From assembly GCA_963717145.1 (NCBI GenBank), contig OY970325.1:1856001-1920000 (forward strand): DNA of 64,000 nucleotides, in the 5' to 3' direction. This document shows positions 1 through 64,000 of this stretch, piece by piece. The notes under the pieces were generated by a model. It saw only the letters and a program-made list of their open reading frames with translations, was not told where the DNA came from and did not search any database. Position numbers and translations under genes: made by a program. Positions within the stretch are counted from its first letter, which is position 1. Every line of letters starts with the position of its first letter. Origin of the DNA: an uncultured Armatimonadetes bacterium. GTDB taxonomy: Bacteria; Armatimonadota; UBA5829; DTJY01.

Positions 1-145
1 TCGGGCGATTTGCACCATAATCTTAGAAAGGCATAATGGGGTAAGTTGCCGTTTTTACGCTCCTGAATTACCCTCCGGACTGGGGTTGCTGAATCTTGTG
101 CCCCATATATAGCTACTGATACGCCGCAATGCAAGGAGACTAGTC

Positions 146-3100
146 ATGAAGAAAAGCCTGCTGCCCGCAATCATCATCGCCATGGTTCTGATTCCTTTGA
201 TGGCCTGCAGCCAGACTGCCGAGTTTCGGTCGATGGAGAGCACCGCCTGGGGTTCAGGCTTCGAGAGTCCTTCAGCGACCACAGCGTTCGTGAATTACGT
301 CCGATCGTGCAATATGAACGCGCTCATACCGGAGCTTCGACTCCGTTGCGACGCGTATTACGACTCGAACTACGAGCCGCCCGGCACCGGCGTAGCACCG
401 GCCTACGGTTACGATTCCCTTGCCGACCTCATCACCAAGGCCCACGCCGTGGGCATGGAGGTCCATCCCTGGTTCGTCACGTTCCGCATTTGGACGACGG
501 ATGCCGGAGCGCCGCACACGACACCGGAGCACATCTGGTGGACGCACGGCCCGGGCAACACGAACCCGGCTGAGGACTGGTGCATGAGGGGTGACACGGG
601 CGGATGGTCCTATGGAGGGATATCGAACCTCGATCCGGGACATCCGGCGGTAGAGGACTATCTGATAACCGTCTTCATGGACATGGTCAGCAGGTATGAC
701 GTGGATGGCCTCAACCTCGACTATATTCGCTACCCGTCCACAAGTTGGGGCTACAACCCGGTCGCCGTCGCAAGGTACAATGCCGAATACGGCACAACCG
801 GCAACCCATCGGCCAGCAATGCGAACTGGATGAACTGGCGGCGCGATCAGGTCTCGAACCTGGTCAAGCGTCTCTACCTCGAGATCAAGGCGATCAAGCC
901 ATGGGTGAAGCTGAACATCGACGGATGGAATTCCGCGAGCACCGGGAACGCGAGCTACTTCCAGGACTGGGACAAGTGGATGACCAACCACTGGCTCGAC
1001 TTCACGCATCCCATGTCGTACACGTCCAGCAACAGCACCTATAACGGCTGGCTGGACACCTACCTGGGCAATCAGCACGGACGACACGTCTATCCGCTTA
1101 TCGACGCGTCGAACGACATCAACGGCAACGTGATCCCGCAGATAGACAACGTCCGCGCGCACGGTTTTCAGGGGCTCGGGCTCTATGCGTACAATACAAT
1201 TCCGAACAGGACCGCCTTGAGGGATGCGCTCGTCGCCGGTCCATTCCCGACGTTCGTGTCGCCGCCGGGCATGTCCTGGCTCGATACCCCCACGAAGGGC
1301 CACATCAAGGGTTTCGTCAGGAATGGCGGCGGGAATGCGATCTACCCGGTCACGGTCACTATCATCGGCCCGGGCACAAGCAGTAAGAACACCGGCACGG
1401 GCTTCTACGGGTTCGTCGATGTGACCCCAGGGGACTACACTGTGCGCGCTCAGGCGGGCGGGTACACAACGGTTGACATGCCGGTGACCGTCACAGCCGG
1501 CGCTGTCACTACACAGGACTTCACGCTCGTGGGGGAGACGACCCCGCCCGTGATCACCAACGTTCGCGCAACGAACGTCCAGGCGACGAACGTTCTCATT
1601 CAGTGGGATACGGATGAAGGATCCACGAGCCAGGTTGACTACGGCCTGACCACATCCTATGGCACGACTACCACCGAGGACATGGCCCAGGTCACGGCTC
1701 ACGCGGTTCAACTCGTGAGCCTCATTCCAAGCACGACGTACCACTACCGCGTGCGCTCCTATGACGCCATAAGGAACGTCGCCGTGTCGACCGATTACCA
1801 GTTCACGACCGGTCCAAATGACACACCCGCGGATATCATCATTGACAACACGGACGCGGGATGCTCTGTCGTCGGCGGATGGCTCACGAGTTCCAGCGCG
1901 GGGGACAAATATGGGTCCAACTACTTCTACTGCTCGCCGGCAGTCGGCGGGAAGGTAGCCACATGGCGGCCGAACATCATCGTCGCCGGAAACTATGACG
2001 TCTACGCCTGGTGGCCTGCAGGAGGGAACCGCACCACCAGAGCACCATACATCGTCTACTGGAACGGCGGCTCGGAGACTATCCCGACGAACCAGCAGGT
2101 CAATGGTGGAAGTTGGCAGCTCATAAAATCCAATGTACCGTTCGCCCTTGGCACTGCCGGAAAGGTCACTGTATCGAACGCCGGCATCGAGGTCGGTTGG
2201 AACGTCATGGCCGATGCGATCAAGTTCGCTTACCACATCGTCGACGTGACCCCGCCGAGTGCGCCTACGAACCTGGCGGCCACCGCCAACGCGCTCGGGC
2301 AGATGTCGCTGACATGGACGGCCTCCACCGACAATATCGGCGTCACGGGCTACAACGTGTTCCGCGACACGGTGCAGGTGGCAACGCCCAGCACCAACTC
2401 ATTCGGAGACACGGGATTGGTGGCAAACACGCAGTACAGTTACTATGTGAAGGCCCACGACGGTGCAGGGAATCTCTCGTCCGCCAGCACTACGGTCGCG
2501 AAGTACTCGCTCTCCGTAGCACCCGGGGCCGGAAGCCTGACCTGTGACAAGACGGTCAACACCTGGCAGACCACGCCGGACTTTGCGTTCACCGCTGTCG
2601 GCGGGTTCGGCGCGGGCAAGGTCGAGTACTACAAGTATGCCTGGACGCAGAGCAGCACGTACACATGGACCGGCTTTGAGGGCCAGTGGACCTCCGGCAA
2701 CCTGACTCCTCAGGCAACAACCGGCGGGTCATGGTATCTCCACGTGAAGGGCTGCAACGGGAACGGCGTCGAGAACGGGGCCTACTCGTACGGCCCGTAC
2801 AAGTACGACGACACCGCGCCATCGGTCACCGACCTGAACGACGGCAAGTATGTGGCGTCCGGCGGGCAACTGAGCGCATCGTGGACCGGGTCCGATTCGC
2901 AGTCGGGTATCACCGAATACCAGTATGCCGTCGGCACCGCGCCGGATAACGTCGGCTCTGTTGTGGTGTGGACCTCCACCAACACGACGGCATCGGCGAC
3001 CACGGTCGGTCTGACCCTGGCGGCCAACCAGATGTACTACTTCGGCGTCAAGGCCAAGAACGGCGCAGGCGTATGGTGCGATCCCGTGATCTCGGACGGC

Positions 3101-3703
3101 GTGACCGGCGCGACGGTCGTGTCATCGATCGTGGCCGCGAAGGGGCTTGCCGACGACCAGGCGATCATGCTGAGCGATAAGGTCGTCAGTGGGAGCTTCG
3201 GGACATTCTTCTACATCTGCGAGGACAACACCGGCGGCAAGATCTCGGCCATTCGAGTCGAGGGCGCTTCGGGCTTCGAAGGAAACCTGAACGACGTCTC
3301 CGGCATCCTGGACACGATCAACGGCGAACGGGCGATCACCGCTCCGGACACGAGTCCTGTGGCGGGTCCCGGCGCCCCGACTCCGGTCCTCATCAACAAC
3401 AAGTACCTGGGCGGAGGCGACCTGAACGCCTACACGCTCGGAATCACCAATGGCATCGGCGTCAACAACGTCGGCATGCTGCTGACGATCATCGGCAAGG
3501 TCGTGAGTCCCGGTCTGGGGTACTTCATGGTGGATGATGGGTCGAAGCAGATCAAGGTCAGCACGCTCATGCTCGGACCGGTTCCCGGTGTGGATAAGAT
3601 GGTCCGCGTCACGGGCATTGTCTCCACGGAGGAGTCCGGCGGGATAGTCACCCCGGTACTCATACCGCGCGCCGACTCAGACGTGCCGGAGCCGTGGTAC
3701 TAG
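146..3703 (+). CDS. Secreted multidomain glycoside hydrolase-like protein (DUF187/GHL10 barrel, carboxypeptidase-regulatory-like, FN3-like, golvesin-like, FN3, C-terminal OB-like region)
   Basis: 1185 aa, signal peptide, motifs AHAVGMEVHPW, LDPGHPAV, DVDGLNLDYIRYP; DIIIDN..G.W; DVTPPSAPTNLAA. Confidence 0.85.
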   Translation: MKKSLLPAIIIAMVLIPLMACSQTAEFRSMESTAWGSGFESPSATTAFVNYVRSCNMNALIPELRLRCDAYYDSNYEPPGTGVAPAYGYDSLADLITKAHAVGMEVHPWFVTFRIWTTDAGAPHTTPEHIWWTHGPGNTNPAEDWCMRGDTGGWSYGGISNLDPGHPAVEDYLITVFMDMVSRYDVDGLNLDYIRYPSTSWGYNPVAVARYNAEYGTTGNPSASNANWMNWRRDQVSNLVKRLYLEIKAIKPWVKLNIDGWNSASTGNASYFQDWDKWMTNHWLDFTHPMSYTSSNSTYNGWLDTYLGNQHGRHVYPLIDASNDINGNVIPQIDNVRAHGFQGLGLYAYNTIPNRTALRDALVAGPFPTFVSPPGMSWLDTPTKGHIKGFVRNGGGNAIYPVTVTIIGPGTSSKNTGTGFYGFVDVTPGDYTVRAQAGGYTTVDMPVTVTAGAVTTQDFTLVGETTPPVITNVRATNVQATNVLIQWDTDEGSTSQVDYGLTTSYGTTTTEDMAQVTAHAVQLVSLIPSTTYHYRVRSYDAIRNVAVSTDYQFTTGPNDTPADIIIDNTDAGCSVVGGWLTSSSAGDKYGSNYFYCSPAVGGKVATWRPNIIVAGNYDVYAWWPAGGNRTTRAPYIVYWNGGSETIPTNQQVNGGSWQLIKSNVPFALGTAGKVTVSNAGIEVGWNVMADAIKFAYHIVDVTPPSAPTNLAATANALGQMSLTWTASTDNIGVTGYNVFRDTVQVATPSTNSFGDTGLVANTQYSYYVKAHDGAGNLSSASTTVAKYSLSVAPGAGSLTCDKTVNTWQTTPDFAFTAVGGFGAGKVEYYKYAWTQSSTYTWTGFEGQWTSGNLTPQATTGGSWYLHVKGCNGNGVENGAYSYGPYKYDDTAPSVTDLNDGKYVASGGQLSASWTGSDSQSGITEYQYAVGTAPDNVGSVVVWTSTNTTASATTVGLTLAANQMYYFGVKAKNGAGVWCDPVISDGVTGATVVSSIVAAKGLADDQAIMLSDKVVSGSFGTFFYICEDNTGGKISAIRVEGASGFEGNLNDVSGILDTINGERAITAPDTSPVAGPGAPTPVLINNKYLGGGDLNAYTLGITNGIGVNNVGMLLTIIGKVVSPGLGYFMVDDGSKQIKVSTLMLGPVPGVDKMVRVTGIVSTEESGGIVTPVLIPRADSDVPEPWY

Positions 3704-3728
3704 ACAGCATGGCTGATGGTTGATGCTT

Positions 3729-3768
3729 GAAGGGGGTATGGGAGCGTTCCCATACCCCCTTCTATTTT
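3729..3768 (+). terminator. Intrinsic terminator
   Basis: GAAGGGGGTATGGGA/TCCCATACCCCCTTC hairpin plus TATTTT after the stop. Confidence 0.75.
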
Positions 3769-3868
3769 GTAGGAGGGATTTTCGGGGATGACTGTGCCCC
3801 GTAATCCCGAACGCTGGGCGGTGACTTCGGGATTACGGGGCACAATCATCCCCGCAAATCCCTCCTAC
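3769..3868. repeat. GTAG-type REP-like long palindrome
   Basis: GTAGGAGGGATTT...AAATCCCTCCTAC with long inverted arms between convergent genes. Confidence 0.85.
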
Positions 3869-3873
3869 ATACG

Positions 3874-4690
3874 CTACTTCTGCATGAGGACTTGCTTACT
3901 CCGCGACTTCGTCAGCTCCACGTCCGGCTGCTCCTTCGCCATGATCGCAAGAGCGATCCGGATGTCCTCGTCCGCTTCCTCGGGGCTCATGAACCCGATT
4001 GCCACCGGATCGACGGGCTTGTTGTTCCGATAGACGTATCCCAGACCTGACTCGGGCATGACCCGTCCTGCAGCGAGAGGCTTGATGCAGGTCACCGGCT
4101 TCGGAGTATTCCGAATGACACTGGCGACCCAGTCGGTCTCGACCGGCATCAGGAACCCCGCGACGTTGAACGGCTGGATGTAGGTGTCCACGTCGTACCC
4201 GGCCTTGTCGCTGACGATGATGACCTCGGGGCGATGTGTACTCAGGCCGGTCGCCATGCCGTAGCCCCGAATCTCCTCCAGGTAACGAGGCAGGCCCTCG
4301 ATCTCGCCTTTGCCGATGTTCAGGCGGGTGTCGGTCCAGGAGGTGTGCGGCAGGCACATCTCCGCCCCATGGTCGGCGCACCACTTGATGCCGTCGGAGA
4401 GACCGTCACCGCCCATCCCCGGGGTGCACATCCAGACCATGTGATGGCCGGTCTGGCGCTCCAACTCCTGAATCGCCTGGTGCATTGCTTCCATCGGTCC
4501 GCTGAGCACGCAGTTGACGCCGTGTTCGGCGCACTTCGCCATCACCTCGATGATGCGTGGGACGTCGAAGTACTTCCTGAGCCACGTATCCCTCGCATTG
4601 CTGAAGTGCGAGTATCCGAAGAACGGATTCGATCCACAGATGACTCTCGAAGATCTCGATCCCTCCGATGGAGGTCATGGGCATGGACAT
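3874..4690 (-). CDS. Aldo/keto-reductase-like TIM-barrel protein, frameshifted near 4650
   Basis: Removing one base joins MSMPMTSIGGIEI to SRVICGSNPFFGYSH and the 223-aa ORF (GLSTHRPE, IKPLAAGR); GGAG RBS upstream. Confidence 0.7.
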
Positions 4691-4735
4691 GGGAAACTCC
4701 TTAATGTATCAGTTGGTCACTATGTCAGTTCGTCA

Positions 4736-4762
4736 GTAGGGAACGCCCGCTGTGGCGTTCCG
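4736..4762. repeat. Single GTAG REP unit
   Basis: GTAGGGAACGCC-cgctgt-GGCGTTCC. Confidence 0.6.
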
Positions 4763-4788
4763 TGAGTACGCTACAAGTCGAAGCGCAC

Positions 4789-5799
4789 TCACCCAGCCGA
4801 TGGCCGCTTACTCTCGCCGCGTATGCATCTGATGAGATCGGCAAGGCTTTGTTGATACTGGTCCTTGCTACGGAAGTCAGCATGCACCTTACCGTTCAAG
4901 AACGGAGGCTTCGCACAATCCTGGTATAGAATCGGCAGAACCACCACCCGCCGTTCCTCAAGCCCACGGCGGAAGGCAGTTGTCCACTCTGTCTCCACCC
5001 AAGCCGATTGCACAGCAGCTGGAGATAGGATCACCGCCAGGAAATCGGAATCCTGTATCCCTTTCTGGATCATCACCGTAAGATCATGTCCTATCTCGAG
5101 ATCCCACCCAGCGTACCAGACACTGATGCCCGCTTGCTCGAGATCCGACGCAAGCCTTTCCACAAACCCCTTGTCCTTGTGCGAGTGGGACAGGAAGACT
5201 CCTGGAGCATCCGGACTTGCAGCCCTCTTGGCGATAGTGAGGCTGTCACCGCGATCCACTAGTTGCTGCGCGTACGCATGGCCCTTTCCAGTGAGGCTAG
5301 ATACCCGGTATCCGTAATAATGATCCATTGATGTGTAACCTTCCCCGGAGAGCTGGTCAAGGATGGCATATGCCTCTTGCCCGCTCATGGTAGGCATAAG
5401 CCAACGATCCGTCTCGCTGTTGAACCGCTGCCCGAACGTATTGCTTCGGCGTAGTAGATTCCGCAGCGTCTGTTGGAACCTTTCGAAAGGCATCCCATCG
5501 TCACTCTGGTACAGTGAACCAGCAAACTCGAATGTTATGCTTCGCCCCGGCCAACTGGGAACCCTCACGCCATGCAATAGCCGGGATTGTTCATCCCACG
5601 TCTCGTACATATGCCTTGCTAGCTTCTGCCTGAGAGAAAGTCCACGCTGTACTTCGCCGGGCAGGTCATCGGCAAACTCTCGGGTCGCCCAATACGTGCC
5701 GCAGGAGTCACATATGACTTTGAACCCGTCGATCTCCTCTGCTTGCCCTATGTCAGCATCTGATCGACTACATATCAAACATCCAGTCTGCACTGCCAT
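4789..5799 (-). CDS. TIR-domain protein with N-terminal Zn ribbon
   Basis: CLIC/CDSC at N-terminus; C-terminal VFLSHSHKDK..VERLASDL and SAWVETEW with the conserved TIR glutamate. Confidence 0.85.
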   Translation of the reverse strand: MAVQTGCLICSRSDADIGQAEEIDGFKVICDSCGTYWATREFADDLPGEVQRGLSLRQKLARHMYETWDEQSRLLHGVRVPSWPGRSITFEFAGSLYQSDDGMPFERFQQTLRNLLRRSNTFGQRFNSETDRWLMPTMSGQEAYAILDQLSGEGYTSMDHYYGYRVSSLTGKGHAYAQQLVDRGDSLTIAKRAASPDAPGVFLSHSHKDKGFVERLASDLEQAGISVWYAGWDLEIGHDLTVMIQKGIQDSDFLAVILSPAAVQSAWVETEWTTAFRRGLEERRVVVLPILYQDCAKPPFLNGKVHADFRSKDQYQQSLADLIRCIRGESKRPSAG

Positions 5800-5867
5800 T
5801 CCTCCTCAGATCGACTAAGCAAAGTACTCCCATCGCCATAGTGTGTTCACGAACGGCAATATCCCGC

Positions 5868-6836
5868 TCAGAGTTCCTCATCCAAGCCATCGAGTGGCAA
5901 GTCCAATGTCGTAAGCATCGAGCGCTCCCAGCCCTGAGGGATCGGGGCGCAGCCCCTTGCGAGGAGCGACTCGTTGCCGCCGGGGAGCGGGCCGTCGGAG
6001 GGCTTGTGGACGTAGACCTCCCGCCCGAGCTTGAGCGCGCGGAGGCACTCGGACTCCATCACGCCGCCTGAGCGCACCTCGACCGCCACTACGACATCCG
6101 CCAGCGCGAAGACCATCCGATCGCGCTCCCGGCCGTTCGCGCCGATCCAGCGGTCGTAGAGCCTGAACGGCGAGATCACGAGGTCGCGCTCGGGGTCGAA
6201 CCGCAGATTCCAGATGCGCGCCTGGGCGACCGGCTCCCATCCGAGCCCCTGAGGGAATGCGCTCAGGATGCCCCGGTCGAGCACCAGGACGATCGGCGCG
6301 TTCCTCGACTTTGCGGCGAGCCCGACGATCTGGTAGCCCTGGGTGTTGTGGCTCGTGACGGCGGCGAGCCCCTGGTCGGCGAGCGTGCCGGCGATCTCGC
6401 GCGTGACCTCGATGCTCTTCCCGCCGATGCTCGCGGAGTTGATGACCGCGTACTTCCGGTCCCGCAAGAGGCTGAAGTTGCCGTGCGCGTAGACGATCGG
6501 CGGCGGGTCGTTCGTGTAGTCGCGGAGCATCGAGGGATAGTCGGAATCCTGCTCGGTCATGACCTTGATGTCGAGGCCCTCGGCGGCTGAGGCGATGGTC
6601 GCGTTCGACGGGATCAGCTCGTCCTTACGGAGCGCGATGCAGTGAGCGGCCTCGGGATGGAGCTTGTACTCCGACTGCAGGGTATCAGGCGAGAGGTTCC
6701 ACGCGCGGACATCGGCCAAGCGGACCTGATCGCCGGGCGGACACTCCCTCAGTATGCGTGCGATGCCCTTCGGTCCGAGGTGCGGGACCGAGTGGAGCAT
6801 GAGAGCGAATTGGATGCGGGAGATGTTGGCGGTCAT
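5868..6836 (-). CDS. DprA/Smf-like (SLOG fold) protein, divergent
   Basis: YPSMLRDYTNDPPPIVYAHGN, RDRMVFALAD.VVAVEVRSGG, GNESLLARG; the ORF 5' extension is a repeat, so the start was moved to 6836. Confidence 0.75.
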   Translation of the reverse strand: MTANISRIQFALMLHSVPHLGPKGIARILRECPPGDQVRLADVRAWNLSPDTLQSEYKLHPEAAHCIALRKDELIPSNATIASAAEGLDIKVMTEQDSDYPSMLRDYTNDPPPIVYAHGNFSLLRDRKYAVINSASIGGKSIEVTREIAGTLADQGLAAVTSHNTQGYQIVGLAAKSRNAPIVLVLDRGILSAFPQGLGWEPVAQARIWNLRFDPERDLVISPFRLYDRWIGANGRERDRMVFALADVVVAVEVRSGGVMESECLRALKLGREVYVHKPSDGPLPGGNESLLARGCAPIPQGWERSMLTTLDLPLDGLDEEL

Positions 6837-6844
6837 GGTGTTTT

Positions 6845-6927
6845 GCAGAGTATGGGGGTATGGGAGTGTGGGAGTGTGGGAGAGCAGAACGCCCATACCC
6901 CCACACACCCATACTCCCATACTCTGC
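6845..6927. repeat. Inverted 8-mer tandem repeat (GTRTGGGA)n
   Basis: GCAGAGTATGGG...CCCATACTCTGC; related tract at 40158-40185. Confidence 0.8.
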
Positions 6928-7140
6928 TCAAAGTCCTCCCAGCAGTCGGCGGGCATCATCGAGGGCATCGGATTCCTTGCCCTTGCGCTTCTTGACGGTC
7001 TCGATGTCGCGGAGGTCGATCTCGAGCTTGGTGACGCCCTCGAGTTCGACGTTGCCGATATCGAGGACGAGCCAGCCCTCCTCGGTCTTCTCGCCCTTGT
7101 AGCTGGAGGTGAAGCTCATCTTTTCCTTGGGGAATTGCAT
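6928..7140 (-). CDS. Small hypothetical protein (70 aa)
   Basis: AGGAGG RBS, host-like codon use, co-oriented in the operon. Confidence 0.7.
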   Translation of the reverse strand: MQFPKEKMSFTSSYKGEKTEEGWLVLDIGNVELEGVTKLEIDLRDIETVKKRKGKESDALDDARRLLGGL

Positions 7141-7147
7141 GCATGCC

Positions 7148-7211
7148 TCCTATCGGTCCCATCTGTCTCATACGTCCCATGGGACGCATGAGACAGATGG
7201 GACCTATGGGA
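7148..7211. repeat. Inverted 9-mer tandem repeat (GTCCCATnn)
   Basis: GGTCCCATCTGTCTCATACGTCCCAT/GGGACGCATGAGACAGATGGGACC. Confidence 0.8.
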
Positions 7212-7212
7212 C

Positions 7213-8049
7213 TCAGAGCCCCTTGCGACCCGTCGATGCCTCGGCTTTGAGCGATTCGGCGATCTGGATGCGGGCCTCGTCTATGATCTCCTGCACGTCC
7301 TCGGTGTGATATACCCTCTGGTCGAACGTGCGATTCTTGACCGTCTGCAGGAATCCCTCGAACTCGCCGAAATACGACCCGTAGATGTGGAACGAGTCGG
7401 CGATGTGCGTGTACTGCCCCACCCTGATCTCGCGTCCGAGGCGCTCGGACAGCTTCTCTGCAACCGCGCGCTGGAGGTCGGTGAATCCGTACATATTCAT
7501 GAATGCCGCCTTGAACGCATCGTTCGAGCGCATGTGGGCATTTAGGATCAGTTCGTCGTCGAAGACTCGGAACCAGAGCCGCTGGAGGCACGCGGGATCG
7601 GTGATGCCGGCGTCCTCCCATGGCTTCCAGGTGATCGCCTGAGCGCGTCGGGTGTGCGGCGCATCTGCGAGCTGACCGACGACATACTCCATCTGGTCGA
7701 TCGGCTTCCCCAGGCCAGGGACGGAATACGCAGCCAGTCGCTCGTGGTAGGTATACTCCCACTTGCCCGCCGCCGGATCGACCCAGTGATCGTGGATGCC
7801 GTCGACGACCTCCTGCCGATACGCCTCGAGTTCGACGATGCCACCGGGGAAGGCGCGGTGGATGCGCGGCTCGGACATCGGATCGGTGATGGTGATGACG
7901 GCGATGGAGTCGCGACTCGGGGGATCGCCTGGCTTGTCGTACTGGGTGGCGATCGGAGCGCCGTGCTCCCAGGTCTGAATCACGGCGTTTTCCCACGCCT
8001 CGGGGAGCGTCTGAGCGGTTATGTGGACGACGGGTAGGGTCAACGACAT
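7213..8049 (-). CDS. thyA: Thymidylate synthase, archaeal-like type
   Basis: YTYHERL, TRRAQA, PACLQ (catalytic Cys), MRSNDAFKAAFMN, SFHIY. Confidence 0.8.
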   Translation of the reverse strand: MSLTLPVVHITAQTLPEAWENAVIQTWEHGAPIATQYDKPGDPPSRDSIAVITITDPMSEPRIHRAFPGGIVELEAYRQEVVDGIHDHWVDPAAGKWEYTYHERLAAYSVPGLGKPIDQMEYVVGQLADAPHTRRAQAITWKPWEDAGITDPACLQRLWFRVFDDELILNAHMRSNDAFKAAFMNMYGFTDLQRAVAEKLSERLGREIRVGQYTHIADSFHIYGSYFGEFEGFLQTVKNRTFDQRVYHTEDVQEIIDEARIQIAESLKAEASTGRKGL

Positions 8050-8129
8050 CTCTTGTGCACCTTTCTAGTCAACTGGTTGAATGTTCGCGCCGAGGATGTC
8101 TATCTCCTGCCGGGCACTCATACTCGGAG

Positions 8130-8288
8130 AGCCCAAATTCGAAATCCGAAGCCCGAAATTCGAAACAAATCCGAATACTCAAGAGGGAAATACTTCAAAC
8201 AAAGGCCGGAAATCCGAGTTTGGCTTTTGTTTCTTTCCGGATTTGCCTTTTGTTTCGAATTTCGGGCTTCGGATTTCGAATTTGAGCT
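8130..8288. repeat. Inverted heptamer-repeat element (AAATYCG)n, AT-rich
   Basis: AAATTCGAAATCCGAAGCCCGAAATTCGAAACAAA and its reverse complement flank a short spacer. Confidence 0.85.
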
Positions 8289-9990
8289 AGGGTTGCCTCA
8301 GCATCCGCATCATCTCGGATGGAAGCACCGGGACATACTCCGGGCCGAGGAGCTTCAGGGCATCCACCACGACGGTCGGCGAGTTGAACCAGTTGATCAG
8401 GCAGATGTGAACGAACGCCGGGCGCTCCTTCGGCACGACATCCCTGATCGCATCGGCCAGCAGCTTCGCGCTCTGGTCGTTCGGCGCGGAATTCCCGGGG
8501 GCTGCGAGTGCCCTCAGGACCGATACTCCGCGCGCAACCGTGAATGTGGCGCGCGACGAACTCACTCCCAGCGCCGGCCCGTAGTCGCCGATGATGCCGT
8601 CGAGGTTCGGGAGCTTCCGCGCCCACTCATCGAAGTCGGCGCGCGTCCATGGCACGCCGCTCGTGTCGCCGAGATGAACGATCTGCATGCCCAGCCGGTC
8701 CATCGCCTCGCCGGTGAGCTTCAGGTATTCGTCGTAGACCGCCTGGTGGTTTGCATAGAGGTCCTTGCCGTACAAGGAAGGCGTCTGGAGGCCGATACCC
8801 GCCGTCGAGCAGACGAATTCGTCGTTCGGCGTGCGCGTGCGATACAGATACTCGACCACGTCGGGCATGATCTCGGCCGCAAGCGGGTTGAGCGACCATG
8901 AGATCGGGACCTTCCCACGATCCGCGTTCTCCCACCACTGACCGCTGCGGAAGTACTGCTGTATGTACTGCAGGTTGTCGCCGTCGGTGACGTTGAAGCA
9001 GAGGTAGACCTTAGAGATGTCAACCACCGAGGCACGGAGGTCACGGAGAAGACCCGGATCAGAGTTCTCCCCTCCGTGATCTCCGTGCCTCCGTGGTTCC
9101 TCGAGTCCGGAGTGCACGCTGAGGTTGAAGCAGCCGTCGGTTACGACGATGAACTTGCCCCGTTCGCTCACCAGGCGCTGGAGATCGGGCTCGGTCGCCG
9201 TACCAGGGGGCTGCTCGCCGTATCCACCCCAGCAGCCCATCACCGGCGAGTTCGGCTCGAGGTCCTCCAAGAACTTGAGCAACCATTCGCCGTCGGAGCG
9301 CGTCATGCCGGTGCTCATCCAGAACGGCATGATCTTGTGCGCCACCAGGTAGTCGCGGAGGACGATGTGCGACGGGCAGGTGAACGCGAACACACTGTGG
9401 TTCGCTCTGGGCCACAGCTCCCTGTACGCCCACTCGTACGCTTCGCCGGGATTGTTCCACTTCCCTCTGGCATCGAGCGCCACCGGGAGCTTGAGCTTCT
9501 CGTGCAACTCAGCGGTCACCGGGATGGTGTTGTTGATCGCGCAGTAGAGGGTCAGTGCGTTGAGCTTGTGGAGTGACTCGGGGTTTGCGGCCAGGTTCGA
9601 TTCGTAGAGGACCGCGCCCTTAACGCTCGATCGAAACTTCGAGACGAGGGTGAGCGGATCGGACACCTCTTCGAAGGAATAGCCCTTCTCTCGCAGGCCG
9701 TCCATCCACTTGGGAATCGCCGCCGGGGTATGCCAGCCGGGGTTCTGCGTGATGTAAATCCTTGGCTGCTCCCGGTTCACGAGGCCTTGCAGGACGGTGA
9801 GCGCCAGGCGGATGTCATCCGGCGCATCGAGCAGGTTGACGTGCTGAAGGGTCTTCGCCGGCGGGGGACACTTCGGGAAGACCGGCAGCTTCCGACCGAG
9901 CCTGCCTTCCTTTGCCAAACCGGGCGAAACGGCATCTGCCGCCGACGCACATAGCAGAATGATCATCGAGAGAACAAGCAGCCTGGACAT
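8287..9990 (-). CDS. GxGYxYP-family putative glycoside hydrolase
   Basis: Signal peptide, LQGLVNREQPRIY, LRDYLVA, TDGDNLQY, GIGLQTP; palindrome in the linker. Confidence 0.8.
   Translation of the reverse strand: MSRLLVLSMIILLCASAADAVSPGLAKEGRLGRKLPVFPKCPPPAKTLQHVNLLDAPDDIRLALTVLQGLVNREQPRIYITQNPGWHTPAAIPKWMDGLREKGYSFEEVSDPLTLVSKFRSSVKGAVLYESNLAANPESLHKLNALTLYCAINNTIPVTAELHEKLKLPVALDARGKWNNPGEAYEWAYRELWPRANHSVFAFTCPSHIVLRDYLVAHKIMPFWMSTGMTRSDGEWLLKFLEDLEPNSPVMGCWGGYGEQPPGTATEPDLQRLVSERGKFIVVTDGCFNLSVHSGLEEPRRHGDHGGENSDPGLLRDLRASVVDISKVYLCFNVTDGDNLQYIQQYFRSGQWWENADRGKVPISWSLNPLAAEIMPDVVEYLYRTRTPNDEFVCSTAGIGLQTPSLYGKDLYANHQAVYDEYLKLTGEAMDRLGMQIVHLGDTSGVPWTRADFDEWARKLPNLDGIIGDYGPALGVSSSRATFTVARGVSVLRALAAPGNSAPNDQSAKLLADAIRDVVPKERPAFVHICLINWFNSPTVVVDALKLLGPEYVPVLPSEMMRMLRQP
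9022..9098. repeat. CACGGAG 9-mer palindromic repeat inside a CDS
   Basis: AACCACCGAGGCACGGAGGTCACGGAG...CTCCGTGATCTCCGTGCCTCCGTGGTT. Confidence 0.8.
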
Positions 9991-10000
9991 GGCACGCCTT

Positions 10001-10804
10001 TCAGAAGCTCTGCTCTTCGCCGGGGAAGTCACCGTCCCGGACCGCCGCTGCGTACTCTTTGAACGCGTTTGTCATCTGAGCGCCGATCTCCGCGAACCTC
10101 CTGGCGTGTTTCGGCGTCCCGTTCACCGTCAGGCCGAGGAGATCGTGGAGCACGAGCACCTGCCCGTCGCAGTCCGGTCCCGCGCCGATCCCGATCGTCG
10201 GGACGGAAACCGCCGCCGTAACCTCGCGAGCGAGTTCCCGCGGGATGACTTCGAGCACGATGGAGAAGACTCCGGCGGCTTCGAGTTCACGCGCGTCGCT
10301 GAGGATGCGCTCGGCCTCGGATGTGGTCCGGCCCTGGACCCGCGGCCCGCCGAACTTGAACTTCGACTGCGGGGTGTAGCCGAGGTGGCCCATGACCGGA
10401 ATGCCAGCGTCGATGATGCTCTTCACGGCATCGATGACAAGGTGGCCGCCTTCGAGCTTCACCGCATGGATGCCCGCCTCCTGCATGTATCGTCCCGCGT
10501 TCCGAAGCGCCTCCTCCGGGCTGATCTGGTAGGACATGAACGGCATGTCGCCGACCACCAGCGCATGTTCGACACCCCGCGTGACGGCACTCGCATGGTG
10601 GATCATCATCTCCATCGTGACCGGCAGGGTGCTCTCGAGGCCGAGCACGACTTCGCCGAGCGAGTCTCCCACCAGGACGATGTCGATCCCGGCGGCGTCC
10701 ATCAGCTTTGCGGTCGGATAGTCATAGGCGGTCAAGACGGCGATCTTCTCGCCTTTCGCCTTCTTCTCGACGATGCTTTTCGTGGTGATCCGTTTGCCGT
10801 TCAT
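10001..10804 (-). CDS. panB: 3-methyl-2-oxobutanoate hydroxymethyltransferase
   Basis: LTAYD, LVGDSLG, VKLEGG, MGHLGYTPQS, TIGIGAG..CDGQVLV. Confidence 0.97.
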   Translation of the reverse strand: MNGKRITTKSIVEKKAKGEKIAVLTAYDYPTAKLMDAAGIDIVLVGDSLGEVVLGLESTLPVTMEMMIHHASAVTRGVEHALVVGDMPFMSYQISPEEALRNAGRYMQEAGIHAVKLEGGHLVIDAVKSIIDAGIPVMGHLGYTPQSKFKFGGPRVQGRTTSEAERILSDARELEAAGVFSIVLEVIPRELAREVTAAVSVPTIGIGAGPDCDGQVLVLHDLLGLTVNGTPKHARRFAEIGAQMTNAFKEYAAAVRDGDFPGEEQSF

Positions 10805-10825
10805 ATCAGTCCTCACAATGCGTCT

Positions 10826-12010
10826 CTAGAAATGATCCGGAAGCCAGAAGGCCGGGCGCTGCCTCGGGAAGAGCGCCGATATGATCTCCGTGGCTTCCGA
10901 TGTCGTTTCGATGCCAAGCTCCTCGATGCTCTTGATCCCGAGGAGCAGGCAGAAGAAGTCGGGCTGGCTCATCGGGACGCGGGTTGGCTTTCGCGCGCCC
11001 TGAACGACCTCGCCCTTCTCGACGGTCAGCGCCAGACTGCCCATCTCCGTGTCGAGACTCACCGCGCCCGACAGCGGATTCGACTCCCGCGCGCGACGGT
11101 TCAACTCGGGCATCAGTCGCCGCCCGAGCGACGTCATGTTCGTCACCAGGCACATTCCGCCCCTGCTCTCCGTGACCTTGAAGTCGTCGATGACGTCCTG
11201 AAACGCCGAGAGCACCGCCGGTTCCTCCGGAACATAGGCATGGATCGTCTTGACCCCTCGGTCGCGCATCCGGACCGCGTTCGAGTGCATCAGTGGCCCG
11301 ATGCATCTTCCGTGAGCGGCGAGATACCCCAGTTCGCCGATCGAGGAGTTCTCGCCGTTCGAATTGGCGAGGAGATAGCCGACTACCGACCCATTGTACT
11401 CCGCCACGAGGGTGTCCTCCTGCGGTCCGAATCTGGGCACGACGTATCCCTGCCAGTACTCCGGCGTGCGAGCAGTCGTGTACGCACGTCCACCGCTGAA
11501 CGACTTGTGGGACTCCTCCAGGGCAGGGAGGTCAGTCGAGAAGTCGCAGGCCCGGACGACGTAACCCGTCGAATCGCCGTCGAGGTCATGGCGGATGGCT
11601 CCTGAGAAGATCTTCGTCGGCACGGACCGCCATCCGAGCCGACCATAGAAATCGCGGATGCCGGTGAAGAGCACCGAGAAGTCCATGCCATGGCGCTTCA
11701 TCACGCGGATGATGTCCCTGAGGCATTGGGTGTTGTACCCTCTGCCTCGGTAGTCCGGGTCCGTTACAACGCACGCGATCCCGCCCATAATGAGTTCGGC
11801 GCTCCCGACGTAGACCTTGCGCTCGACGACCTGCACGGCGCTGACGAGCTTACCATCCTCCTCGCAGACGCGTGTGTAGGCCCGACGGTACCACGGGTCG
11901 CCGTAGAAGTAGGGCGCGAAGAGACTCCTCGGCACGGGAGCGAAGACCTTCTCCCACAGGTCGAGGCATTCTTCGTATTCAGACGGCTTGACGGAACGGA
12001 AGACGGGCAT
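10826..12010 (-). CDS. Eis-like GNAT acetyltransferase
   Basis: GGIACVVTDPDYRGRG, FYGRLGW, second GNAT domain and SCP2-like tail. Confidence 0.85.
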   Translation of the reverse strand: MPVFRSVKPSEYEECLDLWEKVFAPVPRSLFAPYFYGDPWYRRAYTRVCEEDGKLVSAVQVVERKVYVGSAELIMGGIACVVTDPDYRGRGYNTQCLRDIIRVMKRHGMDFSVLFTGIRDFYGRLGWRSVPTKIFSGAIRHDLDGDSTGYVVRACDFSTDLPALEESHKSFSGGRAYTTARTPEYWQGYVVPRFGPQEDTLVAEYNGSVVGYLLANSNGENSSIGELGYLAAHGRCIGPLMHSNAVRMRDRGVKTIHAYVPEEPAVLSAFQDVIDDFKVTESRGGMCLVTNMTSLGRRLMPELNRRARESNPLSGAVSLDTEMGSLALTVEKGEVVQGARKPTRVPMSQPDFFCLLLGIKSIEELGIETTSEATEIISALFPRQRPAFWLPDHF

Positions 12011-12035
12011 TTCCACTCTCTTTCTAACGCCACCC

Positions 12036-12141
12036 CCGTCAGTCCTGAGTAGCCGGTGAATGACGGCGTAACGAAGGACGGCCTTACTGCACCAGCCGTC
12101 CTTCGTTACGCCGTCATTCACCGGCTACTCAGGACTGACGG
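12036..12141. repeat. Long palindrome, CCGTCAGTCCTGAG family, copy 1
   Basis: About 47-nt perfect arms; near-identical copy at 57097-57208. Confidence 0.9.
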
Positions 12142-12149
12142 TTCCTGTC

Positions 12150-13319
12150 TCAAGTCTCAAGTCTAAGCCGGTCGTACTGCTCCCGGATCATATTCGCCAA
12201 CTCGGATGCCGGATCGATCTCGCAGACATCGCGGAACACCTTATCGAGGCCGCCATCTCGGATCATCGTCTGGATCTCGAGCGCCGCCGGGTCGTCAGGA
12301 TTGTCGAACCGAAGGGCCGCCGCAGTCCCGACGCAGACGTTGGTCGGCCTGATGCCGTACTCCAGGCAAAGCTTCGCGCCCCCGATCATGCGGTCGTCCG
12401 GGCCGAGCTTGCGGACCGGATCTCTTCCCACGCGCGAGACCTGATCCCCAAGCGCTACGTTCGAGAAGCGGTCGAGCAGGTCGTCGATGTGCGCCTGATG
12501 CTTCTCCTTCGTGAAGCCGTGCTTCGCGATCAACGCCGCCCCGGTCTCGGCAAGCGCGGCCTCGACGATCTTCCGGACCTCGGGATCGCGCATCGACTGC
12601 CACACGAACTCGTAGCCCTTGAGCCAACCGAGATACGCCGACGTCGCGTGCCCGAGGTTGTGGGTGAAAAGCTTGCGCTCGATGTACGCCTCGAAGTTGT
12701 CATAGGGCTCGAAGCCGATGATCTTCGGCACATCTCCTCTGAAACCGCGCGCATCGACGGGAAGCCGCTTGTACGCCTCGACGATGATGAGCAGCGGATC
12801 CCGCTTCTTCTGCTCCTGAGTCATCACGGGGACCATTCGGCTGACGACGGATCCGACGAAGCCGATGTGCGCGTCCATATACGCGACGTATCCGGCGGGG
12901 AGCGCGTCCAGGATGTGCCCGCGGAGAGTCTCCCCGGCGGTGAGCAGGTTTTCGCAGATGACGATGTTCAGCGGTTCCTCGATCCCCGCATCGGCTCGAA
13001 GCTCGATCCCCCGGGCGATGGCGGGCGCGACGTGCCGGAGGACGTTGACACCGACGGCGGTGCATACGAGCGAGCAATCCCTGACCTCACGCGCGACAGC
13101 CTCGCGGTCGGAGCCATGGACCGCGCGGATGTTGGTGATCGTCACGATCTCCGGGTGTTCGGAGGCGATCTCGATGGGGTAACTCCCGCGCTCGTTGATA
13201 AGATCGACGACCTCATCGATCACGTCGACGAATACGACCTCATATCCCGACTCCGTGAACAACTGCGCGGTGAATCCCCGCCCGATATTGCCCGCCCCGA
13301 ATTGGATTGCTTTTTTCAA
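12150..13319 (-). CDS. mtlD: Mannitol-1-phosphate 5-dehydrogenase family
   Basis: QFGAGNIGRGF, ICENL, VSRMVP, ERKLFTHNLGH, RVGRDPVRKL; TTG start inferred. Confidence 0.88.
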   Translation of the reverse strand: MKKAIQFGAGNIGRGFTAQLFTESGYEVVFVDVIDEVVDLINERGSYPIEIASEHPEIVTITNIRAVHGSDREAVAREVRDCSLVCTAVGVNVLRHVAPAIARGIELRADAGIEEPLNIVICENLLTAGETLRGHILDALPAGYVAYMDAHIGFVGSVVSRMVPVMTQEQKKRDPLLIIVEAYKRLPVDARGFRGDVPKIIGFEPYDNFEAYIERKLFTHNLGHATSAYLGWLKGYEFVWQSMRDPEVRKIVEAALAETGAALIAKHGFTKEKHQAHIDDLLDRFSNVALGDQVSRVGRDPVRKLGPDDRMIGGAKLCLEYGIRPTNVCVGTAAALRFDNPDDPAALEIQTMIRDGGLDKVFRDVCEIDPASELANMIREQYDRLRLET

Positions 13320-13355
13320 TGGTTGATCCTCTCTCGCTCGCCATCGTCCAACCAC

Positions 13356-13386
13356 GTAGGGAACGGGACAGCGCCACGTTCCCTAC
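13356..13386. repeat. Short GTAG...CTAC REP
   Basis: GTAGGGAACG...CGTTCCCTAC. Confidence 0.7.
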
Positions 13387-13396
13387 ACGATGTCGG

Positions 13397-15751
13397 TTAT
13401 GTCTTCTTGAACGTCACGACCGTCGCGCCGGACCCGCCCTCTTCGCGCTCGCCGATGCGGAAAGACTCGACGGCGTGGTGGTTCTTCAGGTAATCCCAAA
13501 CCGCTTTCCTCAGCGCACCGGTCCCCATCCCGTGGATGATCCGCGCGCTCGGGAGGCCCGCGAGGTACGCGTCGTCGATGTACTTGTCGAGATTCTCGAC
13601 CGCCTGCTCGACGCGCTGGGCAATCAACTTCAGCTCGGGGGATACCGCGCCGGCCTTCGATGTGCTGATGACGGTCGCGCCGGTAGTCTCCTCCTTCTTC
13701 TTGAGAGGCTTCGCCGGACGGAGCGCCGTGACCGGGACGTTGACCTTCATCGAGCCGATCATCACCACCGCGTCGGACGTCCCCGGCTCGGTGAGCAACT
13801 GCCCGTCGAGCCCGAACGTCGTGACCCTCACGGAGTCGCCCTTCTTGAGGACATACGGCTCGTCCGGCTCCTCATACGCCGGTTCGAGCGTCTCCTCGAC
13901 CTCCGCCCGAAGCTCCTTGACCCGGTGCTTGAAGCGCTCCCTGCTCTCCTGCACGACTTGCTCGGTCTTCTCGGGATGTGTCCGCAGGTCCAGGATGATC
14001 TCATCGAGTTCCGCGACCTTCTCCTTGACGCGGCGCTCGACTTCACCCGCGAGCTGTTGACGCATCTCCCGGCGCAATTCCTCGATCTCCTCGAGGCGGT
14101 GCTCATATCTAGAACGGAGTATTTCCGCGTCGCGGGACGTGCGCTCGGCGATCTGAGCCTTCTCGGTCGCGACCTTGTGCGTCTCCTCGATGCGACGAAT
14201 GATCTCCTCCGATCTTTCGCCGCCCTTGACCATGCCCTTCGCCTCGGTGACGATGTCGTCAGGGAGGCCGAGCCTGGACGCGATCGCGAAGGCGTTGCTG
14301 CTCCCGGGTACGCCGATCATGAGCCTGTATGTGGGACGAAGCGTATTCAGGTCGAACTCGACGCTCGCATTCTCGACCCCGTCGCGGATAAATGCGAACT
14401 CCTTCAACTCGCCGTAATGAGTGGTCGCGACCGTGGACGCTCCGCTCGCGAGGAGGTGATCGAGCACGGACTTCGCGAGGGCCGCGCCCTCAGCCGGATC
14501 GGTCCCCGCCCCAAGCTCGTCGAGCAGCACGAGGGAACGTTTGCCCGCGCGGCCGACGATGTTGACGATGTTCGTCATGTGCGACGAAAAGGTGCTGAGC
14601 GACTGCGCGATGCTCTGCTCGTCACCGATATCGGCGAAGACATCCTCGAACACCGCGAGCTTGCTGCCCTCTCTCGCGGGAATGTGCAGGCCGCTCTGCG
14701 CCATCAACACCAGCAGGCCGACGGTCTTGAGCGTCACGGTCTTCCCGCCGGTGTTCGGCCCGGTAATGAGCAGGGTCTTGAAGCGCTTCCCCAACTCCAC
14801 GTCGATCGGGACGACGGCGCCCGTGAGAAGCGGGTGACGCGCCTCGATCATATCGACCTTCCCCTCGCGATTCAGCTCCGGCTCGACCGCGTCCATGTCA
14901 CACGAGAGTTTCCCCTTGGCCGAGGCGAAATCGAGCCGCCCGAGCGCATCGAGAGTGACCCGCAGTTCGGGCGCGGCGACGGAGACCATGCCGCTCAGTC
15001 GGCGGAGTATCCTATCGACCTCCTGCTGTTCGGCGGCGGCAAGCTCTCGTAGCTCGTTCCCAAGCTCGACCACGGCCGTGGGCTCGATGAACACGGTCGC
15101 ACCGCTCGCGCTGCTGTCGTGGACGATGCCCGCGATGCTGTGCTTGTGCTCCGATTTCACCGGTATGCAGTAACGATCCCCGCGCTGGGTGATGACCGGG
15201 TCCTGAATCTGCGTACGATGGTCGGCGGAGTGGATGATCGCGTTGAGCTTGTCGAGCATCCTGTTGTGGACGGTCTTGATCTTGCTCCGAATCCGCGCGA
15301 GTTCGGGGCTCGCGGTGTCGCGCACCTCGGCCTTGTCGCTGATCGCCTCGTCGATGGCGCGCTCGATCTGGGGGAGCGGCGTGATGTTCGCGGCGATCTC
15401 CATCAGCTTCGGGGACTTGTCCGCACGTTTGACAATGTAGTTGCGCAGTCTGCTCGCGGACGAGAGCGTCCCGGCGACCCGGAGCAGTTCCGCGGGCTGA
15501 AGGAGCGCCTCAACGGAGGCCTTCCCGACGAGCGGCCTGATGTCGTGGATGCCCCCGAGTGGAAGGCTACCCTCCTCGCGGATGATACGCGCGGCTTCGG
15601 TGGTCTCGCGTTGGCCTTCGGTGATATTCAGCCAGTCCACGCCCGGTTCGAGTTGGCGTGCGACATCGGCGCCGAGAGCGCATGACGTCCGCTCCAGGAG
15701 CATCTCGATGATCTTGTCGAACTCCAAGACTCTGAGGGAATGTGCATCCAT
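13397..15751 (-). CDS. mutS2: Endonuclease MutS2
   Basis: LEFDKI, ITGPNTGGKT, DIGDEQSI.QSLSTFSSHM, LDELGAGTDP, Smr IIHGMGTGAL. Confidence 0.97.
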   Translation of the reverse strand: MDAHSLRVLEFDKIIEMLLERTSCALGADVARQLEPGVDWLNITEGQRETTEAARIIREEGSLPLGGIHDIRPLVGKASVEALLQPAELLRVAGTLSSASRLRNYIVKRADKSPKLMEIAANITPLPQIERAIDEAISDKAEVRDTASPELARIRSKIKTVHNRMLDKLNAIIHSADHRTQIQDPVITQRGDRYCIPVKSEHKHSIAGIVHDSSASGATVFIEPTAVVELGNELRELAAAEQQEVDRILRRLSGMVSVAAPELRVTLDALGRLDFASAKGKLSCDMDAVEPELNREGKVDMIEARHPLLTGAVVPIDVELGKRFKTLLITGPNTGGKTVTLKTVGLLVLMAQSGLHIPAREGSKLAVFEDVFADIGDEQSIAQSLSTFSSHMTNIVNIVGRAGKRSLVLLDELGAGTDPAEGAALAKSVLDHLLASGASTVATTHYGELKEFAFIRDGVENASVEFDLNTLRPTYRLMIGVPGSSNAFAIASRLGLPDDIVTEAKGMVKGGERSEEIIRRIEETHKVATEKAQIAERTSRDAEILRSRYEHRLEEIEELRREMRQQLAGEVERRVKEKVAELDEIILDLRTHPEKTEQVVQESRERFKHRVKELRAEVEETLEPAYEEPDEPYVLKKGDSVRVTTFGLDGQLLTEPGTSDAVVMIGSMKVNVPVTALRPAKPLKKKEETTGATVISTSKAGAVSPELKLIAQRVEQAVENLDKYIDDAYLAGLPSARIIHGMGTGALRKAVWDYLKNHHAVESFRIGEREEGGSGATVVTFKKT

Positions 15752-15800
15752 GATCGCACAATTCTATCAGGAATGGCGCTCGGGAACAAGCTTGGGGCGG

Positions 15801-16541
15801 CTACTGCCACGTGATCTCCTTGCCGTTGCTCATGAGCGTCGCCACATTGTCGGTCTCAGGCTCGAAAGCCACACCGATCTCATACATTCCGTTTTCCTTC
15901 GAGTCTGCGATGCCGAAGTTCGGCTGATCCGGCCAGCCCAGATGGAAGTCGGGTGAACTCCAACGGAACACTTCCTGGTACGCAGTGCGGTCCAGCTTGT
16001 GCACCAGCAGGATCATCTCGGCCCGCTTGCCGAGTTCCTCCCGTCGCCCGACTACGGTGAAGATCTCGGGTACGAGATCTCCGTCCATGTCCACAGGGAC
16101 CGACATGTGAACGTAGCCGGCGCTACCAAACGGCAGCGAGTAGTTCACGGAGCGTATAGCTTGGTGCATCGTCCGCCTATCGTCTTCCGAAGGCGGTTTC
16201 GGCGGATCGGCCTGCAGGTTCTGAAGATGCCTGAGCCTGGTGATATGGAAATCCGCCTGGCGGGCATAGGTCTGGTCCGGCGCAGACGTATCGTTGGGGA
16301 CGGTCTCAGTCCCGTGAGTCTTCTTCAGGTAGCCCCATGTGGCGATCGCTTCCCCCAGCTTGCCAATGAACTCGCGGAACAGCGCCAGTTCATGCAGAGC
16401 GGAAGCCTGTTCTTCCCCAGTGCTGCTGTGAACCAGGGCTACCATCCGTTCCTCCTCTCCCGCGCGAATTGTGGTGGCGTGCGCGTGGGACAGAGCGACG
16501 ATCACGAGAACTCCTGCGAGCACATAAACGACCTTTCTCAT
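15801..16541 (-). CDS. Hypothetical exported protein
   Basis: GGAGG RBS, signal peptide, DMDGD motif. Confidence 0.6.
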   Translation of the reverse strand: MRKVVYVLAGVLVIVALSHAHATTIRAGEEERMVALVHSSTGEEQASALHELALFREFIGKLGEAIATWGYLKKTHGTETVPNDTSAPDQTYARQADFHITRLRHLQNLQADPPKPPSEDDRRTMHQAIRSVNYSLPFGSAGYVHMSVPVDMDGDLVPEIFTVVGRREELGKRAEMILLVHKLDRTAYQEVFRWSSPDFHLGWPDQPNFGIADSKENGMYEIGVAFEPETDNVATLMSNGKEITWQ

Positions 16542-16728
16542 CTTGACCTCCATGAAGTGAGACATCACGGGTGTATACGTATCTGCTCCTTACCTTGTTA
16601 CGGAGAAGACGGAGAGGCCGATCGGACCGGCCGCGTCATATGGAGGATGAGCCGAGTTTCTGCCGAAGTTACCTTCGAGGCCCATGAGTTGTGCCTCTAC
16701 GCACCTAAGCTTTGAGGAAGTTGTGACT

Positions 16729-19431
16729 ATGAAGACAAGATTCGCCATACTCGTTGCGCTGCTTATCTGTACGCCTGCGCTTGCACAGACATCCCTGAGG
16801 ATCACCACCGGCGTCCCCGGGAACCTCCTGTACGTGGGACAACCGGTCGAACTGAAGATCGAAAAGGCGGCGGAGATCGTCTCGCCTGTCGACTGGGAGA
16901 TCAAGGACCTCGACGGGAAGATCGTGGCATCCGGGAGTGAATCAGGCGGATCGATCAAGCCGGATGTGAAGCAGACCGGCATTTACTATATCGAGTGCCG
17001 CACCGGCGACGGCAAGGCGTCCACGAAAACGACGTTCGCCGTCATACACGAGATGCCGTCGGTCGGCAGGGAGACATCCGCCTTCGGGATCAACGGCGGG
17101 GCGCTGTTCCACATCGATCTGGCGGACATCCCGACGGTCGGGAAGGCGCGCCTCGACCTCTGTCAGCGACTCGGAGTCAAGTGGGGACGCAACGACTTCT
17201 GGTGGGGCAAGATCGAGCCGGAGTTGCAGACGTACAACTGGGGTCAGGCCGACGCGGCGGTCGAGATGTATCGCAGCCACGGGATGGACCTCATGCCGAT
17301 CTTCTGTTACTCCAGCGCCTGGAACAGCCCGAACGCCCCGGCTGATGACGTAGAGGCGAACAATTTCGCCGCGTACGCCGGCGAACTCGTCGGGCGGTAC
17401 AAGGATAAGGTCCACTACTGGGAGGTATGGAACGAGCCGAACATCAGCCAGTTCTGGTCTCCGAAGCCGAACGCCGACGATTACGCGCGACTCCTTAGGG
17501 CGACGCGCACAACCACAATCGCGACCGATCCGAAGAGCAAGCTCGTCGGATGCGTGACTGCGGGACCGGACACTCAATTCATCCGCAAGGTGCTCGAGGC
17601 CGGCGCGGGAGACGCGTTCGACATCCTCTCGATCCACAACTATTTCTGGACGGACGAGGGCATCATCAACGACCTGCGAAGCATTCGCGCGCTGATGTCC
17701 GAGTTCCAGCAGGAGAAGCCGATCTGGATCACCGAGATCGGATGGCCGACGGGAAAGAACTGGATGAGCGAGGAAGACCAGGCGAAGATGCTCGTCCGCG
17801 TCTTCACGCTCTCGCTCGCGGAGGGAGTCGAGCGGCTTTTCTACTACAACTCCACGGACTATCAGCCGTGGGATTCGGGCGGATGGGATGGCAGGACGGG
17901 CCTCTTCGATCAGGGGGATATCCCGAAGGCAGCGGCGGTCGCGTACAACGAATTGATCTGGCAGCTCGGCGGGATGAAGTACGGCGGAAAACTCAACGTC
18001 GGGAAAGGCGTCTACGGGAGATACTTCGCGCGCGGGGACGAGCAGACGGCGGTGATATGGACAACGGGCAGCCAGCGGGTCACGGTGAGCCTCCCGACGA
18101 ACGCGCCGGAGGTCACAGTGATCGATATGCTCGGGCGCGAGAGCTTCGTCAAGCCGGAGAAGGGCATCCTGAGCCTCAGTGTGACCGACCGGCCTCAATA
18201 CGTGAAGCTCAGGGGCACGGCGCTCTTCGTCCTCTCCGGGGCCGACATCGTCCCGGAGCGGCTCTTCATCGGCATGGAGCAGGAGGTCGATGTCACCCTC
18301 AGGGGCGCGGCGGTGTTGCACGGTAAGGCGGTCCGTCTGATCGCGCCAACGGGATGGAAGGTGTCGCCCGCGGTCGCCACTGCCGAGGAGGGCGACATGG
18401 GCGTCCGCGTCTGCCGCTTCAGAGTGACTATCCCGCAGGACGTGACCCCTGACACATACGAACTCGCCGCGATGATCGAGGGAGTGTCGGACCTCAGGAT
18501 CGCGAAGGGTATCGAGGTTGCCTCGCCGGCCAAAGTCACGATCATCCCGCCGTCGGAGTTGAAGCCGGGATACACGAAGCTGAAGGTTTCGGTCGAGAAC
18601 AGGTGTGATCGGATCATCGAGGGGACCATTACGGCGGGCATCACGGGTGAGACGCCCTCGGTTCCGACTGATGTGCGACTCAAGCCCGGCGCGTCCACCG
18701 ATTACCGCCTCAATCTGCCCGCACCCGAGGCGGTCGGCGAGACGGAGGTCACGATTTCCGCCACCCTGGATTCAGACATGTCCGACGTCTCCGACACCGT
18801 CCGACTCGATCCCCTCGCGGTTGTGCAACCGACTGGCGCAATCGCCGTCGACGGCAAGCTGGATGACTGGGCCGCGGTGAAGCCGATCCTGACCGAGACC
18901 GGGGGCACTCACGTCAACCAGAAGGGCACATGGGGCGGGAAAGCCGACCTCGGGGCCAAGGCGTGGGTCGCGTGGAAGCCGACCGGCCTCTATCTCGCGG
19001 TAGACGTGACTGACGACGTGAACGTCTTCCCCGGCGATGAGTCGGTCTGGGAGGCGGACAGCCTCCAGGTGGCGATCGACTCCGCGAACGATGCGGTCTC
19101 GGAGGGATTCGACGAGCGGAACGACTTCGAGCTGGAGGTCGGCAAGATCAACGGCCAGGACCGAGCGGTCGGCCTCGTCGCGCCCAAGGGGGTTGACCTC
19201 AAGGGCCTCGAGATTGCTATACTGGCGAAACCCGGCGGCGGCGCGGTCTACGAGATGATGATACCCAGGGGCATTCTGGGTCTCTCACCGCTCGAAACCG
19301 GGCGGCTCATCGGTTTCTCGTTCCTCGTGAATGATAACGATGGGCAGGGGCGCAAGTCGTGGCTCGAACTCACGCCCGGTATCGGCCTCGGGAAGGACCC
19401 GACGCAATACAAGGATCTGTGGCTGAGATGA
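16729..19431 (+). CDS. Clan GH-A (GH39-like) glycoside hydrolase with C-terminal CBM9-like domain
   Basis: WEVWNEPN, WITEIGW; VDGKLDDW, LYLAVDVTDD, GFSFLVNDND. Confidence 0.85.
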   Translation: MKTRFAILVALLICTPALAQTSLRITTGVPGNLLYVGQPVELKIEKAAEIVSPVDWEIKDLDGKIVASGSESGGSIKPDVKQTGIYYIECRTGDGKASTKTTFAVIHEMPSVGRETSAFGINGGALFHIDLADIPTVGKARLDLCQRLGVKWGRNDFWWGKIEPELQTYNWGQADAAVEMYRSHGMDLMPIFCYSSAWNSPNAPADDVEANNFAAYAGELVGRYKDKVHYWEVWNEPNISQFWSPKPNADDYARLLRATRTTTIATDPKSKLVGCVTAGPDTQFIRKVLEAGAGDAFDILSIHNYFWTDEGIINDLRSIRALMSEFQQEKPIWITEIGWPTGKNWMSEEDQAKMLVRVFTLSLAEGVERLFYYNSTDYQPWDSGGWDGRTGLFDQGDIPKAAAVAYNELIWQLGGMKYGGKLNVGKGVYGRYFARGDEQTAVIWTTGSQRVTVSLPTNAPEVTVIDMLGRESFVKPEKGILSLSVTDRPQYVKLRGTALFVLSGADIVPERLFIGMEQEVDVTLRGAAVLHGKAVRLIAPTGWKVSPAVATAEEGDMGVRVCRFRVTIPQDVTPDTYELAAMIEGVSDLRIAKGIEVASPAKVTIIPPSELKPGYTKLKVSVENRCDRIIEGTITAGITGETPSVPTDVRLKPGASTDYRLNLPAPEAVGETEVTISATLDSDMSDVSDTVRLDPLAVVQPTGAIAVDGKLDDWAAVKPILTETGGTHVNQKGTWGGKADLGAKAWVAWKPTGLYLAVDVTDDVNVFPGDESVWEADSLQVAIDSANDAVSEGFDERNDFELEVGKINGQDRAVGLVAPKGVDLKGLEIAILAKPGGGAVYEMMIPRGILGLSPLETGRLIGFSFLVNDNDGQGRKSWLELTPGIGLGKDPTQYKDLWLR

Positions 19432-19451
19432 GGAGAGGGGCTGGAGGCTAC

Positions 19452-20240
19452 ATGTATCTCAAGCATATGTTTGACAAGAGCGAAGTGAACCTCGCACTGG
19501 AGGTCTTCCTGCGAGAGTCGGTTGACTGCCTCGGTGGCGATCTCGTCTCGGTGATCGTCTACGGCTCACTCGTATTCGACGACCTTGCACCGGGATACGG
19601 CGACCTCGATTTCCTGGCAGTCGTGAAGGACGACATCGCGGAGTCGATGTTCGGACGGCTGTCGGATCTCCGCAAGCCACTCAGGAGCGGGCACTTCGGC
19701 CTCATCCCGACGATGATCGAGGGCGAGTTCGTGCCAAGGAGGTCGCTCGTGGAGCCGGAGATCGGGCAGTCGTACTACTGGGGGACGAGCAGCGACAAGC
19801 CCAGGATCGGGAGCAGCGTCGTCGGGCTCGTGGCGGAGGTCGTCCACCAGTTGGGCGTCGTGATCTATGGCGAGGACGTGCGGCAGGAGGTCGCGCGGCC
19901 GACCCGCGAGCAGCTCATTGCCGACCTCGGGCATCACGCGCCTGGATTCCGCGACTACGCGAAGGTTGGGGGGCTACATGCGGTCGATGGACTGCTTACC
20001 GTCGCCCGGATGCTTATCTTCCTCCGCGAGGGGCGGCTCAGCTCGAAGTCCGAGGCGGCTGAGTGGGCATACGCGAATGCGCAGGGTGCGTGGAAGGAAC
20101 ACCTCCCGCGGGCGAGGCAGGTGCGCCTCAATCCCTGGATGGCTAGCCTTGCCGAGACCAAGCGCTGGCTGAATGACCTGGACGTGCCGACCAACCAGGC
20201 CTGTGATGAGCTTGAGGAAATGCTGAATGGATCTCACTGA
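19452..20240 (+). CDS. Nucleotidyltransferase, AadA/DUF4111-like
   Basis: YGSL..DD..PGYGDLDFLAV; LLTVARML; SKSEAAEWA. Confidence 0.75.
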   Translation: MYLKHMFDKSEVNLALEVFLRESVDCLGGDLVSVIVYGSLVFDDLAPGYGDLDFLAVVKDDIAESMFGRLSDLRKPLRSGHFGLIPTMIEGEFVPRRSLVEPEIGQSYYWGTSSDKPRIGSSVVGLVAEVVHQLGVVIYGEDVRQEVARPTREQLIADLGHHAPGFRDYAKVGGLHAVDGLLTVARMLIFLREGRLSSKSEAAEWAYANAQGAWKEHLPRARQVRLNPWMASLAETKRWLNDLDVPTNQACDELEEMLNGSH

Positions 20241-20766
20241 GAAAACCCTCGAGTCGAATCGGATATACGACGGGAAGATCGTCAATCTGCGCGTGGACAC
20301 GGTCGAGCTGCCGAATGGGCGCGTCTCCAAGCGTGAGGTCGTCGAGCACAGGGGCGCGGTCGCGATCGTGCCGATGCTCGATCACGAGAAGATCGTGCTG
20401 GTGCGACAGTACCGGCAGCCGGTCGGAGGCACGATCCTCGAGATCCCGGCCGGCACGCTGGATCGCGGCGAGGACCCGTTCGACTGCGCTCGCCGGGAAC
20501 TCGTGGAGGAGATCGGTTACTTCCCGGAGAAGCTGACGGAGATGTTCCACTCGTATCTTTCCCCAGGGTACTCGAACGAGTTGCTTCACACATTCCTGGC
20601 GGAGGATTTGCGCCAGGAGGAAGTGAACAGGGATTCGGACGAGTTCCTGGAGGTCGTGGAGTTCAATCTGACGGATGCGGTGGAGATGATCCGCACCGGC
20701 GAGATCGTGGATGCCAAGAGCATTTGTGGCATACTGCTAGCGTCTCGGCTGTTCAAGGAATGTTAG
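20227..20766 (+). CDS. nudF: ADP-ribose pyrophosphatase (Nudix)
   Basis: REVVEHRGAV, Nudix box EIPAG...GE....CARRELVEEIG, DAKS. Confidence 0.9.
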   Translation: MDLTEKTLESNRIYDGKIVNLRVDTVELPNGRVSKREVVEHRGAVAIVPMLDHEKIVLVRQYRQPVGGTILEIPAGTLDRGEDPFDCARRELVEEIGYFPEKLTEMFHSYLSPGYSNELLHTFLAEDLRQEEVNRDSDEFLEVVEFNLTDAVEMIRTGEIVDAKSICGILLASRLFKEC

Positions 20767-20784
20767 AAACCGGTAGGAGGTTCC

Positions 20785-21594
20785 ATGCTTATCATCGGAG
20801 AACGGATTAACACCAGCAGGAAGGTCAAGGGAGAGCCGGTCATCGAGAACGCGGTCAAGGCCAGAGACGCCGCGTTCTTCATCGACTTGGCGACGAAGCA
20901 GTACGAGGCGGGGGCGACGTGTATCGACGTGAACGCGGGCACGCTCCTGCAGGGCGAACCGGATGCGCTGGAATGGCTCGTCACGACGATTCAGGGCGCT
21001 CTCGACGTGCCGTGCGCCATCGACAGCCCGAACCCCATCGCGATCGAGCGAGCGCTCAAGGTTCACAAGGGCCAGGCGATGATCAATTCGATCACCGCCG
21101 AGGAGGCTAGGTACAACAACATCCTCCCGCTCGCCAAGCAGTATGAGACCCAGGTCATCGCGCTTGCGATGGGCGACGACGGCATCCCTCCCGACGCAGA
21201 GGGCCGGATCAACGTGGGCCGCGAACTGATCGGCAACCTGACCGCCGCGGGTATCAAGCTCGACAACATCTACGCCGATCCGCTCGTCTTCCCGATCGCA
21301 AACGGCGCGGAGTTCGGGCTGGCGGTTCTCGATACGATCCGCACTCTGAAGGCCGAGTTCCCCGGGATCCATGCCAGCGCCGGGGTCAGCAACGTCTCGC
21401 ACGGGCTGCCTCAGAGGAAGTTCCTCAACCAGGCGTTCACAGTGATGTGCATGACCGCGGGGCTCGACGCGGCGATCATCGACCCGATGGACAAACAACT
21501 GATGGCGCTCGTATACTCCACCGAGGCGCTTCTCGGCCACGACGATTTCTGCGTCGAGTATCTGTCCGCCTCCCGCGAGGGGAAGTTCGAGTAG
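20785..21594 (+). CDS. Methyltetrahydrofolate:corrinoid methyltransferase (AcsE-like pterin-binding barrel)
   Basis: MLIIGERIN, IDVNAG, IDS, INSI, DPL, GVSNVSHGLP.R. Confidence 0.88.
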   Translation: MLIIGERINTSRKVKGEPVIENAVKARDAAFFIDLATKQYEAGATCIDVNAGTLLQGEPDALEWLVTTIQGALDVPCAIDSPNPIAIERALKVHKGQAMINSITAEEARYNNILPLAKQYETQVIALAMGDDGIPPDAEGRINVGRELIGNLTAAGIKLDNIYADPLVFPIANGAEFGLAVLDTIRTLKAEFPGIHASAGVSNVSHGLPQRKFLNQAFTVMCMTAGLDAAIIDPMDKQLMALVYSTEALLGHDDFCVEYLSASREGKFE

Positions 21595-21617
21595 AATGCG
21601 GGAATCAGCACGGTAAT

Positions 21618-21653
21618 AGAACGGCCGTCCTTCCGGGCGGCCGTTCTGCTTTT
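21618..21653 (+). terminator. Intrinsic terminator
   Basis: AGAACGGCCGTCC/GGGCGGCCGTTCT plus T tract. Confidence 0.75.
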
Positions 21654-21703
21654 GTGTTGCCCCTCAACTGCTAACTGTAAAGTGCAAACTGTGAAACTTT
21701 CTG

Positions 21704-21732
21704 TTGACACTGTGAACGAGCTGTGTTATACT
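21704..21732 (+). promoter_or_regulatory. Sigma-70 promoter
   Basis: TTGACA-N17-TATACT. Confidence 0.85.
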
Positions 21733-21782
21733 GCGATACGTTAGGATTGCCGGCCCGGATTTCTGGGCAGAATGAAAAACTG

Positions 21783-21907
21783 AAGCGCCGAATCTCCCAC
21801 CGGGGGAACGGGGAACCTGTTCCTGGGGCGTATCGCACATTGGTGCGTAGGGCAACTCTTCAGCCCAAGCCCGTCAGCTAACTCCGTAGGCGCGGTGTGA
21901 AGAGAGC
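21783..21907 (+). promoter_or_regulatory. c-di-AMP (ydaO/yuaA) riboswitch
   Basis: GCCGAATC..GGAACGGGGAAC..TGGGGCGTATC..GTAGGG..CCCGTCAGCTAACTCCGTAGGC; precedes a cell-wall hydrolase. Confidence 0.9.
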
Positions 21908-22063
21908 ATTAGTCAACACGAATGCGTGTTGAGCCCCGCGATCGCTCGATTGCGGCTCTTGTGTGGCCTCTACGGAAACTCCCACTGTTAATGCTCTTCG
22001 CAAAGCACCCATGTCACGCGTGGTCCACGTCGGACCGTGCAGTTTTCGGAAGGATGTAGTGTA

Positions 22064-22839
22064 TTGCAAAGTAGCAGGAACAGAGCTGTTCTGATTCAGG
22101 TTATCGTCGGATTCGTGCTTAGCGCAACAACTGCAGGAGCGGCGGAGGTCGAGCACAATATCGGGAAGGAATCCCCCGTAGTGAGCGGTCTCCCGGTCAT
22201 GACGCTCTATGCGGTCAAGTCGCCGAGCGACCGCACGGACCTCAAGCTCCTTGACCACAAGGTGCCTCGGCCGGCACGGACCGTTTCGACCGCTCCGAAG
22301 CCGAAGCCTTCGGTCAGACCCGTCCCAAAGACCAAGCCTGCGCCGAAGAAGGTCGTGACGGCTCCCAAGCCTCAGCCCAAGCCGGCTGTGAGCAAGCCCA
22401 CGCCGGCCCCCAAACCGAAGCCGGTCGCCGCAAAGCCTGCCCCGCAGAAGCAGGGGCTGTTGTCTCGGGTCATGCAGGGAGCTCGAGCCTCACGAGCCGC
22501 GCCGCATCGTGGGTTGGCACGCGCTACATCTGGGGCGGCCTGTCGAGCCGGGGAGTCGATTGCTCGGGCTTGACGAGCCTGCTCTACAAGTCGCTCGGGA
22601 TTGCGCTCCCCCATTCCGCCAAGCAGCAGTACAAGATGGGGCAGCCCGTTGCGAAGAAGGAACTGACTCCCGGCGACCTGGTCTTCTTCAATACGACGGG
22701 AGCGATCTCGCACGTGGGCATGTACATCGGCGACAACAAGTTTGTCCATGCCGCCAACCGGCGCAAAGGAGTGCGGACCGACAGCCTCGGCACTCCGTAC
22801 TACAGCAAGCGATATGTCGGCGCGCGCCGATACATCTAG
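22064..22839 (+). CDS. NlpC/P60 (C40) peptidoglycan endopeptidase, frameshifted near 22478
   Basis: Signal peptide and Pro/Lys linker, then in another frame GTRYIWGG...GVDCSGL, PGDLVFF, SHVGMYIG..KFVHA. Confidence 0.85.
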
Positions 22840-22882
22840 CCAAAGCAGGAAACGTGCCCCACCCCGTCAAACCTATTCAGCG

Positions 22883-24338
22883 ATGTACGTACTGGGACTC
22901 GATGTAGGCACACAGGGGGTACGAGCCGTCGTCTGCGATGCCGAGGGGAACGTCCTCGCGCAGGCACGGCAGGAGTTCGCCGCCCCATGCCAGGTCGAAC
23001 TCCTGCCTCCGGGTTGGACCGAACAGCAGCCCGCGGATTGGTGGGAGGCGGCCGAGTCGTGCCTCAGCCGAGTGGTCGCGCAACTGCGGGAGTCCGGCCG
23101 ATCACTCGATGACCTGAGGGCGATCGCGGTCGACTCCACATCGGGCACGGTCGTCACTCTGGATCGATCAGGCAGACCGCTTCGCCCCGCAATCATGTAC
23201 AACGACACGCGTGCCGTGTCGGAGACCGCTGAGTGTAACTCCGCAGGCGCTGATCTCATCGTCAAGCTCGCATACCGGTTTTCGGCCTCATTCGCCCTCC
23301 CCAAGATCCTGTGGGTCAAGCACAACGAGCCCGAGATCTTCGAGCAGGCCATTTTCATCCACGCCGCCGACTACATCGTGGGCAAGCTCACCGGCGACTT
23401 CCTGACTTCCGACACGTCGAACGCCCTCAAGACCGGCTACGACCTGATCGACGGGCGCTGGCCTGAGTTCATCGAGGCGTCACTCGCAATACCGGCCGGC
23501 AAACTGCCCACCGTCGTCAGTCCGGGGACCATCATCGGCGAGGTGAGCGACGAGTGCGCACGACAGACCGGCCTGAGACGGGGAACGTCGGTGGTAGCGG
23601 GAGTGACTGACGGCACGGCGGGCTTCCTGGCATCGGGAGCGGTCCAGATCGGCGACTGGAACAGCACGATCGGGACGACACTCGTCATTCGCGGGGTCTC
23701 CAGTGAGCTGATCCGGGATCCGCTGGGACGAATCTACAACCATGCGCACCCTGACGGCTACTGGCTTCCCGGCGGCGCCAGTAACTGCGGGGCGGAGTGT
23801 CTCCAGCAGCTCTTCCAGGGGCGCGACCTCGACCAGCTCAATGCCTACGTGCCGCAGTACTCGCCGACCGCCCTGCTCGTCTATCCGCTCGTTCGCATCG
23901 GAGAGCGGCTCCCATTCGTCGATCCGCAGGCGGAGGGATTCATCGTCGGTGAGCCACGGGACAGTCGCGAACTCTATGCGGCGTATCTGGAGGGAGTCGG
24001 TTACGTCGAGCGGTGGTGCTATGAACTGCTGGGCGACTTGGGCGCGGAGATCGGCGACACGATCTACACAACCGGCGGAGGCGCGCAAGAGCCCCGAGTG
24101 GATGCAGGTCCGCGCCGACATCCTCAACAAGCGGATCGTCCGTCCGGCTTCGACCGAATGCGCCATGGGTACAGCAGCGGTCGCTGCTTCGAGAACGATC
24201 TATCCCAATCTCGAAGCAGCCGTCAGAGCGATGATCGAGCCGGGAGAGTCGGTCGAGCCTGATGCCTCACGAGTCGATCTCTACGAGCAGCGGTATCGCG
24301 CTTTCCGCCAGGCGTGCTCCTTGAAGGGTTATGAGTAG
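22883..24338 (+). CDS. FGGY-family carbohydrate kinase, frameshifted near 24085
   Basis: LGLDVGTQGVR, DSTSGT, MYND.RA, EGVGYVE, TTGGGA then KSPEWMQVRADIL in the shifted frame. Confidence 0.88.
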
Positions 24339-24459
24339 GAGTCAAGGGGCGCATCCGTCGAATGTCCTGATGGTTCGATCTTTGTATACAAAGCCGCGCG
24401 AACCTGTGTCAAATACGTAGGACGCACGGATTTTCAGCGGTGTAGTAGGAGGTAAGATT

Positions 24460-25260
24460 ATGCGATTCTTGATGATTCTGGGCATGGTGTGCCTGTTGGT
24501 GAGCGCAGCGTGTGCCGCCGACCAGCCAGCCCCCGCAGCGGCTGCGACCCCCACGAAGGTCTCCCTTCAGTTCGAGGATGTCGATGCCGGCCAGGCATTG
24601 ATCACCCTCTCACAGAAGGCGCAGGTCACGATTCTCGGTGACGCCACGGTGAAGGGCAAAGTCAACTGCGGACTCAATGATGTAACTACCGAGCAGGCGC
24701 TCGATACGATCTGCAAGACCAACGGCCTCGAGTGGTACAAGGCATACATCGGCGCCGTGCCTAACGAAAAGCCGAATGCAGCGAAGATCCTCGCGCTTCT
24801 CGATGCGCTGAAGGCACTCGGGAATACCGCTCTGATATGTCAGGGCCCGGCGAAACAACAGACGGCCTTCGTTCCGGCCGCGGAGCCCGGGACTGTCGAT
24901 CTTGCTCCGATGGCTGATACGCTGAAGCTCAAGCCGGTCTATGTAGTGCGCGCAGTTCCCAAGCCGATCGATCCCGCTGCTGCGAAGGCAGCCACCGACG
25001 CGCTAGGGAAGCCCGCAAATGATGCGACTGCTGCGGCAAACCAGTTGTGGGGCTATTTCTCCCAGATGCCTGTTCAGCAGCAGTATCAGGTCATGCACGA
25101 GATCGGGAACATGATGCGCAACAACATGACCCCGGAGCAGCAGGACCAGATGCGTCAGATGTGGCGACAGAACGGTGGTCAGGACGGCGGGGGACGCTGG
25201 AGAGGCAACGACCAGGGCGGCCCAGGCGACCGTCAGCATGGTCCGCCACAACCTAACTGA
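24460..25260 (+). CDS. Exported protein with a secretin-N/STN-like domain
   Basis: GGAGG RBS, signal peptide, VSLQFEDVD..QAL..LSQKA....GKVN..LNDVT.EQALDTI. Confidence 0.65.
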   Translation: MRFLMILGMVCLLVSAACAADQPAPAAAATPTKVSLQFEDVDAGQALITLSQKAQVTILGDATVKGKVNCGLNDVTTEQALDTICKTNGLEWYKAYIGAVPNEKPNAAKILALLDALKALGNTALICQGPAKQQTAFVPAAEPGTVDLAPMADTLKLKPVYVVRAVPKPIDPAAAKAATDALGKPANDATAAANQLWGYFSQMPVQQQYQVMHEIGNMMRNNMTPEQQDQMRQMWRQNGGQDGGGRWRGNDQGGPGDRQHGPPQPN

Positions 25261-25330
25261 TCCCCACGTTCACCTTGTCTCAGGGATTCGGAAGCCCGAT
25301 CGGCGTCTGTTCGCCGGCCGGGCTTCTTTG

Positions 25331-25360
25331 TTGACATCCATGCTCGATATGCCTCACAAT
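25331..25360 (+). promoter_or_regulatory. Putative sigma-70 promoter
   Basis: TTGACA-N18-CACAAT. Confidence 0.5.
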
Positions 25361-25421
25361 AGGGCCACGTGCCTGCGGCGCCGGTCGCCGCCGATAATCC
25401 ACTCGTGAAGGGAGCACCGAT

Positions 25422-26198
25422 ATGCGAATCGGTTTCATCTGTGACCTGTCGGAACATGATTTCGCCTTTGCCCGACAGAACGGCTTCAAGTGCGTCGAGT
25501 TCAACGGAGCGGACAACGTCGAGTTCACCTCCAAGGCGTCCGAATTGGCGACCTACGTCAAGGAATACGGCATCGATTTCAACATGATCGGGCTGTTCGG
25601 CCGCAACTACATCAGCGACGACGCGTCCGAGCGCGCGAAGCATCTATCGGACGCAAAGAAGACGATCGACTTCTGCGAGGCGATCGGATCGCCCTTGTTC
25701 GTCACAGGAGCAGGACACGAGGAGGATCGGACCCTCGCGGAGAACGTCCGCCGCGCGACCGATCACCTCGGCCAACTGATCGAGTACGGCAAGCCAAAGG
25801 GCGTCCGGGTTGCTCTCTACAACTGCCACTGGGGCAACTTCGCCGTTGCGCCGGATTCCTGGGAGCTTCTCATGCCTGCCCTGCCCGACCTCGGCATCAA
25901 GTACGACCCGTCCCATGCGATCGGCGATAACCGCGACTTCCTGGCCGAGTTGAGGGACTGGGGCAAGAAGGTCTATCACGTCCACGCGAAGGGATCGCTC
26001 GTGATCGGCGGCAAGAGGTTCCCCGATCCGATGCCCGGCATGGACGAGACGAACTGGGGCGCGATGTTCGCCATCCTGTACGAGCAGGACTACCCGGGCG
26101 ACGTGAACATCGAGGCGCACTCAGGCGAGTGGATCGCCAGCCGCCGTTACCCCGGCCTGCTCTTCTCGAAGCGCTATCTGGAGCAGTTCATTATCTAA
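25422..26198 (+). CDS. Sugar phosphate isomerase/epimerase (xylose-isomerase-like barrel)
   Basis: GF..VE, YDPSH, HVHAKG, PGM..TNW, NIE.H. Confidence 0.85.
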   Translation: MRIGFICDLSEHDFAFARQNGFKCVEFNGADNVEFTSKASELATYVKEYGIDFNMIGLFGRNYISDDASERAKHLSDAKKTIDFCEAIGSPLFVTGAGHEEDRTLAENVRRATDHLGQLIEYGKPKGVRVALYNCHWGNFAVAPDSWELLMPALPDLGIKYDPSHAIGDNRDFLAELRDWGKKVYHVHAKGSLVIGGKRFPDPMPGMDETNWGAMFAILYEQDYPGDVNIEAHSGEWIASRRYPGLLFSKRYLEQFII

Positions 26199-26208
26199 GC
26201 TATGTCGT

Positions 26209-26274
26209 GTAGTGGCCGTGCCTCTGTGCCGGCCAGTGGGGTGAACAGGGCCGGCACAGAGGCACGGCCACTAC
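26209..26274. repeat. GTAG REP palindrome, same family as the nurA insert
   Basis: GTAGTGGCCGTGCCTCTGTGCCGGCC...GGCCGGCACAGAGGCACGGCCACTAC. Confidence 0.9.
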
Positions 26275-26295
26275 ACGGATGCCGGAGGTGTCCAA

Positions 26296-26706
26296 ATGCT
26301 GAAAGGCCTGACCCACGTCGCCATATGGGTGACTGATATCGACCGGGCGCTCGATTTCTACCTGCGCATCCCAGGCGTGAAGGAGCAGTTCCGCCTGACT
26401 AAAGAAGACGGCAGCATGTGGCTGATCTACCTCAGGATCGCGCCATACCAGTTCGTCGAGCTTTTCCCGCGCGCCGGTAGACCCTACGAGCAGCCGAAGA
26501 ACGCCGGCTACTCCCACTTCTGCATGGAGACCGACGACATCCAGGCGCTCCACAGGGAGTTGGTCGCGAATGGCATCACCCCGGATTCCGAGCCGAGGAT
26601 GGGCGCAGACCGCTCCTGGCAGTTCTGGATCAAAGACCCGGACGGAAATCCGATCGAGTTCCAGCAGTTCGTGGAAGACTCGATGCACCACGAGAAGCCG
26701 GAATGA
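26296..26706 (+). CDS. VOC/glyoxalase family protein
   Basis: HVAIWV.D...ALDFY, HFC..TDD, KDPDGNPIEF. Confidence 0.9.
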   Translation: MLKGLTHVAIWVTDIDRALDFYLRIPGVKEQFRLTKEDGSMWLIYLRIAPYQFVELFPRAGRPYEQPKNAGYSHFCMETDDIQALHRELVANGITPDSEPRMGADRSWQFWIKDPDGNPIEFQQFVEDSMHHEKPE

Positions 26707-27500
26707 TCACGTCTTACCACTGCCACTCGCGCTGGAGCGACGGTGAAGGCGAGATCGCCGATTTCGTCTGCCGTGCCGGGGAGATCGGTCTCGATGAGGT
26801 CGGGCTGTCGGATCACTATGTCCTGACGCCCGACCGCGCATCGAAGACCTGGGCGATGCCGCTCGGCGCGCTGGATGAATACGTCGCGACAGTACAGGCA
26901 GCCGCGCGGGAATCGAGCCCGGATGTCGTGGTCCGACTCGGCGTTGAGGCGGATTTCATCCCTGAGACCGCCGGTGAACTCAAGGTTCTGCTCGCCGAGT
27001 ACCCCTTCGACTATGTCATCGGCTCCGTGCACCTCGTCGATGGCTTTCCCATTGACGGGAGTCCGGAGGATTGGGAGCCGCTGAACCAGGACGAGCGGGA
27101 TGAGGTCATGCGAACCTACTGGATCAGGGTGAGTCAAATGGCCGACACGGGTATCTTCAGCTTCGCCGGGCACCTGGATCTCACCAAGAAGTTCGGATTC
27201 ACGCCATCGATCGACCTGGCCGCAGAGATATCCACCGCGCTCGATGCCATCGCCCGGTCGGGCATGGCGGTCGAGTTGAATACCTCGGGGTGGTACGTTG
27301 CTGCTCGCGAGGAGTACCCATCGCCTCAGATCCTCAGTGGATGCCGCCGGCGGGGCATCCCGGTTCTCGTGACCGCGGATGCGCACAAGCCCGCTGACCT
27401 CAACCGCAGCTTCGATCGAGGATATGCCCTCTTGCACGAGATCGGTTACCGCGAAGTATGCAGTTTCGCGAGTGGAAACCGCGTTACCCACGCATTCTGA
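26703..27500 (+). CDS. Histidinol-phosphatase, PHP/HisJ family
   Basis: YHCHS..SDG, GLSDH, FDYVIGSVH, GHLDL, ELNTSG, ADAH. Confidence 0.88.
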   Translation: MITSYHCHSRWSDGEGEIADFVCRAGEIGLDEVGLSDHYVLTPDRASKTWAMPLGALDEYVATVQAAARESSPDVVVRLGVEADFIPETAGELKVLLAEYPFDYVIGSVHLVDGFPIDGSPEDWEPLNQDERDEVMRTYWIRVSQMADTGIFSFAGHLDLTKKFGFTPSIDLAAEISTALDAIARSGMAVELNTSGWYVAAREEYPSPQILSGCRRRGIPVLVTADAHKPADLNRSFDRGYALLHEIGYREVCSFASGNRVTHAF

Positions 27501-27784
27501 GCCCTGTCCCCACATTTTTGAAAACGTTTGCACATTTTTTTGCCAATCAGAAGGAGTTTTCGGTTTCAGGACCGAATCCTGTTTTTGAGGGTCGGAGCGC
27601 ATAGGTTCGCGGCAATGACACTGCCTGTGGAAAGCTAGTCTCCCTATGCAAATCGACTTGGCTGTGTTTGGAACTCTGGAAGCACCGCGGTCGTATAACT
27701 GAATAGCGATAGCGCTGGATTTGCGGGCTGTCGGATTGCTCGCGGAGCAAAGTGATTGCGAGTAGCAGGCAGCCGCCATCGAAC

Positions 27785-27813
27785 TTGTGTTCGGTGGCGG
27801 TTTGTGCTATAAT
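27785..27813 (+). promoter_or_regulatory. Sigma-70 promoter with extended -10
   Basis: TTGTGT-N17-TATAAT, TG at 27805-27806. Confidence 0.65.
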
Positions 27814-27908
27814 ATGAGCGGGCGATACCAGCGCGCGTAATAACCGGACCGGGGGGCGCAGCATGCCAGCGGGTCGTTCCCCAGGTTACCAGAGAAGGAT
27901 CATACAGG

Positions 27909-28232
27909 ATGAGCATGACTAGAGACGCGTATGCCAAGGAAGTCTTGCGAGTGGCACAGGCGGTCCTGCACGATGGGGAGACCGTCGTGTGTCCGCACGA
28001 GGGTTGCGATGAGCGGCTGTCAATCGTTAAGCAGGGCGTGTTCAGCACCAGGTCAATCTTCTGCACGGTGCATGGTCATATCTTTCAGGAGCAGAAGACC
28101 GACCCATTCAGCAAGCTCGATTGGGACAAGGCCGCACAGGATCCGGTAGACGATGAGGAAGAAGAGTGGGATGGCGCAGAGAGTCTCATAGATACGGAAT
28201 TCAATTTATATGACGACTCGACTGGTGTCTAG
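27909..28232 (+). CDS. Small hypothetical protein, putative Zn-binding, with acidic tail
   Basis: CPHEGC...CTVH; D/E-rich C-terminus; promoter and RBS upstream. Confidence 0.7.
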   Translation: MSMTRDAYAKEVLRVAQAVLHDGETVVCPHEGCDERLSIVKQGVFSTRSIFCTVHGHIFQEQKTDPFSKLDWDKAAQDPVDDEEEEWDGAESLIDTEFNLYDDSTGV

Positions 28233-28307
28233 CCGGTGATCGGACGCAATCATTCATCCGTCAGCCCGCATCATGCACTCGCCCATGCTTGATGCGGGCT
28301 TTCATTT

Positions 28308-29783
28308 TTAGAACCCCACGACCCGCACATCCAATCCGAACTCCTGGAACCGATTCCGCCAGGTGAAGGTGGACTCGACGCAGTGGAATACCTTGGAGAC
28401 CGAGACCTCGCTATCGAAAAGCCGGCCCCGGCTGATGTCGTATCTCCCCCCAATAGCAAACGTGTAGTCGCCGATCGGATACTGAAGTCGCCCGGCAAAC
28501 TCCTGTGGGACCTCGATGGGATCGAAGTCGAAAGGCGTTTTGCCCGTGATGGCATGAGTGATATAGGTGAGAGAGACATATGACTTCAAGCCGAGCTTCC
28601 GAGCCGCCGCGAACTGAAACCCCAGGCCGAGGTAGCTATCGCCTGTGCCGTAGTGCGAGACACGTGCGAGCACCCCGGGCATCAGCATCGTATTGCCGAC
28701 GTGAACCGGATCGAACCACGCGAGCGCCCGCAGGTCGACTCGTGTGGACTCGACTCCCGAGGGCTCCTCGCTGAAGTGACCGATGCCCGCCTCGCCGATG
28801 ATGTGTACTCGGCCGCGCGGGAAGGTTCTCAGATCCCTCCCCAACGAGGTATCCTCCGGCATCGGATCAAGCACCCTTCTTGGGATATTGAGGGATTCGT
28901 TCCGGGCATCGTCGGTCCTCGGCGTTCCCTTGCTGTAGAAGCGATATGACAGTTCAGGCATCCGAGTCAGCATCGTGTCCGAGGTCCTGCCACCGTAGTA
29001 CGGCTCGCGGTATGTCAGGTTCAGGTAGACCGGCTTGCCGGCCACACGGTCGAGCTTGAACCCGCCCTGGAACGCCTGCTCAGTCGAAAGCCTGATTGAG
29101 AACTTGCCGGCCATTCCCGGCCTGCTCGAGAAATCGAGGTCGTGGGCGATGTATGTGCCGAACCTGGCGCTGACACCGACAGACGGCACCTTCATGCCGC
29201 TACGGCGTCCCTCCCTTAGGCCGACGGAGTACCTTGGCACTCGGACCAGCGTTCGTCCGAATGCCACTATGCGGACGCCCCTGGCGATCAGCTTGTCGTT
29301 CGGGCGGATGATCAGTTCGCGGGCGAAGAGATAGTAGTGCGGAACCGCTCGATTGCACGTCGTGAACGTTGAATCCGTCAGGGTATATCCCTCGGGCTTC
29401 GAGTCCATCGTCTCGCCGTGGAAGTAGAAGCCATCCGCGCTCGCGGAGGCGTCGGCGAAATGGCCGATCTTGGTCTTGTAGTTGTAAACGAAGGTGGAGC
29501 CCTTGACTTCCCGCTCGCCCTGAGCGAACGTGACGTTGCCACGCGCCTCGAAGTCGCCGGTGAACGCGTTACCGCTCACCCGATCGGCCGTCAGGGTGAG
29601 GTCGTTGTATCGGACGAACGCGTTCCCCTCAGCGCGAAACTGCTGAGTGTCGTAGTCGTATTCGGAGTCGTCGGCCTTGACGTAGATGCCGGTCAACGCT
29701 TCCTGATCCGTGGCAACATCGGTGGCCGAAAACGCCGGCGACAAGGCGAGGAGTATGAGCGGTATCCAGAGTCGTAAGCTCAA
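28308..29783 (-). CDS. LptD/OstA-like outer-membrane protein
   Basis: Signal peptide, ADD.EYD, AEGN, LTAD, FTTC...PHY, C-terminal beta-strands ending in F; start approximate. Confidence 0.75.
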   Translation of the reverse strand: MSLRLWIPLILLALSPAFSATDVATDQEALTGIYVKADDSEYDYDTQQFRAEGNAFVRYNDLTLTADRVSGNAFTGDFEARGNVTFAQGEREVKGSTFVYNYKTKIGHFADASASADGFYFHGETMDSKPEGYTLTDSTFTTCNRAVPHYYLFARELIIRPNDKLIARGVRIVAFGRTLVRVPRYSVGLREGRRSGMKVPSVGVSARFGTYIAHDLDFSSRPGMAGKFSIRLSTEQAFQGGFKLDRVAGKPVYLNLTYREPYYGGRTSDTMLTRMPELSYRFYSKGTPRTDDARNESLNIPRRVLDPMPEDTSLGRDLRTFPRGRVHIIGEAGIGHFSEEPSGVESTRVDLRALAWFDPVHVGNTMLMPGVLARVSHYGTGDSYLGLGFQFAAARKLGLKSYVSLTYITHAITGKTPFDFDPIEVPQEFAGRLQYPIGDYTFAIGGRYDISRGRLFDSEVSVSKVFHCVESTFTWRNRFQEFGLDVRVVGF

Positions 29784-29803
29784 AGTCGAAAGCACCACAC
29801 ACT

Positions 29804-29857
29804 GTAGGGGCGACCTTCGACGGTCGCCCGTGGGAGGCCGTTGAAGGCCTCCCCTAT
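29804..29857. repeat. GTAG REP doublet overlapping the herA stop
   Basis: GTAGGGGCGACC..GGTCGCCC plus GGGAGGCC..GGCCTCCCCTAT. Confidence 0.75.
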
Positions 29858-31485
29858 GCAAAGTCGTTCTCGATGTCGCGCTCGACCTTCTCGGCGAGCT
29901 TCTCGGCGGGGACGACCCCCATGCTGAGCCGGAAGTCCTCGTCATCGTACATGCGCGTCTTCACCACAACCGGCATCGGAACGGCATGGCCGATCACGAG
30001 CGCCTGCTGTTTGCTGTCCAGACTCGCCAGGACGCTCCGCAGGCCGCCTGAGCCGCTGACGCCGGTCATGACCGCATCGATATCTTTCTCGTCGTTCAGG
30101 AGGCACGTAATGCGCGTGCCGACCTGTGACAGAACCTCCGCGTCGATCCCGGAGGGCCGCTGATCGACGACGAGCAGCGTCACATTGTACTTACGCATCT
30201 CCCTCGCGATTGTTCCAAAGATGGTCTGCCCGGCAAGCGACGGGTTGAGGAACTTGTGCGCCTCCTCGATCGTGATCACGAGGGGCGTCACCTTCCCTTT
30301 GTCGCCGCCGAGCGACTCCTCGGTCTTCTCGACGTACTTCGCGTGGATGCGCCGGGTAAGGATGTTCGCGACAAGCATGTACCTGAGCGGCTGAGTGTGC
30401 TGTCCGAACTCCAGGACGACGTGCTTGCCGCCTTCGATGTAGCTCATGATCTGCCTGACCGCGTCCACGTCGATCATGTGCTTGGCATCGTCGATCAGGA
30501 ACGACTTGCAGCTCTCGGCCAGGACTCGCAACTTCCTCTGAAGAGCGGCGAGCGCCCCCTGGTGGACGTTATTGTGCTCGCAGAAGTCGTCGATGTCGTC
30601 CCGCTCCATCTCCATGAGCTTGCTCAGCCAGCGATCCTCGAACCGACTGACGAGCGCGTAACCTGTCTCGACCGCCGTTGAGGACAGGTTCAGATCATTC
30701 TGCAAGAGGATGATGTCGTCAACAGTCACCTGGCTGTACGGGATCTTGACCTCGAAGTCAATCGGCGCGCCTCTTCTGCGAGACGAGTCCGGGTCGAGGG
30801 AAAAGACGGCCACGGTGTCGCGGAAGTACTGCTTCAGGCCGCGAACCTCCGCGCGGTCGCCCTCTACAGTGCCTTTCCAGCCATATTCGCTGTGCATGTC
30901 GAAGACGAGGTTCGCCGCCTTGCGGTTCTTGATGATACCGCAGAGCATGATCCGCGTCAGGAACGTCTTGCCCGTACCCGACTTGCCGAAGATGCCGTTG
31001 CTCCGCTCGACGAACCGCTCGAGGTCGATGCAAACGGGCGTCTCCTCCATATCCAGCGGCGTCCCGATGTTGAAGAACTTGCAGTCCTGGTTCTCATCGC
31101 CGAAGATGCGGTTCACATCGAGCGCGGTCGCGTTCAGGACAGGGCTGAAGTGGCCGGGGATCGTCTTGACGGGCAGCAGATCGGCCTCCAGGTCGTTCTT
31201 CGACACCATCAGCATCGGGCGCAGGGAGACCGTGCCGTAGGTCGTCGTGCCGCTGAGGATCCGGCGCATCAGCTCATCCTCCCGGCTCGGGGGATTATCG
31301 AGCAGGCCGCGCGCGGATGTGCTCAGGGTGACGTCGGTGATCATGGAGAAGAACTTGTACTTATCGCCTTCCACGACGACGAACTTCCCGGCGCGGACGT
31401 CCTCGACCGACTGCCCCGCGTCGAGCTTCATCTCGAGGCCCTCGACGAGCGATCCCTGGACGACCTGCCCGATTTCCTCTGTCAT
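29854..31485 (-). CDS. herA: HerA-family ATPase/helicase
   Basis: N-terminal HAS barrel, GKSGTGKT, FDMHSEY, IEEAH, AREMRKY, VDQRPS. Confidence 0.9.
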   Translation of the reverse strand: MTEEIGQVVQGSLVEGLEMKLDAGQSVEDVRAGKFVVVEGDKYKFFSMITDVTLSTSARGLLDNPPSREDELMRRILSGTTTYGTVSLRPMLMVSKNDLEADLLPVKTIPGHFSPVLNATALDVNRIFGDENQDCKFFNIGTPLDMEETPVCIDLERFVERSNGIFGKSGTGKTFLTRIMLCGIIKNRKAANLVFDMHSEYGWKGTVEGDRAEVRGLKQYFRDTVAVFSLDPDSSRRRGAPIDFEVKIPYSQVTVDDIILLQNDLNLSSTAVETGYALVSRFEDRWLSKLMEMERDDIDDFCEHNNVHQGALAALQRKLRVLAESCKSFLIDDAKHMIDVDAVRQIMSYIEGGKHVVLEFGQHTQPLRYMLVANILTRRIHAKYVEKTEESLGGDKGKVTPLVITIEEAHKFLNPSLAGQTIFGTIAREMRKYNVTLLVVDQRPSGIDAEVLSQVGTRITCLLNDEKDIDAVMTGVSGSGGLRSVLASLDSKQQALVIGHAVPMPVVVKTRMYDDEDFRLSMGVVPAEKLAEKVERDIENDFA

Positions 31486-32123
31486 GGCACGATCCTCCTG
31501 ACGATCGCATGAAGCCGCTCGTAGTCGTCCTTGAGCAGGTTCGCGAGTTCCTTGCCTGCGTTCACCAGAAACTCAGAGTCTCCTCCCCGCGCCGCAAAGC
31601 TCTCACGGATGCAGGCCGCGACCATCTCGTCCGATGGCGCATTTCGGAAGCCCACCAGGGTGCGCAGGAAGTCCATCCGGTGGGTCAGCAGCGCGATCTC
31701 GTCGGCGGAGCACTCGAATACCTGAGTGTGGATCTTCGGCGGCATCGGTGGCAGATACTGGTGAATCGAGCCGTTCTGGGCGTATCCCACGATCGCCGCC
31801 TGGAACTTGGTCATCAGCAGCCACTCGGCGAGTTGAGGCTGCTCGCGCGCCAGTTCGTCCTCGTCCTTCCAGTATGCGCGGGGCTGCTTGCCGGTCTCGG
31901 TGCTGGTCGTGGTCGCGCTGTAGACGACGGCGAAGATGGCGGGGTGGACTGCAGGAGGCGCAAACGGATCATCCAGATCAGCCACCGGCCCTTCAGTAGT
32001 GTCAAGCGGAATCTTGACGAAGCTGCCGAACCTCGGCGGCGCGTGGAGCATGAAGCTCTCCGCCGTGAACTCCGAGGTGCTCGCCTCGATTATTTCGCCT
32101 ATGAATTCCTGTTCGTTAGCCAT
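31482..32123 (-). CDS. Stand-alone HAS-barrel protein
   Basis: IGEIIEAST.EF, PPRFGSFV, QYLPP.PP.IH; lies between nurA and herA, ATGA overlap. Confidence 0.75.
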   Translation of the reverse strand: MANEQEFIGEIIEASTSEFTAESFMLHAPPRFGSFVKIPLDTTEGPVADLDDPFAPPAVHPAIFAVVYSATTTSTETGKQPRAYWKDEDELAREQPQLAEWLLMTKFQAAIVGYAQNGSIHQYLPPMPPKIHTQVFECSADEIALLTHRMDFLRTLVGFRNAPSDEMVAACIRESFAARGGDSEFLVNAGKELANLLKDDYERLHAIVRRIVP

Positions 32124-32140
32124 GGTGTTGAAGCTCTGAT

Positions 32141-32167
32141 CTTGGCGCGCTTGGCGTCTTGGCGGTT
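32141..32167. repeat. 9-mer tandem repeat (CTTGGCGnn)3
   Basis: Same motif at 45570-45596 and 46946-46972. Confidence 0.8.
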
Positions 32168-33434
32168 AGTACCCCTTCGATATCCGCTTCAGGCTGCGGG
32201 TGACCGGCGCGCCATGCTTGATGAGCGAGCGCTCGATCAACTCGTAAAACGCCCGGCGGTCCGGTCCCTGAACAACCGCCTTGTCGTGCGCCTCGGAGAG
32301 CGCGACCGGATACCCGCGTCCCTTCGCCGCCTGGTCGTAGCAGACCGAGTGTACCAAGCCGAGGAGCTTCTCATCCTCCGCGACCCAGAGCGGTATCTCG
32401 ATGCGCACGATTTCCTTATCGACGTTCAGGTAGAAGGCCCTGATGTCGTGTTCGCCGTAAGATGCGAGAATCCTTGATTGACTGGTGAAGATGACCGACC
32501 GCTCGCCCTCACCGAGTCGCTGCTTGAAGACCATCCGGTCCGTCAACCTGCCGAGCTGTTCGCATGGTCGCTCGCCATCGGAATGCGGACACCGGTCACA
32601 GTCGACCGAGGGCATGTCGCAGAGCATCACGCGCATCGAGTTGACGAAATCCCTGCTGCCCGGGTCGCTGATGTAACCCGCGATCGGGATGTTCAGGCCG
32701 CGGGCGACTTCGAACGTGGCGAGGTACTCGTCGAGGATGCGCTGCTTGAAGTCGGGCGGCTCGTTCTCCAGGGACCAGCGGATGAGGCTGCCGTCCATGA
32801 GGGCGACCACGGGGACGCCTTTGTCGGCGGCGTCGGCGATCGCGTGGAGCATCTCGAGGCTCTCGGCGGCGGTCCTGCGAATCCCCAGAAGCTTCTCGGC
32901 GACCGGGACCTTCCGCCCACCGTACTCCTCGAAGATGTCCTCCTCACGGTAGCAAAGCTTCGGGACCGAACGGAACGTCGGTCGAGGAAGTCCCTGCGCA
33001 TGCAGTGGCCGTGCCTCTGTGCCGGCCTCACGCACCTGCGTGCCGACCTCACCCGTCGCTGGCCGGCACGGAGGCACGGCCACTACGGGTTGGCGCGGTC
33101 CGTAAAAGATGGTGACGCTCGATGTGTTGATGAGAAAGCACGACGCCGCCTCGTGCTTGTCCGACGCGATCTGAGAGCCGTCGACCGCGACGACGCCGTG
33201 CGGCAGCGTGCGTTCAGGGCACGGGAACGTCTTGTCGGGACAGTCGTCGAAGCTCGACAGCAGCCATGAGGTGCGCGCGTCCTTGATCCGACGCCTCGCG
33301 CTCTCGACGTCGGAGGCCATATCACGGATGACTCCATCAGCCTGGCGGAACTGCTCATCGAGTCCGATGATGGATTCGGCGCTCTCCCGTCCGAAGTCGT
33401 CTATGTCACGCAGGATCTTGGCAAGCTCAAGCAT
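32166..33434 (-). CDS. nurA: NurA nuclease with an in-frame REP insertion
   Basis: AVDGSQ, MDGSL, AGYIS, RIEIP, GYPVALSEAH..AVV. Confidence 0.88.
   Translation of the reverse strand: MLELAKILRDIDDFGRESAESIIGLDEQFRQADGVIRDMASDVESARRRIKDARTSWLLSSFDDCPDKTFPCPERTLPHGVVAVDGSQIASDKHEAASCFLINTSSVTIFYGPRQPVVAVPPCRPATGEVGTQVREAGTEARPLHAQGLPRPTFRSVPKLCYREEDIFEEYGGRKVPVAEKLLGIRRTAAESLEMLHAIADAADKGVPVVALMDGSLIRWSLENEPPDFKQRILDEYLATFEVARGLNIPIAGYISDPGSRDFVNSMRVMLCDMPSVDCDRCPHSDGERPCEQLGRLTDRMVFKQRLGEGERSVIFTSQSRILASYGEHDIRAFYLNVDKEIVRIEIPLWVAEDEKLLGLVHSVCYDQAAKGRGYPVALSEAHDKAVVQGPDRRAFYELIERSLIKHGAPVTRSLKRISKGY
33002..33086. repeat. REP palindrome inside nurA
   Basis: Arms nearly identical to 26209-26274. 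Confidence 0.9.
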
Positions 33435-33513
33435 GGGGGTCACCAGTGTCGAGTGATGAGTGATCGTACCACTCACCCCGTCGCCCTGTCAACGCGCGGA
33501 CGGGAGGACCCTC

Positions 33514-33628
33514 CTATGGAGTGCGATGGCTCGACATCGCTTTGGTCCGGGGCGGCTCGACGCCCGCCGCGCAGAGCGGTGTCAAGCCACCGCACTCCAA
33601 AGCGACGTCGAGCCATCGCACTCCATAG
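33514..33628. repeat. GGAGTGCG-type REP palindrome
   Basis: CTATGGAGTGCGATGGCTCGAC...GTCGAGCCATCGCACTCCATAG with an extra internal CCGCACTCCAAA unit. Confidence 0.85.
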
Positions 33629-33642
33629 AGGCTGATTCTTCG

Positions 33643-33671
33643 TTGCGCGGCGGGGGTTCGCGTAGTATAAT
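33643..33671 (+). promoter_or_regulatory. tRNA promoter
   Basis: TTGCGC-N17-TATAAT. Confidence 0.7.
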
Positions 33672-33700
33672 GGCGTAATTCCGGCGTGGTTGAGCGTTAC

Positions 33701-33784
33701 GGGCGAGTGGCGGAATGGCATACGCAGCGGACTTAAAATCCGCCGGGGAAACCCATGAGGGTTCGACTCCCTCCTCGCCCACCA
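33701..33784 (+). tRNA. tRNA-Leu(UAA)
   Basis: GGGCGAG/CTCGCCC acceptor stem, anticodon loop CT-TAA-AA, long variable arm, GGTTCGACTCC, encoded CCA. Confidence 0.95.
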
Positions 33785-33821
33785 ATCCGAATGCGGAATT
33801 GGGAATGCGGAATGCGGAGTT
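33785..33821. repeat. Heptamer tandem repeat (AATGCGG)n
   Basis: Follows the tRNA CCA; inverse copy at 48990-49020. Confidence 0.75.
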
Positions 33822-33968
33822 GTGGGAGGACGCGATGAGGAAGGTCGTGAAGGGCGCTGATGAGATCACTTCTTCGGTGGTCATGGAAAGATCCGCACCC
33901 TTGCCCCTCCGTTCGTCCCCGGCGTTCAACTCGATGAGAGGTCTCGGATTTCAGATGAGGTGGAGGCG

Positions 33969-35384
33969 ATGATGGCGAAGGTGAATACCCCGGAAGTGGA
34001 CGTGATCGTGATCGGCGCAGGCCCGGGCGGCTACGTGGCTGCGATTCGTGCGGCGCAACTCGGCGGCAAGGTCGTGATCGTTGAGAAAGGCGAACTCGGA
34101 GGAGTCTGCCTCAATCGCGGATGCATCCCGACCAAGGCAATGCTCGCCAGCGCCGACATGTACGACAACATGAAGAGCCACGCGGGCGACTTCGGCATCA
34201 AGCTGGCCGGCGAGGTCACTCTCGACTACGGCAAGGTTCGCGATCGGCGCGACAAGATCGTCAACCAACTCGTCACCGGCGTCGGATTCCTCCTCAAGAA
34301 ACACAACGTGCGCGTCATCAAGGGGACCGCGGCGCTCGTTTCCGCGAACACGGTCGAGGTGACACTCCCCGAGAGCGGGACGGAGAAAGTCACCGCGCGC
34401 AGCATCATCATCGCAACCGGCTCCGAGGCGGTCACAGTCCCCGTCCCCGGCCTTCAGGGCCGCAACATATGGGACAGCGACGCCGCGCTCTCGGCAACAG
34501 AAGTGCCGAAGCGGCTGCTCATCATCGGCGGCGGCGTCATCGGCGTCGAGTGGGGCTACATGTTCCGCAAGTTCGGCGCGGAGGTCAGCATCATCGAGAT
34601 GATGGACCAGATTCTTCCGCTCACGGACTCCGAGATCGCGAAGGACCTCAAGCGCATTCTCGAGAAGATGGGCATCAAGATCTTCCTCGGCTCGAAGGCC
34701 ACAAACGTCGACCACCAGAAGGCGGGGGAGATCGTCACGGTTGTCAACGCGGACTCGGAGGTCAACATGATCGCCGACAAGGTCCTCGTGGCGGTCGGGC
34801 GTCGCTCGGTCTGCGAGGGCCTCGGCCTCGATGCGGTTGGCGTCAAGACGGACAAGGGCAAGATCATCGCCGACGATCACATGCGGACGAGCGTCGCGGG
34901 CGTCTACGCGATCGGCGATGTCGTCGGCGGGATGCTCCTCGCGCACAAGGCCTCCGAAGAAGGCGTCGTCGCGGCCGAGAACTGCATGGGGAAGGACGCC
35001 CGGATGTCGTACAAGTCCGTCCCGGCGGCGGTGTATACGACACCCGAGGTCGCGACCGTCGGCATGACCGAGGAGCAACTCAAGGCGCAGGGCATCGAGT
35101 ACAAGGTCGGCAGCTTCCAGTTCCGCGCGAACGGCAAGGCACTCGGCATCGGCGAGCGCGAGGGTTACGTGAAGTTCCTCAGCGAACCGAAGTACGGCGA
35201 GATTCTCGGTTGCCACATCCTCGGTCCGCACGCGACCGACCTGATCCAGGAAGTGGTCATCGCGATGGACGCCGAAGCGACGATCGAAACGATCGCCCGC
35301 GCGATTCACGGCCACCCGACGCTCTCCGAAGTCACCAAGGAGGCCGCCCTCGATGTGGAGGGGATCGCGATCCACAAGGGGTAG
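33969..35384 (+). CDS. lpdA: Dihydrolipoyl dehydrogenase
   Basis: GAGPGGYVAAIRAAQLG, GGVCLNRGCIPTK, GGGVIG.E, LAHKA, HPTLSE. Confidence 0.97.
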   Translation: MMAKVNTPEVDVIVIGAGPGGYVAAIRAAQLGGKVVIVEKGELGGVCLNRGCIPTKAMLASADMYDNMKSHAGDFGIKLAGEVTLDYGKVRDRRDKIVNQLVTGVGFLLKKHNVRVIKGTAALVSANTVEVTLPESGTEKVTARSIIIATGSEAVTVPVPGLQGRNIWDSDAALSATEVPKRLLIIGGGVIGVEWGYMFRKFGAEVSIIEMMDQILPLTDSEIAKDLKRILEKMGIKIFLGSKATNVDHQKAGEIVTVVNADSEVNMIADKVLVAVGRRSVCEGLGLDAVGVKTDKGKIIADDHMRTSVAGVYAIGDVVGGMLLAHKASEEGVVAAENCMGKDARMSYKSVPAAVYTTPEVATVGMTEEQLKAQGIEYKVGSFQFRANGKALGIGEREGYVKFLSEPKYGEILGCHILGPHATDLIQEVVIAMDAEATIETIARAIHGHPTLSEVTKEAALDVEGIAIHKG

Positions 35385-35424
35385 CGGTCTCAGGACGACC
35401 CGTCAAGAGCAGGTCACACACAAG

Positions 35425-35857
35425 ATGGCCAACACGGCGTTTCGCCGAGTCTTTCTAGCGGTCTTGCCGATAGGCTTCGGCATGGGAGCGGCTGGCCTAA
35501 CTACTCACGGTATCTTCGTTGAGCTATTCCTCAGGCTGCATCCGTCGCCGGAGATTGGTGTGACGGTATCGCCCCTGGCTTTCTCTGCATGGTTGTTTTT
35601 CACGATGGGACTCAGTGCGTTTGCCGCCGGAGTAGCTGCGGCCTGGTTGGAGTGTTGGCAGAACGCAGGCCGCAAACTCGGTGGCTCGGTATGGATTTGG
35701 GATGTCCTTGGCGTGGTTGGCGGCTTTTTCCGGGGCTTGGTGGTGGAGCGTGGGATTTCAGGGATTTCGCCTCCTGGTGTGGCCGCTGTTCTTGCTTCAA
35801 CTGATCTTCATCCCGCTGGCTGGGATGGTTGGCAGGCGGCTGTCACAGCGCACCTGA
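35425..35857 (+). CDS. Small integral membrane protein, apparent frameshift near 35649
   Basis: Two TM helices in the first frame; the shifted frame continues GFGMSLAWLAAFSGAWWW...LLVWPLFLLQLIFIPLAG to a TGA at 35857. Confidence 0.55.
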
Positions 35858-35939
35858 CCAACCTGATACGAAGGTATCATCTCGCGGAGCGGCGTACTTA
35901 TCCTCAGCAACAGATTCTCTCCTGACAGGTGTTGAACGA

Positions 35940-36980
35940 ATGAACTGGCACTCAAGACTTCTCTCCGTTGTATCCGCCGTTCTCCTCGCGATTGCTGTCC
36001 TCGCCGCCGGATGCGCGAAGAGGCCCCAGCAGCCCGCCACTCAAACCGGCAAGATCAAGGCCGCAGTCGTCACCGATACGGGCGGGATCGGTGACCGCTC
36101 GTTCAACGCCATGACCTGGGCGGGCGTCCAACGCGCGGGCAAGGAACTCGGTGTCGGCGCGAAGTTCCTTGAATCGAAGGAGCAGGCCGACTACGCCTCG
36201 AACCTCAGCCGTTGTGCCGCGCAGGGATACGACGTCGTGTTCGCCGTCGGGTTCCTGATGGAGGACGCGATCGCAAAGGTCGCCCCGAAGCACCCGAAGA
36301 CGAAGTTCATCATCATCGACGGGAACGCCCCGGGCCTCCCGAATACAGCTTCCCTCAAGTTCCGCGAGGAGGAGGGATGCTTCCTCGCCGGCGCGCTCGC
36401 GGCGATGGTCTCGAAGACCGGCAAGGTCGGCTTCATCGGCGGCATGGAGTCCCCCGTGCTCAGCAGATTCGAGTCCGGGTACCAGGCCGGAGCGATCACT
36501 GCTCGCCGGGACGCGAAGGTGCTGGTCGCATACACCGGCCGGTTCGACGATCCCGCCAAGGGCAAGGAACTCGCGCTCGCGCAGTTCAGTCAGGGCGCGG
36601 ACATCATCATGCACGCGTCGGGCTCGTGCGGCCTCGGGGTCATCGAGGCGGCGAAACAGAAGGGCAAGGGCTTCTTCGCGATCGGCGTCGACGCCGACCA
36701 GGACTACATCGCGCCGGGACGAGTGCTCACCAGCATGATGAAGCGCGTCGATAACGCGGTCTTCTCGATGTGCAAGGATGTTGTCGAAGGCAAGTTCACC
36801 CCCGGCGACCACTCGTTCGGCCTGAGGGACGGCGGAGTCGGCCTCAGCCCGATGACTTACACGAAGAACGACATCCCCGCGGGCGACCTCGACAGGATCG
36901 AGGCCCTCAGGAAGCAGATCATCGAGGGCAGCATCAAGCCGCCCGATTCACTTAGAGCATTCAAGGAGTTCAAGCCATGA
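35940..36980 (+). CDS. BMP-family substrate-binding lipoprotein
   Basis: Lipobox AAGC, DTGGIGDRSFN, KVGFIGG, IGVDADQ, TSMMKRVD. Confidence 0.92.
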   Translation: MNWHSRLLSVVSAVLLAIAVLAAGCAKRPQQPATQTGKIKAAVVTDTGGIGDRSFNAMTWAGVQRAGKELGVGAKFLESKEQADYASNLSRCAAQGYDVVFAVGFLMEDAIAKVAPKHPKTKFIIIDGNAPGLPNTASLKFREEEGCFLAGALAAMVSKTGKVGFIGGMESPVLSRFESGYQAGAITARRDAKVLVAYTGRFDDPAKGKELALAQFSQGADIIMHASGSCGLGVIEAAKQKGKGFFAIGVDADQDYIAPGRVLTSMMKRVDNAVFSMCKDVVEGKFTPGDHSFGLRDGGVGLSPMTYTKNDIPAGDLDRIEALRKQIIEGSIKPPDSLRAFKEFKP

Positions 36981-38074
36981 AGAGATACCTCATCGCCGTG
37001 TTGATAGCATTGATCTGCGCCTCGTCGGCGCTCGCGGGCACGTCGCCGGGCAAGGTCGGCGCGTACATGAACCTCAGCCGCACGCATTCGCCGGACGCTG
37101 AATCATTGAAGGCACTCGTCAATGAGGCCGCCGATGCGGGAATCCAGTTCCTGCTCCCCTATGCGCGAACCACCGAGGGGACGGCGTTCTACGACAGCAA
37201 CATCATGCCGCAGGTCCCGAGGGGCTACGACGCACTCGCTATCGTCATCGAGGCCGCGCACGCTCGCGGGATGGAGGTCCACCCCTGGTTCGTCGTCACC
37301 GCTGATGGGTACAACCAGATGTCGCCGATCCTGCGGGAGCATCCGGACTGGTGCATGGTGGACATCAACGGCAGGCGAGTGGCATGGCTCGATCCGTCAT
37401 CCCCCGAGGCTCGGCAGCACGTGGTCTCGGTCATGAAGGAGATCGCCGCGAACTACGATATCGACGGCATCAACCTCGACTACCTCCGCTATGCGACGCC
37501 CGGCCGATACTGCTTCTGCGAGCGATGCACAACCGCATTCAAGGAGCGATTCCACCTCGACGCCAAGGCCGCGAACAACGCCGAGCCGGGGTCCCTCGAC
37601 TGGGCGAAGTGGCGCTTGTGGAGATATCGGCAGACGAACCAGTTGATGCGCGAGCTTCGTGACGCCCTCAGGGAGGTCAAGCCCGAGGCGACCATGAGCG
37701 CGTACGTCTGGGGCGCTCAGTGCTACGGCAAGGGGTATAATATCTGCCAGGACTGGAAGACGTGGATGGATGAGGGGCAGCTCGACTGGGTGAACCCGAT
37801 GGGCTACTACTCGATCCGGCGGGAGTACCTGACCGCGGCGAGGTGGAACCGCGAGTTGACGACCGACATTCCGATGCACGTAACCCTGACACGATATTCC
37901 CGGCGCGACCCCAAGAGGTCTTTGGAGATTGCGAAGACTCAGATCCGTGACGCGATGGACCTCGGGGCAGACGGGATCGTCTTCTTCAACCTCGAATCGT
38001 TCCGCCCGATGCTGAAGAAGCTCTCGCCGCTTCTCCACGACGTGTCATCCGGCAAGCTGGATCACAAGCCGTAG
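36977..38074 (+). CDS. DUF187/GHL10 glycoside hydrolase-like protein
   Basis: AHARGMEVHPW, WLDPSSPE, DIDGINLDYLRY, QDW..W, PMGY. Confidence 0.85.
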   Translation: MKRYLIAVLIALICASSALAGTSPGKVGAYMNLSRTHSPDAESLKALVNEAADAGIQFLLPYARTTEGTAFYDSNIMPQVPRGYDALAIVIEAAHARGMEVHPWFVVTADGYNQMSPILREHPDWCMVDINGRRVAWLDPSSPEARQHVVSVMKEIAANYDIDGINLDYLRYATPGRYCFCERCTTAFKERFHLDAKAANNAEPGSLDWAKWRLWRYRQTNQLMRELRDALREVKPEATMSAYVWGAQCYGKGYNICQDWKTWMDEGQLDWVNPMGYYSIRREYLTAARWNRELTTDIPMHVTLTRYSRRDPKRSLEIAKTQIRDAMDLGADGIVFFNLESFRPMLKKLSPLLHDVSSGKLDHKP

Positions 38075-38202
38075 GGGCGGGCTTCCACGCCCTCCCGAAA
38101 CGTCACGCGTAGGGGCGTGCCTTGTGCCGCCAGATGCGCCATTGCGGGCGGCACAAGGCACGCCCCTACAGCCATCGGGCGGGCGTGGAAGCCCGCCCCT
38201 AC
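38071..38202. repeat. Nested four-unit GTAG REP cluster (BIME-like)
   Basis: Outer GTAGGGGCGGGCTTCCACGCCC pair encloses an inner GTAGGGGCGTGCCTTGTGCCGCC pair. Confidence 0.9.
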
Positions 38203-40085
38203 GACCTACCTGCCACGCGTTCGTCGCCAACGCGGCGGGTAATGCGCTTCGAGTCGAAGTACTCGAGGAGCGGGACGGCGTACTTGCGGCTCGTCCCGGT
38301 GAGGTCGCGGAACTGGCTGACGGTGAGCTTCCCGTTCTCGTCGAGGAACCTGCGGACCGTCTCCTCCGCCTGCGTGACCGTCGATGCGTGCAGATACATC
38401 CCTTCCGCGATCTTCACGACCTCCCCGCGATGGATCAGCAGTTCGAGGATCTCCTTCGATTCGACCGGCGGGAGACCGGTCGCGCGAAGGAACTCATCGG
38501 CGTCCGGCACGTTCAGCCCCGCATCGAGGAGTGCGCGGGAGAGCGAATCGAGCGCGGACTGCTGCTTCGGAGTGAGACTCGGCTCGAAGTCAGGCAGCCG
38601 AACCGAGGTGTCCGAGGTCACGATCTGACCGCCCGACGCCAGATGTGCCAGGATGGACGAAAACGCCTTGTTGTCCAGACCCTTGCCGGCAGTGCCCCGG
38701 AGTTCCTCGCGCGATATACCCGGCTTGAGTGGATGCCTGGCGTGGAAATCGGACAGCGCGTCACTGATTCCCGAGGCGTACTTCGACAGGACCGACGCGT
38801 GCATCAGCCGCCCGCCGTCGAGTTCTATCGCCTTGCCCGCCTGCTTGAGTGCTTCCAGGTCGGATTCCGCCCCACCCTGCTTGAGCAACTCCTGTGCAGA
38901 TATCCCCGCCGTCGATTGCTTCAGCACTTGTTCGAGCAGTTCTTCGGGGGTACCCTTGCTCGAAGTGTCGAGCGATTCGATCGTGGCCTTGTCGAAGCGT
39001 TTGTGCCGCCGGGCACTCGGCTCGATGACGACTCCCCCGCCGATGGTAACCATCGGGGAATACGAGCGGATGACGAACCGATCGCCCTTGACGACCGCGG
39101 CCGGAGTCTCCGCCCTGAACTGCGCATATGCCTGCTCGCCGGGCTTCAGTTCATCGCGGTCGAGGAGCGTGAGCCTCCCAAGAATCTCGGCGGTCCCGGC
39201 ATGGAACCTGACGCGAGTGCGGTTCTTGAGGGGACGCGGCGCGTTCGCCAGCAGAGTCACCCGAACATCGGACAGCTTCGAGGCCTTGAGAGTCCCCGGC
39301 GGAGCGACAACATCACCCCTGGAGAGGTCGGCGACCTCCAGGCCCGCGAGATTCACCGCCACCCGAGTGCCCGCTTCGGCCCGCTCGACCTTCTGCCCGT
39401 GGACCTGGATCTGCCTGGCGCGCGATGTGAGTCCGGACGGCATCACCTCCACCGGATCGCCGACCCGAATCGTGCCCGATACGAGCGTGCCGGTGATGAC
39501 GGTCCCGAAGCCGGTGAGAGTGAACACGCGGTCGACCGGGATGCGGAACGGCCCCGATGAATCCCTGGCTTCGACCACCTCGGACGCGACCTGGAGGGCG
39601 TCGAGCAACTCGGGGACTCCGCGTCCCGTGGTGCTCGCGACGGGGATGATCGGCGCATCCTCGAGAAACGTGCCCTTGAGCCCTTCTCTCACGTCGTCCA
39701 CGACAACGCCGAGCCACTCCTCGTCCACCAGATCGGCCTTGGTGAGCGCGATGACTCCGCGCCCGACCTCCAGGAGTTGGAGGATCTCCAGGTGCTCGGT
39801 CGTCTGCGGCATGATCGACTCGTCGGCGGCGATCACCATCAGGGCGACATCGACCCCGCCCGCGCCGGCGAGCATGTTCTTGAGGAACCGCTCATGCCCG
39901 GGAACGTCGACGATCCCGACCTGCTGGCCGTTCGGGAGCGTGAGGGAGGCGAACCCGAGGTCGATCGTCATCCCGCGCTCCTGCTCCTCGCGCAGGCGGT
40001 CGGTGTTGACGCCCGTCAGCGCCTGGATGAGCGTCGTCTTTCCATGATCTACGTGACCGGCCGTGCCGATGATGATGTGCTTCAT
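38199..40085 (-). CDS. selB: Selenocysteine-specific elongation factor
   Basis: [28 protein letters not shown]-terminal [13 protein letters not shown]. Confidence 0.97.
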
Positions 40086-40193
40086 AAGATTCAAGGAGCA
40101 GAGGAGCAAAGGAGTCAAGGATTCAAGTCGCAAAGGGATGATGGAGCCATCTCCCGGTCTCCCACACTCCCATACTCCCACACTCCGCCCTCG

Positions 40194-40223
40194 TGGACAA
40201 GGTACGGTAAGTTTCGGTATAAT
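40194..40223 (+). promoter_or_regulatory. Putative promoter of the folK operon
   Basis: TGGACA-N18-TATAAT. Confidence 0.6.
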
Positions 40224-40279
40224 ACCCGCGCGGACACTATATCACCTGAGCGGCTCTCAGGTCGAGAGGAGCGGGCGAG

Positions 40280-40792
40280 TTGGCGATCGTTTTTCTGGGG
40301 CTCGGATCGAACCTGGGTGACCCGAAGGCGAACCTCTGCGAGGCCGTCGAGAGGCTTTCCGCTCGTCCCGACCTCCGACTCGTGCGCGTATCCTCACTCT
40401 ACCTCACCGCTCCCGTCGGCTACACGGACCAGCCGGATTTCCTGAATGCCGCGGCGATCATCGAGACCGATCTCAGCCCGATCGACCTGCAGGCGTTCAC
40501 CAAGGAGATCGAGGACAATATGGGCCGCACGCGAAACTTCCGCTGGGGTCCGAGAGTCATAGATATTGACATACTACTCTATGATTCGGCTTCAATCAGC
40601 GATCCCGGCCTGACTATACCGCATCCGAGCATGATGGAACGAGCATTCGTCATGGAGCCGATGGCAGAGATCGCCCCCGATCTGGTACTGCCGGGCGGGA
40701 AGACGCCGGGAGAGATACTTCCGGAGTTGGGCGACCAGGGAGTAGTGAGACTGCCGGAGACCGATCAATGGCGATGTTCCGATATGAAGTGA
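40280..40792 (+). CDS. folK: HPPK, dihydropteridine diphosphokinase
   Basis: LGLGSNLGD, QPDFLN, RWGPRVIDIDIL, IPHP. Confidence 0.95.
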   Translation: MAIVFLGLGSNLGDPKANLCEAVERLSARPDLRLVRVSSLYLTAPVGYTDQPDFLNAAAIIETDLSPIDLQAFTKEIEDNMGRTRNFRWGPRVIDIDILLYDSASISDPGLTIPHPSMMERAFVMEPMAEIAPDLVLPGGKTPGEILPELGDQGVVRLPETDQWRCSDMK

Positions 40793-42042
40793 CGGATAGG
40801 ACCGGCAAGATGCTGTCCGGCGCGATGAGCGCCTCATCCGAGGCGGACGTGCGTCAGAAGCTGGCCTCGATGGGCTACTCGATTCGGCAGATCCTTGCGC
40901 CGCCGATGGACATCTCCGCCCAACCGAAGTCGGCGCCGCTTCCGGTGCCGGTACCCGTGCCCGTAACCACCGCTGGCCCGACTCAACGCACGACCGCCGC
41001 ACCAGGCGACCTCGTTGTCTTCTTCCGGCAGATACAGTCGCTGATGCAGTCCGGCATGAACCTCTACCAGGGGCTGATGGCGATCTACGGCCAGACCAGG
41101 CATTCGAGCATGCGCCGGATAATCGAGACCATGGCGGGCCGGGTGCAGGCAGGCGAGCGTCTCAGCCGGGCGATGTCGGAGTTCCCACGGGCATTCCCGC
41201 CACACGTTATCGGTGTCGTGGCCTCGGGAGAGGTCGGCGGGTTTCTCCCGGCGGTGCTCGGGGAGATCGCGCTCGACTACGAGATCGAGCAGCGGGCGTC
41301 GGTTCGCTGGCTGAAATGGACGCAGAGTCTGTTGTGGCTCAACTGCATAGCCACCATCTTTCTCGTACCGGCCATGCCGAACTTGCCGATAATCGCCAAG
41401 GATGGGCTTCCGGGCTACCTGCGCGCATATACCGCCGACGTCATGACGTACATCGTGCCGCCCCTCGCGATCGTCCTCATCGCATACATCGTGATCAAGG
41501 CGTTCCTGAGACGTCCCGAGATGCGTCTGGTCGCCCACGCGCTGGTGCTGAAGGTCCCAGTGATGGGCCGAGCCAGCCGTGAGAGATCGCTCGCGAACTT
41601 CTCGCGGATGCTCTGGCGGCTTCAGGCGTCGGGAGTCCTGCCGATTCAGGCGTGGGACACGGCTTCGATGGCGGCGAACAACGTCGTGGTCGCAACGAGA
41701 CTCCGCGGCCAGATCCCAGCGCTTCGCACGGGCGCCAGGCTCAGCCAGGCGATGCAGGCCACGAGGCTTTTCCGCGAGGATGATCGGCGACTCCTCGAGG
41801 TCGGCGAACTGTCCGGCCAGGCGCCGGACATCCTGCAGCGGGTGGCGATGTTCTACGAAGATGCCGCGCTGTCGTCCGCGGGACGGGTACGCGCCTACGG
41901 AATGGAACTCGCCGTAGTGGCGAATTTGCTCGTTCTTGGAGCGATGGGGATAAGTCAGCTCAAGTATATGTCGAATCTGCTCGACATGTTCGACGAGCGG
42001 AATCTCGAACCAATGATATGGCTACCTTTTCTTACAAAGTGA
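40768..42042 (+). CDS. Type II secretion F / PilC family protein, paralog 1
   Basis: FRYEV.D..G, FFRQ...L..SG, LS.AM..FP..F, GE..G. Confidence 0.85.
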   Translation: MAMFRYEVTDRTGKMLSGAMSASSEADVRQKLASMGYSIRQILAPPMDISAQPKSAPLPVPVPVPVTTAGPTQRTTAAPGDLVVFFRQIQSLMQSGMNLYQGLMAIYGQTRHSSMRRIIETMAGRVQAGERLSRAMSEFPRAFPPHVIGVVASGEVGGFLPAVLGEIALDYEIEQRASVRWLKWTQSLLWLNCIATIFLVPAMPNLPIIAKDGLPGYLRAYTADVMTYIVPPLAIVLIAYIVIKAFLRRPEMRLVAHALVLKVPVMGRASRERSLANFSRMLWRLQASGVLPIQAWDTASMAANNVVVATRLRGQIPALRTGARLSQAMQATRLFREDDRRLLEVGELSGQAPDILQRVAMFYEDAALSSAGRVRAYGMELAVVANLLVLGAMGISQLKYMSNLLDMFDERNLEPMIWLPFLTK

Positions 42043-43202
42043 AGGACAAAGCGGGAAACACGATCACCGGAAACCTTCAGTCGCAAGACCGGAGAGCGGC
42101 CGTGGCTTCGCTGCAGGGAATGGGCTACTGGGTGCTCGACGCGCGCGAGATCGAAGTGGCGGTCGAGCGCACCTGGAACCCTTTCAGCCTGTTCATGCTG
42201 TGGCTCATCAACCCGATATTCGGTGGGGCGCCGCCTCGGAGCATGGCCGTGTTCTACCGCCAGTTCGCCACCATGATCACTGCGGGAATGAGCCTGTCGC
42301 AGGCGCTCAATTCGCTGGGCGGCCGTGCGCCGACCAGACGGTTGAGCGCGATCTCGAGGGATGCCGCGCGAATCGTGGAGAGCGGGGGCAAACTGAGCGA
42401 TGCTTTCGCCCGCTACCCCGCGATGTTCCCGGAGTTGCATCTCAGTCTACTGAGGGCGGGCGAGACCGGCGGCTCGATCGACCGGATGCTCGAACGCATT
42501 GCGGACTACACCGAGCGTGACTACAAGATCCGCCAGCGGGCGAGAATGATGACCCTATACCCGAAGATTCTGGTGCTGGCGATGATCTTCATCCCGGCAG
42601 TTCCGACACTGGTGTTCCAGGGCTTCAGCGCATATCTGCATGCGACGACGCCCATACTGGTCACGATCCTGATCTGGATCGCGGCCATCTGGATCGGATA
42701 CCGCCTGCTCTGTCAGATACCCGTCTTCCGGTCCAGCGTCGACATGGCAAAGCTTACGATGCCGGTCATCGGGACGGTGGTGAAGATGCTCGCGCTCTCG
42801 AAGTTCTACCGGGCGTTCGCGAGTCTATACAGCGCCGGAGTGAGCCCATCGCAGGCGATCTCGAATGCCGGGCGCGCCTGCGGAAACTGGTATCTGAACC
42901 GCAGGCTGCAGACGACGATCCCGATGGTCGAAGCGGGCAGGTCGTTCACCGAGGCGATGGCCCAGACGCGGATCTTGCCTCGCATGACGATCGACATGCT
43001 GGCGACCGGTGAGCAAAGCGGCAATGTCGGAGATATGGTAGACAAGGTGGCTGAGTTCACAGAGAACGAGGCCGATGTCAAGATTCACCAACTGACGATG
43101 TTCGCCGGAGTGCTCCTCCTACTCGCGGTGGCGATCTACATCGGCATACAGGTGGTCGGTTTCTATCTGAAGCATTACGGATCGATGCTGGATATCAAGT
43201 AG
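42018..43202 (+). CDS. pilC: Type II secretion F / PilC family protein, paralog 2
   Basis: FYRQFATMI.AG, AGETGG..D.ML..IADY, TGEQSG. Confidence 0.85.
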   Translation: MATFSYKVKDKAGNTITGNLQSQDRRAAVASLQGMGYWVLDAREIEVAVERTWNPFSLFMLWLINPIFGGAPPRSMAVFYRQFATMITAGMSLSQALNSLGGRAPTRRLSAISRDAARIVESGGKLSDAFARYPAMFPELHLSLLRAGETGGSIDRMLERIADYTERDYKIRQRARMMTLYPKILVLAMIFIPAVPTLVFQGFSAYLHATTPILVTILIWIAAIWIGYRLLCQIPVFRSSVDMAKLTMPVIGTVVKMLALSKFYRAFASLYSAGVSPSQAISNAGRACGNWYLNRRLQTTIPMVEAGRSFTEAMAQTRILPRMTIDMLATGEQSGNVGDMVDKVAEFTENEADVKIHQLTMFAGVLLLLAVAIYIGIQVVGFYLKHYGSMLDIK

Positions 43203-43208
43203 GTAAGG

Positions 43209-43262
43209 GATAACGAGTAATGAGTTAGGCCGGCCCAGTTACTCATTACGCCTTACTCATTA
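43209..43262. repeat. Inverted heptamer repeat (GAGTAAT)n
   Basis: TAACGAGTAATGAGT...ACTCATTACGCCTTACTCATTA. Confidence 0.7.
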
Positions 43263-43270
43263 GTAGATTC

Positions 43271-44425
43271 ATGCCTATCAAGCGGACACATTACGAAATA
43301 CTCGGCGTGCCGCGGTCGGCGACGCCGGACCAGATCAAGAAGCGCTACCGTGAGTTGGTGCGGAGATACCATCCGGACGTGGCCGACGACAAGGCCACCG
43401 CGCGCCTGGCGTTCCTGCAGATCACGGAAGCCTATCAGACGCTGAGCAATCCGGATAAGCGGGTGATCTACGACGCGGAGATGGACAAGCAGACAGCCGG
43501 CGTAACTGCGCGTCCAGGACCGCGGAAACCGACATCGACTTACACCGGGACCTATGGAAGACGCCCTCCGCCCACCGGGCCGAGACAGGCGACTCGCCCG
43601 CGAGAGACCTCCAATGCAGACAGACTCCTTCGAGATGCCGAGGCGGCCTTCATCCGAGGACAGCTCTGGGCGACGATGGATTCGGCAAAGGCGGCGATCA
43701 AGCTCGACGGCCGGAACGCTCGGGCTCACGTGGTGCTCGGCGATGTCTATCGGATGCAGGGCCGTATGGATGAGGCGGTGTCGATGTATACCGTCGCTCT
43801 TCAACTCGATCCGAAGAACGTCGATGCCATGGACAAGCTCGACAGGGCGATGCGGAAGAGCAAGAAGGCGCAATCGCCCGCCGCAGACGCCGAGCGCAAG
43901 CACGGGCTCAAGATCGGCGTTGGGCTGATCTGCGGCTGTCTCGGCACGTTCCTGCTGCTCATGCTCGCCTGGTCGCCAGGTGAGCCGATCCCGTGGTCGA
44001 AGGCACACCTGCCATTCGTGGCCACTTGGACTCCCGTGCTGATCGTGACACTCCTCGGGATGGGCGCACTGACCGGCTTCCTGCTGAGCATGACCGAGAC
44101 GGTCAGATCGCTCGACGATGAGCTGGTGTTCCAGACGATCTCGTCCGGGCGGCATCTCAGCTATCCGGTCGGGCTCATACTCGTCATTCTGAACTTTTTC
44201 AACTTTTACCTGGCCGTCGGGGTATACACACTGGCGGGGATCATGCAGGACGCCATTTCGGGATCGGTGATGAAGGCGTTCCTCGCTACGGGATGCCTGC
44301 TGGTGGTCATCGGCGCCCTGTATCCGCTCGGATTCGGAGAAGTCATGGTCTGGGGCGGAAACCTGGTCTTTCCAGCCATGCTCGGCGGCTGGGCGCTCGG
44401 CGATATGGTGAAGCCCTGGGGATAA
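43271..44425 (+). CDS. J-domain, TPR and multi-TM protein
   Basis: HYEILGV..HPD..AYQTLS; TPR AHVVLGDVY; about five C-terminal TM helices. Confidence 0.88.
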   Translation: MPIKRTHYEILGVPRSATPDQIKKRYRELVRRYHPDVADDKATARLAFLQITEAYQTLSNPDKRVIYDAEMDKQTAGVTARPGPRKPTSTYTGTYGRRPPPTGPRQATRPRETSNADRLLRDAEAAFIRGQLWATMDSAKAAIKLDGRNARAHVVLGDVYRMQGRMDEAVSMYTVALQLDPKNVDAMDKLDRAMRKSKKAQSPAADAERKHGLKIGVGLICGCLGTFLLLMLAWSPGEPIPWSKAHLPFVATWTPVLIVTLLGMGALTGFLLSMTETVRSLDDELVFQTISSGRHLSYPVGLILVILNFFNFYLAVGVYTLAGIMQDAISGSVMKAFLATGCLLVVIGALYPLGFGEVMVWGGNLVFPAMLGGWALGDMVKPWG

Positions 44426-44461
44426 GATTGCTTGACGTAGAACCACACCAAGGAGACAACG

Positions 44462-45499
44462 ATGTCATTTATGCTCGACGAGATCCACGAACAGCCGCAC
44501 CTGATACAGAAGGTGATTGATGCGGAGAGAGGGAATGTCCGGAAGCTGTGCCGGGCGATGAAGGAGCGCGATATCAAGCTGGCGATCATCGCGGCGAGGG
44601 GAACGTCCGACAACGCGGCGCTCTTTGCGAAATACCTGATCGAGATACACAACGGGATACCTGTCGCACTGGCGGCTCCGTCGGTCATTACACTCTACGG
44701 GGCGAAGTTCGACCTGTCCCATGCGCTGGTGCTCGGCATCTCGCAGTCCGGCGAGTCCACGGACGTCGTCGAGGTCATTCGCAGTGCCGGGGAGATGGGC
44801 GCGCTGACCGCGTGCATCACGAATGTCGAGGGATCGGAACTAACGAAGATAGCCGACCACACGCTGCTCTGCCATGCCGGCGAGGAGAAAAGCGTCGCGG
44901 CGACCAAGACATACACCACGACCCTGGCCTTGATATACATGATATCCGGCATTCTGGCGAGCGAAGACGAACTCATCCCACAGCTCGAGTCGTCGGCGGG
45001 GATGATATCGAGAGTCTTCCAGGTGGAGAGCAGGATCGAGGAGATCGCCCAGCGGTATCGATACATGGAGGAGTGTAAGGTCGTCGCGCGGGGCATGAAC
45101 TACGCCACGAGCAAGGAAGCCGCGCTGAAACTCGCGGAGACCTGCTATGTTTCGGCCGAGCCGTTCTCGATGGCGGACCTGATGCACGGCCCGATCGCGG
45201 TCGTGGATGCGGGCTTTCCGGTGTTCATGTACGCTCCCCAGGGCAAGGGTTACCCCACGATGGTCGAGCTGGCTGACAAGCTGGCCGGATGGGAGGTGGA
45301 GACGATCATCTTCTCGAGCGAGGATGAGATCCTGCAGGCGGCGACGATCCCGGTGAAGCTTCCGGTGGCGGTCGAAGAGACGTACAGTCCGCTGGTCTAC
45401 ATCGTGGCGGCTCAGTTGTTCGCACAGTATCTTTCGGGGGTGAAGGGTCACGATCCGGACCATCCGCGGGGACTGTGCAAGGTGACGCTGACGATGTAG
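44462..45499 (+). CDS. SIS-domain sugar isomerase (GlmS/AgaS-like)
   Basis: EIHEQP, RGTS, SQSGES, AATKTY, ALKLAE, HGP, PD.PRGL.KVT. Confidence 0.9.
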   Translation: MSFMLDEIHEQPHLIQKVIDAERGNVRKLCRAMKERDIKLAIIAARGTSDNAALFAKYLIEIHNGIPVALAAPSVITLYGAKFDLSHALVLGISQSGESTDVVEVIRSAGEMGALTACITNVEGSELTKIADHTLLCHAGEEKSVAATKTYTTTLALIYMISGILASEDELIPQLESSAGMISRVFQVESRIEEIAQRYRYMEECKVVARGMNYATSKEAALKLAETCYVSAEPFSMADLMHGPIAVVDAGFPVFMYAPQGKGYPTMVELADKLAGWEVETIIFSSEDEILQAATIPVKLPVAVEETYSPLVYIVAAQLFAQYLSGVKGHDPDHPRGLCKVTLTM

Positions 45500-45527
45500 G
45501 CTCGCGGTGTTTACGCACGTCGAAGCG

Positions 45528-45629
45528 TCTTGTAGGGAACGGTCGCCGTCCCGTTCCGTCTCCCGTAGCAACCGCCAAGACGCCAAGGACGCCAAGATCG
45601 GAACGGGACGGCGACCGTTCCCTACAAGA
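45528..45629. repeat. GTAG REP palindrome with a CGCCAAG repeat nested in its loop
   Basis: GTAGGGAACGGTCGCCGTCCCGTTCCG arms; loop holds AACCGCCAAGACGCCAAGGACGCCAAG. Confidence 0.9.
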
Positions 45630-45672
45630 TGCCTCCCATATGGATAAGACACCGAGAAAGAAGAGAGGACAT

Positions 45673-46794
45673 ATGGCTAACCAAGACAGGCTCGTAAACG
45701 ATTTTCTGCGACTCGCGGCGGTGAACAGCCCGAGCAGACACGAGAAGCAGGTCGCCGATATGCTCGCGGCGGACCTTGGGGCGCTCGGCTTCGAGGTGGT
45801 GCGCGACAATGCCGGCGACAAGATCGACGGCGACACAGGCAACGTGATCGGCAACATGAAGGGGACGCTCCCCGACGCAGTGCCGATCCTCCTGAGCGCG
45901 CACATGGATACAGTCGCGCCGACCGACGAGGGATGGGGTTACGTAATTGAGGGCGACACGATCCGCTCGACCGGCCAGACGATCCTCGGCGCGGACGACA
46001 AGGCCGGGATCGCCGCTGTTCTGGAGGGCATCCGCCTCGTCAAGGAACAGGGGACCGAGCACGGCGACATCCAGGTCATGTTCAGCATCAGCGAGGAGAC
46101 CGGTCTCTACGGCGCCCGGTACGTCGATCCTGCTCTCCTGACTTCGAGGTGCGGCTTCGTATTCGATATGGGGAAGCCGGTCGGATGTGTAGTCGTTTCA
46201 GCGCCGACCCATGACAACCTCCTCTTCAAGGTCCACGGCAGGGCGTCACATGCCGGCGCGAAGCCTGAGGACGGCATCAGCGCCATCGTCGTCGCGAGCA
46301 AGGCGATCGCCAACATGAGGCTGGGGCGCATCGACAAGGAGACCACCGCGAACATCGGCGGCATCAGCGGCGGCACGGCCCGAAATATCGTACCTGAGTT
46401 CTGCGAGTGCCGAGGCGAGGCCCGGAGTCGGAACAACGAGAAGCTGGACGCGCAGGTCAGTCACATGACCGAGTGCTTCAAGCAGGCGGCCGAGGAGATG
46501 GGCGCGACTGTCGAGGTCGAGGTCAAGCGCTCGTATCAGACCTACCGGCTTTCAGAGGGCGATGAGGTCATCCGGCTCGCACTGGAGGCCGCGCGGAGGG
46601 CCGGCATCGAGCCGCAACTCCACGAAACCGGGGGTGGAAGCGACGCCAGCATCTTCAACGCGCAGGGCTTCCCGACTACCGTCATCGGCGTCGGCTATGA
46701 TGGCGCTCACTCGGTCACCGAGTATATCACCATCTCCGATTTCATCAAGTGCGCGGACATGGTCGCGGCTCTCATCGAAGTCGCGGCAGGATAG
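45673..46794 (+). CDS. M20 metallopeptidase (peptidase T-like)
   Basis: AHMDTV, LGADDKAG, SEETGL, HAG..PE.GI, GGGSDA. Confidence 0.92.
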   Translation: MANQDRLVNDFLRLAAVNSPSRHEKQVADMLAADLGALGFEVVRDNAGDKIDGDTGNVIGNMKGTLPDAVPILLSAHMDTVAPTDEGWGYVIEGDTIRSTGQTILGADDKAGIAAVLEGIRLVKEQGTEHGDIQVMFSISEETGLYGARYVDPALLTSRCGFVFDMGKPVGCVVVSAPTHDNLLFKVHGRASHAGAKPEDGISAIVVASKAIANMRLGRIDKETTANIGGISGGTARNIVPEFCECRGEARSRNNEKLDAQVSHMTECFKQAAEEMGATVEVEVKRSYQTYRLSEGDEVIRLALEAARRAGIEPQLHETGGGSDASIFNAQGFPTTVIGVGYDGAHSVTEYITISDFIKCADMVAALIEVAAG

Positions 46795-46808
46795 TCAACC
46801 GATCCGCT

Positions 46809-46933
46809 GGTTGGTGCGGATCTGCAATCCAGCACCCGGTGGCAATATGGGCATCTGTGATCCCGCAACGCTGGAATGGCATCACAGATGCCCATATTGC
46901 CACCGGGTGCTGGATTACAAATCCGCACCAACC
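46809..46933. repeat. Long REP-like palindrome
   Basis: About 53-nt arms GGTTGGTGCGGATCTGCAATCCAGCACC...; lies between convergent genes. Confidence 0.9.
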
Positions 46934-46970
46934 GTGCCTGTCTGTCTTGGCGGTCTTGGCGTTTTGGCGG

Positions 46971-48365
46971 TTACTGACCCGTTCCCTCGCTGTCGCTCAA
47001 CGACTCGGGACGCCGGATGTGTCCCGGAAGGTTGCGGACCATATCCCTCGCACGACCCGCATCCGGCTCACTGATGTACTTCGCCACGAATGCCGCCGCC
47101 AGCATAATCGGGATCGTGACGTAGAACGTGCAGCGGACGTCGGTCGTGATCCCAATGACCTTCAGCCAGTCGGGCAGGTGTCCTCCGATGGCCGGCATCG
47201 GAGCGGCCAGGAGTATGACCACGACCGCATACACCGCGAGCTGCACGGACCTCCCCGCGCTCGGAGTCAACTTGTAGATCAGCGTGCTGAGCGCCACGGA
47301 TATCCCCGCGATCGCGAACCCGCCGATGAGGTTCAGCGGGATGACCGTCGCGTAGACAGCAACCGGTTTCGTCAGCCATATCCAACAGAGCGGGGTCGGC
47401 GACAGGCACAGGGTACAGGCGATCAGTACCGGACGGCACCCGTATCGGTCCACGATCCGCCCCCAGAATGGCGATGAAAGCAGCATCGTGACGGTCGAGA
47501 CGCCGCCGAGTATCCCGAAGCCGAGGAACGGCATCTTCAGGTCGCGCAGGATGTATGTGGCATAGAACGGTGCGGCGATCGTCTGGAGCGACCAGATCAC
47601 CGAGAAGACCATCATCACCATCAGCGGACGGTTCGCCACTGTATCCCGGACCATCTGGCGGAATCTTCGGCGCGACTCCTCCTGGATCAGCGGCACATCC
47701 GACTGGGGGAGAAACAGCAGTACGTTCACCAGACCGAAGATCATCCCGAACAGAAACAGCCAACTGAAGCCGGCGATCCCCACGCTCTTCGCGCGGTCGA
47801 GAAACATGCCCTCGATCAGCGCGAAGATCGCCCCGATGATCCCTGCGTACATGATGAGCCGCCCGAAGAACATCCCGCGCTGCTTGGCGGGAATCAGGTC
47901 GCCGATCCAACTCGACCGGGCGTTCCCGGCGACGTAGGCGAACACCGTGTTCATCGTGATGATGGCGATAAGCGCGGTGATCCGGAGGTCCTTCGACATG
48001 CCGCGTGTCAGTATCGGCAGACAGACGATCAGCGCCCAGCCTGTTACGTTCATGAGCGACCCGGCGATCGTGAGTCGGCGTCGGCTCATCCCCCGCTCGA
48101 TCACCATGGCGGAGATAAGCTGTACCCCGATGGTAAGCATCGGGATGGTCGTCATCAGCCCGATCTGGACGTTGTTCGCGCCGAGTGCCAGCGCGTAGCC
48201 GATGAGGAACATGCCGCCGGTCGATGCCGCGTAGATCGCGCTGAGCATCGACTGGGCGTAGGAGAACCGGATCGCCCGCTCGATCTCATGATCGGGAAGC
48301 GGCGGGTCCGGCTGCTCGGGCAGTAGGCTGCTTTCTGTATGATTCGTGTCCGTGGGTTCGGTCAT
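46971..48365 (-). CDS. MFS transporter
   Basis: About 12 TM helices, WG.IVDRYGCRP, W..DLIP...RG.FFG. Confidence 0.9.
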   Translation of the reverse strand: MTEPTDTNHTESSLLPEQPDPPLPDHEIERAIRFSYAQSMLSAIYAASTGGMFLIGYALALGANNVQIGLMTTIPMLTIGVQLISAMVIERGMSRRRLTIAGSLMNVTGWALIVCLPILTRGMSKDLRITALIAIITMNTVFAYVAGNARSSWIGDLIPAKQRGMFFGRLIMYAGIIGAIFALIEGMFLDRAKSVGIAGFSWLFLFGMIFGLVNVLLFLPQSDVPLIQEESRRRFRQMVRDTVANRPLMVMMVFSVIWSLQTIAAPFYATYILRDLKMPFLGFGILGGVSTVTMLLSSPFWGRIVDRYGCRPVLIACTLCLSPTPLCWIWLTKPVAVYATVIPLNLIGGFAIAGISVALSTLIYKLTPSAGRSVQLAVYAVVVILLAAPMPAIGGHLPDWLKVIGITTDVRCTFYVTIPIMLAAAFVAKYISEPDAGRARDMVRNLPGHIRRPESLSDSEGTGQ

Positions 48366-48457
48366 GCTATGAGGATTACCCACCGCGTCTTGACATTCAT
48401 CCTGCATGTTGCGGGAAAAGTCACCAGCAAGGAGAAAAAAGCGGTCTCTTGCGAGGA

Positions 48458-48976
48458 TCAGCGCTGGTCCGGCCGCCAATCTTTGATATCCTTGATCTTT
48501 TCTGGCGGAAGGTTGCGAGCGATGATAGGCATCGATCTTTGCGTCGAATCAAACTTCGTAAAGAACCGCAGGCGGAGGCTATCCACCACGGCGACAAACA
48601 CAGGGATGATCCCATGTTCAGACTCCTGTGTGACTACAGCGCGAACGTGATCCCAGGGTATGAGCACTCTTCGGATTGTGAGGAAAGGTGAACGGCGGTC
48701 ACTGAACTCTAACCCCTGAGGCCCAACGGTCAGCCTGATCGACCACCGTGAGAGCCCATATATGCCGAGATACAGCGCAAACGCAGCCTCTGCCAGCAAT
48801 GGCGTGGACACCCACCAGGGATCATGGTAGGCGAGGTGCTGCCGAATCAGGACTTCTCCACTCATCAAGAATACACAACCTATACAGATCACGCCGGCCA
48901 GTGAGTACACGATGATCGTCTTTCGGCTCGGGCCCAGCGTGACTTGTTCGTCGTCACATGAGATGGCCGTGCGCAT
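48458..48976 (-). CDS. Hypothetical 2-TM protein with a PH-like soluble domain
   Basis: GGAG RBS, two TM helices, L...GL...IPW..V pattern. Confidence 0.55.
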   Translation of the reverse strand: MRTAISCDDEQVTLGPSRKTIIVYSLAGVICIGCVFLMSGEVLIRQHLAYHDPWWVSTPLLAEAAFALYLGIYGLSRWSIRLTVGPQGLEFSDRRSPFLTIRRVLIPWDHVRAVVTQESEHGIIPVFVAVVDSLRLRFFTKFDSTQRSMPIIARNLPPEKIKDIKDWRPDQR

Positions 48977-49019
48977 CCTTATGCTCCCCACTCCGCGTTC
49001 CGCGTTCGCAATTCCGCAT

Positions 49020-50282
49020 TCAGAGGATGCCCTCCAGCATCTCGATCGCCTCGGTGATCGATTCGTCGAAGGCGGCGGCAACCCTGGTGAGGTCGTCCTC
49101 GGAGATGATCAAAGGCGGCTCGAAGCGGATGACCTTCGGATTGTTGAGCGTGTAGGCGACGATGACCCCACGCCGCACTAGGCCGCCAATGCACAGCTCG
49201 CCAACTTCCTCGTGTGTGAACTCGACGCCGATCATGAGGCCCATCCCACGGACATCATGCACCGCCTTGGGATGTTTCTCCTGAACGGCACGGAGTTGGG
49301 CGATGAAGCCACCGCCTACCCTCGCGGCTCGAGAAGCCAGGTCGTCGCGGCGGATGACGTTGATCGCGGTCAGAGCCGCGGTACATGCGAGCGGATTCCC
49401 GCCGAACGTCGAGGTGTGCATCAGCGGGTTCTCGGAGAAGACCGCTTCCCAGATCTCAGGCGTCCCGACGAACGCGCCGATCGGCATGACTCCTCCGCCG
49501 AGCGCCTTCGCCAGCGTCAGGATGTCCGGTTCGACGCCCCAATGCTCGCAGGCGAAGAGCTTCCCGGTGCGACCGAGGCCGGTCTGAATCTCGTCCACGA
49601 TCAGGAGCGCGCCGTTCGCAGTGCAAAGCTCGCGGAGTCGAGGCAGATAGTCGTCGGATGGCACGCGGATTCCGCCCTCGCCCTGGATCGGCTCGACGAT
49701 CACGGCGGCGGTGTCCTGAGTGAAGGCATCCTCGACCGCCTTTGCATCGCCGAATGGAACGTGCGTGAAACCGGGGATAAGCGGCTCGAACGGAGACTTG
49801 TAGAGTTCGCGGCCGGTCGCGGAGAGCGAGCCCATACTCTTTCCATGGAATCCGCCGATCGTGGAGATGAAACCGTTCCGCCCGGTGAACATCCTCGCGG
49901 CCTTGAGAGCGCCTTCCACGGCCTCCGAGCCGCTGTTGCCGAAGAAGCTGAACTTGAGGCGGCCTGGAGTAATCTCCGCGAGGAGTTCCGCAAGGTCGGC
50001 GAGAGGCTTGTTGAAGAAGGTCTTAGATGAGAGCGGCATCCTGTCAAGCTGCGCATGAACAGCCGCGACGACCTCGGGGTGCCGATGACCGAGGCTGAAG
50101 ACGCCGTACCCACCGAGGCAGTCGATGTATTCGTTCCCCGAGACGTCGGTCACGATGACGCCCTGAGCCGACGCCTCGACATCATTGAACCCGGCGAACC
50201 GCATCAGGTTCGCGAGCGTCGGATTGACGTACTCCTTGTATTTGTCGATCGTCTCATCGATGATCTGCTCTGGGTCTTCCAT
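49020..50282 (-). CDS. Class III aminotransferase (putrescine aminotransferase-like)
   Basis: DCLGGYG..SLGHRHP, NSGSEAVEGALK, EPIQGEGG, DEIQTGLGRTG, AKALGGG. Confidence 0.92.
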   Translation of the reverse strand: MEDPEQIIDETIDKYKEYVNPTLANLMRFAGFNDVEASAQGVIVTDVSGNEYIDCLGGYGVFSLGHRHPEVVAAVHAQLDRMPLSSKTFFNKPLADLAELLAEITPGRLKFSFFGNSGSEAVEGALKAARMFTGRNGFISTIGGFHGKSMGSLSATGRELYKSPFEPLIPGFTHVPFGDAKAVEDAFTQDTAAVIVEPIQGEGGIRVPSDDYLPRLRELCTANGALLIVDEIQTGLGRTGKLFACEHWGVEPDILTLAKALGGGVMPIGAFVGTPEIWEAVFSENPLMHTSTFGGNPLACTAALTAINVIRRDDLASRAARVGGGFIAQLRAVQEKHPKAVHDVRGMGLMIGVEFTHEEVGELCIGGLVRRGVIVAYTLNNPKVIRFEPPLIISEDDLTRVAAAFDESITEAIEMLEGIL

Positions 50283-50302
50283 GAATCTCTCCTTGCTCTT
50301 GG

Positions 50303-50377
50303 AACCGCCGATGAACGCAAATGAACGCAGATATCAAGATCCGGACAATCTGCGTCCATCTGCGTTCATCGGCGGTT
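50303..50377. repeat. Inverted 10-mer repeat (ATGAACGCAG)
   Basis: AACCGCCGATGAACGCAAATGAACGCAGAT...ATCTGCGTCCATCTGCGTTCATCGGCGGTT. Confidence 0.85.
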
Positions 50378-52145
50378 AATGCTGCTCTGTCAGTTCAATA
50401 TCATCAAACCAGGTCGTGCCTGTGTTCTTCTCGCTGATAAGGTTCACCCGGACGAGGCATGCATCCTCGGGACAGGTGGCTTCCATCACCACCTTCTTCC
50501 AGTCGCCAGTGCCGGTGATGTTCTCCGAGCGGACCTCGCCCTTGTAGGTCCACTGATTCCCACTGTACCAGTATAGAGCGATCTGGTTGTTCCCCGTAGC
50601 GTTCTCCATCTTGATCCAGCCGCTCAGACGGTAGCTCTTCCCTGGATCGACCGGGATCGGGGTCGCATCCCACGCGGCGCGCTCGCCCGATTTCGAGATC
50701 GAGACGCATTTCGAGCCGCCTCTCCCCTTATCGCTCGTCTCCAGAGTGCCGCCCTTCGCGGATGACTCGAACCGGCCCGGATTCCACCAACCGGGGTGGC
50801 CATCGTGAATGATGTCGAGCGAACCGTTGTTCAAGAGGTTCTGACCCGGGCGCTCGATATACGGGTTCGCGGTCTTACTGACTGCACCCAAGAGCTTGGC
50901 ATCGACGCCCGTGACGATCACCGGCACTTCGCCGACCGTGAACCTGCCCTCCTTGACGTCGATCTCGTTCCCGAGGATGTCCATCGCCGAGAGCCCGGTC
51001 TTCTGCTGCAGAGTCACCGGTTTCTTCGAGTCGTCGTTCGACCACATGATAAGCACGCGCTTCCCCTGACGTGGGGGAGAGCCCGTGAACACGTAGCACG
51101 CCACGTCCTTGCCGACCGTGGTGTATCCCTCGAACTGCGCGCACTTGCCGGGAGAGCCGAGCGCCTTGGTCATCATCTGGTACGCCTTGTACGAGGGCTT
51201 CGGGTCGAAGGGCTCGAAGCTCCGAACCAGTCCCCATTTCTCGCCCCAGTCGTCGAGACAGAACCACTGCAGGTTGCCAACCCCGTTCGCCAGGCTGATA
51301 ACGTAGGATTGGATGGTGTAGATCGCCTGTTCCCGGTCCTCGCGCTCGTTCCGCGAGACCCAACCCATCTCGGTGATCCAGAGAGGCTTCGGTTTCCCTT
51401 TCGAGGCGATGTACTCCTGGTTCTGACGCAGAATCTTGTCGAGGCGCTGGGGGATCGGTCCTCCCGCCATCGAGTAGGGATGGATCGAGATCCCGTCGCA
51501 CGAATCCCAACCGCCGTTCTTGTGAATGCCATCGATGAACCCCAGGTCCGGACCGCTAGTCGATCCTGCGAAGACCATGCAATCCGGGTCCGCCTTCTTC
51601 GCGGCCTTATACGCAGCCTGGAGCATCAAGGTGTAGTCCTTCACATTCGGTTCGGGCCAGAACGTGGGGATGTTCGGCTCGTTCCAGATCTCCCAGACCT
51701 TGAACGTATCCTTGTAGCGGTTCACCACCTCGTAGACGTAGTTCGCATAGGCCGCGCGTTCCTCATCGGTCGCGGGAGGAGTACTCTTCGACCAGGCGCT
51801 GGAGTAGCACAGAATCACGAGCGCGTTGATCTTCTCGTCCCGATAGAACTCCGCGACCTTATCGGCGTAGGTCCAGTCGAACTTGCCCTTCTCCGGCTCG
51901 ATGACGCCCCACCAAAGCTCGAGCCGGTCCCAATACATCCCGGCGTCGCGCATCACCTTGGCCGTCCGAGCGGCTTCCGTCCAGACATTGGGGTTCTCGC
52001 GGTTGTGTGCGAGCTTCAGGCCGTTCATCCCGAACGGCGATGGGTCGTACTTGGCGGCGGCCCAGGCGCCCGCGGACATGGCGATCAGTACCGAGCAGAA
52101 AGCGATCAGGCGATAGTTCAATGGATTACCTCTCTTATCGATCAT
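50376..52145 (-). CDS. GH39-like glycoside hydrolase with a C-terminal CBM4/9-like domain
   Basis: LCYSSAW, WEIWNEPN, IHPY, WITEMGW; NLLNNGS, GTTWFDDI. Confidence 0.85.
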   Translation of the reverse strand: MIDKRGNPLNYRLIAFCSVLIAMSAGAWAAAKYDPSPFGMNGLKLAHNRENPNVWTEAARTAKVMRDAGMYWDRLELWWGVIEPEKGKFDWTYADKVAEFYRDEKINALVILCYSSAWSKSTPPATDEERAAYANYVYEVVNRYKDTFKVWEIWNEPNIPTFWPEPNVKDYTLMLQAAYKAAKKADPDCMVFAGSTSGPDLGFIDGIHKNGGWDSCDGISIHPYSMAGGPIPQRLDKILRQNQEYIASKGKPKPLWITEMGWVSRNEREDREQAIYTIQSYVISLANGVGNLQWFCLDDWGEKWGLVRSFEPFDPKPSYKAYQMMTKALGSPGKCAQFEGYTTVGKDVACYVFTGSPPRQGKRVLIMWSNDDSKKPVTLQQKTGLSAMDILGNEIDVKEGRFTVGEVPVIVTGVDAKLLGAVSKTANPYIERPGQNLLNNGSLDIIHDGHPGWWNPGRFESSAKGGTLETSDKGRGGSKCVSISKSGERAAWDATPIPVDPGKSYRLSGWIKMENATGNNQIALYWYSGNQWTYKGEVRSENITGTGDWKKVVMEATCPEDACLVRVNLISEKNTGTTWFDDIELTEQH

Positions 52146-54805
52146 GGCTCCGACGCGCGAATCAGTCTCAGATAGCTGGTCTTCTTCCTGCCCGCGGAAG
52201 TGAGATCAATGACAATCCCATCCTTTGCGGGTGCAATGTGGAGCAAGGTTTCCTCACTAGTGTTCGGGAGCTTCTGCTGCCCCGCCTCCGCAAGCGCCGT
52301 GGCGAACAACAGCGTGCCCACATCCTCGCAGGCGCGGATAACCGGAATGGCCTTGACCCCTTTCTCGGCGCATTCCCGACAGACGTAGGTTATCGGGTGC
52401 AGCATACCTGCGACTCTGCCGCTGAACCTGGACCAATCATGCGTAGGCTGCTTCGACAGACCGGGGATGCCGCTGATCCAGACCGGCTTGTCCGACTTTA
52501 CCTTCGACCACTGCTTGATGAGAAGGTCCACCAGGTCGTCACATCCGCGCCGGTAATAATCGTCCCATTTCCCGGAGAGCTCGAAGCATGCGAAGACGAC
52601 AGGCTCCAGGGGCACGCTCCCAAGACCGGTCTTCGAGGACATCGATGGGAACCGCGAACTGGGAGGGACATCTATGGAATCAGCGCCGTGTTCGCCAAGG
52701 AAACCTTCCCTTGCCTCCCGATTATGTCCGAGCATCCCGATTCTGAGCATGCCTTGCGTCATCGACACATGATCCAATACCAAGCCATCCAGATCGTACT
52801 CCGCCAGATCGTCAAACAGCCCCTGAAGCTTCGAGCGGACCTCATCGCTGAAAGGAGTGACGCCATCGCCGGTCAACGCCTCTCCGTAGCCGACCTTCTC
52901 CAAGGCGCCTTCGTATCCGGGCGGAGTCCCGTACATGCCCAGCAGTTGCCCGTGGGTGCGCCCGAGGATATCATAGTCCAGGAGGTCCGTTCTCTTCGAG
53001 AGCCAGTGCCCCTTGCTTCCATCGGACCAGCGGAGAACATCCACTACGCCATACACCTCTATGCCCTTGCCGTGAGCCAGGGAGATGACTCTCTGCAGGA
53101 AGTCTGCATCCAGGCCACCCTTCAGAGGAAATCGGCTGCTCGGGAAAGCGGTGTATCCGTCGGCAAAGACACGGAGATACAGAGTGTTGAACCCGTACCT
53201 CTCGATCGTGTCCACAATCTCTTTCGGTGTGTCGGACTTTGCCGGCTTCCATATGCATCCCTTCAGCGGAGTCGTGAGAGGCAGGCGAAGATCCGATGGT
53301 GCATCTGAATAGGATGCCACGTCGATGGCGGAGTGCCGCCGGAACACGCTCAGGTCTTCGTCCCCACCACGGGGGGCGAAGACCCGACTCATGCCGGGGA
53401 ACTCGAACTCCAGTCTGACTCCCATGCCACCGCGGACCGACATGAGCGATGTATCCGAAGGCATCTTCGAAGCCAGCCGTTCCTTGATAAAACCCTGCTG
53501 CTCGGAACTGAGTGCGCTCCACGGCAGACCCCTGTTCTCACCATAGGGGTCTGCACTGCGCTTTGCCAGGTCGTCAAGCTGTGCGGGGGTGAAGGTGAAC
53601 GGCGAACCCGGCAGGAAGGGCAGAGTCTTCAGCAGGTTCATCCGGCCCAGTAGGCTATCCCATGCATCCTCCAATCCGGCTTCCTGCATCCGCGCTATCT
53701 CGGCAGACTCCCTGAGGCGCGCCCGAATCTGCCCGATGCCTGCCTTATCGAAGGTGAAGAGATACCCACTGCCGACCCTTCGCCACGTTCCGGTTGTCGC
53801 CAGCGAAACGGCCTTCAGCACGCTGCTTGCAGGGATATTCGATAGAGAGGTAAACAAGCGCACCTGATCAGATCCGGGACTCGCATGGAGATTGAGCCCC
53901 GTCTGTCCCGCTATCAGGGCGATGAGATCACGAACATTCGTCTTTCCCGTGGAAGAGACAGGCTTGTCGAGCGCGCTCGACGAGTAATCCAGATCCGACT
54001 CCTTCAGCGTGTTCGGTATCAGCGGAGGCTCTTCCTGATCCTGAGGCCAACCATAGTACCACAGGCTGTCGTATCCCGACTTCCAATTCCGCTGATCCTT
54101 TATGACTTGCCACGACCCTCCGAGCGGCGACTCGGTCGCCACCCCGTAGCCGCCGCTGCTCCCATGCCGTCCATCCGGATGCTTTATACTGAAGCCGATA
54201 TCCGACAGCGCGATCCAGGCAAAGACTTTCCCCGACTTGAGGGGCACCTCCTCTGCCGCGACTACTCTTGTCCCGTCGAGGCTCCCGTCCTCCCATACCG
54301 GATAGACTACCTTGCCGCGAGCAAAGAGCCTCTTCACTATCTCCACTTGCTCGCCATTGAGGCTATTGAGAGCCAAGCCCTGCCCGGATGCAATCATTCG
54401 CCATTGAGCCTCGCTCAGGCTCTGGAGAAGGTCGGCACTGCATCTCTTTGCCGACTGCATAGGCTGCGCTGGGTCGCTGAGCATTGAGGAGAAATCCCGC
54501 CTCTGCGACGGACCGATCACGGTTATGCCGGCCTCCTCGAAGACTCCTAGCTCGAACGACTCGGCCAGTTCCCTGAGGGACTCAGGGGTTTCCTTCGGCT
54601 TCATGTCGGCAGTGCGCACCCACAAAGCCGCCACGAGCGGCCCCGGAAGGCCTTTCTCTGCCAGTTCGTCGAGCCGCTGCTCCAATAGCACTGCGGACGG
54701 CGACACTTCCGCCGACATACAGGCCGAAGGGACGAAGATGCACGCCATCAGGAGTGCCAGGGTTACCACGAGTAGCTTGTTGCGATGCATGTTAGTTGCC
54801 ATCAT
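52142..54805 (-). CDS. Large exported protein: STN-like domain plus degenerate DUF187-like barrel
   Basis: Signal peptide at MMATNM; GFNTLYLRVF..G...FPS, AHGKGIEVYG, DLDGLVLD. Confidence 0.65.
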   Translation of the reverse strand: MMATNMHRNKLLVVTLALLMACIFVPSACMSAEVSPSAVLLEQRLDELAEKGLPGPLVAALWVRTADMKPKETPESLRELAESFELGVFEEAGITVIGPSQRRDFSSMLSDPAQPMQSAKRCSADLLQSLSEAQWRMIASGQGLALNSLNGEQVEIVKRLFARGKVVYPVWEDGSLDGTRVVAAEEVPLKSGKVFAWIALSDIGFSIKHPDGRHGSSGGYGVATESPLGGSWQVIKDQRNWKSGYDSLWYYGWPQDQEEPPLIPNTLKESDLDYSSSALDKPVSSTGKTNVRDLIALIAGQTGLNLHASPGSDQVRLFTSLSNIPASSVLKAVSLATTGTWRRVGSGYLFTFDKAGIGQIRARLRESAEIARMQEAGLEDAWDSLLGRMNLLKTLPFLPGSPFTFTPAQLDDLAKRSADPYGENRGLPWSALSSEQQGFIKERLASKMPSDTSLMSVRGGMGVRLEFEFPGMSRVFAPRGGDEDLSVFRRHSAIDVASYSDAPSDLRLPLTTPLKGCIWKPAKSDTPKEIVDTIERYGFNTLYLRVFADGYTAFPSSRFPLKGGLDADFLQRVISLAHGKGIEVYGVVDVLRWSDGSKGHWLSKRTDLLDYDILGRTHGQLLGMYGTPPGYEGALEKVGYGEALTGDGVTPFSDEVRSKLQGLFDDLAEYDLDGLVLDHVSMTQGMLRIGMLGHNREAREGFLGEHGADSIDVPPSSRFPSMSSKTGLGSVPLEPVVFACFELSGKWDDYYRRGCDDLVDLLIKQWSKVKSDKPVWISGIPGLSKQPTHDWSRFSGRVAGMLHPITYVCRECAEKGVKAIPVIRACEDVGTLLFATALAEAGQQKLPNTSEETLLHIAPAKDGIVIDLTSAGRKKTSYLRLIRASEP

Positions 54806-54822
54806 GCAGCCTCCGGATACGA

Positions 54823-56286
54823 CTAGTGCTTGACCAAAGTGCTGATCTCCCCAATCCGCATGGAATACGCGCCCTCGTCGTCTTTGGAGAGCCTCGTGGC
54901 CAAGATGCGAAAGCGGCTGGCCGTGACCGTCTTGCCAAACATCAGCTTCTGAGGCGATCCATCCGGGTTGGGGCTGCCTGTGAACCCTCTGATAAACGTC
55001 CACGTCTTGCCGTCCCGACTGTTCTCGACCATGAACTCCGCCGGGAAGCCGAATCCGCCCGCCGTGGGAGTGACCTCCAGCCCGTCGATCGCGAATGGGC
55101 CGCCGAGCCACACGGATGCCCACTCTTCCGCGTCGGGCGAATCATGTTTCGCACTGCTCCAACACGTTACCGGGTCGCCGTCGATCGCTCGCGGGCCGGA
55201 CCAGGTCCAGTCGATCTGCGAGCTGACCTCGATGTGTACGGGTTGGCCAAATCCCGTCGTCGTCAACTCCACCGGGTCGATGAATGTAGCCCAGTTCGCC
55301 CAACCGAAATCCTGGCCGGTCATGTCCTTTCCGGGCCATCCGTAGGAATAGGAAATAGACGTCGGGGTCCGGCCGTCTATGTGCCCGATCTCATTCCCGC
55401 TGATCCCCATGTTGTGCGCGCCGGTCTGCACGCGAGTCCCTCTGAACGGTGTCCGCTGCCAACTGATCCCGTCCGGGGACTGCCAGACTGAGACCGTGGC
55501 ATTGACGGTGAAGATCCGGTTGTATGTGGCAACGGCCACGAACCTCTCGAGCCCGTCCACATACTTCACGTCGATCGAATCCTCGCCGTTCGATCCCTTG
55601 TGGGGCAATACGTGGCCTTTCAGAACCATGTGCGCCGGCCAGTCATCCGCTGTGGGATCGTTGCAGACCGCGAGGTTCACGAACAGTTGCCCGTCGTTCC
55701 AGGTATAGTACGCGTAGAGCTTGCCGTCCTTCATCACGAACGAGGGCTCGCCGCATCCCCACTGCTTCGGATCGCCGGTGTATCGGAGGAAGATCTCCGG
55801 AGCGCCGCCCCACCCCTTGCCGTTCCATTTCTCATACGGCCCGCCCGCGAGCTTCGACCTTGCGAGGAAGACGTGGTTGCTGCTTCCATCGACCGTTGCC
55901 ACTGCGGTGTATCCGACATAGTAGTAGCCGCCGAATCGAATCGCGCCGGGATCGCAGCAGGAGAACTTGTCCGGGCTGTCATCGGTGGGGGTGATGACAA
56001 TCTCGTCATCGGGCAGAGTCCAGGTCTTTCCGCCGTCGGGCGAATGCCGGTAGCGGATCTGGTCCCAGTGTTTGCCGTCGTAGCAACTGGCCGCGAACCA
56101 CATGTCGATGCTGCCGTCCGGGTTCGAGATGATGCTCGGCCCGTACCGATATCCCTGACCGGGGAATATCTGCCATCCCCCCGGCTTGCTGACGATCTCA
56201 ACCGCATTCGGAAGCCCGCCAACCGCATTCCCTATCCCCATGATCCCGAATAACAGACCGATCACCACCAAACGCAGTATCCGCAT
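54823..56286 (-). CDS. Beta-propeller glycoside hydrolase-like protein with F5/8-type domain
   Basis: YRYGPSII, CCDPG, WGCGEPS; AIDGD..T.WSS, GFP..F..E.S.DG..W. Confidence 0.8.
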   Translation of the reverse strand: MRILRLVVIGLLFGIMGIGNAVGGLPNAVEIVSKPGGWQIFPGQGYRYGPSIISNPDGSIDMWFAASCYDGKHWDQIRYRHSPDGGKTWTLPDDEIVITPTDDSPDKFSCCDPGAIRFGGYYYVGYTAVATVDGSSNHVFLARSKLAGGPYEKWNGKGWGGAPEIFLRYTGDPKQWGCGEPSFVMKDGKLYAYYTWNDGQLFVNLAVCNDPTADDWPAHMVLKGHVLPHKGSNGEDSIDVKYVDGLERFVAVATYNRIFTVNATVSVWQSPDGISWQRTPFRGTRVQTGAHNMGISGNEIGHIDGRTPTSISYSYGWPGKDMTGQDFGWANWATFIDPVELTTTGFGQPVHIEVSSQIDWTWSGPRAIDGDPVTCWSSAKHDSPDAEEWASVWLGGPFAIDGLEVTPTAGGFGFPAEFMVENSRDGKTWTFIRGFTGSPNPDGSPQKLMFGKTVTASRFRILATRLSKDDEGAYSMRIGEISTLVKH

Positions 56287-56317
56287 TCTGACTCCTGACT
56301 TCTGACTCCTGACTCCT
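56287..56317. repeat. Heptamer tandem repeat (CTGACTC)n
   Basis: Fills the intergenic gap; on the minus strand it supplies GGAG in RBS position. Confidence 0.8.
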
Positions 56318-56322
56318 CACCC

Positions 56323-57033
56323 CTAGAGCCCCTTGATGAGCCTCTGGTACTTCGCGAAGACCTTCTTGTTGTGCTCATCCCCGCCGTCGACGTTCGCCGA
56401 GATGAACACCGGCGGGGTGATGCCCCTGTCCATCAGGTTCTGGACCGTCTGGGCGATGATCATATCCACGATCAACGCCCCCGCGATGGTGGAGGTCGCG
56501 CAGATCCGCCCGGGGAGTCCGTCCACCTCGAGGATCGCGTCCCCGAGAATCCCGCAGTTGTCGATCACGACGTCCGCGATCTCGAAGACCCGCTTGCCCG
56601 ACGGATGCCGACTCTCCGCGGCCGATGAATGATCGATCGAGGTCACGGCGATTGTCCTAACGCCCCGCTCGCGACACTCCAGCGCCGTCTCGATCCCGAG
56701 CGCGTTCCGGCCGGAGTTGGTAATGATTATTACGACGCTGCCCGGCGCGGGGTTATACCAGTCGAGGAGCTGCTTGGCGTATCCCTGACACCGCTCCGCC
56801 CGACCGAAGGTCCTGTCGTGGATGATATCGACCGGCGCGAGACCGCCCGCGCGGTGATACGCCTCCGCCGCGACCATGAGCGAATGCCCGCCGCCCAGGA
56901 GGTAGAGCATCCCCTCCCGAACCATGAGATCGGTCACGAGGTCGGCGGCCTCCTGGACCTTCCCCATCTGCGTGTCATTGATCTTCGCGAGGATCTCCGT
57001 GATCTTCGAATAGAATTCCCCTGCCTTGTTCAT
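56323..57033 (-). CDS. SIS-domain protein (UPF0309-like)
   Basis: GGGHS...AE...RAGGL, TNSGRN, SRHPSGK, P.F.SANVDGG. Confidence 0.9.
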   Translation of the reverse strand: MNKAGEFYSKITEILAKINDTQMGKVQEAADLVTDLMVREGMLYLLGGGHSLMVAAEAYHRAGGLAPVDIIHDRTFGRAERCQGYAKQLLDWYNPAPGSVVIIITNSGRNALGIETALECRERGVRTIAVTSIDHSSAAESRHPSGKRVFEIADVVIDNCGILGDAILEVDGLPGRICATSTIAGALIVDMIIAQTVQNLMDRGITPPVFISANVDGGDEHNKKVFAKYQRLIKGL

Positions 57034-57096
57034 GCGTTCTCCCCCTTGGTCGCATATTTGATCTCATCCCTGGCTCTTCTCACAAGAGAACCCCCA

Positions 57097-57208
57097 CCGT
57101 CAGTCCTGAGTTCGCCGGTGAATGACGGCGAGTAACGAAGGACGGCTCGTACCGCAAGGCCGTCCTTCGTTACTCGCCGTCATTCACCGGCGAACTCAGG
57201 ACTGACGG
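57097..57208. repeat. Long palindrome, CCGTCAGTCCTGAG family, copy 2
   Basis: Near-identical to 12036-12141 with symmetric changes. Confidence 0.9.
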
Positions 57209-57346
57209 GGTGCTCTCCTGACAGCGTTGTCAGGAGTAGGTTTGACTGCGGCGGGCCTGAATCCTGCAGAGAACACAGATGACACGGAAGCGGAGGGAAA
57301 GGATGCATTGGATCTGGAGTCTGCCAGATGGCGGAGACCCGGAGAC

Positions 57347-57381
57347 AAAAAAAGGGCGGGGCATCGAAACGCCCCGCCCTT
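57347..57381 (-). terminator. Intrinsic terminator
   Basis: AAGGGCGGGGCG/TGCCCCGCCCTT hairpin plus T tract on the minus strand. Confidence 0.8.
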
Positions 57382-57401
57382 CCCATACGTTCAACTTCCG
57401 A

Positions 57402-58058
57402 TCACGCCGCCAGCAGACCGCCGGCCGCGATCATCTGGGGCGAGGACTCCGCGCCGAGTTCCGACGCCTTGTTCCCCTGATACCGCACGATGTACGTGTA
57501 GTCCGCCGCCGGACCGCTGATCTCGTCGATGAACGGCGAGGACTTCTGGAACGCAACGTGACTGAATCCGCTCTCGCCGGTCTTCTGCCGATAGATGGCG
57601 CAACCGGTCGCCCAACCAGGCTTCGAGTTGCGCTGCTCGTTGGTCGGATTGCTGCCGAAGTGGACGATGATCGCGCCCGCCCTGCTCTCCAGGAAGATAT
57701 CGGGCACATCCGGTCCGATCGAATTGGTCACCCGCCCGTCGCTCTTCGGGTTGAGCCCGAGCGCGCCCCTGAGCTGGTTTGTCATGCCGGGATGATTGTC
57801 GATGCGGCGCACGAGAGCGCGAAGGGTCGTGACCATCTCCGCGCGCGCGGTGTTCTTGTACTCGGTCGCGGCACGTGCGAGCGCCCGCTTCTGGATATGA
57901 TCGGTGACCCCACTGTCGAACTCGGTCTTATCTTCATCGAGCGCGATGAGATCGCCGGCCACGAGGCCGAACGTGGCCAGTTGGGCCTGGAGAATGGTGA
58001 CGAAATTCGTCATCCATTCCTTCAGAACTGCGTCATTTTTCGGTAAATAGTCGGGCAT
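57402..58058 (-). CDS. Hypothetical protein: N-terminal helical bundle plus FN3-like C-terminal domain
   Basis: AAAGGAGG RBS, own terminator; MPDYLPKNDA..W..NF; KP..A.G..IY, YTYIVRY. Confidence 0.8.
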   Translation of the reverse strand: MPDYLPKNDAVLKEWMTNFVTILQAQLATFGLVAGDLIALDEDKTEFDSGVTDHIQKRALARAATEYKNTARAEMVTTLRALVRRIDNHPGMTNQLRGALGLNPKSDGRVTNSIGPDVPDIFLESRAGAIIVHFGSNPTNEQRNSKPGWATGCAIYRQKTGESGFSHVAFQKSSPFIDEISGPAADYTYIVRYQGNKASELGAESSPQMIAAGGLLAA

Positions 58059-58164
58059 ATAGCCCTCCTTTCCCCCATCAGGGGTACACCCCGGCCGTCT
58101 CGTGGACCGGATCGTCCGTCAAGCCCTCCGATCGAACCGCGAGCCTTCGCCGATGATTCGGAAT

Positions 58165-58332
58165 GCTTAGCGTTCGAAAAGAAATGCCTGGCATTCGAGA
58201 TGATAAGCTTTCCTTTTCGAATTAACCATGGTTATTCCGAGAAGAGATGCTTTCCTTTTCGAATTAACCATGGTTATTCCGATCCGTCAGGCATTCCTTT
58301 TCGAATGAAATGCCTGTGATCCGATCCGCGAT
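58165..58332. repeat. 21-nt-period degenerate tandem array (8 units)
   Basis: Each unit has a T(T/C)CGA core; exact 34-nt duplication at 58207 and 58249. Confidence 0.85.
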
Positions 58333-58582
58333 ATGGTTGTCCTGGGTGCGCATGCCGGCATAATTACCGGCTGGGTGTTACATCCCATATTGTGGCACTC
58401 TCTTGGGGTTTCTTTAGGGTACAAGGCGGAGAATGCTTGAGGACTTGCAGTTGCGGAGATAAGAATGCGGAATCCTCTGCACCTGAACAGGTGATCGGAT
58501 CGTGCCTGTCTCGTCATGACATACCGGCTGATCGACGAACCGGACCCGGCCTTCATTGCCTCTACCAGTCGACCATTCTGAC

Positions 58583-59476
58583 CTAACCCATGGGCGAACG
58601 GATCCCCTGCCAGACTTGCGTGAACGGCTCACCGGCGTCCACCCGTTTTAGCATCTGAAAGATATCTCTCTCATCCTTCACGTAGCCAAGGAAGGATTCG
58701 TTCTTGTGCGAGGCGAAGTGCTGTTCCATTAGGTCTATGCACTGGTCACATAGCCCTATAGCCTCAGGATCATGAGGGTGCCCATGATCATCGAGAAACA
58801 ACTCTCGACCGGCTTTTAGGTACAGAAGCAGGACAAACTGGAGCATGTTGACAGCCATACCGAATCTGTTCTCGTCAAATCCCAGAGTCAATCCTAGTGG
58901 CTCCTTCTGCCCGTTATTCGCTATGCCGACCATTTCCTCGAGAAAGGAGACCTGGTTTGCGTGAGCCATGAACGACATCACCGCATAGTGTGGCCAGTCC
59001 AGACCCAAGGTCTGCCTCACAAGGTTGCCCAACTGGAACTGCGTAGTGCACTCTCTGCCGCGTCCAAAGCTCCAATGCGGGTCCGCAGGGTGGAGAGTGA
59101 GGAAGACGATCCTCCAGAAACCCTCGTAACTTACCCTGGTCAGGGCCAGGCTATCCTCATAGAAGCCCTTCATAATCCGATCGAAAGAGGAGTAGATCGG
59201 CTTCAGATTGTTAGCCAACAAGACACACTGGAGACTCCGATGAGGAGGCCACGCATCCTTGTTGGCAAAGTTGATCTCATCCACGACTCGCACCAGCAGA
59301 TCAAAGCAGGCCTCAACCTGCATGACGAAGGGATGATAGTTGCCAATCACATACTCAGCATGCTCAAGACCGGCTCTCTGTATGCCTGAGACGATTTCAC
59401 TAGGTATGACCGCCCCGCATACCTCGTCCAGCCTCCGTCTCAATTCTAACATGTCGATCGGATTCCTTGCGTCCAT
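58583..59476 (-). CDS. Hypothetical helical protein, lower GC
   Basis: 297-aa ORF; G.Y..S..L.R..YE and Y..MS..AH patterns. Confidence 0.7.
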   Translation of the reverse strand: MDARNPIDMLELRRRLDEVCGAVIPSEIVSGIQRAGLEHAEYVIGNYHPFVMQVEACFDLLVRVVDEINFANKDAWPPHRSLQCVLLANNLKPIYSSFDRIMKGFYEDSLALTRVSYEGFWRIVFLTLHPADPHWSFGRGRECTTQFQLGNLVRQTLGLDWPHYAVMSFMAHANQVSFLEEMVGIANNGQKEPLGLTLGFDENRFGMAVNMLQFVLLLYLKAGRELFLDDHGHPHDPEAIGLCDQCIDLMEQHFASHKNESFLGYVKDERDIFQMLKRVDAGEPFTQVWQGIRSPMG

Positions 59477-59575
59477 TGCGCTATTCTCCGTGATTCCCTC
59501 CTCGGGATGGCAGCCGTCATGAGGAGATGCTTCTGGGCTTTCTCTTTGGGGTGGAGAGCTCCGCAGGCAGGCAAT

Positions 59576-60496
59576 TCATGGCCGGCTCTGTCGCTCCCAT
59601 ACGTCTTCAGAATCAGGTGAGGAGAGACTACTGCAGTCCTTGTTGAACCTGAGTCTCCAAATCGACCTTCTGTCAAGTAGGTCTATGCGTATGAAGATCC
59701 CATCTGCGAACCCTCCCTGGGCCCATGTGCCCACCGTGTCCTTGCCATCGGCTGAGAACAATATCACCCTTTGCGCGTCTTCGAACGCCACGGATTCGCC
59801 TGTCTGTCGGTTTGTCCAGTAAGTTCCGGGGAGCCATACGGCCAATTCCATCGGTTGGACAGACTCGGGTTCTAGGCCCAAACGAGGCGGGAGTATCTTC
59901 TGCTTTGAGATCACAGTGCCTCTGAGATCTCGCAACTCCTCAAGGACCCGCCCGAGAATCCCTGCTTCCATGTCCCCACCCCTGATAGCCTCGATGGCCC
60001 CCAGTTCGAGTTGCAGTTTGCGGACCAGGGAGTAGCGCTTCTTGTCATCCTTGACGGTCGACTTGAGAGCAGCCTCGAGCGTGCCAATCATGACCTTCAA
60101 CTCAGTCGGCTGGAGCATGTGTGAGTAGATACAAGTAGAGCACTGGTTGAGATCGAAATTGAATTCCGTCACATCATCCTTTATCAGGACGTACTTCTTG
60201 TCGGCGCGGAGTGCCCATCCCAGTTCCAGGTAGACGTTCGGGTTGCTCGCGGAGAGGTCGCAGAGGATGACGTCGGCCTCTTCCAGCTTGCGGCAGATGT
60301 TCTCCGTGATCAGGCGGCTGCCGGAATCCTCGTCATCGCGCTCGCAGATCAGACCCGCCTTCTCGACCGCGGGCATGATGAGGCCCTGGTACACTTCATC
60401 CCAATGCCTGGAGTCCTTATGGTAACGCGCCAGATCCTCTTCCCTCACGGTGAAGGGCATTATGACAAAACACTTCTGCTTCTTGTCGTCAGCCAT
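59576..60496 (-). CDS. Nucleoside 2-deoxyribosyltransferase-like (TIR-like fold) protein
   Basis: CFVIMPF, R.D, AD.ILCDLS..NPNVYLELGWA. Confidence 0.75.
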   Translation of the reverse strand: MADDKKQKCFVIMPFTVREEDLARYHKDSRHWDEVYQGLIMPAVEKAGLICERDDEDSGSRLITENICRKLEEADVILCDLSASNPNVYLELGWALRADKKYVLIKDDVTEFNFDLNQCSTCIYSHMLQPTELKVMIGTLEAALKSTVKDDKKRYSLVRKLQLELGAIEAIRGGDMEAGILGRVLEELRDLRGTVISKQKILPPRLGLEPESVQPMELAVWLPGTYWTNRQTGESVAFEDAQRVILFSADGKDTVGTWAQGGFADGIFIRIDLLDRRSIWRLRFNKDCSSLSSPDSEDVWERQSRP

Positions 60497-60660
60497 GTGA
60501 GCCTCCGCGCGCAGGATCGCCGATGCCGTCGGCATGTCGGTTCATGTTCGGTATATGGGCATCTTTGCGCTATTACATAGATTACGCCTGCGGAGAGGCG
60601 CTGTCAAGTGCCGTATGGGAGCATTAGGGGATAACAAGGTGTCGTCGCGCCCTCATTCGA

Positions 60661-61915
60661 CTACTCGGCGGTGCGTTCGAGGATGATGACGGCTATGTCG
60701 TCGGGGGCGTGGTCGCGGGACCAGCGGCTCGATTCGGAGAGGAGTGCGTGGAGGAGTTCGTCCGGCGGGAGATGACCGTGGTCGCGGAGGGCGCGTTCGA
60801 CTCCGTCCGTGCCGAAGAGGACGCCGTCGTGCCGCGCCTCGGAGATCCCGTCGGTGTAGAAGACGATCTTGTCGCCGGGATTGATGAAGGCGCAGCCCTC
60901 ATTGTACTCAACGGTCGGCATGATGCCGACAGGTAGCTCGCCACCCCCCATCGGCTCAGTCTCATGGGTGTCTCCGCGCCACACAACCGGAGTCGGATGC
61001 CCGCCGGACGCGTACTCCATGTAGCCGGTCGCCGGATCGAGGATCGCGAGGAAGACTGTGACGAATAGACCGGATAGCGGATCGGGCGAAAAGAGCATCG
61101 AATTGGCGAGGCCGAGGGACCTGGATGCACGGGAGCTTTCGTAGGCATAGGCGCGGACGGTGCTCCGCGTGCTGACCGCGAGCGAAGCGCTGGGGATGCC
61201 TTTCCCGGTTACGTCGCCGATGAGCAGACCGATCCGGCCGTCCCTGGTATCGAACACATCGAAGAAGTCGCCGCCGATCTCCACGCCCTCACCGCCGGGG
61301 ATGAAGGTCGTGGCGATACGATATCCCGGCACGGACACCGGCTTCCTTGGCAGAAGCGCCTGTTGGAGGAGATGGACATGCTCAGTCAGTCTCGATGCGA
61401 GACCTTCGATCTTCGCCCTCGCGGCGGCCTCTTCTTCATAGGCCCGAACGTTTTGGACAAACGAGCCGATCATCAACGCGGCGGTCGAAATGGCTCCCAC
61501 ATCGTCCGCGGAGAAAGCGTGCTCCCATGAGCTGGTTACATTCAGGACGCCGATCGTTTGGCCGGCTCCGATAACCGGGATGGTGATGCAGCTTTCGGTA
61601 TCCTGAATCCTCACCTTTGCCACCGGCTCGACCGCTGGGAAAGTGAGAGGCGGAGAGACGAGCATGGAATACGCGCGGTAGAGCGGCTCTTTGATGGAGT
61701 CGGGGATGGGACCGCTCTCGCAGGAGATCACCTCCCACTCGCGCATCTGCAGACCGATGGCAGCGGTGCTCGAGGGGAACTGACTGCCGATGAGACGGAG
61801 GGCATTCAGTACCCTCGCGCGCCAGTCATGAATGCCGGCAAGCCCGTTCGGCGATGTCGGCGAGCATTCCCGTGAGGGAAGTCGGCGGTCTAAGTTGGGA
61901 TCGCGCCGGTTGCAT
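60661..61915 (-). CDS. GAF plus PP2C/SpoIIE phosphatase, apparent frameshift near 61844
   Basis: IGGDFFD, GDVTGKG, GGHP, YTDGISEAR, DDIA; the N-terminal part lies in another frame. Confidence 0.85.
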
Positions 61916-62083
61916 GATGGTTACTCACTGAATGGTAACTCACGCCCCAGGGATACTTACACAGAGGGCATGGGCACTTCCACACTCTTGTATACCGATA
62001 CTCCTGCCGCGCGAAACATCCCCATGACACCTGCATCAGCGTTCAGGGGTATGCGCAACAGCCACGGGCCTCCCTCAATCTCG

Positions 62084-62509
62084 CTAGGAAACCTCAGAGG
62101 TGCAACTCGCGCACTTCGTCGCCTTCTCAGGGATCGAGGAAAGGCAATACGGGCACTCCTTGACCGCTGCGACGGGAACAGGCGGCTTCATCTTGTTCAC
62201 TTGCCTGATCACGAGGAAGATCGCAAACGCCACGATGATGAAGTCGATCATCGAGTTGATAAACACCCCGTAGGCGATGACCGGCGCACCGGTGGCCTGG
62301 GCATCCGCGAGAGTGGCGTAGCCCTCCCCGGAGAGATCGAGGAACATGCCGCTGAAATCGACCTTGCCAAGCAGCAGTCCGATGGGCGGCATAAGGACAT
62401 TGGCCACAAACGTCGTGACGATCTTGCCGAACGCAGCGCCGATGATGATGCCTACCGCGAGATCGATGACGTTTCCTCGCGCGATGAACTCCTTGAACTC
62501 CTTGAACAT
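62084..62509 (-). CDS. mscL: Large-conductance mechanosensitive channel
   Basis: [32 protein letters not shown]-terminal CPYC..CASC. Confidence 0.95.
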
Positions 62510-62604
62510 TCCGATCGCCTCCTGTCTCGATGGTTGCTTTCTGATCCTGCTGGGAGTTGTGCGCAGGTTACATACCCACATTCTCGGACGATTACCCCAT
62601 GGCA

Positions 62605-62690
62605 GGGATGGAGGTGGATGCTGAATCAAGTTCAGCATGACGCTACCCGATACGTCATGCTGAACTTGATTCAGCATCCACCTCCATCCC
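62605..62690. repeat. Palindrome of the GTCATGCTGAACTTGATTCAGCATC family
   Basis: 38-nt perfect arms with a 10-nt loop. Confidence 0.9.
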
Positions 62691-62696
62691 CGCCAT

Positions 62697-63869
62697 CTAG
62701 ACGACTGACGGGCTCTTCGGCAGGGAGATGGTGAACTGCGTGCCGTCGGGTTCGGCGCTGATGAATGAGACTTGGCCCTGCAGGTATCGCTCCCCGATCA
62801 GCTTGACACTGTACGTGCCGATTCCACGGCCGATGCCTTCCTTCGTGCTGAAGGACCGCTGGTAGATCTGCTCCTGCACATCCTCGGGCATTACGCCGGG
62901 ATTCCCGACAACGAAGTCCACGTTCTCGCCGCAGTCATATGCAGCAAGGGATACCGTCCCGCCCGATGGAGTCGCTTCGAGCGCATTCTTGACCAGGTTG
63001 GAGAGGACTCGTTGCAGGAGGAGCGCATCCGTGATGATCTCGATGTCGGGCGCGTTGAGAACGGCGATCTTCTTGTTCACGGAGAGGTCACAGTAGCGAT
63101 AGATGGTCTCGATCGCCTCCACTATGTCCGCGACCCGGACCCTGTCGAACTGAGGACGTAGATCGCCGCGCTCGGCGAGAAGCAGTTGGCGATGGCCCGC
63201 GAGTTCGTCGGATATCTGAACGGCGGCTCTGTAGAGGAATTCGCGCAATTCCTTATCGGTCTCAGCCCCCGAACTCCGATTCCGAAGCGATTCGGCGATC
63301 GATCGCAGCCCGAAGACCGAGTTCGTGAGGTCATGGAAGAAGACGCGTTCGAGGACGGCTCGCCTTCGATCCGCGCTGATGTCGCGCATATGCAGGACGG
63401 CGTAATCATGATCGCCCGCACTCACGGGTGTGACTTGTACAAACACATCGAGGGCGCCGCCGTCCTTGTCGCTGTTGGTGCTGATCCGACACTCCTGACC
63501 GGCGATCTTCCCTCGAACGAGGCAGTCGACGATCGCCTGGCCCGCGCCGCAGTATCGGCACGCTTTGCTCGTGCCGCAACCGGCGGGCATCTCGTCGGCA
63601 TGGATGCAGCTCAGGAGTTCGCCGGGTCGCATCCCGATCATCTCCTCGATGCTCTTCATCCCAAGCATGCTGAGCAGAGTCGAGTTGGCGATGATGATCT
63701 GGCGGGTCTCGTAGAGGACCATCGCGGGCTCGGGAACTGCATCGAGTAGACGGACGGCGACGTGGCTGGCGATGAAGGTCTTCCTCACTGCCCAGAGGAC
63801 CTCGCTATCGGCCCTTTCGGGACTGGCGAAGTAGGTGTCACGCGACTCCTCATTCGTCTCATCTTGCAT
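62697..63869 (-). CDS. PAS-containing sensor histidine kinase
   Basis: [19 protein letters not shown]...GRGIG.Y; Cys-rich PAS segment. Confidence 0.9.
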
Positions 63870-64000
63870 GCTGAATCCCCCCAATCTGCGCTGAGATGGC
63901 GGTACACTTCGTACATTATACACCGCTTCGGCCACATCCGCTATGATATTCTGGTTTGGGTTCAGCACAGGGTCTGGAGGGCCGGCTCTGAGCTGCAGGG

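Follow-up and report, generated by a model that had tools for sequence, protein, structure and literature searches.

The window analyzed here, the whole 64,000-nucleotide stretch of an uncultured Armatimonadetes genome, contains a gene for a 218-aa protein that lies downstream of a phased repeat array and is bordered, on the array side, by a low-GC two-gene cassette. The features of the locus are as follows.

57342–57385, minus strand: intrinsic terminator of the 218-aa gene, a 16-bp G+C stem and then a U-run
57402–58058, minus strand: the family gene (p00), a 218-aa ORF
58059–58164, minus strand: 106-nt stretch from array to start codon, containing a GGAGG ribosome-binding site
58165–58332, minus strand: phased repeat array of eight 21-nt units, all with a T(T/C)CGA core, also divisible into four 42-nt units
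58363–58369, minus strand: candidate -10 element (GGTAAT inside CCGGTAAT), a local version of a CCGATAAT-like motif
58583–60535, minus strand: low-GC two-gene cassette on the array side (context), encoding 297-aa and 319-aa proteins

An earlier note, made from the sequence alone, had placed the gene about 107 nt downstream of the array with a strong ribosome-binding site and its own terminator. The distance between array and start codon measures 106 nt, GGAGG stands 5–9 nt ahead of the ATG (about 58064–58069), and the 16-bp hairpin with its U-run lies beyond the stop codon. The stretch at 58059–58170 holds no terminator-like fold and no significant fold (z −0.15). The -10-like motif is a candidate, not a mapped promoter; CCGATAAT-like motifs are present near most paralogs of the gene, and a sigma-70 scan of the window locus returned no promoter-like site on the gene’s strand.

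Cutting 58165–58332 at 21 nt yields exactly the eight consecutive units reported earlier, all with the core at position 9 or 10. The core-to-core spacings are 21, 22, 20, 22, 20, 22 and 20. T(T/C)CGA occurs elsewhere in the window at 0.53 per 168 nt, and the longest chain of cores at 20–22 spacing was 8 as observed versus 2 in 2000 shuffles (57951–58550). The 34-nt exact duplication (58207–58240 and 58249–58282) and the 18-nt inverted repeat (58173–58190 and 58288–58305, complementarity 94%) were likewise confirmed. Tandem Repeats Finder describes the array as a 42-bp unit repeated 2.1–2.6 times, indicating that the 21-nt units are of two alternating types: one holds TTCGAAAAGGAA (three exact copies and one inverted with one mismatch), and the other holds the palindrome TAACCATGGTTA (two copies). 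GC content at the array region is 0.455–0.48, against 0.606 genome-wide. CRISPR arrays have identical repeats with unique spacers of similar length between them; the units here are contiguous, without spacers, and the earlier dismissal of CRISPR holds. We rejected a reading of the array as a transposon end because its unit is absent at the far end of the cassette and no transposase is near. Rfam had no match on the array; its miRNA-type matches at 57107–57195, below gathering scores, are artefacts of a long hairpin.

Architecture of the encoded protein

The predicted structure and fold searches bear out the guess that the 218-aa protein is helical with an FN3-like part. Its layout is an acidic helical hairpin, a long basic helix (residues 34–87), a linker and an FN3 domain (residues 120–212). 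In the AF2 model (pLDDT 92.1), residues 112–215 superpose on solved FN3 domains with Z scores of 10–11.6 and an rmsd of 1.8–2.9 Å over 88–97 residues, and Foldseek matched this part at E 1e-5 and better. The modeled C-terminal domain qualifies as an FN3 fold, which is a seven-stranded β-sandwich. Pfam gave no family at E ≤ 1, so PF00041 (fn3) was not matched; NCBIfam, PHROG and PADLOC gave no family either, and the ESM Atlas returned unnamed clusters only, one of them with fn3 in 32% of its members.

The N-domain model (pLDDT 93.9) consists of a coil, a 17-residue helix and a helix of 52–54 residues. Fold searches with this domain retrieved generic coiled coils and long helices only (Z about 6), Foldseek found nothing at E ≤ 0.001, and the long helix shows no sharp 3.5-residue peak of heptad periodicity, an uninformative result. 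No known DNA-binding fold was found in the family protein. Residues 1–54 are net negative in 44 of 47 family members and residues 55–100 net positive in 42 of 47, with K68, R80 and R97 near-invariant; overall the proteins are mostly acidic (pI 5.2–6.7 in 18 of the 25 paralogs found in this genome). Family proteins usually end hydrophobic-x-x-Ala-Ala, and the window protein ends in LLAA; such a terminus might act as an ssrA-like degron. No fused form turned up among relatives of 399–2000 aa at E ≤ 1e-5, an absence that weighs little.

Linkage of the gene family to locus-specific arrays

The description of the gene as an orphan is not supported, because a profile search found 25 copies in this genome and 6479 cluster representatives. 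The family HMM identifies exactly 25 genes in the 5.37-Mb genome, all on one contig, and a tandem array lies within 900 bp upstream of 24 of them, with periods of 20–22, 41–43, 63 or 84 in 23 paralogs and of 85 in one; p18 is without an array. Scored as a best 126-bp autocorrelation of at least 0.6 at lag 21, 22, 42 or 43, strong upstream periodicity occurs in 22 of 25 paralogs versus 9 of 1500 control upstream regions. Elsewhere in the phylum, the family is present in 15 of 150 genomes. The period of about 21 nt that the earlier note proposed to look for beside homologs thus recurs within this genome and outside it, where 11 of 25 loci reach an autocorrelation of 0.6 and two more have 23-bp-spaced palindromes. 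Genomes with a single family member (G102, G065 and G078) also have an array. One match in a Bacteroidota MAG, from a single-protein search, was spurious, being a short 60-aa frame without an array. We found no description in the literature of such a gene-plus-repeat module or its arrays, and the window gene with its array is one of 25 copies in this genome of a widespread module that is apparently undescribed.

Unit sequences differ from array to array, in many cases being palindromic or combining a conserved core with spacers that vary, while the base period stays at 20.5–24 bp throughout. A constant period with changing sequence fits helical phasing. Gene-calling programs at times read such arrays as coding and report false 7-residue repeats.

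Tandem and palindromic repeats are abundant in this genome, 21 nt equals seven codons and some gene calls run through the arrays, all of which would suit functionless minisatellites or heptad-repeat coding remains homogenized by slippage. We consider this extremely improbable in view of the tight linkage to one family (22/25 versus 9/1500), across genera too, and of sites that are kept while spacers diverge. No reading frame is preserved by periods of 22, 23, 24 and 43 bp, and their occurrence argues against a decayed heptad-repeat ORF, which the earlier note had named as a possible refutation.

Comparisons among copies indicate what is duplicated and what is selected. The suggestion that gene and array travel as a unit agrees with the duplication p21/p22, in which the two loci have the module alone in common: 1.2 kb at 90.7% identity, spanning array, promoter, gene and terminator and nothing more. 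Three 17-bp palindromes are near letter-perfect between two species with 73% protein identity, in contrast to the diverged spacers and flanks. Within subgroups the N-domain outpaces FN3 in divergence (40 of 45 and 95 of 105 pairs). Between p01 and p02, for example, the FN3 blocks are about 93% identical, the N-domains about 55%, and the arrays are different.

Besides the family gene, no gene is common to the 25 loci, leaving no alternative neighboring binder. The arrays are not exclusive to the family, since about ten similar ones adjoin unrelated genes, some within operons. Three of the arrays also have sisters elsewhere, at unlinked loci, that share their core; no family-gene remnants were detected beside these sister arrays (tblastn matches all E > 0.3), an arrangement consistent with a factor that acts in trans.

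The arrays could instead be platforms of unlinked host regulators, such as response regulators acting on phased direct repeats, with the FN3 protein merely a regulated product. The family protein, mostly acidic and without a recognizable DNA-binding fold, would fit this role, and similar arrays precede carbohydrate-use genes with no family gene near. However, 25 array sequences would demand about 25 regulators, none of which is encoded at the loci, the array is kept even in the single-member genomes, and N-domain divergence tracks array divergence. We regard this explanation as fairly unlikely.

Proposed phased binding sites and their reader

We propose, tentatively and short of calling it probable, that the array offers phased sites on DNA for sequence-specific protein binding, the probable binder being the fast-evolving N-terminal domain of the module’s own protein. 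The array would be a row of sites on double-stranded DNA two helical turns apart, a spacing that would bring them all to one face of the helix, and it would form part of the control region of the downstream gene. Array, promoter, gene and terminator would together make a self-contained module of about 1.2 kb, whose protein, as an oligomer, would bind its own array cooperatively through the N-terminal helical domain and so set its own synthesis, the conserved FN3 domain carrying a common output. From the linkage, spacing, site conservation and divergence described above we infer both that the sites act on DNA and that the family protein is their binder.

The position of the array varies by subgroup. 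For the window copy together with its nine closest paralogs, the array falls after the -10-like motif and before the ribosome-binding site, a placement suggestive of an operator or roadblock. The other 15 paralogs, which are more distant, carry the array upstream of the motif, as if it were an upstream activating platform. With arrays on opposite sides of the motif, no single simple regulatory logic would serve for all.

This difference also bears on whether the array acts as RNA, in the form of a repeated-hairpin leader or of a distinct repeat RNA bound by the protein, in the manner of type III toxin-antitoxin systems. The structured leader RNA offered in the earlier note gains some weak support in one subgroup, the ten closest paralogs, and none in the others. 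In those ten the array sits between the -10-like motif and the gene, the sense strand is more stable in nine, and G-U pairs number 33 versus 18; the better sense-strand folding and the additional G-U pairs leave room for an RNA role there. The 42-nt super-units are common, the layout of repeats followed by a gene with locus-specific units resembles ToxIN, and defence genes are neighbors. In the 15 distant paralogs, by contrast, strand asymmetry is absent (the sense strand is the more stable one in 8 of 14, and G-U pairs number 100 versus 101), and the arrays precede the -10-like motif. Several arrays form no hairpin, the window shows no terminator-like fold between array and gene, and a period fixed near 21 bp is not readily explained by an RNA function. 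The protein has an FN3 fold rather than that of a ToxN-type endoribonuclease and no PADLOC match, and Rfam was blank on the array. We regard an RNA mechanism as improbable.

Known systems resemble the module in part. In ToxIN, locus-specific tandem repeats lie directly upstream of the protein gene. Unlike type III toxin-antitoxin loci, the module encodes an FN3 protein in place of a ToxN/AbiQ-type endoribonuclease fold, shows, in the window, no terminator-like fold separating the repeats from the gene, and has no strand asymmetry in most of its arrays. For ToxIN, CptIN and TenpIN, phage defence and many non-cross-reacting variants are described (PMC8860590, PMC12283969, PMC13682666). The module shares with these systems the locus-specific tandem repeats upstream of a gene in a phage-defence setting, whereas its repeats are 21–22 nt (42 as pairs) and theirs about 35–45 nt.

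Plasmid iterons resemble the module in repeat geometry. Arrays of 4–10 direct repeats about 21–22 bp apart lie beside the Rep gene in R6K, pPS10, P1 and RK2; Rep binds them, their sequence is replicon-specific, and autoregulation runs through the same sites. The module shares the direct repeats about 21–22 bp apart and the adjacent gene, although self-binding is only proposed here. It differs in having 25 copies on one chromosome and not one array per replicon, in a protein made of FN3 and coiled coil instead of a winged-helix Rep, and in its many palindromic units. Partition systems offer a second parallel: in ParR/parC (R1, pSK41) and the heptad arrays of the omega protein (pSM19035), a small oligomeric binder is encoded beside its own phased array, which overlaps the binder’s promoter and is bound cooperatively on one DNA face. 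A phased array next to a small-protein gene is common to both, with binding in our case a proposal. Unlike ParMRC, however, the 25 loci have no ParM or ParA partner and their neighbors are heterogeneous; no ribbon-helix-helix fold was detected in the family protein, for whose N-domain fold searches listed only generic long helices, and the setting is chromosomal, beside defence cassettes.

Several phased sites ahead of a promoter, integrating cooperative binding, are also found in sigma-54 enhancers and in BvgA or NarL-type promoters. In contrast to sigma-54 enhancers, none of the 25 family upstream regions has a -24/-12 element (GG-N10-GC core, at least 9 of 12 consensus positions), versus 91 of 1330 controls. 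In contrast to multi-site activator or operator regions in general, there are far more sites per promoter, with a paralog-specific sequence each time. In architecture only, the protein resembles H-NS and MvaT, in which a flexible linker joins an N-terminal helical segment for oligomerization to a small C-terminal domain, and the module, like them, adjoins horizontally acquired DNA; it differs in having specific sites and not AT-rich tracts in general, and the H-NS/MvaT model NF041859 (NCBIfam) scored below threshold (E 0.13; 12.4 bits, where the cut-off is 75).

An FN3 plus coiled-coil fold is not known to bind nucleic acid sequence-specifically. If the proposed binding is correct, the modules would make up a large protein family that recognizes specific nucleic acid sequences with an unexpected fold, and in which each gene is adjoined by a ready-made map of its own binding sites. 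A single cell would naturally hold 25 protein-site pairs that are orthogonal to one another, with a recognition code readable from genomes alone. Even with some other binder, the arrays remain selected and phased cis-elements, a kind of element that we did not find in the literature.

Polar genomic context and defence genes

The array side of the modules is the preferred location of foreign-looking genes and of defence genes. Mean GC3 of the two nearest genes is 0.702 on the array side versus 0.778 on the far side (Wilcoxon p 0.002), and the nearest gene has a GC3 below 0.70 at 14 of 25 loci on the array side versus 2 of 25 on the far side. PADLOC matches occur on the array side at 16 of 25 loci in this genome versus 6 of 25 on the far side, and at 9 of 25 versus 1 of 24 in other genomes. 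Neighbors include TIR proteins, Septu, Mza, restriction-modification systems and several candidate systems, and the modules usually sit at the edge of anti-phage defence genes. The cassettes point toward the array at 18 of 25 loci. No integrase or transposase is common to the 25 loci, and no recombinase was found among the two nearest genes per side at 20 loci.

This polarity, together with family genes that are native-like in GC3 (0.70–0.88) and a window block that is missing at the same site in two related genomes, would fit the module as a loosely integron-like platform or hotspot that captures foreign, mostly defence, cassettes, with the array as a recombination or targeting site and the protein as an accessory. 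We judge this quite unlikely, given the want of a shared integrase or transposase. Unlike an integron platform, the array has no tyrosine recombinase beside it among the two nearest genes per side at 20 loci, and unlike integron cassettes, those here mostly face the array. Array sequence differs at each locus, which a single recombinase would not tolerate, and the array unit is not repeated at the far end of the window cassette.

The modules border horizontally acquired DNA, which in many cases is an anti-phage cassette, and turn their arrays toward it. Under the proposal of DNA-binding sites read by the module’s own protein, the module might act as a switch, sensor or insulator for those cassettes. 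We can extend this, doubtfully, to a role as organizer of defence islands, in which a short-lived coiled-coil/FN3 protein would sit on its private phased array at the cassette edge as a cooperative switch or sensor or as a landing platform; private array sequences would then stop cross-talk among dozens of copies per cell. Any functional link to defence is read from gene neighborhoods, and the polar placement by anti-phage cassettes points to a possible unrecognized layer of defence-island control or assembly. The module could also flag new defence genes, such as the pair in the window cassette: it has no assigned defence system, and its 297-aa protein belongs to no known family, while its 319-aa protein is TIR-like (PADLOC TIR effector, E 5.4e-9).

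The window array and its gene

The earlier note had listed eight 21-nt units upstream of an FN3-like gene, together with a 34-nt exact duplication and an 18-nt inverted repeat. Cutting the plus strand at 58165-58332 reproduced the eight units, and both further repeats are present, confirming the observation on array and gene. The T(T/C)CGA core stands at unit position 9 or 10 in all eight units, at spacings of 21, 22, 20, 22, 20, 22 and 20, against a background of 0.53 per 168 nt in the rest of the window; the longest chain at 20-22 spacing was eight, compared with a maximum of two when the local 600 nt were shuffled 2000 times.

57402-58058, minus strand: family gene of the window (p00), 218 aa
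58165-58332, read on the plus strand: phased array

Tandem Repeats Finder (TRF) returned a 42-bp unit in 2.1-2.6 copies, and we therefore read the array as an alternation of two 21-nt unit types, the first bearing TTCGAAAAGGAA (three exact copies and one inverted with one mismatch) and the second the palindrome TAACCATGGTTA (two copies). Nine matches to TTCGAAAAGGAA occur in the window at ≤2 mismatches, a number reached in 0 of 100 shuffles. The GC content of the array is 0.455-0.48, that of the genome 0.606. GGAGG lies just 5' of the p00 ATG, and the stop codon is followed by a strong terminator hairpin and its U-run.

A multicopy family with periodic upstream arrays

The description of the gene as an orphan did not hold. 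A search of the window's own genome, G000 (a single contig of 5,366,867 bp, 98% complete), found 25 family copies, with paralogs p01-p24 among them, whose identity to the window protein is 25-48%; the HMM made from them recovers the same 25 open frames, every one at E ≤ 1.9e-65, with no further weaker match up to E = 10. The proteins are 215-227 aa long, have in common the N-terminal pattern M-x-x-D-Y-[LIV]-P-x-x-D, and end in two alanines in 21 of 25 cases (Val-Ala in p05 and p06, Gly-Gly in p01 and p02), a hydrophobic-x-x-Ala-Ala terminus that presumably resembles ssrA-like degrons. Two subgroups can be told apart: p00-p09, the ten nearest the window copy, and p10-p24, 15 members at greater distance. 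The family occurs in 15 of 150 other sampled genomes of the phylum (E ≤ 1e-10), with up to nine matches per genome. A profile search of 1.84 billion cluster representatives gave 6479 matches at E ≤ 1e-3, of which 3482 pass 1e-10 and 515 pass 1e-30; among the top 150 of the 6479, almost every protein is ~220 aa long. Matches in the ESM Atlas belong to unnamed clusters, the known members being mainly Spirochaetota, Bacteroidota and Planctomycetota. No Pfam, NCBIfam, PHROG or PADLOC family matches the 218-aa protein, and a full-text literature search, judged on listings and abstracts, returned no description of a module of array and FN3 gene.

Inspection of 500 nt upstream of all 25 genes revealed a tandem array at almost every one, with a different unit at each. 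For 24 of them TRF placed an array in the 900 bp upstream, with periods of 20-22, 41-43, 63 or 84 in 23 cases and of 85 in p24; none was reported there for p18. Autocorrelation, taken as the best 126-bp value at lag 21, 22, 42 or 43, reached 0.6 or more upstream of 22 of the 25 family genes and in 9 of 1500 controls upstream of other long ORFs (Fisher p 6e-39), the exceptions being p24 (0.39), p02 (0.57) and p07 (0.58). The proposed protein-plus-repeat module is much better supported than could be known from the window. The base period is 21 in most copies, 22 in p13, p14, p20 and p23, 24 in p12, and 41, 43 or 85 in a few. Units are palindromic in the window copy and p03-p07, p15 combines a conserved 9-bp core with variable 12-bp spacers, and the remaining type is plain direct repeats. 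Elsewhere in the phylum, 11 of 25 loci reached 0.6 (all four tested in G020, two in G145, and those in G102, G065, G078, G111 and G059), while G033 and G003 each have one locus with palindromes spaced 23 bp apart. Repeats of 7 or 14 residues in falsely N-extended database homologs are translated arrays.

The module is a unit. The one recent duplicate pair, p21 and p22 (proteins 94% identical), has in common a 1.2-kb stretch at 90.7% identity that runs from the first array unit to just past the terminator hairpin, with unrelated flanks on either side. No second gene family is common to the 25 loci, and the downstream neighbour is convergent in 16. The earlier note had suggested seeking empty sites, and the module is missing from the window's site in two genomes that belong with G000 in one family-level group. 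In G085, 160 bp separate the orthologs of MscL (62084-62677 in the window) and SIS (56323-57033), and G000 therefore has about 5 kb extra, made up of a SpoIIE/GAF gene, a two-gene cassette and the module; in G020, the divergent neighbour of the SIS ortholog is unrelated.

Site conservation and candidate modes of action

We tentatively propose, at somewhat less than even confidence, that the arrays serve as phased sites resembling operators, to which the protein of the same module binds cooperatively by way of its variable N-terminal helices. What the analysis of G000 contributes is a 25-copy set in one closed chromosome, sister arrays, a two-species footprint, an exact duplication unit, an empty site and a measured polarity towards defence cassettes. 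Binding by another protein ranks first among the alternatives, followed by a role in RNA, a platform for cassette capture and, last, junk.

Sequence conservation bears on the last of these and shows that array sites are under selection. Between G033 and G003, which carry the same genus label, the family proteins are 73% identical and the upstream DNA is otherwise unalignable, yet three 17-bp palindromes at 23-bp spacing are retained near-exactly while the intervening spacers differ. Some sites are also predicted to act at a distance, from sister arrays with the same core at unlinked G000 loci (one for p06, two for p10, one for p23). These have 32-82 11-mers in common with the array of the paralog and are 69-79% identical to it over the array only; in the p06 pair the half-sites are kept and the central three bases vary. 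The genes downstream of them, 120-310 bp away, are for a radical-SAM protein, an ABC permease, a GHL10 hydrolase and a YcxB-like protein; no family-gene remnant lies within 1.5 kb of these arrays. About seven more 21-bp arrays without a family partner stand before or between genes for carbohydrate use and transport, some in very short intra-operon gaps.

Counted together, eleven arrays of 21/22-bp period in G000 lack an adjoining family gene, four having the core of p06, p10 or p23, and several sit in short gaps between co-directional carbohydrate-use genes.

Arrays without an adjoining family gene (positions on G000 contig C1)
571408, 895089, 1161107, 1189080, 1285229, 1292442, 2306582, 4716195, 4826975, 546374, 910062

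A role at the DNA level is more likely than one in RNA, given that the period is ~21 bp, that there are arrays without palindromes and that no strand signal holds throughout. The hexamers most enriched upstream of G000 genes are TATAAT (8.7x) and TTGACA (4.3x); a CCGATAAT-like motif lies close to most family genes, and none of the 25 upstream regions has a sigma-54 promoter. In the 15 distant paralogs the array is upstream of this motif, G-U pairs number 100 and 101 on the two strands, and 8 of 14 fold more stably on the sense strand. The two strands of the window array fold equally well (-49.9 and -48.8 kcal/mol), and Rfam has no match on it. The arrays of the ten close paralogs may nevertheless act as RNA: the motif tends to precede the array, which may thus be transcribed, and the sense strand folds better in 9 of 10, with 33 G-U pairs against 18 antisense.

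The AlphaFold2 model of the protein that we favour as the binder (pLDDT 92.1, pTM 0.50; 32 family sequences) comprises the following parts.

1-8: coil
9-25: helix
34-87: 54-residue helix
94-100: short helix
then a less confident linker
120-212: beta-sandwich

The sandwich is an FN3 domain (Z 10-11.6, rmsd 1.8-2.9 Å over 88-97 residues; Foldseek E down to 1e-5). The N-domain modelled alone (pLDDT 93.9, 47 sequences) matches only generic coiled coils (Z about 6), and Foldseek found nothing for it at E ≤ 0.001. A bipolar charge pattern is conserved across the family, residues 1-54 carrying a net negative charge in 44 of 47 members (mean -4.7) and residues 55-100 a net positive one in 42 (mean +4.1), with K68, R80 and R97 basic in about 90%; the whole proteins are for the most part acidic. 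In 40 of 45 pairs within one subgroup and 95 of 105 within the other, the N-domain outpaces FN3 in divergence. In p01 and p02, the FN3 blocks are 0.93 identical, the N-domains half-diverged and the arrays different.

Polar context and neighbouring elements

The array-bearing side of the module faces foreign-looking DNA, the setting in which the third-ranked alternative, cassette capture, would operate. Array-side GC3 is the lower at 18 of 25 loci (Wilcoxon p 0.002), and the nearest array-side gene is co-oriented with the family gene in 18; GC3 of the family genes themselves is 0.70-0.88.

Array side compared with far side of the module
Mean GC3, two nearest genes: 0.702 vs 0.778 (genome median 0.778)
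Nearest gene with GC3 < 0.70: 14/25 vs 2/25 (19% of genes genome-wide; Fisher p 6e-4)
G000 loci with a PADLOC match (E ≤ 1e-8, two nearest genes): 16/25 vs 6/25 (Fisher p 0.01; two array-side genes and one far-side gene left out; some matches are generic domains such as TPR, radical SAM and methylases)
Other-genome loci with a PADLOC match (E ≤ 1e-6, ORFs ≥ 110 aa within 1.5 kb; 103/104 far-side ORFs covered): 9/25 vs 1/24 (Fisher p 0.01)

Neighbours include a TIR-like protein (window), PDC-M36, MNT/HepT, a KAP/QatA-like NTPase, Mza with DrmMII, Septu with a type I S subunit, type III restriction-modification, PDC-S06 and TIR-WD40.

The low-GC two-gene cassette at 58583-60535, which G085 and G020 lack at this site, may be an unassigned anti-phage system. 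Its 297-aa protein has no Pfam or PADLOC family; the 319-aa protein has a PADLOC TIR-type effector match (E 5.4e-9) and weak Pfam nucleoside 2-deoxyribosyltransferase matches. Downstream of the SIS gene, 52142-56286 encodes two large proteins, one of 487 aa that has an F5/8 type C domain and one of 993 aa without a Pfam family; that side is also variable, since both genes are missing between SIS and the next syntenic gene in G020.

A perfect hairpin of ~111 nt (57097-57208; RNA fold -111.6 kcal/mol, z -18.5) stands between the terminator of the module and SIS. It is probably a REP-type palindrome, and its arm resembles a repeat that occurs in one or two copies immediately upstream of the arrays of p21 and p22; Rfam miRNA-type matches to it are artefacts. 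A 43-bp tandem repeat (6-12 copies, over 90% alike) at 459592-459915, 546484-546997 and 1805383-1805672 of C1, one locus being 359 bp upstream of p19, seems to be a dispersed repeat family of its own. Short elements of 40-140 bp, either hairpins or heptamer repeats and 85-100% identical, are shared by different paralogs on C1 just 3' of their stop codons, for example p04/p13, p07/p12, p10/p12/p23 and p13/p16/p18.
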